Shown: piece after piece, positions 1 to 7,276 of the stretch
Layout of the letters: each line of letters opens with the position of its first letter
Position numbering within the stretch: the stretch's first letter is position 1
NCBI GenBank assembly: GCA_964426185.1
Contig: CAYRPF010000111.1
Location: 1-7,276, forward strand
Direction: 5' to 3'
Length of the DNA stretch: 7,276 nucleotides
Origin: an uncultured archaeon
GTDB lineage: Archaea; Asgardarchaeota; Lokiarchaeia; Sigyniarchaeales; Promethearchaeaceae
The notes under the pieces: generated by a model
Seen by the model: only the letters and a program-made list of their open reading frames with translations
What the model was told of the DNA's origin: nothing
Databases searched by the model: none
Translations under genes and position numbers: made by a program

Positions 1-2
1 GT

Positions 3-53
3 GATGATAACGATCCAATTTCCGGTCCAAGCACCTATTTTAGTGGAAATTAA
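3..53 (+). CDS. Possible 3' end of a gene entering from the left edge (…DDNDPISGPSTYFSGN*)
   Basis: Frame open from the window edge to TAA at 51-53 and followed by T-tracts. Too short to identify; frame 1 (stop at 76-78) is an alternative. Confidence 0.25.
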   Translation, partial: DDNDPISGPSTYFSGN

Positions 54-67
54 ATACCCATCAAATT

Positions 68-102
68 GGATCTTTTAAAATTTTAGATCTTTTTTCTTTT
101 TT
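68..102 (+). terminator. Putative terminator for a plus-strand gene ending at the left edge
   Basis: Weak GATCT...AGATC inverted repeat followed by TTTTTTCTTTTTT on the plus strand. Confidence 0.3.
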
Positions 103-173
103 CTTGTAGTTTCATGTCACGCATTTCTATCTTAGCGTAGTGATAAGAAAATTACAAAATAAAAATCGTCTTG

Positions 174-190
174 AAAAAAAATAAAACAAT
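174..190 (-). terminator. Putative oligo-T terminator of the tusA-dsrE-iscS-iscU operon
   Basis: The minus strand reads ATTGTTTTATTTTTTTT, starting 6 bp after the iscU TAG stop. Confidence 0.4.
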
Positions 191-196
191 GAATGG

Positions 197-1000
197 CTAG
201 CATACAGGTGGAACATTTACCGTATTCAACAACAATAGCTGATCTATGAATAAATCATATTCGCTTTTTTCATCCAAATCTAACATTTTAGCCTTTTCAA
301 CCTCATCATCACCCATAACGGCTAAAATCTTGGCTTCTGTCAATAACTTTACGTTAGACGAACGGAGTTGAGACTTCAAATTCGGGTCATCTGTATGAAT
401 TTTGGTGGCAGAGGTAGCTAAAATCACTCGATTCGTTACTTCAGTTAAATTTAAAGCAGCTCGAATACTCTCATCTCCGTTAAACCTTATTAAAGTTCGC
501 TGATCTTTAAAAACATCCAGCTTTGAGATAGAATAGGATACACCTTTACCCAAATATTCTAATTCACCTAAAATAGAATTATTATCAATTGTATTATCTA
601 CTTCAACTGGTTTTTCCACCATTATTCCTGCACGGTAATTTTTGATTGCTTCATGTAAGGCATCGGCCGCTAAATTACTACAATGCATTTTAATTGGGGG
701 TAAACCATCCAGTTCCTCTGCAACATCCTTGCGGGTGACTTTCAATGCTTCATCTAGCTTCATCCCTTTTACCATTAAGGTTGTCATAGAGCTTGTTGCA
801 ACTGCACTTCCGCAACCAAATGTTTGGAATTTAATATCTTGAATGACATCATCTTCTACTTTGATGTACATTTCCATGATATCACCGCATGTGGGGTTTC
901 CCACCCGTCCCATAGCCACGTTTTCTCCAGTAAGCGTTCCCACATTACGGGGATTACGAAAATGTTCCAATACTTTTTCAGAATATTTTGTTGATTTCAT
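197..1000 (-). CDS. iscU: IscU/NifU-N-type Fe-S scaffold (aa ~1-125) fused to a degenerate thioredoxin-reductase-like NAD(P)H-binding domain (aa ~143-257)
   Basis: N-terminus YSEKVLEHFRNPRNVG; cluster ligands GNPTC38GD40, FGC63GSA and LPPIKMH106C107. The C-terminal half (ILGELEYLGKGVSYS...FKDQRTLIRFNGDESIRAALNLTEVTNRVIL...MGDDEVEKAKMLDLDEKSEYDLFIDQLLL) follows the pattern of the TrxB NADPH domain. A GGTGA RBS lies within the iscS 3' end. Confidence 0.93.
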   Translation of the reverse strand: MKSTKYSEKVLEHFRNPRNVGTLTGENVAMGRVGNPTCGDIMEMYIKVEDDVIQDIKFQTFGCGSAVATSSMTTLMVKGMKLDEALKVTRKDVAEELDGLPPIKMHCSNLAADALHEAIKNYRAGIMVEKPVEVDNTIDNNSILGELEYLGKGVSYSISKLDVFKDQRTLIRFNGDESIRAALNLTEVTNRVILATSATKIHTDDPNLKSQLRSSNVKLLTEAKILAVMGDDEVEKAKMLDLDEKSEYDLFIDQLLLLNTVNVPPVC

Positions 1001-1002
1001 TT

Positions 1003-2196
1003 TTATGTCACCTTTATTTCAGAATAGAGGGGAGATAACTCCCGCAAGCGTTTTACAATCTGTGGAGTCAATTCTACTGCTTTATCAATATGCTCCATAG
1101 TAGTATAACGCCCAGTAGTAAATTCTAATGACCCATGTGCTTCTTCATGCAGCAATCCAGTAGAAATAAGAGTATGCGAAGGTTCCAGTGTTTTAGAGCT
1201 GCAAGCCGATCCTGTAGAAACGGCCATGTTCTGTTCTTTAAACATCAATAGTATGGATTCTCCTTCGATTCCATCAAATCGGAAATGGGTATTATTTGGC
1301 AAACGGTCGGTCGGATGTCCGTTCAAATAGCTGTGGGGAACTTCCGCTAAAATTTCTTTTTGAAGTTTATGTTGATATTGTCGATACCTAGATACTTCTT
1401 CAGCTTGTTTTTCTTGAAGGATTCGGGTGGCTTCTGCCATGCCTACAATTCCTGCAACATTTTCCGTTCCAGATCTTATCCCTTTTTCTTGACCCCCCCC
1501 AATAATAATAGGCGAGACTCGAAAACCCTTTTGAATAAACAATGCTCCCACTCCTTTTGGTCCATAAAAATCATTGCTACTTAGAGACATGATATTGATA
1601 TGATGGTCTTTTGGATGGAGATCTAATTGACCTTGAGCGGCCACCGCATCTGAATGGAGAGCAATTCCATTTTCAGCAGCGATTTCTCCCACTTCATCAA
1701 TGGGTTGAATTGTTCCAATTTCATTGTTAGCATATTGGACTGATATGAGAATTGTTTTATCAGTAATGCGTTTACGAAGTTTTTCCACCCGAATTCGACC
1801 GTATTGGTCAACAGGAACTTTAGAAACTACGAAGCCGTTTTTTTCCAAGTATTTTACCAAGTTATGTTGTGAGATATGTTCAACTTCCGATATTATAATA
1901 TGGTTTCCCTTACGACGATTACGAATTGCATATCCTAACAGCGCGAGATTAACCGATTCGGTGGCTCCTGAAGTGAAAATGATTTCTTCTGGCAAAATTT
2001 TCAGAAAAGAAGCAATTTGTTCTCGCGCTTTGGTGAGTGCATCTTCTGCTACATCTCCGATGGTGTGTAGAGAGGAAGGATTTCCATATAATTGATCAAA
2101 AAATGGTAACATTCGCTTGACTACGCGCTCATCAACAGGTTTACTTGCTTGATAATCCAAATTTATTACGGGTTTTTTATTTTGAGTTTGTGACAT
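1003..2196 (-). CDS. iscS: IscS/NifS-family (group I) cysteine desulfurase homolog with the PLP Lys replaced by Asp (Archaeoglobus-type, probably desulfurase-inactive)
   Basis: Motifs LDYQASKP, YGNPSSLH, IIFTSGATES, EVEH, ANNEIGTIQP, GGGQEKGIRSGTEN and STGSAC332SS. The canonical SxHK motif reads SSN208D209FYGPKG. GGGAG RBS upstream. Confidence 0.95.
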   Translation of the reverse strand: MSQTQNKKPVINLDYQASKPVDERVVKRMLPFFDQLYGNPSSLHTIGDVAEDALTKAREQIASFLKILPEEIIFTSGATESVNLALLGYAIRNRRKGNHIIISEVEHISQHNLVKYLEKNGFVVSKVPVDQYGRIRVEKLRKRITDKTILISVQYANNEIGTIQPIDEVGEIAAENGIALHSDAVAAQGQLDLHPKDHHINIMSLSSNDFYGPKGVGALFIQKGFRVSPIIIGGGQEKGIRSGTENVAGIVGMAEATRILQEKQAEEVSRYRQYQHKLQKEILAEVPHSYLNGHPTDRLPNNTHFRFDGIEGESILLMFKEQNMAVSTGSACSSKTLEPSHTLISTGLLHEEAHGSLEFTTGRYTTMEHIDKAVELTPQIVKRLRELSPLYSEIKVT

Positions 2197-2253
2197 TTTT
2201 TTACTCCCATTAATTTTTTGTGTGAAATTGTTTTACTAAATAATTTTCTGGTG

Positions 2254-2631
2254 TTAAAACCACATGGTTCCTTTTGCATCAAAAACTAAATCGTTTAATG
2301 TAGCAGCACCTACAATCTGTAAAAATGAAGGTAGTTTCACAGAATTCCATCCGAGCATCTGTTTAGAGGCTTCACATACATAAATGGGAATGCCCATATC
2401 ATGTGTTTTCTTTAAGAGTTCAAAAAGTGAGGGAAATGAACCGATTTTTATTTTTTCGGCTTGTTCCTTCGGTAAAACGCGTAAGCTTTGCCCGAGAAAA
2501 TACACTTTTGCCTCAATATCCATTGCTTTTGCGGATTGGGCAAGAATTAAAGGGGAATACTGCCGTTCAGGGTCATCGCTGGTTTGTACATACAGTAGAT
2601 ATTCCTTTTCTTTTTTTTCCGTTTCTGTCAT
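2254..2631 (-). CDS. DsrE/DsrF-like family sulfur carrier protein
   Basis: 125 aa with a DsrE-like layout (LYVQTSDDPER...AQSAKAMDIEAKVYFLGQS...GIPIYVC86EAS...IVGAATL). The single Cys is at the conserved DsrE position. AGGAG RBS upstream; lies between tusA and iscS. Confidence 0.85.
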   Translation of the reverse strand: MTETEKKEKEYLLYVQTSDDPERQYSPLILAQSAKAMDIEAKVYFLGQSLRVLPKEQAEKIKIGSFPSLFELLKKTHDMGIPIYVCEASKQMLGWNSVKLPSFLQIVGAATLNDLVFDAKGTMWF

Positions 2632-2658
2632 GGTTATTTGAGCTCCTGAATTTATCGA

Positions 2659-2898
2659 TTATTTTTTTTGAATCAAAAATCGAAATTCACCGTTTTCTTC
2701 GCTGACTTCTATCAAGATATTTCCCGTTCTTTTACAAAATCGGGTTAAATCCTCCTTTGAGGCTGGATCATCGGCTAGTACCTCTAAGACATCGCCGCTC
2801 TGAAGTTCATCCATCTTGGAGCGGGTTTGAAATAATGGTTCAGGGCAGAACACCCCGATGCAATCTAAGGTTTCTTTGGGTGAATCTGAATTTTTCAT
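2659..2898 (-). CDS. tusA: TusA/SirA-family sulfurtransferase (sulfur carrier)
   Basis: LDCIGVFCPEP contains the CPxP persulfide motif; also GDVLEVLADDPASKEDL and C-terminal FRFLIQK. The ATG at 2898 (79 aa) is preferred over the TTG at 2907 in the ORF track. Confidence 0.92.
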   Translation of the reverse strand: MKNSDSPKETLDCIGVFCPEPLFQTRSKMDELQSGDVLEVLADDPASKEDLTRFCKRTGNILIEVSEENGEFRFLIQKK

Positions 2899-3014
2899 CC
2901 TTATCAATAATTAGATAGTGTGATTAATTTTATTTTAGCCGCTTTTATGAGATAAAGATTTAAGGATAATTGGTTATTTTAGAAACAAAAATTTGCAACT
3001 TCTCAAATATTGGT

Positions 3015-3028
3015 GGAAAATTTATTGA
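3015..3028 (+). promoter_or_regulatory. Putative archaeal BRE/TATA promoter for the HAD gene
   Basis: GGAAAA-TTTATTGA: a purine-rich BRE-like run followed by a TATA-like box about 30 bp upstream of the ATG at 3058. Confidence 0.45.
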
Positions 3029-3057
3029 TTATCAAGTATTGTGCTAAATGATAACTG

Positions 3058-3888
3058 ATGGGTAATATTAAGTGCATTTCATTTGATTTATGGGAGACAA
3101 TAATCCAAGATCATTTCCAATTTGATGCCAGAATAGCTATCTTAGATGAATTTTTGAATACTAAAGGCTTGAAAATTCCTAAGAAGACTCTTAAAAACCG
3201 TTATATGGAAAAAGCAGGCGGATATGCAGAATTTATTACTCAAGAGAGCGATTATCGGCATGTAAGTTACCAGACACGCTTAAGAAAATTCTTCAATTCA
3301 TTTGATCTAGATGTTTCCGAAGAGGAGATGGAATATATTAGTTCCCAGTTTAATCAAGTTTTTTTAGATGACCCTCCCCAGTTTTACTCGGATATAGTAA
3401 AAATTTTACCCAAATTATCTGAAAGTTATCAAATTATACTCATAAGCGATACAGGATTCATTTATGGGAATACCATGCGGGAATTACTTAAAAGAAATAA
3501 CCTTCTCAAGCATTTCTCTCACTGCTACTTTTCCGATGAAACTGGTCATTACAAACCTCATCCCAAAGCTTTCAAACTAGCTGAGAAACAAACGGGATTT
3601 TCCCCGTATGAAATGGTTCATATTGGGGATCGCATTGATACAGATGTGGTGGGGGCTAATAGAAATGGCTGGTGGAGTGGACTAATAGTCAATCACGATG
3701 AAAACAGATGGGATCTGTTCCAAGATAGCCAAAAAAATCATAAATTGAACAATCTCAAACTTACTGGTCAAGAAGCAGCAGAAATTGTGAAAAATAGGGA
3801 AAAAAAGCGAGAACTAGAGAAGATTCCCGATTTTGTTTTAAAGAAATGGGAAGAAATTTGGGATGAATTAAAAAAAATAAATAGTTGA
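3058..3888 (+). CDS. HAD-superfamily hydrolase, subfamily IA-like; substrate unknown
   Basis: Motif I ISFDLWET, motif II ISDTG, motif III YKPHP, motif IV HIGDRIDTDVVGA, helical cap between motifs I and II, C-terminal PDFVL strand. Confidence 0.9.
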   Translation: MGNIKCISFDLWETIIQDHFQFDARIAILDEFLNTKGLKIPKKTLKNRYMEKAGGYAEFITQESDYRHVSYQTRLRKFFNSFDLDVSEEEMEYISSQFNQVFLDDPPQFYSDIVKILPKLSESYQIILISDTGFIYGNTMRELLKRNNLLKHFSHCYFSDETGHYKPHPKAFKLAEKQTGFSPYEMVHIGDRIDTDVVGANRNGWWSGLIVNHDENRWDLFQDSQKNHKLNNLKLTGQEAAEIVKNREKKRELEKIPDFVLKKWEEIWDELKKINS

Positions 3889-3897
3889 AATCCTAAT

Positions 3898-6267
3898 TCA
3901 AAAATTCTGATGTTCGGTGCGTCTGATTATTTCTTCTTGCAGTTTCTGTCCTAAATTAATAAAGTAATCACTGTAACCCGCCACCCTTACTATTAAATTG
4001 CGATATTGCTCAGGATTTTTCTGAGCTGCCCTTAGAGTAGCTGCATCGACCACGTTGAACTGGATATGATGTCCATCCATTTTAAAATACGACCGAATTA
4101 AGTGAAGCACCTTTATAAGACCTGACTCTTCTTGCAGCAAAGATGGATTAAACTTCTGATTCAGCAAGGTTCCACCAGTTCTTAAATGGTCGAGTTTAGC
4201 TGCTGATTTGAGAACGGCGGTTGGTCCTTTTATATCAGCACCTTGTACCGGTGAAATTCCCTCTGATAATGGCATCATGGCTTCTCTACCATCCGGTGTG
4301 GCACCGATTACAGAACCAAAATAAACATGAACAGTAGTTGGGAGCAAATTTATGCGATAATGGCCTCCTTTCGAGTTAGGGCGGCCGTCTACTAAATCAA
4401 AAAGGACATCAAACACTTCTTGTGCAAATCTATCGGCATAATCGTCATCATTACCATATTTTGGAGTGTCATTGATCAATTTATGCCGAAAATCGTGATA
4501 TCCTTCAAAGTTTTTATCCAATATATTTACTAATTCGTTCAAGGTCAGTGATTTTTCATCAAAAACATGTTTTTTTATTGCGGCTAACGAATCGGAGATA
4601 GATCCCATCCCAACCATTTGAATATAATTACTGTTATAGCGCGCCCCTCCGGCGTTATAATCCTTTCCCTTTTTAATACAATCTTCTATAATAATAGATA
4701 AGAAAACCGCCGGTAGTTCTCTGGCCCATAACTGTTCAATAATTTGATTTCCCTTTATCTTGATATCAATAAAATATGCTAATTGTTTCTTAAAAGCCTC
4801 GAAGAATGCTTCATAATTTTCAAACGTATCATTTTCTCCAGTTCTCGGACCAATTTGTTTTTGGGTGCGGGAATCAAATCCATTATGCAATGTAATTTCT
4901 AAAACTTTTACAATATTGAAATATCCGGTTAGGATATAAGCTTCTTTTCCAAAAGCGCCCACTTCCACACATCCACTGGCTCCAGAAAGGCGGGCTTCAA
5001 CCAAATCTTTACCTTGTCTTAAAAGTTCCTGGATAATAGCGTCACAATTAAATATAGAGGGTTGGCCGAAACCCGTTTTTATGATATCTAAAGCGCGCAT
5101 TAAGAGGCGATCGGGCGTTTTTTTGCTGATTTGAACATTGGAACTGGGTTGTAATATACGCATTTGCTGAATGGTGTCGAGTATCATATAAGATAGTGGA
5201 TTAGTGCCATCTGACCCATCCGCCTTCAATCCACCGATGTTGATATTGCAAAAATCAGTATATGTATTGCTTTCTTCGGCTGTAACTCCGACTTTTGGCG
5301 GTGCTGGCTGGTTGTTAAATTTGATCCAAAAAGCTTGAAGCAATTCTCTAGCGAATTCTTCATCCCATTTCCCCTCTGCAAGTTCTTTTTGATAGAAGGG
5401 AAAAAGATTCTGATCCAATCGACCTGGATTAAAGGAATCCCAAGTATTTAATTCAGTTATTACTCCCAAATGGATAAACCAATAATGCTGAAGCGCTTCC
5501 CAGAAATTTCGTGGAGTATGTGCCGGAACCCAATCACAAATCTCCGCAATTTGAAGCAATTCTCGCTTTCTCTGCGGATCCAATGCAGAATTTTCATTTG
5601 CCATTGTTCTGGCTAGTTCTGCATAACGATGGGCAAAAGCGATAATAGCTTCGGCGGCAATATTCATAGCCCTTAATTGATCCCGTTTCATTAATGCCTC
5701 CGGATCGTTTAAGAAATCGAGTTTAGAGATGGATTGCTGAATTTCCTTGATGAAATCTAGCATTCCTTTTTGAAAGACTTGCTTACCCGCTACAGTATGC
5801 CCGGGAGCGCGTTGTTCCATGAATTCAGTAAACACACCTGCTTTATAGGCAGCAATCCATTCTTGATCCATTTCTGAAAAGATTTTGTCTCTGATAGATT
5901 TTCCTTTCCAAAATGGAAGAATCACTGATTGAGTGAGCTTTTTAGTCTCCTCTGTTACCTTAAATGATATTTTTGGGCGATTATGTAAAATATCCAGATC
6001 CTTCAATGTATGACAGCATATTTCGGGATAAGTAGGCGTTGCCAGGGGCGCCGGTCCCCTTTCTCCAACGATTAATTCCCCCTCATTAATGCAGATTTCC
6101 TTATTTTCAAGAATATGACGAAATGCCAAAGCTCGCATTATGGGCGTTGGATATTGTTGATTTTCATGATTTTGATAGAATTCGGTAATTAGCTTTGCCC
6201 GTTCTATTGAAAGTTCCGGTTGGGTGCTCACACTTTGTTCTCTTAAGCGGTGTATACGTTCGTTCAT
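3898..6267 (-). CDS. hypD: Glycyl radical enzyme, trans-4-hydroxy-L-proline dehydratase
   Basis: 789 aa. Glycyl loop RVAG764YS and Cys loop SGC433VE435. HypD-type segments PTYPEICCH, FTEFMEQRAPGH157TV, W276D277, FNNQPAPPKVG, ES333NTYTD338F339, LTGY449 and LPT644T match the Clostridioides difficile HypD active-site set as recalled (H160, D278, S334, D339, F340, C434, E436, Y450, T645, G765). Confidence 0.9.
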   Translation of the reverse strand: MNERIHRLREQSVSTQPELSIERAKLITEFYQNHENQQYPTPIMRALAFRHILENKEICINEGELIVGERGPAPLATPTYPEICCHTLKDLDILHNRPKISFKVTEETKKLTQSVILPFWKGKSIRDKIFSEMDQEWIAAYKAGVFTEFMEQRAPGHTVAGKQVFQKGMLDFIKEIQQSISKLDFLNDPEALMKRDQLRAMNIAAEAIIAFAHRYAELARTMANENSALDPQRKRELLQIAEICDWVPAHTPRNFWEALQHYWFIHLGVITELNTWDSFNPGRLDQNLFPFYQKELAEGKWDEEFARELLQAFWIKFNNQPAPPKVGVTAEESNTYTDFCNINIGGLKADGSDGTNPLSYMILDTIQQMRILQPSSNVQISKKTPDRLLMRALDIIKTGFGQPSIFNCDAIIQELLRQGKDLVEARLSGASGCVEVGAFGKEAYILTGYFNIVKVLEITLHNGFDSRTQKQIGPRTGENDTFENYEAFFEAFKKQLAYFIDIKIKGNQIIEQLWARELPAVFLSIIIEDCIKKGKDYNAGGARYNSNYIQMVGMGSISDSLAAIKKHVFDEKSLTLNELVNILDKNFEGYHDFRHKLINDTPKYGNDDDYADRFAQEVFDVLFDLVDGRPNSKGGHYRINLLPTTVHVYFGSVIGATPDGREAMMPLSEGISPVQGADIKGPTAVLKSAAKLDHLRTGGTLLNQKFNPSLLQEESGLIKVLHLIRSYFKMDGHHIQFNVVDAATLRAAQKNPEQYRNLIVRVAGYSDYFINLGQKLQEEIIRRTEHQNF

Positions 6268-6269
6268 TT

Positions 6270-7055
6270 TTACCCTCCAATTTTACAGTTGGGAAAGGTT
6301 TTTAGAAAAAAATTGCGAATTTCTTGCATGCGTTCCGAAGTCGGTGGCTTTAAATTGGTTAATCGATATTCACATCCCAATTGTTTATATTTTCGAATTC
6401 CAAATGTATTATATGAAAGAAGACTGATATCTCCAGTGAAATGGACTTGTTTCAAGTAATTTTTGATAGAAACCAGATTTGCTTCCGAATCTGTTATACT
6501 AGGTATAATCGGGATGCGGATATGTACATTTTGGTGATTTTCTATAAGTCGAATTAAATTGTTTAAAATCTCATGGTTATCTACTCCTGTATATTTTTTA
6601 TGGCTTTCATTATCAATTAACTTTAGATCATACAAGAATAGATCAATGTTTGACAGCATAGGCTCTAAAATTTCCCAAGAAACATAACCAGACGTGTCAA
6701 CAACAGTATGCAGCCCTTGTTTTTTACATTCATCCAGAAGTTTGGCCAGATATTTTGGCTGCATAAAAGGTTCTCCGCCCGAAAATGTTACACCACCGTC
6801 TGATTCATCGTAAAAAATTCTATCCTTCAAAATTTCATTCATAACTTCTGCTACATTCATGGTTTTTCCGATTATTTCTTGAAAATTGGGACCAGTTAGA
6901 TATTTCTGAGGTTCTAATTGCTGACTTTCTGGATTATGGCACCACCAGCATGATAATGGGCATCCCTTCAAGAAGATTGTGGTCCGTATACCTGGACCAT
7001 CGTGAATTGCGAATTTTTTAATGTCAAAAACAATACCACTAAGTTGATTGCCCAT
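6270..7055 (-). CDS. Glycyl-radical enzyme activating enzyme (radical SAM, PflA family), cognate HypD activase, short form
   Basis: HDGPGIRTTIFLKGC32PLSC36WWC39HNPES (CX3CX2C), GGVTFSGGEP, VDTSG, LYDLKL, HKKYTG and RIPIIP motifs; stop lies 2 bp before the hypD start. Confidence 0.95.
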   Translation of the reverse strand: MGNQLSGIVFDIKKFAIHDGPGIRTTIFLKGCPLSCWWCHNPESQQLEPQKYLTGPNFQEIIGKTMNVAEVMNEILKDRIFYDESDGGVTFSGGEPFMQPKYLAKLLDECKKQGLHTVVDTSGYVSWEILEPMLSNIDLFLYDLKLIDNESHKKYTGVDNHEILNNLIRLIENHQNVHIRIPIIPSITDSEANLVSIKNYLKQVHFTGDISLLSYNTFGIRKYKQLGCEYRLTNLKPPTSERMQEIRNFFLKTFPNCKIGG

Positions 7056-7276
7056 AAAATTAGGAAAAAATTACTAAAATATGAATTTATGTAAAAACCA
7101 CAACATTCATCCCATTATGCCCAATCTCCGACATCATGCCACACTATGACTTAGCATGAAGATAACTATCCATCCGACATGGTGCCGATAGGCACCAGCA
7201 TCACGTTAAGCCGTTAGCATGTCTCTCTATATTTTTCAGAAGACACCACACCTAACTAACCCAAAGATTTAAGCGG

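Follow-up and report, generated by a model that had tools for sequence, protein, structure and literature searches.

A conserved operon joins tusA, and in most loci dsrE, to the genes of a lysine-less IscS and its IscU scaffold

How does an IscU scaffold obtain its sulfur when the IscS protein encoded next to it lacks the lysine that binds PLP? This question is raised by an operon of an uncultured Asgard archaeon, located on a stretch of 7,276 nucleotides (contig CAYRPF010000111.1) that was analysed as a whole and is called the window here. How IscS-IscU pairs of the Archaeoglobus fulgidus type build clusters without desulfurase activity has been left open in reviews; the sulfur source of the A. 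fulgidus IscS was called an open question there, and sulfide was put forward as a hypothesis (PMC8918507). The answer is relevant for the sulfur supply of Fe-S proteins in early sulfide-rich life, in strict anaerobes, and in the Asgard relatives of eukaryotes.

The locus consists of four co-oriented open reading frames on the minus strand (window positions 197-2898), which are separated by 27, 57, and 2 nt according to the ORF read-out, in agreement with the layout described in the original prediction. The features are as follows:

2899..3057, no strand assigned: AT-rich intergenic region that separates tusA from a divergent gene for a HAD-family hydrolase
2659-2898, minus strand: tusA, ATG start with an in-frame TTG at 2907; 79 aa (82 aa from the TTG)
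2254-2631, minus strand: dsrE, a single gene; 125 aa
1003-2196, minus strand: iscS, encoding the IscS-like protein; 397 aa
197-1000, minus strand: iscU fusion; 267 aa
620..1000, minus strand: scaffold domain of IscU, fusion residues 1-127
200..580, minus strand: C-terminal TrxR-like domain of IscU, residues about 141-260 and a disordered tail

The region 2899..3057 is presumed, from its position, to be the promoter region of the operon. As had been predicted, hscAB, fdx, iscA, and iscR were absent from the window in both the ORF and the Pfam analysis, the contig ending 196 bp past iscU. In close relatives, the flanking regions also contained no hscB-hscA, fdx, iscA, or iscR, and only small unknown ORFs were present downstream of iscU. 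The window locus therefore does not have the gene set of an ISC-system operon.

The IscS protein matched Pfam Aminotran_5 with an E-value of 6.6e-70 (residues 11-372) and PDB entry 4EB5_A with 4.8e-123 (residues 13-392), and the SSND motif is common to it and 4EB5_A. Pairwise alignment with a Lys-bearing paralogue from the same genome placed SSNDFYGPKG opposite SGHKIYGPKG and revealed the exchanges of His to N208, Lys to D209, and Gln to A186. The PLP lysine is thus replaced by Asp209 (SSND, residues 206-209) and the glutamine by Ala186, and the alignments with the paralogue and with 4EB5_A both confirm the proposed lack of the Schiff-base lysine. The loop cysteine, Cys332, is retained in the sequence TGSACSS and was invariant in a 20-sequence alignment; SSND and the loop cysteine were present in all 120 of the 120 best homologues. 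In a tree that included Lys-bearing IscS, the Lys-less proteins, among them the window copy, formed a single clade of 99 sequences with an SH-aLRT support of 99. Full-length homology, Asp in place of Lys, the loop cysteine, and the position in the tree consistently assign the protein to the Lys-less clade. As judged from its sequence, the protein is orthologous to A. fulgidus IscS2, and the Lys-to-Asp type of IscS was hence already known. The A. fulgidus IscS, the one protein of the clade for which the lack of desulfurase activity and a PMP or non-covalent cofactor are known, may serve solely as a scaffold that gives one Cys ligand (PMC8918507), and the A. fulgidus IscS-IscU pair builds a [2Fe-2S] cluster in crystals (PMC13066941, PMC8918507). 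The role of an adaptor or ligand donor, which the original prediction had suggested for the window protein, is consequently prior knowledge, as it was already proposed for A. fulgidus IscS2 (PMC8918507).

The two upstream genes encode members of sulfur-carrier families. TusA belongs to PF01206 (Pfam TusA, 7.6e-26, 90.2 bits with a cut-off of 28.6), and its best PDB matches were the E. coli TusA entries 1DCJ and 3LVJ_C at 1e-12; with the NCBIfam equivalog NF001423 for E. coli TusA it scored 65.9 bits, which is below the cut-off of 78. Its active Cys21 is located in CPEP and a second cysteine, Cys16, precedes it in the motif DCxGxxCPxP. Among 75 module-linked TusA proteins C21 was invariant and C16 was present in 93%. 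In the Archaeoglobaceae, C16 was present in 13 of 13. The DsrE protein is assigned to the DsrE/TusD family (PF02635) by its sequence and its active-site cysteine: it matched Pfam DsrE with 1.2e-11 (45.3 bits, cut-off 22.7) and DrsE_2 with 5e-10, the best PDB match was the DsrE/DsrF-like protein 3MC3 (1.6e-11), and Cys86 in the motif VCEASKQMLGW was invariant in 67 homologues. NCBIfam gave only a 17.5-bit match, to DsrE2. As the operon contains one dsrE-like gene, it does not show the row of three paralogous subunit genes found in DsrEFH/TusBCD.

The original prediction had asked for a co-occurrence of tusA and dsrE with IscS proteins carrying Asp instead of Lys. We analyzed 84 Lys-less loci, the archaeal ones from Asgard archaea, Halobacteriota, Methanobacteriota, and Thermoplasmata and the bacterial ones from Syntrophia/Deltaproteobacteria, Actinomycetota, WOR-3, Aminicenantes, Zixibacteria, and Stahlbacteria. 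In 82 of them tusA was located directly upstream, and the remaining two were cut by contig ends. Besides the window, 80 loci of many phyla showed the gene order of the window operon, an arrangement far beyond chance; the genes overlapped or were 0-60 bp apart, and the order was kept across about ten phyla and two domains. Positions 197-2898 on the minus strand of the window thus harbour one instance of an operon that is widely conserved, tusA-(dsrE)-iscS-iscU. Within one phylum sample, tusA adjoined 12 of 14 Lys-less but 0 of 15 Lys-bearing iscS-iscU loci (Fisher p = 1.8e-6, a value that overstates independence because the sampled genomes within the phylum are related). All 13 Lys-less loci of the Archaeoglobaceae had tusA upstream, and in a genome whose IscS scored 776.9 bits over its full length with 4EB5_A, both tusA and dsrE were found directly upstream. 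In 12 of 82 loci, all of them bacterial and from several phyla, iscU is followed immediately, and in the same orientation, by a gene for a CopA-type P1B ATPase (HMA plus YHS domains).

The expected co-occurrence was thus strongly borne out. The dsrE gene is optional: it was present in 69 of the 84 loci and missing in 15, so that the module does not depend on it. One could take this dispensability as a hint that tusA and dsrE adjoin iscS-iscU incidentally, without any functional coupling; such a neighbourhood is exceedingly improbable in view of the preserved order and spacing in both domains and of the missing tusA at the 15 Lys-bearing sister loci. In the searchable literature, which does not cover some subscription papers, we found no description of a tusA link to Lys-less IscS-IscU. 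Within that literature, the statement that the architecture is uncharacterized holds for the link to tusA and dsrE, but not for the Lys-less IscS itself, known from Archaeoglobus.

The fourth gene encodes an IscU with an additional domain. The N-terminal part matched Pfam NifU_N with 6.7e-48 (residues 5-124), TIGR03419 NifU_clost with 188.9 bits, and PDB entries 7C8M and 4EB5_C with 3.7e-49 and 4.7e-44, respectively, and in Foldseek comparisons its model agreed with IscU structures at an rmsd of 1.5-1.7 A. The cluster ligands are C38, C63, and C107 together with His106, and the three cysteines were invariant across 66-75 homologues. The sulfur- or cluster-handling cysteines named in the original prediction are all present in the four proteins. 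A functional role of the terminal Cys267 was rejected for lack of conservation: among the homologues, only the nearest Loki relatives share this cysteine, which is thus not a family feature.

Residues 141-254 of the IscU protein matched the NCBIfam model for thioredoxin reductase with 5.7e-11, covering only profile positions 115-229 of TRX_reduct. The AlphaFold2 model of the fusion had a mean pLDDT of 86.9, with values below 50 for the linker (131-140) and the tail (261-267). Foldseek matched the C-terminal domain to TrxR-B3 (3F8P; 2.9e-11, rmsd 1.5 A over 120 columns) and further to 2ZBW and 1FL2; the sequence match to 2ZBW was 1e-6, and a profile search with the domain retrieved thioredoxin reductases of about 300 aa, from E-values of about 1e-17. 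According to AlphaFold2 and Foldseek, this part of the protein folds like the NADPH-binding domain of a low-molecular-weight thioredoxin reductase. The predicted IscU-TrxR-like fusion is therefore supported by NCBIfam and Foldseek alike, as an NADPH domain stripped of its motifs. The FAD domain is absent, CATC is replaced by SISK so that no redox CxxC remains, the glycine loop is degenerate (GGGDSA to FNGDES, without GxGxxA), an HRR motif is missing, and no cysteine within the domain is conserved among homologues. By itself, the domain cannot act as a reductase; it probably serves for docking or has a structural role. The fusion is not rare, as a word-index search with five matches had suggested, because the locus-based search found the TrxR-like domain in 77 of 84 loci; in the other seven, iscU was cut by a contig end or frameshifted, or IscU was not seen (one locus, L039). 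In a few genomes, a complete TrxR gene with intact motifs adjoins tusA.

Where could the sulfur for this module come from? The original prediction had presented the system as a candidate for desulfurase-independent assembly, which is not supported for this organism. An Asgard organism without any desulfurase has to be dismissed, as the genome encodes two Lys-bearing IscS/NifS paralogues, one on contig C37 (30-1232, SAHK) and one on contig C110 (3690-4877, SGHK). It also contains a SufB-like gene. The module is consequently neither the sole Fe-S route of this organism nor necessarily independent of cysteine. The paralogue on C110 has two tusA and three dsrE/F/H-like genes of its own next to it, which means that in this genome tusA beside iscS is not unique to the Lys-less type.

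In the Asgard genome, the Lys-bearing IscS/NifS paralogues could serve as sulfur suppliers by loading TusA from cysteine. Extended to the module as a whole, the relay would have the same direction but carry cysteine sulfur: a canonical Lys-bearing desulfurase would persulfidate TusA, which would pass the sulfur, via DsrE, to the inactive IscS-IscU pair in a division of labour. Besides the two paralogues of the window organism, at least one Lys-bearing Aminotran_5 relative was found in each of five other module-bearing genomes from different phyla, and transfer from IscS to TusA is established in E. coli, where TusA receives sulfur from IscS and competes with IscU (PMC2854127). The C110 paralogue, however, has tusA and dsrEFH-like genes of its own, and no Lys-bearing IscS, NifS, or SufS was seen in five module-bearing Archaeoglobaceae genomes, three of which are single-contig. 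The other Aminotran_5 matches in these five genomes were an aminotransferase and SepCysS. A cysteine-sulfur relay can therefore not be the general mechanism, and we regard it as unlikely. Judging from gene content, the module of the Archaeoglobaceae would have to draw on a source other than cysteine, for example on thiosulfate or on polysulfide formed from sulfide, because a Lys-bearing desulfurase is lacking there.

The best explanation of the operon, and in our opinion a probable one, is an IscS-IscU scaffold fed by TusA and, where present, DsrE. The Lys-less IscS would be a desulfurase look-alike of the A. fulgidus IscS2 kind that is unable to form the PLP-lysine aldimine. It would bind IscU in an (IscS-IscU)2 complex as in A. 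fulgidus, and its loop cysteine C332 would be the fourth ligand of the nascent [2Fe-2S] cluster. Owing to the missing aldimine lysine and the ligand role of the cysteine, the pair would represent a MIS-type scaffold that cannot use free cysteine alone. The most likely role of TusA would be to deliver sulfane sulfur as a persulfide to C332 of IscS and to the IscU cysteines, and DsrE would act as a second carrier upstream of TusA. The stripped TrxR NADPH domain of IscU is predicted to sit on a flexible linker. Sulfur would flow from TusA to IscS, opposite to the IscS-to-TusA flow in E. coli; to our knowledge, this reverse direction has no precedent. We infer all sulfur-transfer steps in the module as well as their direction. 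A more far-reaching form of the model appears conceivable but doubtful to us. TusA, assisted by DsrE, might be the sulfur entry of an ancient cysteine-independent Fe-S machine, in which environmental sulfide, polysulfide, or thiosulfate would give rise to a TusA persulfide that passes its sulfur to the IscS loop cysteine and on to IscU, with the second conserved cysteine of TusA and the TrxR-derived module supplying or docking a reducing step.

The four proteins might also share a different task, such as a response to reactive sulfur or soft-metal stress, cluster repair, or the supply of thiolation or cofactor enzymes with sulfur or clusters. The CopA-type ATPase genes next to iscU would fit this idea, as would the alternative Fe-S routes in the genome (the SufB-like gene and the Lys-bearing IscS/NifS), the second conserved cysteine of the module TusA, which one would not normally expect in a plain persulfide shuttle, and the detoxification of reactive sulfur species that has been proposed for DsrE4-type proteins (PMC11094781). 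However, the archaeal loci and most bacterial ones do not show the ATPase link, the IscU ligands and C332 of IscS are invariant, and the orthologous A. fulgidus pair assembles its [2Fe-2S] cluster. We therefore consider a different joint task quite improbable.

One or two dedicated sulfur-carrier genes are tied to the Lys-less clade in two domains of life, and this includes a genome with an IscS near-identical to the crystallized protein. The link to tusA makes the sulfur supply of Lys-less IscS-IscU testable with well-behaved proteins. If TusA and DsrE are indeed the sulfur entry, the crystallized A. fulgidus IscS2-IscU has been studied without two natural partners.

The closest known system is A. 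fulgidus IscS2-IscU (AF0564/AF0565; PDB 4EB5, 4EB7, and 4HVK; D199K variant 4R5F). It resembles the window locus in the Asp replacing the PLP lysine (SSND), the loop cysteine, and the adjacency of iscS and iscU. In contrast to the window IscU, the Archaeoglobus protein comprises only about 153 aa and has no TrxR-like C-terminal domain, and the sampled Archaeoglobaceae have no Lys-bearing desulfurases, whereas the window organism has two. The A. fulgidus system has been treated as a two-protein pair, with tusA and dsrE unmentioned (PMC13066941, PMC8918507). MIS, called the least-studied Fe-S system, consists of MisS and MisU, is based on a cysteine desulfurase, and has no further components (PMC13066941). 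The window operon shares with it an IscS-like and IscU-like pair without HscAB, ferredoxin, IscA, and IscR, encoded by adjacent genes (2 nt between the iscS stop and the iscU start). It differs from a two-component system with an active MisS in that its MisS counterpart belongs to the presumably inactive Lys-less clade and has no catalytic lysine, one or two fixed sulfur-carrier genes for TusA and DsrE are added, and the scaffold carries an extra domain. That domain has the NADPH-domain fold in common with low-molecular-weight thioredoxin reductase (TrxB and the C-terminal half of AhpF) but not the FAD domain, the CxxC and HRR motifs, or an intact glycine loop.

The TusA-DsrE3/DsrE2 cascades of sHdr and rDsr sulfur oxidizers, for which sulfur transfer between such proteins was shown biochemically (PMC11094781), likewise combine a small TusA with a single-domain DsrE carrying one cysteine. 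No shdr or dsr genes are located near the window operon, in which the partner is an Fe-S scaffold complex instead. The E. coli IscS-TusA-TusBCD relay for tRNA 2-thiouridine and Moco uses the same families, namely IscS, TusA with its CPxP cysteine, and proteins of the DsrE fold. The window has a single dsrE gene in place of the DsrEFH-like TusBCD heterohexamer, and its TusA, scoring below the equivalog cut-off, possesses a second cysteine. The E. coli TusA receives its sulfur from an active IscS, whereas the window IscS presumably cannot make a persulfide from cysteine, so that the sulfur flow in the module would be different from, or the reverse of, that in E. coli.

The window, a complete contig of 7,276 bp (C111), belongs to a genome of 3.26 Mb (92% complete), which the closest IscS homologues assign, by their names, to the Promethearchaeota (Asgard). 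The window carries the module as an operon whose four genes were identified as open reading frames with Pfam/NCBIfam matches:

2659-2898, minus strand, tusA
2254-2631, minus strand, dsrE-like gene
1003-2196, minus strand, iscS-like gene
197-1000, minus strand, iscU fusion

The genes are co-oriented with intergenic gaps of 27, 57, and 2 nt, as stated in the original prediction, and all cysteines named there were found in the window proteins. The prediction had also described the IscS as lacking its Schiff-base lysine. Alignment with the genome's own Lys-bearing paralogue revealed the exchange of His for N208 and of Lys for D209 (motif SSNDFYGPKG), and the PLP-O3' glutamine was likewise exchanged, for Ala186. 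As the reading frames, family matches, cysteines, and both motif exchanges were confirmed, the original observation is correct. The operon is adjoined by a glycyl-radical enzyme of 789 aa (PFL-like, 4.7e-228, plus Gly_radical), which together with its radical-SAM activase (261 aa) spans 3898-7055 on the minus strand. A HAD-family hydrolase (276 aa, 3058-3888, plus strand) is divergent from tusA; such a gene is found at the equal position in one close relative (L011) and ~3.7 kb upstream in another locus (L013).

The Lys-less IscS is of an already known kind. Its top match among solved structures was IscS2 of Archaeoglobus fulgidus (4EB5/4EB7/4HVK, E 4.8e-123), which has the identical SSND motif and of which 4R5F is the D199K variant. 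According to a review, the A. fulgidus protein has Asp199 and PMP, shows no desulfurase activity, and may serve solely as a scaffold providing one Cys ligand for a [2Fe-2S] cluster; the review leaves open how the cluster is made without such activity and names sulfide as a hypothesis (PMC8918507). SSND and the loop Cys were kept in 120 of the 120 best database homologues of the window IscS. A maximum-likelihood tree was calculated from 122 IscS sequences with a quick method and midpoint rooted for drawing only; in it, the 99 Lys-less proteins grouped as a single clade (SH-aLRT 99) lying within the archaeal Lys-bearing IscS.

The new part is the gene link of tusA and dsrE to this IscS. One genome per species was scanned, at least 573 relatives were returned, and the best 80 loci were analyzed; the window and three relatives from metagenomes were added to these. 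The nearest of these 80 was Candidatus Harpocratesius repetitus, with 82% IscS identity. The lysine was missing in all 84 loci (SSND in 80, SAND in 3, SSNA in 1), tusA was located immediately upstream in 82, the other two ending at contig ends, and dsrE lay between tusA and iscS in 69. According to their record titles, the loci comprise archaea (Asgard lineages, Halobacteriota, Methanobacteriota, Thermoplasmata) as well as Deltaproteobacteria/Syntrophia, several Actinomycetota classes, WOR-3, Aminicenantes, Zixibacteria, and Stahlbacteria. As a control, 100 genomes were sampled from the phylum to which locus L078 belongs, and their 30 best IscS loci were examined. Here, tusA was adjacent in 12 and dsrE in 10 of 14 Lys-less loci, whereas neither gene was found at any of 15 Lys-bearing iscS-iscU loci (0/15 each). 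The expected enrichment of both neighbours beside Lys-less IscS was thus observed (Fisher's exact test, p = 1.8e-6 for tusA and p = 5e-5 for dsrE, values that overstate independence because the sampled genomes are related). No mention of the operon or of its tusA-dsrE neighbours was found in the searchable literature, several key subscription papers being outside reach. One genome of the phylum sampled for this control (G342) contained two close matches to the Lys-less IscS at separate places, L115 (SSND) and C19:19543-20688, which are 51% and 50% identical to the window IscS; the module may therefore be duplicated there.

In alignments of module homologues, TusA C21 (CPxP) and DsrE C86 (VCEASKQMLGW) were invariant. 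Module-linked TusA has a second Cys five residues upstream of C21 (motif DCxGxxCPxP; residues 16-21, window 2836-2853), present in 93% of 75 module-linked sequences and in 13/13 from Archaeoglobaceae (sequences from L016-L157); neither E. coli-like TusA nor the copies encoded next to the Lys-bearing paralogue have it. Speculatively, such a dithiol TusA could in principle free sulfide from its own persulfide. The evidence best supports reading the module as an Archaeoglobus-like scaffold complex of the MIS type that has its own dedicated sulfur carriers: TusA, with DsrE as an optional component, would deliver sulfane sulfur to C332 of the Lys-less IscS and to IscU. How the sulfur is passed on, in which direction, and from which primary source is inferred.

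The main rival keeps this relay and lets it start from a canonical desulfurase. The window's genome holds two Lys-bearing IscS/NifS paralogues (C37:30-1232, SAHK; C110:3690-4877, SGHK) and is hence not devoid of desulfurases; it further encodes a SufB-like protein and, in total, five members of the TusA family. Lys-bearing relatives were likewise present, at least one per genome, in five further genomes that carry the module and represent different phyla. In five Archaeoglobaceae genomes (G352, G370, G378, G330, G421; loci L158-L187), three of them single-contig, the Lys-less IscS was the only strong Aminotran_5 member; there was no Lys-bearing IscS/NifS/SufS among their Aminotran_5 matches, and the next ones identified were an AGXT-like aminotransferase and SepCysS. 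The module hence occurs both with and without canonical desulfurases; its sulfur cannot in general come from such an enzyme, but one may contribute in the window's organism. The SGHK paralogue lies in a second sulfur cluster (C110:388-7326; loci L002 and L010), flanked by two tusA genes, three dsrE/F/H-like genes, and a MoeB/ThiF-like E1. This cluster, which looks like a thiolation relay, also encodes an IscU/SufU-like protein of 162 aa, for which the PF01592 match includes one in-frame TGA.

A second rival, in which the module has a stress or other trafficking role, was prompted by 12 of 82 loci, from several bacterial phyla and one Helarchaeote, at which the module is flanked by a CopA-type P1B heavy-metal ATPase (HMA and YHS domains). 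In 10 of the 12, the ATPase gene follows iscU in the same orientation, in several immediately:

Downstream of iscU: L023, L037, L040, L048, L053, L076, L077, L083, L085, L093, L094
Upstream of the module: L066

Returning to the scaffold complex with dedicated carriers, its IscU has an extra C-terminal domain in 77 of 84 loci; the other seven show contig ends, frameshifts, or, in L039, no IscU. The AlphaFold2 model of the window fusion (mean pLDDT 86.9) has two confident domains and a disordered linker. In this model, the N-terminal domain superposes onto IscU structures and the C-terminal domain onto the NADPH-binding domain of low-Mr thioredoxin reductases (3F8P, E 2.9e-11, rmsd 1.5 Å, 120 columns; further matches 2ZBW and AhpF 1FL2). 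A domain profile searched against 1.84 billion representatives retrieved first fusions, then ~300-aa thioredoxin reductases from E ~1e-17. The predicted NADPH-domain fold is shared with these enzymes, but the IscU domain lacks an FAD domain, a CxxC motif, and any conserved cysteine, and its glycine loop is degenerate. In three related genomes of the phylum Halobacteriota with a short IscU, a full 304-aa thioredoxin reductase gene with intact motifs (GxGxxG, CATC, GDGNSA) is located directly upstream of tusA:

L155:2706-3617, full-length thioredoxin reductase
L156:3452-4363, full-length thioredoxin reductase
L157:3451-4314, full-length thioredoxin reductase

Judged by these motifs, the domain fused to IscU elsewhere is apparently here a separate, putatively active enzyme. 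Its position beside tusA in the three related genomes hints that a thioredoxin reductase-type partner may belong to the history of the system.

MIS has been described as MisS and MisU without additional components (2026 review, PMC13066941). In Archaeoglobaceae, tusA was immediately upstream in 13/13 Lys-less loci, often with a 4-nt overlap with iscS, and dsrE was present in 6/13. Locus L151, whose IscS matched 4EB5_A over its full length with 776.9 bits and which is therefore assigned to A. fulgidus or a near-identical strain, has the following layout:

898-1131, tusA
1132-1491, dsrE
1501-2649, iscS
2654-3115, iscU

By this sequence match, the tusA/dsrE link extends to the crystallized A. fulgidus IscS-IscU system. 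The SSND motif is the same in A. fulgidus IscS2 and the window protein, whereas IscU is short in the 13 Archaeoglobaceae loci (147-162 aa) and fused to the extra domain in the window.

Follow-up and report, generated by a model that had tools for sequence, protein, structure and literature searches.

An IscU scaffold with a degenerate thioredoxin-reductase-type NAD(P)H domain, paired with a lysine-less IscS in archaea and anaerobic bacteria

Why an iron-sulfur cluster scaffold should carry part of a flavoenzyme at its C-terminus is the question raised by one gene in a stretch of 7,276 nucleotides from an uncultured Asgard archaeon (hereafter the window). In the first-pass annotation of this DNA, an IscU protein was described as carrying a degenerate NADPH domain of thioredoxin reductase (TrxR), and the domain was read as a pseudo-enzyme Rossmann module or as a relic of an IscU-TrxR fusion. 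The peptide quoted there comprises residues 143-196 of the protein, and the span 200-574 coincides exactly with residues 143-267.

The fusion gene, its locus and its family

Four co-oriented genes lie on the minus strand of the window, in the order tusA, dsrE-like, iscS-like and then the iscU fusion ORF (Table 1). No hscAB, fdx or iscA accompanies the two-gene iscS-iscU unit in the window, and the Pfam scan detected no flavodoxin gene there. The genome from which the window comes belongs to the genus of Candidatus Harpocratesius repetitus (L018). This genome also contains two NifS-like genes that retain the PLP-lysine, a second IscU-like gene and a SufB. Since other, lysine-retaining NifS-like genes are present, the IscS-IscU pair of the window is a specialised one and not the sole Fe-S route of the organism.

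Table 1. Features of the fusion gene and of its operon in the window.
Feature	Position	Strand	Basis or remark
IscU::TrxR-like-remnant fusion CDS, 267 aa	197..1000	-	ORF list and translation; stop codon 197-199
IscU scaffold domain, residues 1-124	629..1000	-	Pfam NifU_N, E 7e-48
Linker, residues 125-142, partly predicted disordered	575..628	-	pLDDT <50 at 131-140
Remnant NAD(P)H-type Rossmann domain, residues 143-260	221..574	-	Acidic, without cysteine, nucleotide motifs destroyed
Remnant domain motif site SYSISK (CxxC region)	521..538	-
Remnant domain motif site FNGDES	467..484	-
Remnant domain motif site TSA	407..415	-
C-terminal tail, residues 261-267 (TVNVPPVC), last residue C267	200..220	-	Low-confidence in both structure models
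IscS-like partner, 397 aa	1003..2196	-	Ends 2 bp ahead of the iscU start
IscS-like partner, Asp209 at the PLP-lysine position	1570..1572	-
IscS-like partner, Cys-loop C332	1201..1203	-
DsrE-like small sulfur-carrier protein, same operon	2254..2631	-	Pfam DsrE, E 1e-11
TusA sulfur carrier, CPEP motif, first gene of the operon	2659..2907	-	Pfam TusA, E 8e-26

The N-terminal part of the protein is a complete scaffold. Residues 5-124 matched NifU_N (PF01592) with 162.5 bits against a cut-off of 22, and the NCBIfam model NifU_clost gave 188.9 bits against a cut-off of 187.9. The cluster ligands C38, C63 and C107, together with D40 and H106, are all present, and they are invariant in 47 family members. 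In the Foldseek search, the best match of this domain was the IscU of Archaeoglobus fulgidus (4eb5_C, 62% identity, rmsd 1.5 A), and the matches to 4eb5_C, 7c8m and 3lvl_A (target TM 0.82-0.92, rmsd 1.3-1.7 A) indicated an IscU fold. The window protein is thus a member of the IscU family and a scaffold of the minimal IscS-IscU (MIS) type.

The same in-frame fusion recurs in 84 distinct sequences; Asgard and other archaea contribute to this set, as do many anaerobic bacteria. This answers the call of the first-pass annotation for further proteins combining NifU_N with a TrxR remnant. Orthologues in the protein database are 53-83% identical and have an unchanged architecture. Of 40 related genomes in the order to which the window belongs, 33 gave a strong match, with open frames of about 265-300 aa, and 196 relatives among species-representative genomes were confirmed by tblastn. 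According to the best 80 of these 196, from which the taxonomy was drawn, the archaeal carriers include many Asgard classes, Methanobacteriota, Halobacteriota and Bathyarchaeia, and the bacterial ones include Zixibacteria, WOR-3, Thermodesulfobacteriota, Aminicenantes, Actinomycetota, Spirochaetota and the cultured strain NaphS2. Short matches that might have been free-standing copies of the added domain (P0015, P0017, P0019 and P0022) look like cut or frameshifted ORFs and were rejected.

The first-pass annotation had raised the concern that a fusion unique to this contig might be a chimera. The contig is indeed short (7.3 kb), and nothing else favours an assembly or gene-calling artefact that joined iscU to a trxB-like fragment. 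The added domain lies in frame behind NifU_N in 93 of 94 independent loci, the one exception being cut by a contig end, and the carriers include closed chromosomes and a 4.36-Mb single contig of the same genus. With the same junction in 84 distinct sequences, in independent assemblies and in complete chromosomes, the fusion is not an artefact.

Homology, lost motifs and origin of the added domain

When the C-terminal 143 aa were used as a query against solved proteins, the matches were 2zbw (E 4e-7), the ferredoxin-NADP+ reductase (FNR) 5xhu (3e-6) and AhpF (8e-5). With a profile of 47 family sequences, the match to 2zbw improved to E 3e-14, followed by YumC-type FNRs and true TrxRs. The NCBIfam model TRX_reduct aligned residues 141-254 with its positions 115-229 of 300 (E 6e-11, far below its cut-off). 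Pfam gave only a sub-threshold match to Pyr_redox_3 at 154-236, and none to Pyr_redox_2. The domain has the NADPH-domain fold and is the NAD(P)H domain of a low-Mr thioredoxin-reductase-type flavoprotein, so that the matches to 2zbw, 5xhu, AhpF and TRX_reduct bear out the original assignment.

The motifs of this domain are largely gone. In the HMMER alignment to 2zbw, GGGDSA lies opposite F173-N-G-D-E-S178, exactly the replacement that had been proposed by eye, and HRR lies opposite T196-S197-A198. The loss of HRR had therefore been recognised correctly, and the replacement ATS, given for it at the time, is shifted by one residue. Of GxGxxA, the first glycine is missing and G175 is retained; the family consensus is D-x-G-D-x-S at the GxGxxA loop and T-S/P-A at HRR. 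The CxxC region of TrxR reads S-Y-S-I-S-K in the window protein, and the domain core contains no cysteine in any of the 84 family sequences. An FAD domain with GxGxxG is also absent, as had been claimed, since the chain stops at residue 267, where TrxRs return to their FAD domain, and covers only chain positions of about 113-255 of TrxRs.

Judged by its sequence, the domain retains nothing that redox chemistry would require, and no cofactors would be expected in it. The absence of the nucleotide motifs and of the FAD domain agrees with the idea of a pseudo-enzyme Rossmann module. Redox catalysis by the window protein was set aside because a flavin domain, a nucleotide loop and redox cysteines are all missing. 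The three defining features of TrxR/FNR enzymes were tested and not found; the window protein is consequently not a member of that enzyme family, with which it has homology in one domain alone.

With every catalytic motif gone, the domain might be a functionless leftover or a spacer whose loss is pending, and its evolution is about three times as fast as that of the IscU domain, the non-synonymous difference within the genus being 0.16-0.26 for the added domain and 0.05-0.09 for IscU. The conservation of the domain makes this very improbable. Twelve residues (G153, R168, L185, R191, V192, S215, K218, G230, D241, E244, Y248 and D253) are invariant in the 84 sequences across archaea and bacteria, all 12 are present in the window protein, and about 11 further residues are near-invariant. 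The length and the ends of the domain are conserved, and in no examined locus is it missing from an otherwise orthologous gene. In the maximum likelihood (ML) tree of NADPH domains, the truncated family, including the window protein, is monophyletic (100/100) and has a long history. Synonymous sites were saturated in every available pair (pS 0.63-0.84), so no dN/dS ratio is quoted; the invariant residues and the limited non-synonymous change despite this saturation show, for the selection check that had been suggested, that the domain is under purifying selection across archaea and bacteria. This selection is about three times weaker than that on the scaffold.

Complete IscU::flavoreductase fusions were also found. 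The protein P0048 (443 aa), detected by profile search, combines NifU_N with a complete Pyr_redox_2 region that has the FAD motif GxGxxG and the NADPH motifs GGGNSA and HRK, without CxxC. Full-length fusions of about 444 aa formed 115 clusters in Methanoperedens, ANME, Methanosarcinales and Jordarchaeia. Their NADPH site is intact in the Methanoperedens type (GGGNSA, HR[KR]) and degenerate in Jordarchaeia (GNGEQA/YKEK) and in ANME-like forms (G[HR]GYNA). In Methanoperedens, the operon order is DsrE - IscS - fusion - flavodoxin, and the IscS is lysine-less (SSND). Electrons are plausibly fed into cluster assembly by the full-length fusion, as an NAD(P)H-to-flavodoxin supply, to judge from its domain content and the neighbouring flavodoxin gene. 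Three other long frames (G016, G018 and G014) do not qualify as full-length fusions and were rejected. Two of them, open from stop to stop, overlap iscS; the third, in a MAG of 66% completeness, is an unusual frame of IscS and remnant.

A CxxC is absent from all 115 full-length clusters and also from 2zbw, the best solved match and a TrxR-like protein of FNR type. This suggests that the CxxC was perhaps never present in this line. The first-pass annotation was right about its absence from the window protein, and its loss from an ancestor may not have taken place.

Several residues link the truncated and the full-length forms in a nested manner. R168, K218, K236, E244, D245 and L220 are found in at least 88% of the truncated and of all full-length fusions, and their frequency among free-standing relatives does not exceed 35%. 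H240, S215, L250 and K152 are common to the truncated family and the Jordarchaeia type only, while S178, T189, R191, T196, Y248 and F251 are invariant in the truncated family only. The IscU domains of truncated and full-length fusions are 69% identical. The nested residues suggest a progressive reduction, and the tree leaves it unsettled. In the careful ML tree (80 rows, 113 columns), the full-length fusions form one clade (93/89) within the CxxC-less group. The truncated family is attached by a long branch close to the deep split, on the same side as the TrxRs with CxxC and outside the clade of full-length fusions, which counts against a single origin. When all fusions were forced into one clade, lnL was 4.4 lower and this was not rejected (AU p 0.40). 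A quick ML tree of 132 rows was discarded as poorly searched, a constrained tree being 23.5 lnL better than the quick free tree on the 80-row subset.

Taken together, the added domain is probably the leftover of a whole flavoreductase that was once fused to IscU and was then reduced stepwise. The first step would have been a decay of the NADPH site with the FAD domain kept, as in the Jordarchaeia type, and the second a deletion of the FAD domain that yielded the truncated form. The relic of an IscU-TrxR fusion proposed at the outset gains support here, since complete fusions exist in the same operon context of DsrE and lysine-less IscS.

The lysine-less IscS and possible roles of the added domain

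An IscS gene lies directly upstream of the fusion gene in 82 of 83 loci. At the position of the PLP-lysine, this IscS has D in 70, E in 5 and K in 0 of the 75 scorable cases, and its Cys loop (GSACSS in the window) is retained in all 75. The best solved match of the window IscS was IscS2 of A. fulgidus (4eb5_A, E 5e-123), and its SSNDFYGPKG aligned with SSNDIYGPKG of IscS2 and with SSNK of the D199K variant. The fusion is thus always paired with an Asp- or Glu-bearing IscS of the A. fulgidus IscS2 type. For the A. fulgidus proteins only, it has been reported that the lysine-less IscS has no desulfurase activity and that a cluster is held between IscU and the IscS cysteine (PMC13066941; PDB titles). 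Within 4 kb, 68 of the 84 fusion genes have a TusA homologue and 44 have a DsrE homologue, some of the flanks being short.

The predicted complex points weakly to IscS as the partner of the added domain. In a four-chain prediction with custom alignments, a setting unlike that of the calibration, the domain was scored as the partner of an IscS dimer with the IscU domain and reached an ipSAE of 0.59, compared with 0.02 for the best control (tool grade 'weak support'). In this procedure, 58 of 80 solved complexes and 2 of 110 mismatches attained the support mark; both of these passing mismatches, but only 7 of the 80 solved complexes, had scores no higher than 0.60. The prediction runs agreed in at least 86% of contacts and the pLDDT of the partner was at least 82, and no interface is given. 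The ipSAE fell to 0.02 when IscS alone was replaced, suggesting that it is IscS, not the IscU domain, that determines the placement.

Together with the strict co-occurrence with a dead IscS, the tether and the acidic surface, these models tentatively suggest that the truncated domain may be a non-redox module that holds or positions IscU on the inactive IscS, a role we regard as possible though somewhat short of evenly likely. The domain would no longer move electrons. As an acidic protein-protein module on a flexible tether, it would dock on the inactive IscS dimer and hold or position IscU there, and the single mobile cysteine flanking it may join in sulfur or cluster handling. A. fulgidus has a lysine-less IscS and an IscU without this domain, indicating that the domain is unnecessary for such a pair to form. 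In addition, S178 and T196, which are invariant in the truncated family only and stand at former nucleotide sites, could mean a new ligand site and not a mere clamp.

The added domain could instead be a landing pad for an outside partner, either a ferredoxin or flavodoxin that brings electrons or TusA or DsrE that brings sulfur. This comes close to the proposal of the first-pass annotation that thioredoxin or a sulfur carrier might dock there to reduce persulfide, a proposal that gained no support here, as the one binding prediction points weakly to IscS. TusA and DsrE are encoded in the operon here and in most family members, and the full-length relatives adjoin a flavodoxin gene, which makes it probable that the ancestral enzyme encountered a small redox protein. 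The charged residues R168, R191, K218, K236, E235, D241 and E244 are conserved and of a surface type. However, the window is without a flavodoxin gene, and a good part of the family loci have no TusA or no DsrE nearby, some of these loci having short flanks. We also know of no report of the NADPH domain alone docking ferredoxin or flavodoxin in TrxR-type FNRs, which counts against an outside partner. On balance, we consider this reading unlikely.

A rebuilt nucleotide pocket was weighed as well. The old pocket might now accept another small ligand or a metal, making the domain a sensor or a frataxin-like module for iron delivery. S178 occupies part of the former glycine-rich loop, T196 stands where HRR used to be and R191 comes shortly before it; G175 is kept. 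The domain is uniformly acidic across the family (pI 4.4-5.2, median net charge -10 over 118 residues), and the acidic IscS-binding proteins CyaY/frataxin and Fdx resemble it in this respect. Against such a pocket, the domain has no conserved Cys or His cluster, and the family-common H240 and D173 are Leu and Phe in the window protein, so that a site built on these two residues is not kept here. We regard this reading as decidedly doubtful.

The cysteine that flanks the domain changes its place within the family. A linker cysteine about 8 residues ahead of the domain is present in 63 of the 84 family sequences; the window protein has N136 there and ends in C267 instead. By flank, the counts were 66 for linker only, 9 for tail only, 0 for both and 14 for neither. 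The 14 members with neither are all bacterial, and any role for the cysteine is therefore not universal. The tail cysteine is restricted to the archaeal family of the window, in four genera and in the contexts PPVC, TTEC, NQCA and SKCS; one genus of this archaeal family retains the linker cysteine. In the same lineage, the D173 of the wider family is replaced by F or Y and H240 by L or K, Phe and Leu being those of the window protein. The pattern of cysteine, D173 and H240 amounts to one or a few evolutionary events and is a lead, not statistics. A metal site made of the linker cysteine, D173 and H240 was considered and rejected, as all three are replaced together in one archaeal lineage only. 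It was further weakened by bacteria without the linker cysteine, which still keep D173 and H240.

The NADPH domain of TrxR-type folds begins and ends in crossover strands that lie side by side, and the structural alignment of the truncated domain to such a fold spans both ends. Since these ends adjoin, the linker and tail positions of the cysteine could reach similar space, although both segments are low-confidence in the models. It is conceivable, but quite unlikely in our view, that the domain and its mobile cysteine form an active sulfur or electron arm docked on the dead IscS. Such an arm would swing sulfur from TusA, DsrE or sulfide to the IscU site. If so, the arm would stand in for the cysteine-desulfurase chemistry that was lost, and the operon would assemble Fe-S clusters by a route independent of cysteine. 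The move of the cysteine from the linker to the C-terminus in this lineage, beside the adjoining chain ends of the domain, would then be a conserved functional feature.

Our preferred explanation as a whole, which we hold to be rather probable, is that the added domain is a remnant of a fused flavoreductase and may now act as an IscS-docking, non-redox module for IscU.

Comparison with known systems and biological meaning

The nearest solved relative of the window system is the IscS2-IscU pair of A. fulgidus (4EB5, 4EB7, 4HVK; D199K variant 4R5F), a MIS form without the PLP-lysine. Both have an Asp in place of the lysine, within an identical SSND motif. The crystallised IscU chain of A. fulgidus has 138 residues and lacks the C-terminal Rossmann remnant of the window protein, and the window adds genes for TusA and DsrE. 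The window system is thus an A. fulgidus-type pair of lysine-less IscS and IscU to which the remnant domain, TusA and DsrE are added.

The full-length fusions share with the window protein the N-terminal IscU, the upstream lysine-less IscS, a DsrE in the operon, the absence of CxxC and the derived residues of the NADPH domain. They keep a whole FAD domain, whereas the window protein has the middle domain only. The Methanoperedens type, with its intact GGGNSA and HR[KR] followed by a flavodoxin gene, is unlike the window in these respects. The identity of the window domain to the Jordarchaeia-type NADPH domain of the full-length fusions is 30%, compared with 42% for a typical truncated domain. 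TrxR-type FNRs and TrxR-like proteins (Thermus thermophilus 2ZBW, Bacillus subtilis YumC 3LZW, 5XHU), TrxRs and AhpF are, unlike the window protein, not fused to a scaffold, and the window protein lacks their FAD domain, glycine-rich loop and HRR.

NifU proper, which consists of an IscU-like part, a BFD-type [2Fe-2S] module and Nfu, is similar in having an IscU-type N-terminus with C-terminal modules. The NCBIfam model NifU_proper gave the window protein 147.5 bits against a cut-off of 273.3, over residues 5-129 only. With no Cys-bearing C-terminal domains found, the domain is not a NifU-like extension, a distinction drawn in the first-pass annotation; it is unrelated to those modules and has neither cysteines nor a cluster. 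The central module of NifU has been proposed as an electron supplier (PMC13066941), and the full-length flavoreductase fusions may do likewise.

In databases, the truncated form is named plainly as a 'NifU/IscU scaffold', and the full-length forms are named 'Fe-S cluster assembly scaffold protein NifU' or 'thioredoxin reductase (NADPH)'. We found no paper on the truncated or the full-length IscU fusion in a search that most subscription journals lay outside, and in the MIS review the terms 'fused' and 'thioredoxin reductase' occur zero times (PMC13066941).

Minimal IscS-IscU systems with an inactive, lysine-less IscS are thought to be ancient. Where they get sulfur and electrons from is a standing question of Fe-S biogenesis, stressed for minimal systems in a 2026 review (PMC13066941). 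Our results showed that hundreds of anaerobes have a conserved, flavoreductase-derived add-on on the scaffold of just such a lysine-less system; cultured relatives of the Asgard lineage and the sulfate reducer NaphS2, also in culture, are among them. The relatives with a complete reductase beside a flavodoxin gene provide a testable hypothesis of electron supply for the full-length forms. Together, these proteins offer a natural series in which an enzyme domain would be turning into a non-catalytic module.

Remnant and related domains in other open frames

Some other open frames also carry all or part of the remnant of the TrxR-like NAD(P)H domain. In the single open frame at L107, a relative's locus, IscS occupies positions 9-372 and the C-terminal half of the remnant domain comes after it; the IscU domain is absent. 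The frame could reflect a deletion or a frameshift in the assembly, or be a genuine fusion of IscS to the remnant. In P0019, a protein from the profile search, a truncated-type remnant domain is followed by a tail of ~55 residues, almost wholly Asp and Glu with occasional Trp, Gly, Ala, and Val, which is the acidity of the remnant family at its extreme.

In eight free-standing TrxR-like proteins, the NADPH glycine loop is degenerate (e.g., GNNERA, GKGDEL), and the CxxC region retains at least one cysteine. Ferredoxin or F420 may replace NADPH in them, which would make them NADPH-independent thioredoxin reductases. The set grouped loosely near the remnant family in a quick, since discarded tree, perhaps owing to long-branch attraction; in the careful tree of NADPH domains it was dispersed among CxxC-type TrxRs.

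Location of the features discussed
Feature	Location	Strand	Length	Remarks
IscS + partial remnant, single open frame	L107:1032-2639		536 aa	G014, MAG 66% complete
Free-standing TrxR-like proteins	P0052, P0080, P0083, P0086, P0090, P0092, P0099, P0155		~293-319 aa	
HAD-family hydrolase	window 3058-3888	+	276 aa	divergent from tusA operon
PFL-like glycyl-radical enzyme + activase	window 3898-7055	-	789 aa (enzyme)	Pfam PFL-like E 5e-228, plus Gly_radical domain
Operon DsrE - lysine-less IscS - full-length IscU fusion - flavodoxin	L113:3263-7023 (Methanoperedens contig); L111:1-2356			
Further Fe-S genes of G000 (the window's genome)	C37:81-1214; C110:388-876 and 3756-4862; C6:57364-58044			

Neighboring genes and the Methanoperedens operon

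A HAD hydrolase also adjoins tusA in the relative L004; in the Jordarchaeia-type locus L112, one separates the fusion gene from the aminotransferase. It may be a recurrent neighbor. In the window, the radical-SAM activase (261 aa) is located directly upstream of the glycyl-radical enzyme on the same strand. A similar activase occurs near the Fe-S operon of L004, although the stretch shown of that locus contains no large glycyl-radical enzyme.

In the Methanoperedens-type operon, the TrxR-like flavoreductase fused to IscU is complete with intact motifs, and one annotation calls a rubredoxin-like ORF of 53 aa between dsrE and iscS. The operon resembles a self-sufficient source of electrons for a minimal Fe-S system.

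Other sulfur genes of the genome

The additional G000 loci code for two NifS-like proteins, both retaining the PLP lysine, a second IscU-like protein (162 aa), and SufB. Therefore, at least three Fe-S or sulfur-mobilizing routes exist side by side in this archaeon.

Follow-up and report, generated by a model that had tools for sequence, protein, structure and literature searches.

The locus

We examined a window of 7,276 nucleotides, positions 1-7,276 of the forward strand of contig CAYRPF010000111.1 (assembly GCA_964426185.1), from an uncultured Lokiarchaeia archaeon (Sigyniarchaeales; Promethearchaeaceae). Its open reading frames comprise tusA, dsrE, an iscS gene without the Schiff-base lysine, iscU, a HAD gene, and a glycyl-radical enzyme with its activase. 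The first four of these are arranged as follows.

2659..2907, minus strand: tusA, 27 bp upstream of dsrE (Pfam PF01206, E 7.6e-26), with active-site Cys21 in a CPxP motif
2254..2631, minus strand: dsrE, a DsrE-family sulfur carrier, 57 bp upstream of iscS (Pfam PF02635, E 1.2e-11)
1003..2196, minus strand: iscS, an ORF of 397 aa encoding a type-I (IscS/NifS-like) protein of the class-V aminotransferase fold, without the Schiff-base lysine
197..1000, minus strand: iscU, 2 bp downstream of iscS (Pfam NifU_N, E 6.7e-48)

By sequence, the iscS product belongs to the type-I IscS/NifS class-V aminotransferase family, as given by its matches to Pfam PF00266 (E 6.6e-70, residues 11-372) and to 4EB5. 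The latter is one of three entries (4EB5, 4EB7, 4HVK) for its top PDB match, IscS2 of Archaeoglobus fulgidus (E 4.8e-123, residues 13-392 against 4-381 of 382); the second match is 4R5F, the D199K variant of the same protein. Identity to E. coli IscS (K-12 reference, NC_000913.3) is 43%, and to canonical type-I desulfurases, the genome's own paralogues included, 38-43% over the full length.

The other products of the cluster keep their expected cysteines. The scaffold domain of IscU (C38, D40, C63, H106, C107), at the N terminus, matches IscU structures in the PDB, and 104-106 related loci keep its three Cys without exception. About 140 further residues extend IscU at the C terminus, with weak similarity to the NADPH domain of thioredoxin reductases (2zbw, E 1e-6, residues 145-258; TIGR01292, E 5.7e-11, residues 141-254). 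Its terminal Cys267 was considered as a conserved relay Cys and rejected, being found in the nearest relatives only, at or near the C-terminal end. Cys86 of DsrE, the candidate active-site residue, is kept in 79/79 cassette homologues, and Cys21 of TusA in 103/103. The listed start of tusA is a TTG at 2907, with an alternative ATG at 2898.

This neighbourhood recurs widely. Of 30 Asgard loci, 28 have iscU directly downstream of the Lys-less iscS, as do 79 of 80 genome loci. In most of these loci tusA lies upstream; dsrE does so in about 60% of the Asgard set and about 75% of the genome set. As a control, 20 Lys-bearing Asgard paralogues gave no tusA or dsrE match within about 2.5 kb. Adjacency to tusA is nevertheless not unique to the Lys-less form, because tusA genes also lie close to a Lys-bearing paralogue of this very genome, on contig C110. 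Judged from these loci, the order tusA-(dsrE)-iscS-iscU is conserved as a tight, predicted four-gene operon across two domains.

Substituted and retained active-site residues

Reading the codons and aligning the product to E. coli IscS place the following residues in the active site.

1570..1575, minus strand: Schiff-base motif SxHK changed to Asn-Asp, codons 208-209 AAT GAT (E. coli H205, K206)
1639..1641, minus strand: Gln of DAxQ (PLP O3' contact, E. coli Q183) changed to Ala, codon 186 GCC
1123..1125, minus strand: conserved Arg (E. coli R354) changed to Glu, codon 358 GAA
2140..2142, minus strand: Thr (E. coli T13) of the N-terminal DYxAxxP motif changed to Lys, codon 19 AAA, a clade-specific gain
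1201..1203, minus strand: mobile-loop Cys in GSACSS, codon 332 TGC (E. coli C328), equivalent to the A. fulgidus IscS Cys proposed as a ligand of the IscU cluster
1876..1878, minus strand: PLP-stacking His retained, codon 107 CAT (E. coli H104)
1648..1650, minus strand: Asp183 retained, the ring-N Asp (E. coli D180)
1960..1962, minus strand: Thr79 retained, from alignment and codon reading
1579..1581, minus strand: Ser206 retained, from alignment and codon reading

An earlier note on this DNA had described the replacement of HK by ND at 1567-1581, and the codons bear it out: 206-210 read S-S-N-D-F and fill that interval exactly, with Asn208 (AAT) at 1573-1575 and Asp209 (GAT) at 1570-1572, in the context SSNDFYGPKG. 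In the alignment N208 pairs with H205 of E. coli IscS, D209 with K206, A186 with Q183, H107 with H104, D183 with D180 and C332 with C328; on the A. fulgidus side, Asn208 and Asp209 pair with Asn198 and Asp199 of IscS2, and Asp209 also with the D199K residue of 4R5F. His107, Asp183 and Cys332 are thus retained, as the note had it. It was also right that the PLP-contacting Gln is lost within HSDAVAA, but the replacing residue is Ala186, the first Ala after Val, and not Ala187. As for K214, which had been put forward as a possible occupant of the aldimine position, it aligns with K211 of E. coli, within YGPKG. It is equally conserved in Lys-bearing enzymes (118/126), and since that motif is common to them we rejected it as a relocated Schiff-base Lys.

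To see how far these changes are shared, we compared 131 Lys-less with 126 Lys-bearing sequences, the latter drawn from a search of representatives clustered at 50% identity. That search returned no representative more than 50% identical to the query, and the window's own cluster seems absent there. At the Schiff-base motif, Asn and Asp are each found in 122/131 Lys-less sequences, against His in 107/126 and Lys in 126/126 of the Lys-bearing ones. The DAxQ position holds Ala in 127/131 versus Gln in 121/126, and the R354 position Glu or Gln in 122/131 versus Arg in 125/126. This Arg we take to be the anchor of the substrate carboxylate. At codon 19 the Lys-less class has Lys in 94% of sequences and the Lys-bearing class in 0%, with Thr in 92%; all 21 cassette-clade rows of the tree carry Lys there (Arg in one row). 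The remainder of the pocket is held: the loop Cys is present in 130/131 Lys-less sequences, His107 in 129, Asp183 in 131, Thr79 in 127 and Ser206 in 129.

The window protein therefore lacks the marks of a canonical desulfurase: there is no Lys in SxHK, the DAxQ Gln has given way to A186 and the conserved Arg to E358. Four residues held necessary for the desulfurase reaction are lost: the Schiff-base Lys, the neighbouring His, the O3' Gln and the conserved Arg. Read from these alignments, the substitutions are coordinated and near-invariant across the Lys-less class.

The signature also stands in other data. Four public runs, from as many different studies and one of them possibly the sample from which the window was assembled, yielded contigs that cover 1563-1602 with no differing letter. 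By pattern search, SSND is matched in 117 of the 120 closest database homologues (the other three fitted no search pattern), and SSND or SAND in about 70 of 80 genome loci, most of the remainder failing the search pattern. Across these sequences the Asn-Asp signature is far beyond what chance would give.

Relatives and distribution

Phylogenetically, the ND-type proteins, the window protein among them, form one clade (FastTree support 98, 35 rows) that is found again in IQ-TREE (SH-aLRT 97, 26 rows); A. fulgidus IscS2 and Methanosarcina acetivorans IscS1 lie outside the sampling of both trees, and the latter also outside the alignments. The clade spans Asgard archaea, other archaea and many anaerobic bacteria, and in the public genomes searched, most Asgard archaea have the Lys-less form as the IscS linked to IscU. 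Two near-complete Thor-type genomes yielded no other type-I IscS, and in them it adjoins the best IscU match. The idea that some Asgard genomes have no Lys-bearing Aminotran_5 protein at all was rejected for the five genomes checked: HK-bearing matches were tallied in three of them, SufS-like in each Thor-type genome and type-I in two genomes, and in another of the five (G001) the only matches seen were other Aminotran_5 proteins, with their Lys position unread. The genome of the window itself encodes two canonical HK/DAVQ/R paralogues (contigs C37 and C110), a SufB-like gene and a second IscU-like gene.

A probable lysine-less docking partner for IscU

The class to which we assign this protein has been described before. 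The replacement of Lys by Asp in A. fulgidus IscS has been known since 2012-2015. With its Asp199, this protein binds PMP and is devoid of desulfurase activity, and it was proposed to contribute a Cys as ligand of the [2Fe-2S] cluster on IscU (PMC8918507); the same account is given in PMC7585200, where M. acetivorans IscS1 is also reported to be without the Lys. The residue change is thus not new, and the A. fulgidus biochemistry that the earlier note had cited agrees with these sources. The likeness to the window protein extends well beyond Asp199. IscS2 reads SSNDIYGPKG and HIDATAS, with Ala at the DAxQ Gln position; it has the N-terminal Lys (SAKP), the loop Cys in GSACSSKT and a canonical IscU partner. 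It differs in having Leu at the position of Glu358, where the window clade has Glu or Gln, and its 153-aa IscU is without the thioredoxin-reductase-like extension.

With Asp at the Schiff-base position, the loop Cys, a paired IscU and a place in the Lys-less clade, the window gene likely encodes an IscS of the A. fulgidus IscS2 type, a docking partner of IscU and not a cysteine desulfurase. The pseudo-desulfurase class named in the earlier note is thus well supported here, the loss of activity being what we infer from homology and from the four missing catalytic residues. The protein would be unable to abstract sulfur from cysteine and would act as a dimeric docking partner for the IscU encoded next to it. 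Following the model put forward for A. fulgidus IscS-IscU, Cys332 may supply the fourth ligand of the nascent [2Fe-2S] cluster or relay persulfide to it. A cofactor (PMP or PLP) is probably still bound non-covalently as a structural element. Because such a protein could not itself take sulfur from cysteine, the sulfur would have to come from outside, possibly as free sulfide. In E. coli without IscS, IscU can be supplied by sulfide (PMC13015791). Alternatively, the conserved upstream genes suggest, by synteny, a persulfide carried on TusA or DsrE, which could be charged by one of the two canonical Lys-bearing desulfurases of the genome or by reduced sulfur from the environment.

Conserved as they are, Asn208, Asp209, Glu/Gln358 and Lys19 fit a remodelled functional pocket better than a merely dead one. 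A tentative and rather doubtful extension would make the Asn-Asp/Ala/Glu(Gln)/Lys19 set a remodelled site, and tusA-dsrE-iscS-iscU, with its thioredoxin-reductase-like IscU, a self-contained, horizontally mobile and cysteine-independent module for Fe-S assembly. In it, persulfide from TusA/DsrE would pass to Cys332 and IscU, and the former PLP pocket would act as a gate, holding PMP or another ligand (Fe2+ or a regulatory metabolite).

The same constraint on the pocket could also be taken as the mark of an enzyme. The protein might be a PLP/PMP enzyme of altered chemistry, using a relocated Lys (Lys19, or Lys335, three residues past the loop Cys) or a mechanism with free cofactor, and either desulfurating cysteine or acting on another substrate. 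His107, Asp183, Thr79 and Ser206 are under constraint (127-131 of 131), Lys19 is conserved in 94% of the Lys-less class and absent from the Lys-bearing one, and Asn208, Asp209 and Glu/Gln358 show fixation, not drift. Nevertheless, the Arg presumed to anchor the substrate carboxylate is lost, and A. fulgidus IscS2 shares the SAKP Lys and the SKT motif yet is reported without desulfurase activity. The cofactor state of that protein can be read both ways: PMP implies a past transfer of an amino group to the cofactor, but the D199K variant also held PMP (PMC8918507). Moreover, IscS alone held PMP and the complex was modelled with PLP (PMC8918507), a discrepancy that hints at residual cofactor chemistry. 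On balance we regard an enzyme of this kind as unlikely.

A regulatory or competitive decoy, which would bind IscU and/or TusA to sequester them or to gate sulfur from the canonical desulfurases, outside cluster assembly, seems to us very unlikely. The two canonical paralogues and the second IscU-like gene would leave room for it, and M. acetivorans IscS1 and IscU1 were inconsistently detected in proteomes (PMC7585200). Against it stand the Thor-type genomes, where no type-I IscS other than the Lys-less protein was found and this protein sits beside the best IscU match, the four-gene order kept across two domains, and the A. fulgidus complex, in which the IscS Cys ligates the cluster (PMC8918507).

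Finally, a sequencing or assembly error, or a decaying pseudogene, can be dismissed with near certainty, the 397-codon frame being intact, two base changes separating GAT from a Lys codon, the contigs of four runs agreeing at codons 208-209, and about 230 homologues, at 57-82% identity, sharing the same residues; the earlier argument that coordinated changes speak against an error holds.

Comparison with known systems

The docking-partner reading has close parallels, none of them complete. Ligation of the cluster by an IscS Cys is known only for the A. fulgidus complex of IscS with IscU(D35A) (PMC8918507). The isc1 cluster of M. acetivorans (IscS1 MA0808, IscU1 MA0807) resembles the cassette overall, the pair being clustered with four further genes without assigned function; its IscS1 is without the PLP-binding residues, Lys included, and was insoluble on expression and never characterised, and its IscU1 is enlarged, at 24.2 kDa (PMC7585200). 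Canonical type-I desulfurases (E. coli IscS, NifS and the paralogues) have in common with the window protein the Pfam family, the loop Cys, the stacking His, the ring-N Asp and an IscU next door, but their Lys206, His205, Gln183, Arg354 and Thr13 are all replaced in it. Also, unlike canonical ISC, the operon contains no hscBA, fdx, iscA or iscR.

In E. coli, the desulfurase IscS charges TusA with sulfur. That relay, and the DsrE/TusA relays of sulfur oxidisers, resemble the cassette in placing a CPxP TusA and a DsrE-family Cys protein by an IscS-like gene. Compared with E. coli, sulfur would here flow in reverse, from TusA/DsrE to the Lys-less IscS and IscU, or TusA might merely dock.

As far as PMC12192291 and PMC13066941 relay the MIS and SMS systems (Garcia et al. 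2022), the cassette shares with them a core of two genes, iscS and iscU, free of chaperones and carriers; indeed, the window ORFs contain the iscS-iscU pair and no chaperone, ferredoxin or A-type carrier. Its occurrence in anaerobes that also encode SufB is SMS-like, and SMS, in the same sources, has been shown to use sulfide. They describe MIS with a working cysteine desulfurase, whereas the Lys-less clade is without the catalytic residues and adds tusA and dsrE.

Annotation and reach

What matters here is less the residue change than its reach, which in the public genomes searched takes in most Asgard archaea and many anaerobic bacteria. In the literature searched, no account of this class in Asgard archaea came up. 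How an IscS-IscU pair builds clusters without desulfurase activity is given as an open question in the review literature. It can now be tested, because tusA almost always, and dsrE usually, accompanies the Lys-less genes, in contrast to the Lys-bearing paralogues that were sampled in related genomes.

Databases uniformly name the Lys-less homologues 'cysteine desulfurase (family protein)', and for that reason metabolic reconstructions of Asgard archaea and sediment anaerobes that read the locus as cysteine-dependent Fe-S assembly are probably wrong for it. The warning that this label misleads is reinforced by the profile scores, which fail to separate the two classes: against the NCBIfam NifS model the window protein scores 448 bits, and the genome's Lys-bearing paralogues 443 and 465. 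The window protein reaches none of the NCBIfam equivalog or subfamily cut-offs (NifS, 448 versus 530.75; IscS, 376 versus 643; NF002806, 291 versus 304), but these cut-offs are non-discriminating, as neither Lys-bearing paralogue attains the equivalog ones.

Active-site residues of IscS*

The Lys-less IscS gene of the window, iscS*, lies in a co-directional cassette, in the order tusA-dsrE-iscS*-iscU, with gaps of 27, 57 and 2 bp:

2659-2907, minus strand: tusA
2254-2631, minus strand: dsrE
1003-2196, minus strand: iscS*, 397 codons
1573-1575, minus strand: iscS* codon 208, AAT (Asn)
1570-1572, minus strand: iscS* codon 209, GAT (Asp)
197-1000, minus strand: iscU

Direct reading of the minus strand gives Ser-Ser-Asn-Asp-Phe for codons 206-210 (1581-1567). 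Alignment of IscS* and its paralogues in this genome with the E. coli K-12 iscS product (NC_000913.3) confirms that Asn208 and Asp209 take the place of the His-Lys pair, as the earlier note had read, and that His107, Asp183 and Cys332 are retained. The Gln of the DAxQ motif is indeed changed, but the residue in its place is Ala186 and not the next one, Ala187. Turning codon 209 into either Lys codon would take two substitutions. Four public metagenome runs, belonging to four studies, have contigs that span the Asn-Asp codons with zero variants, which argues against a sequencing error, one of these runs being possibly the source sample. A strain-level variant at 1678 (A>C on the plus strand), at the third base of IscS codon 173, occurs in contigs from runs X2 and X3.

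Residues of IscS*, their E. coli IscS counterparts and their frequencies in an alignment of 131 Lys-less and 126 Lys-bearing IscS-like sequences
Window; E. coli; Lys-less; Lys-bearing
K19; T13; Lys 94%; Lys 0%, Thr 92%
T79; T76; Thr 127/131
H107; H104; His 129/131
D183; D180; Asp 131/131
A186; Q183; Ala 127/131; Gln 121/126
S206; S203; Ser 129/131
N208; H205; Asn 122/131; His 107/126
D209; K206; Asp 122/131; Lys 126/126
K214; K211; (see text); YGPKG motif 118/126
C332; C328; Cys 130/131
E358; R354; Glu or Gln 122/131; Arg 125/126

The coordinated nature of the changes holds across nearly the whole class and extends to one that the earlier note had not listed, the loss of the Arg at position 358, which we take to be the substrate-carboxylate anchor of type-I and type-II desulfurases, as their structures show it. 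Lys19, in the N-terminal DYxAxxP motif, was added by a search for columns specific to one class. The cofactor-pocket residues Thr79, His107, Asp183 and Ser206 are kept, position 244 is Thr or Ser, and the loop Cys is missing from a single Lys-less sequence. These class-wide counts show a site stripped of residues regarded as necessary for the desulfurase reaction, yet constraint acts on the surviving pocket and on the replacement residues alike. Lys214 had been named as a possible substitute aldimine Lys; this role is ruled out, because Lys214 sits in the YGPKG motif common to Lys-bearing enzymes.

Family, distribution and phylogeny

IscS* falls in Pfam Aminotran_5 (E 6.6e-70). Its top match among solved structures is Archaeoglobus fulgidus IscS2 (4EB5, 4EB7, 4HVK; E 4.8e-123, 414 bits; window residues 13-392 against 4-381 of 382), followed by the D199K variant of the same protein (4R5F). 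At the corresponding places A. fulgidus IscS2 reads SSNDIYGPKG, HIDATAS, SAKP and GSACSSKT, and on this match and these motifs we assign IscS* to the A. fulgidus-type class, in agreement with the earlier note. The biochemistry given there is also found in the literature: A. fulgidus IscS, with Asp199 at the Lys position, binds PMP and shows no desulfurase activity, and one of its Cys residues is proposed as a ligand of the [2Fe-2S] cluster on IscU; PMP is still bound by its D199K variant, and how clusters are built in the absence of that activity is described as an open question (PMC8918507). IscS1 of M. acetivorans is likewise without the Lys; it is paired with an enlarged IscU1, in a cluster with four genes of unknown function (PMC7585200). 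The Lys-less class is thus already known from a description in A. fulgidus and a mention for M. acetivorans.

Among the 120 database homologues nearest to IscS* (61-100% identity), 117 show the SSND pattern, the other three fitting no search pattern and being unread by eye. The named ones come from Promethearchaeota/Lokiarchaeia, including the cultured Lokiarchaeum ossiferum, and from Thor-, Odin- and Sif-archaea. Matches at E <= 1e-40 occur in 126 of 151 genomes sampled from the phylum of the window. The best 80 loci in a scan of GTDB species genomes (57-82% identity, the closest being Candidatus Harpocratesius repetitus at 82%) include Asgard, Helarchaeota, Thermoplasmata and 'Methanobacteriota' MAGs among archaea, and many anaerobic Bacteria: Deltaproteobacteria (including Syntrophus, Smithella and strain NaphS2), WOR-3, Actinomycetota, Aminicenantes, Zixibacteria, Acidobacteriota and others. 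About 70 of these 80 carry SSND or SAND, most of the remainder having failed the search pattern and being unread by eye.

In the phylogeny proposed in the earlier note, the Lys-less sequences that group with that of the window form one supported clade (FastTree support 98, 35 rows; IQ-TREE SH-aLRT 97, 26 rows). Nested in it is a cassette clade (support 99-100) whose signature is K(R)-A-N-D(A)-C-E/Q. Rows from archaea and from bacteria intermingle there, which suggests that the whole cassette was transferred between domains. The full cassette is seen in many anaerobic Bacteria at 57-64% IscS identity (loci L039-L118; Deltaproteobacteria, WOR-3, Actinomycetota, Aminicenantes, Zixibacteria, Acidobacteriota).

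A second, separate Lys-less group has cluster members named Latescibacteria, Zixibacteria, Gemmatimonadota and Nitrospirae, and isolated single losses are also present in the trees; together these indicate that Lys has been lost more than once in the IscS-like family. Five changes of Lys state are needed on the trees, and no more than two or three of them are forced by starred branches. In the separate group (P0192, P0226, P0264, P0266) the Arg position is occupied by Leu. Beside it stands protein P0127, in which His-Lys is kept, yet Gln-to-Ala and Arg-to-Leu are already present; it could represent an intermediate state.

A conserved gene cassette

The gene order of the window recurs in related loci chosen by IscS peptide patterns only. 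IscU lies directly downstream of the Lys-less iscS in 28/30 Asgard and 79/80 genome loci, TusA upstream in 28/30 and 77/80, and DsrE upstream in 19/30 and about 60/80, contig ends accounting for most loci that lack one of these neighbours. Where the gene is present, TusA Cys21 (103/103), DsrE Cys86 (79/79) and three IscU Cys (104-106 loci) are invariant. As a control we took 20 Lys-bearing paralogues from Asgard genomes that also carry the Lys-less gene: none had tusA or dsrE within about 2.5 kb, a count that is no statistical test since the genomes are related, and a short IscU adjoins five. A counter-case is found in the genome of the window itself, where the Lys-bearing paralogue on contig C110 has tusA and DsrE-like genes nearby.

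The window IscU bears a C-terminal extension of about 140 aa (residues ~131-267; 197-610, minus strand), which shows weak similarity to a thioredoxin-reductase or ferredoxin-NADP-reductase NADPH domain (PDB 2zbw, E 1e-6; TIGR01292, E 5.7e-11) and is found in most cassette loci, whereas A. fulgidus IscU (153 aa) lacks it. Its terminal Cys267 is not conserved in the related loci compared. An Odin-type outlier (G001, a single-contig 1.4-Mb Asgard genome; locus L138) has Asn-Ser at 208-209 and lacks Lys19, yet still shows the cassette arrangement; no IscU extension was detected at this locus.

Proposed function

The alignments show that four catalytic residues have been lost, with the loop Cys retained along with most pocket residues, and the related loci show that iscS* is conserved as the partner of iscU and as a neighbour of tusA and dsrE. 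We infer that IscS* lacks cysteine desulfuration activity. It would form an (IscS*-IscU)2 complex in which Cys332 may ligate the nascent cluster on IscU, or relay sulfur to it, the cofactor being presumably a structural element. Sulfur might enter as sulfide, or as persulfide borne by TusA or DsrE. The sulfide route is plausible because sulfide is usable through IscU in E. coli lacking IscS (PMC13015791) and is used by SMS, a minimal Fe-S assembly system (PMC12192291); the persulfide route is suggested by synteny alone. The main rival is that IscS* is still a PLP or PMP enzyme, of altered kind, in which the Lys has moved to position 19 or 335, but A. fulgidus IscS2 has both lysines and is nevertheless reported inactive, which makes this reading the less favoured one.

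Annotation and other Fe-S genes of the genome

Database names for the Lys-less proteins are 'cysteine desulfurase' or 'cysteine desulfurase family protein', the misleading naming against which the earlier note had warned. With the NCBIfam NifS equivalog model, IscS* scores 448 bits and two Lys-bearing paralogues 443 and 465, all below the 530.75 cut-off, and NCBIfam holds no model for the Lys-less class. As the scores overlap, profile scores cannot tell the classes apart; only four or five signature columns can. The residue change in itself will be no surprise to a specialist, and some value lies rather in the breadth of the class, its systematic mis-naming and a testable link to sulfur carriers.

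The assembly (3.26 Mb, 155 contigs, 92% complete) also encodes two canonical type-I paralogues, one on contig C37 and one on C110, in which HK, DAVQ, Arg and loop Cys are all present, a second, divergent IscU-like gene on C110 (162 aa) and one SufB-like gene. Two near-complete Thor-type genomes have the Lys-less protein as their sole type-I IscS, alongside a SufS-like HK protein. The C110 sulfur-mobilisation locus (L002, L121, L123, L126) joins its canonical HK IscS/NifS-like gene and divergent IscU-like gene to two tusA copies, three small DsrE/F/H-like genes and a ThiF/MoeB-like E1 gene. Elsewhere in the window, 3898-7055 (minus strand) holds a glycyl-radical enzyme (789 aa, PFL-like and Gly_radical) together with its radical-SAM activase (261 aa).
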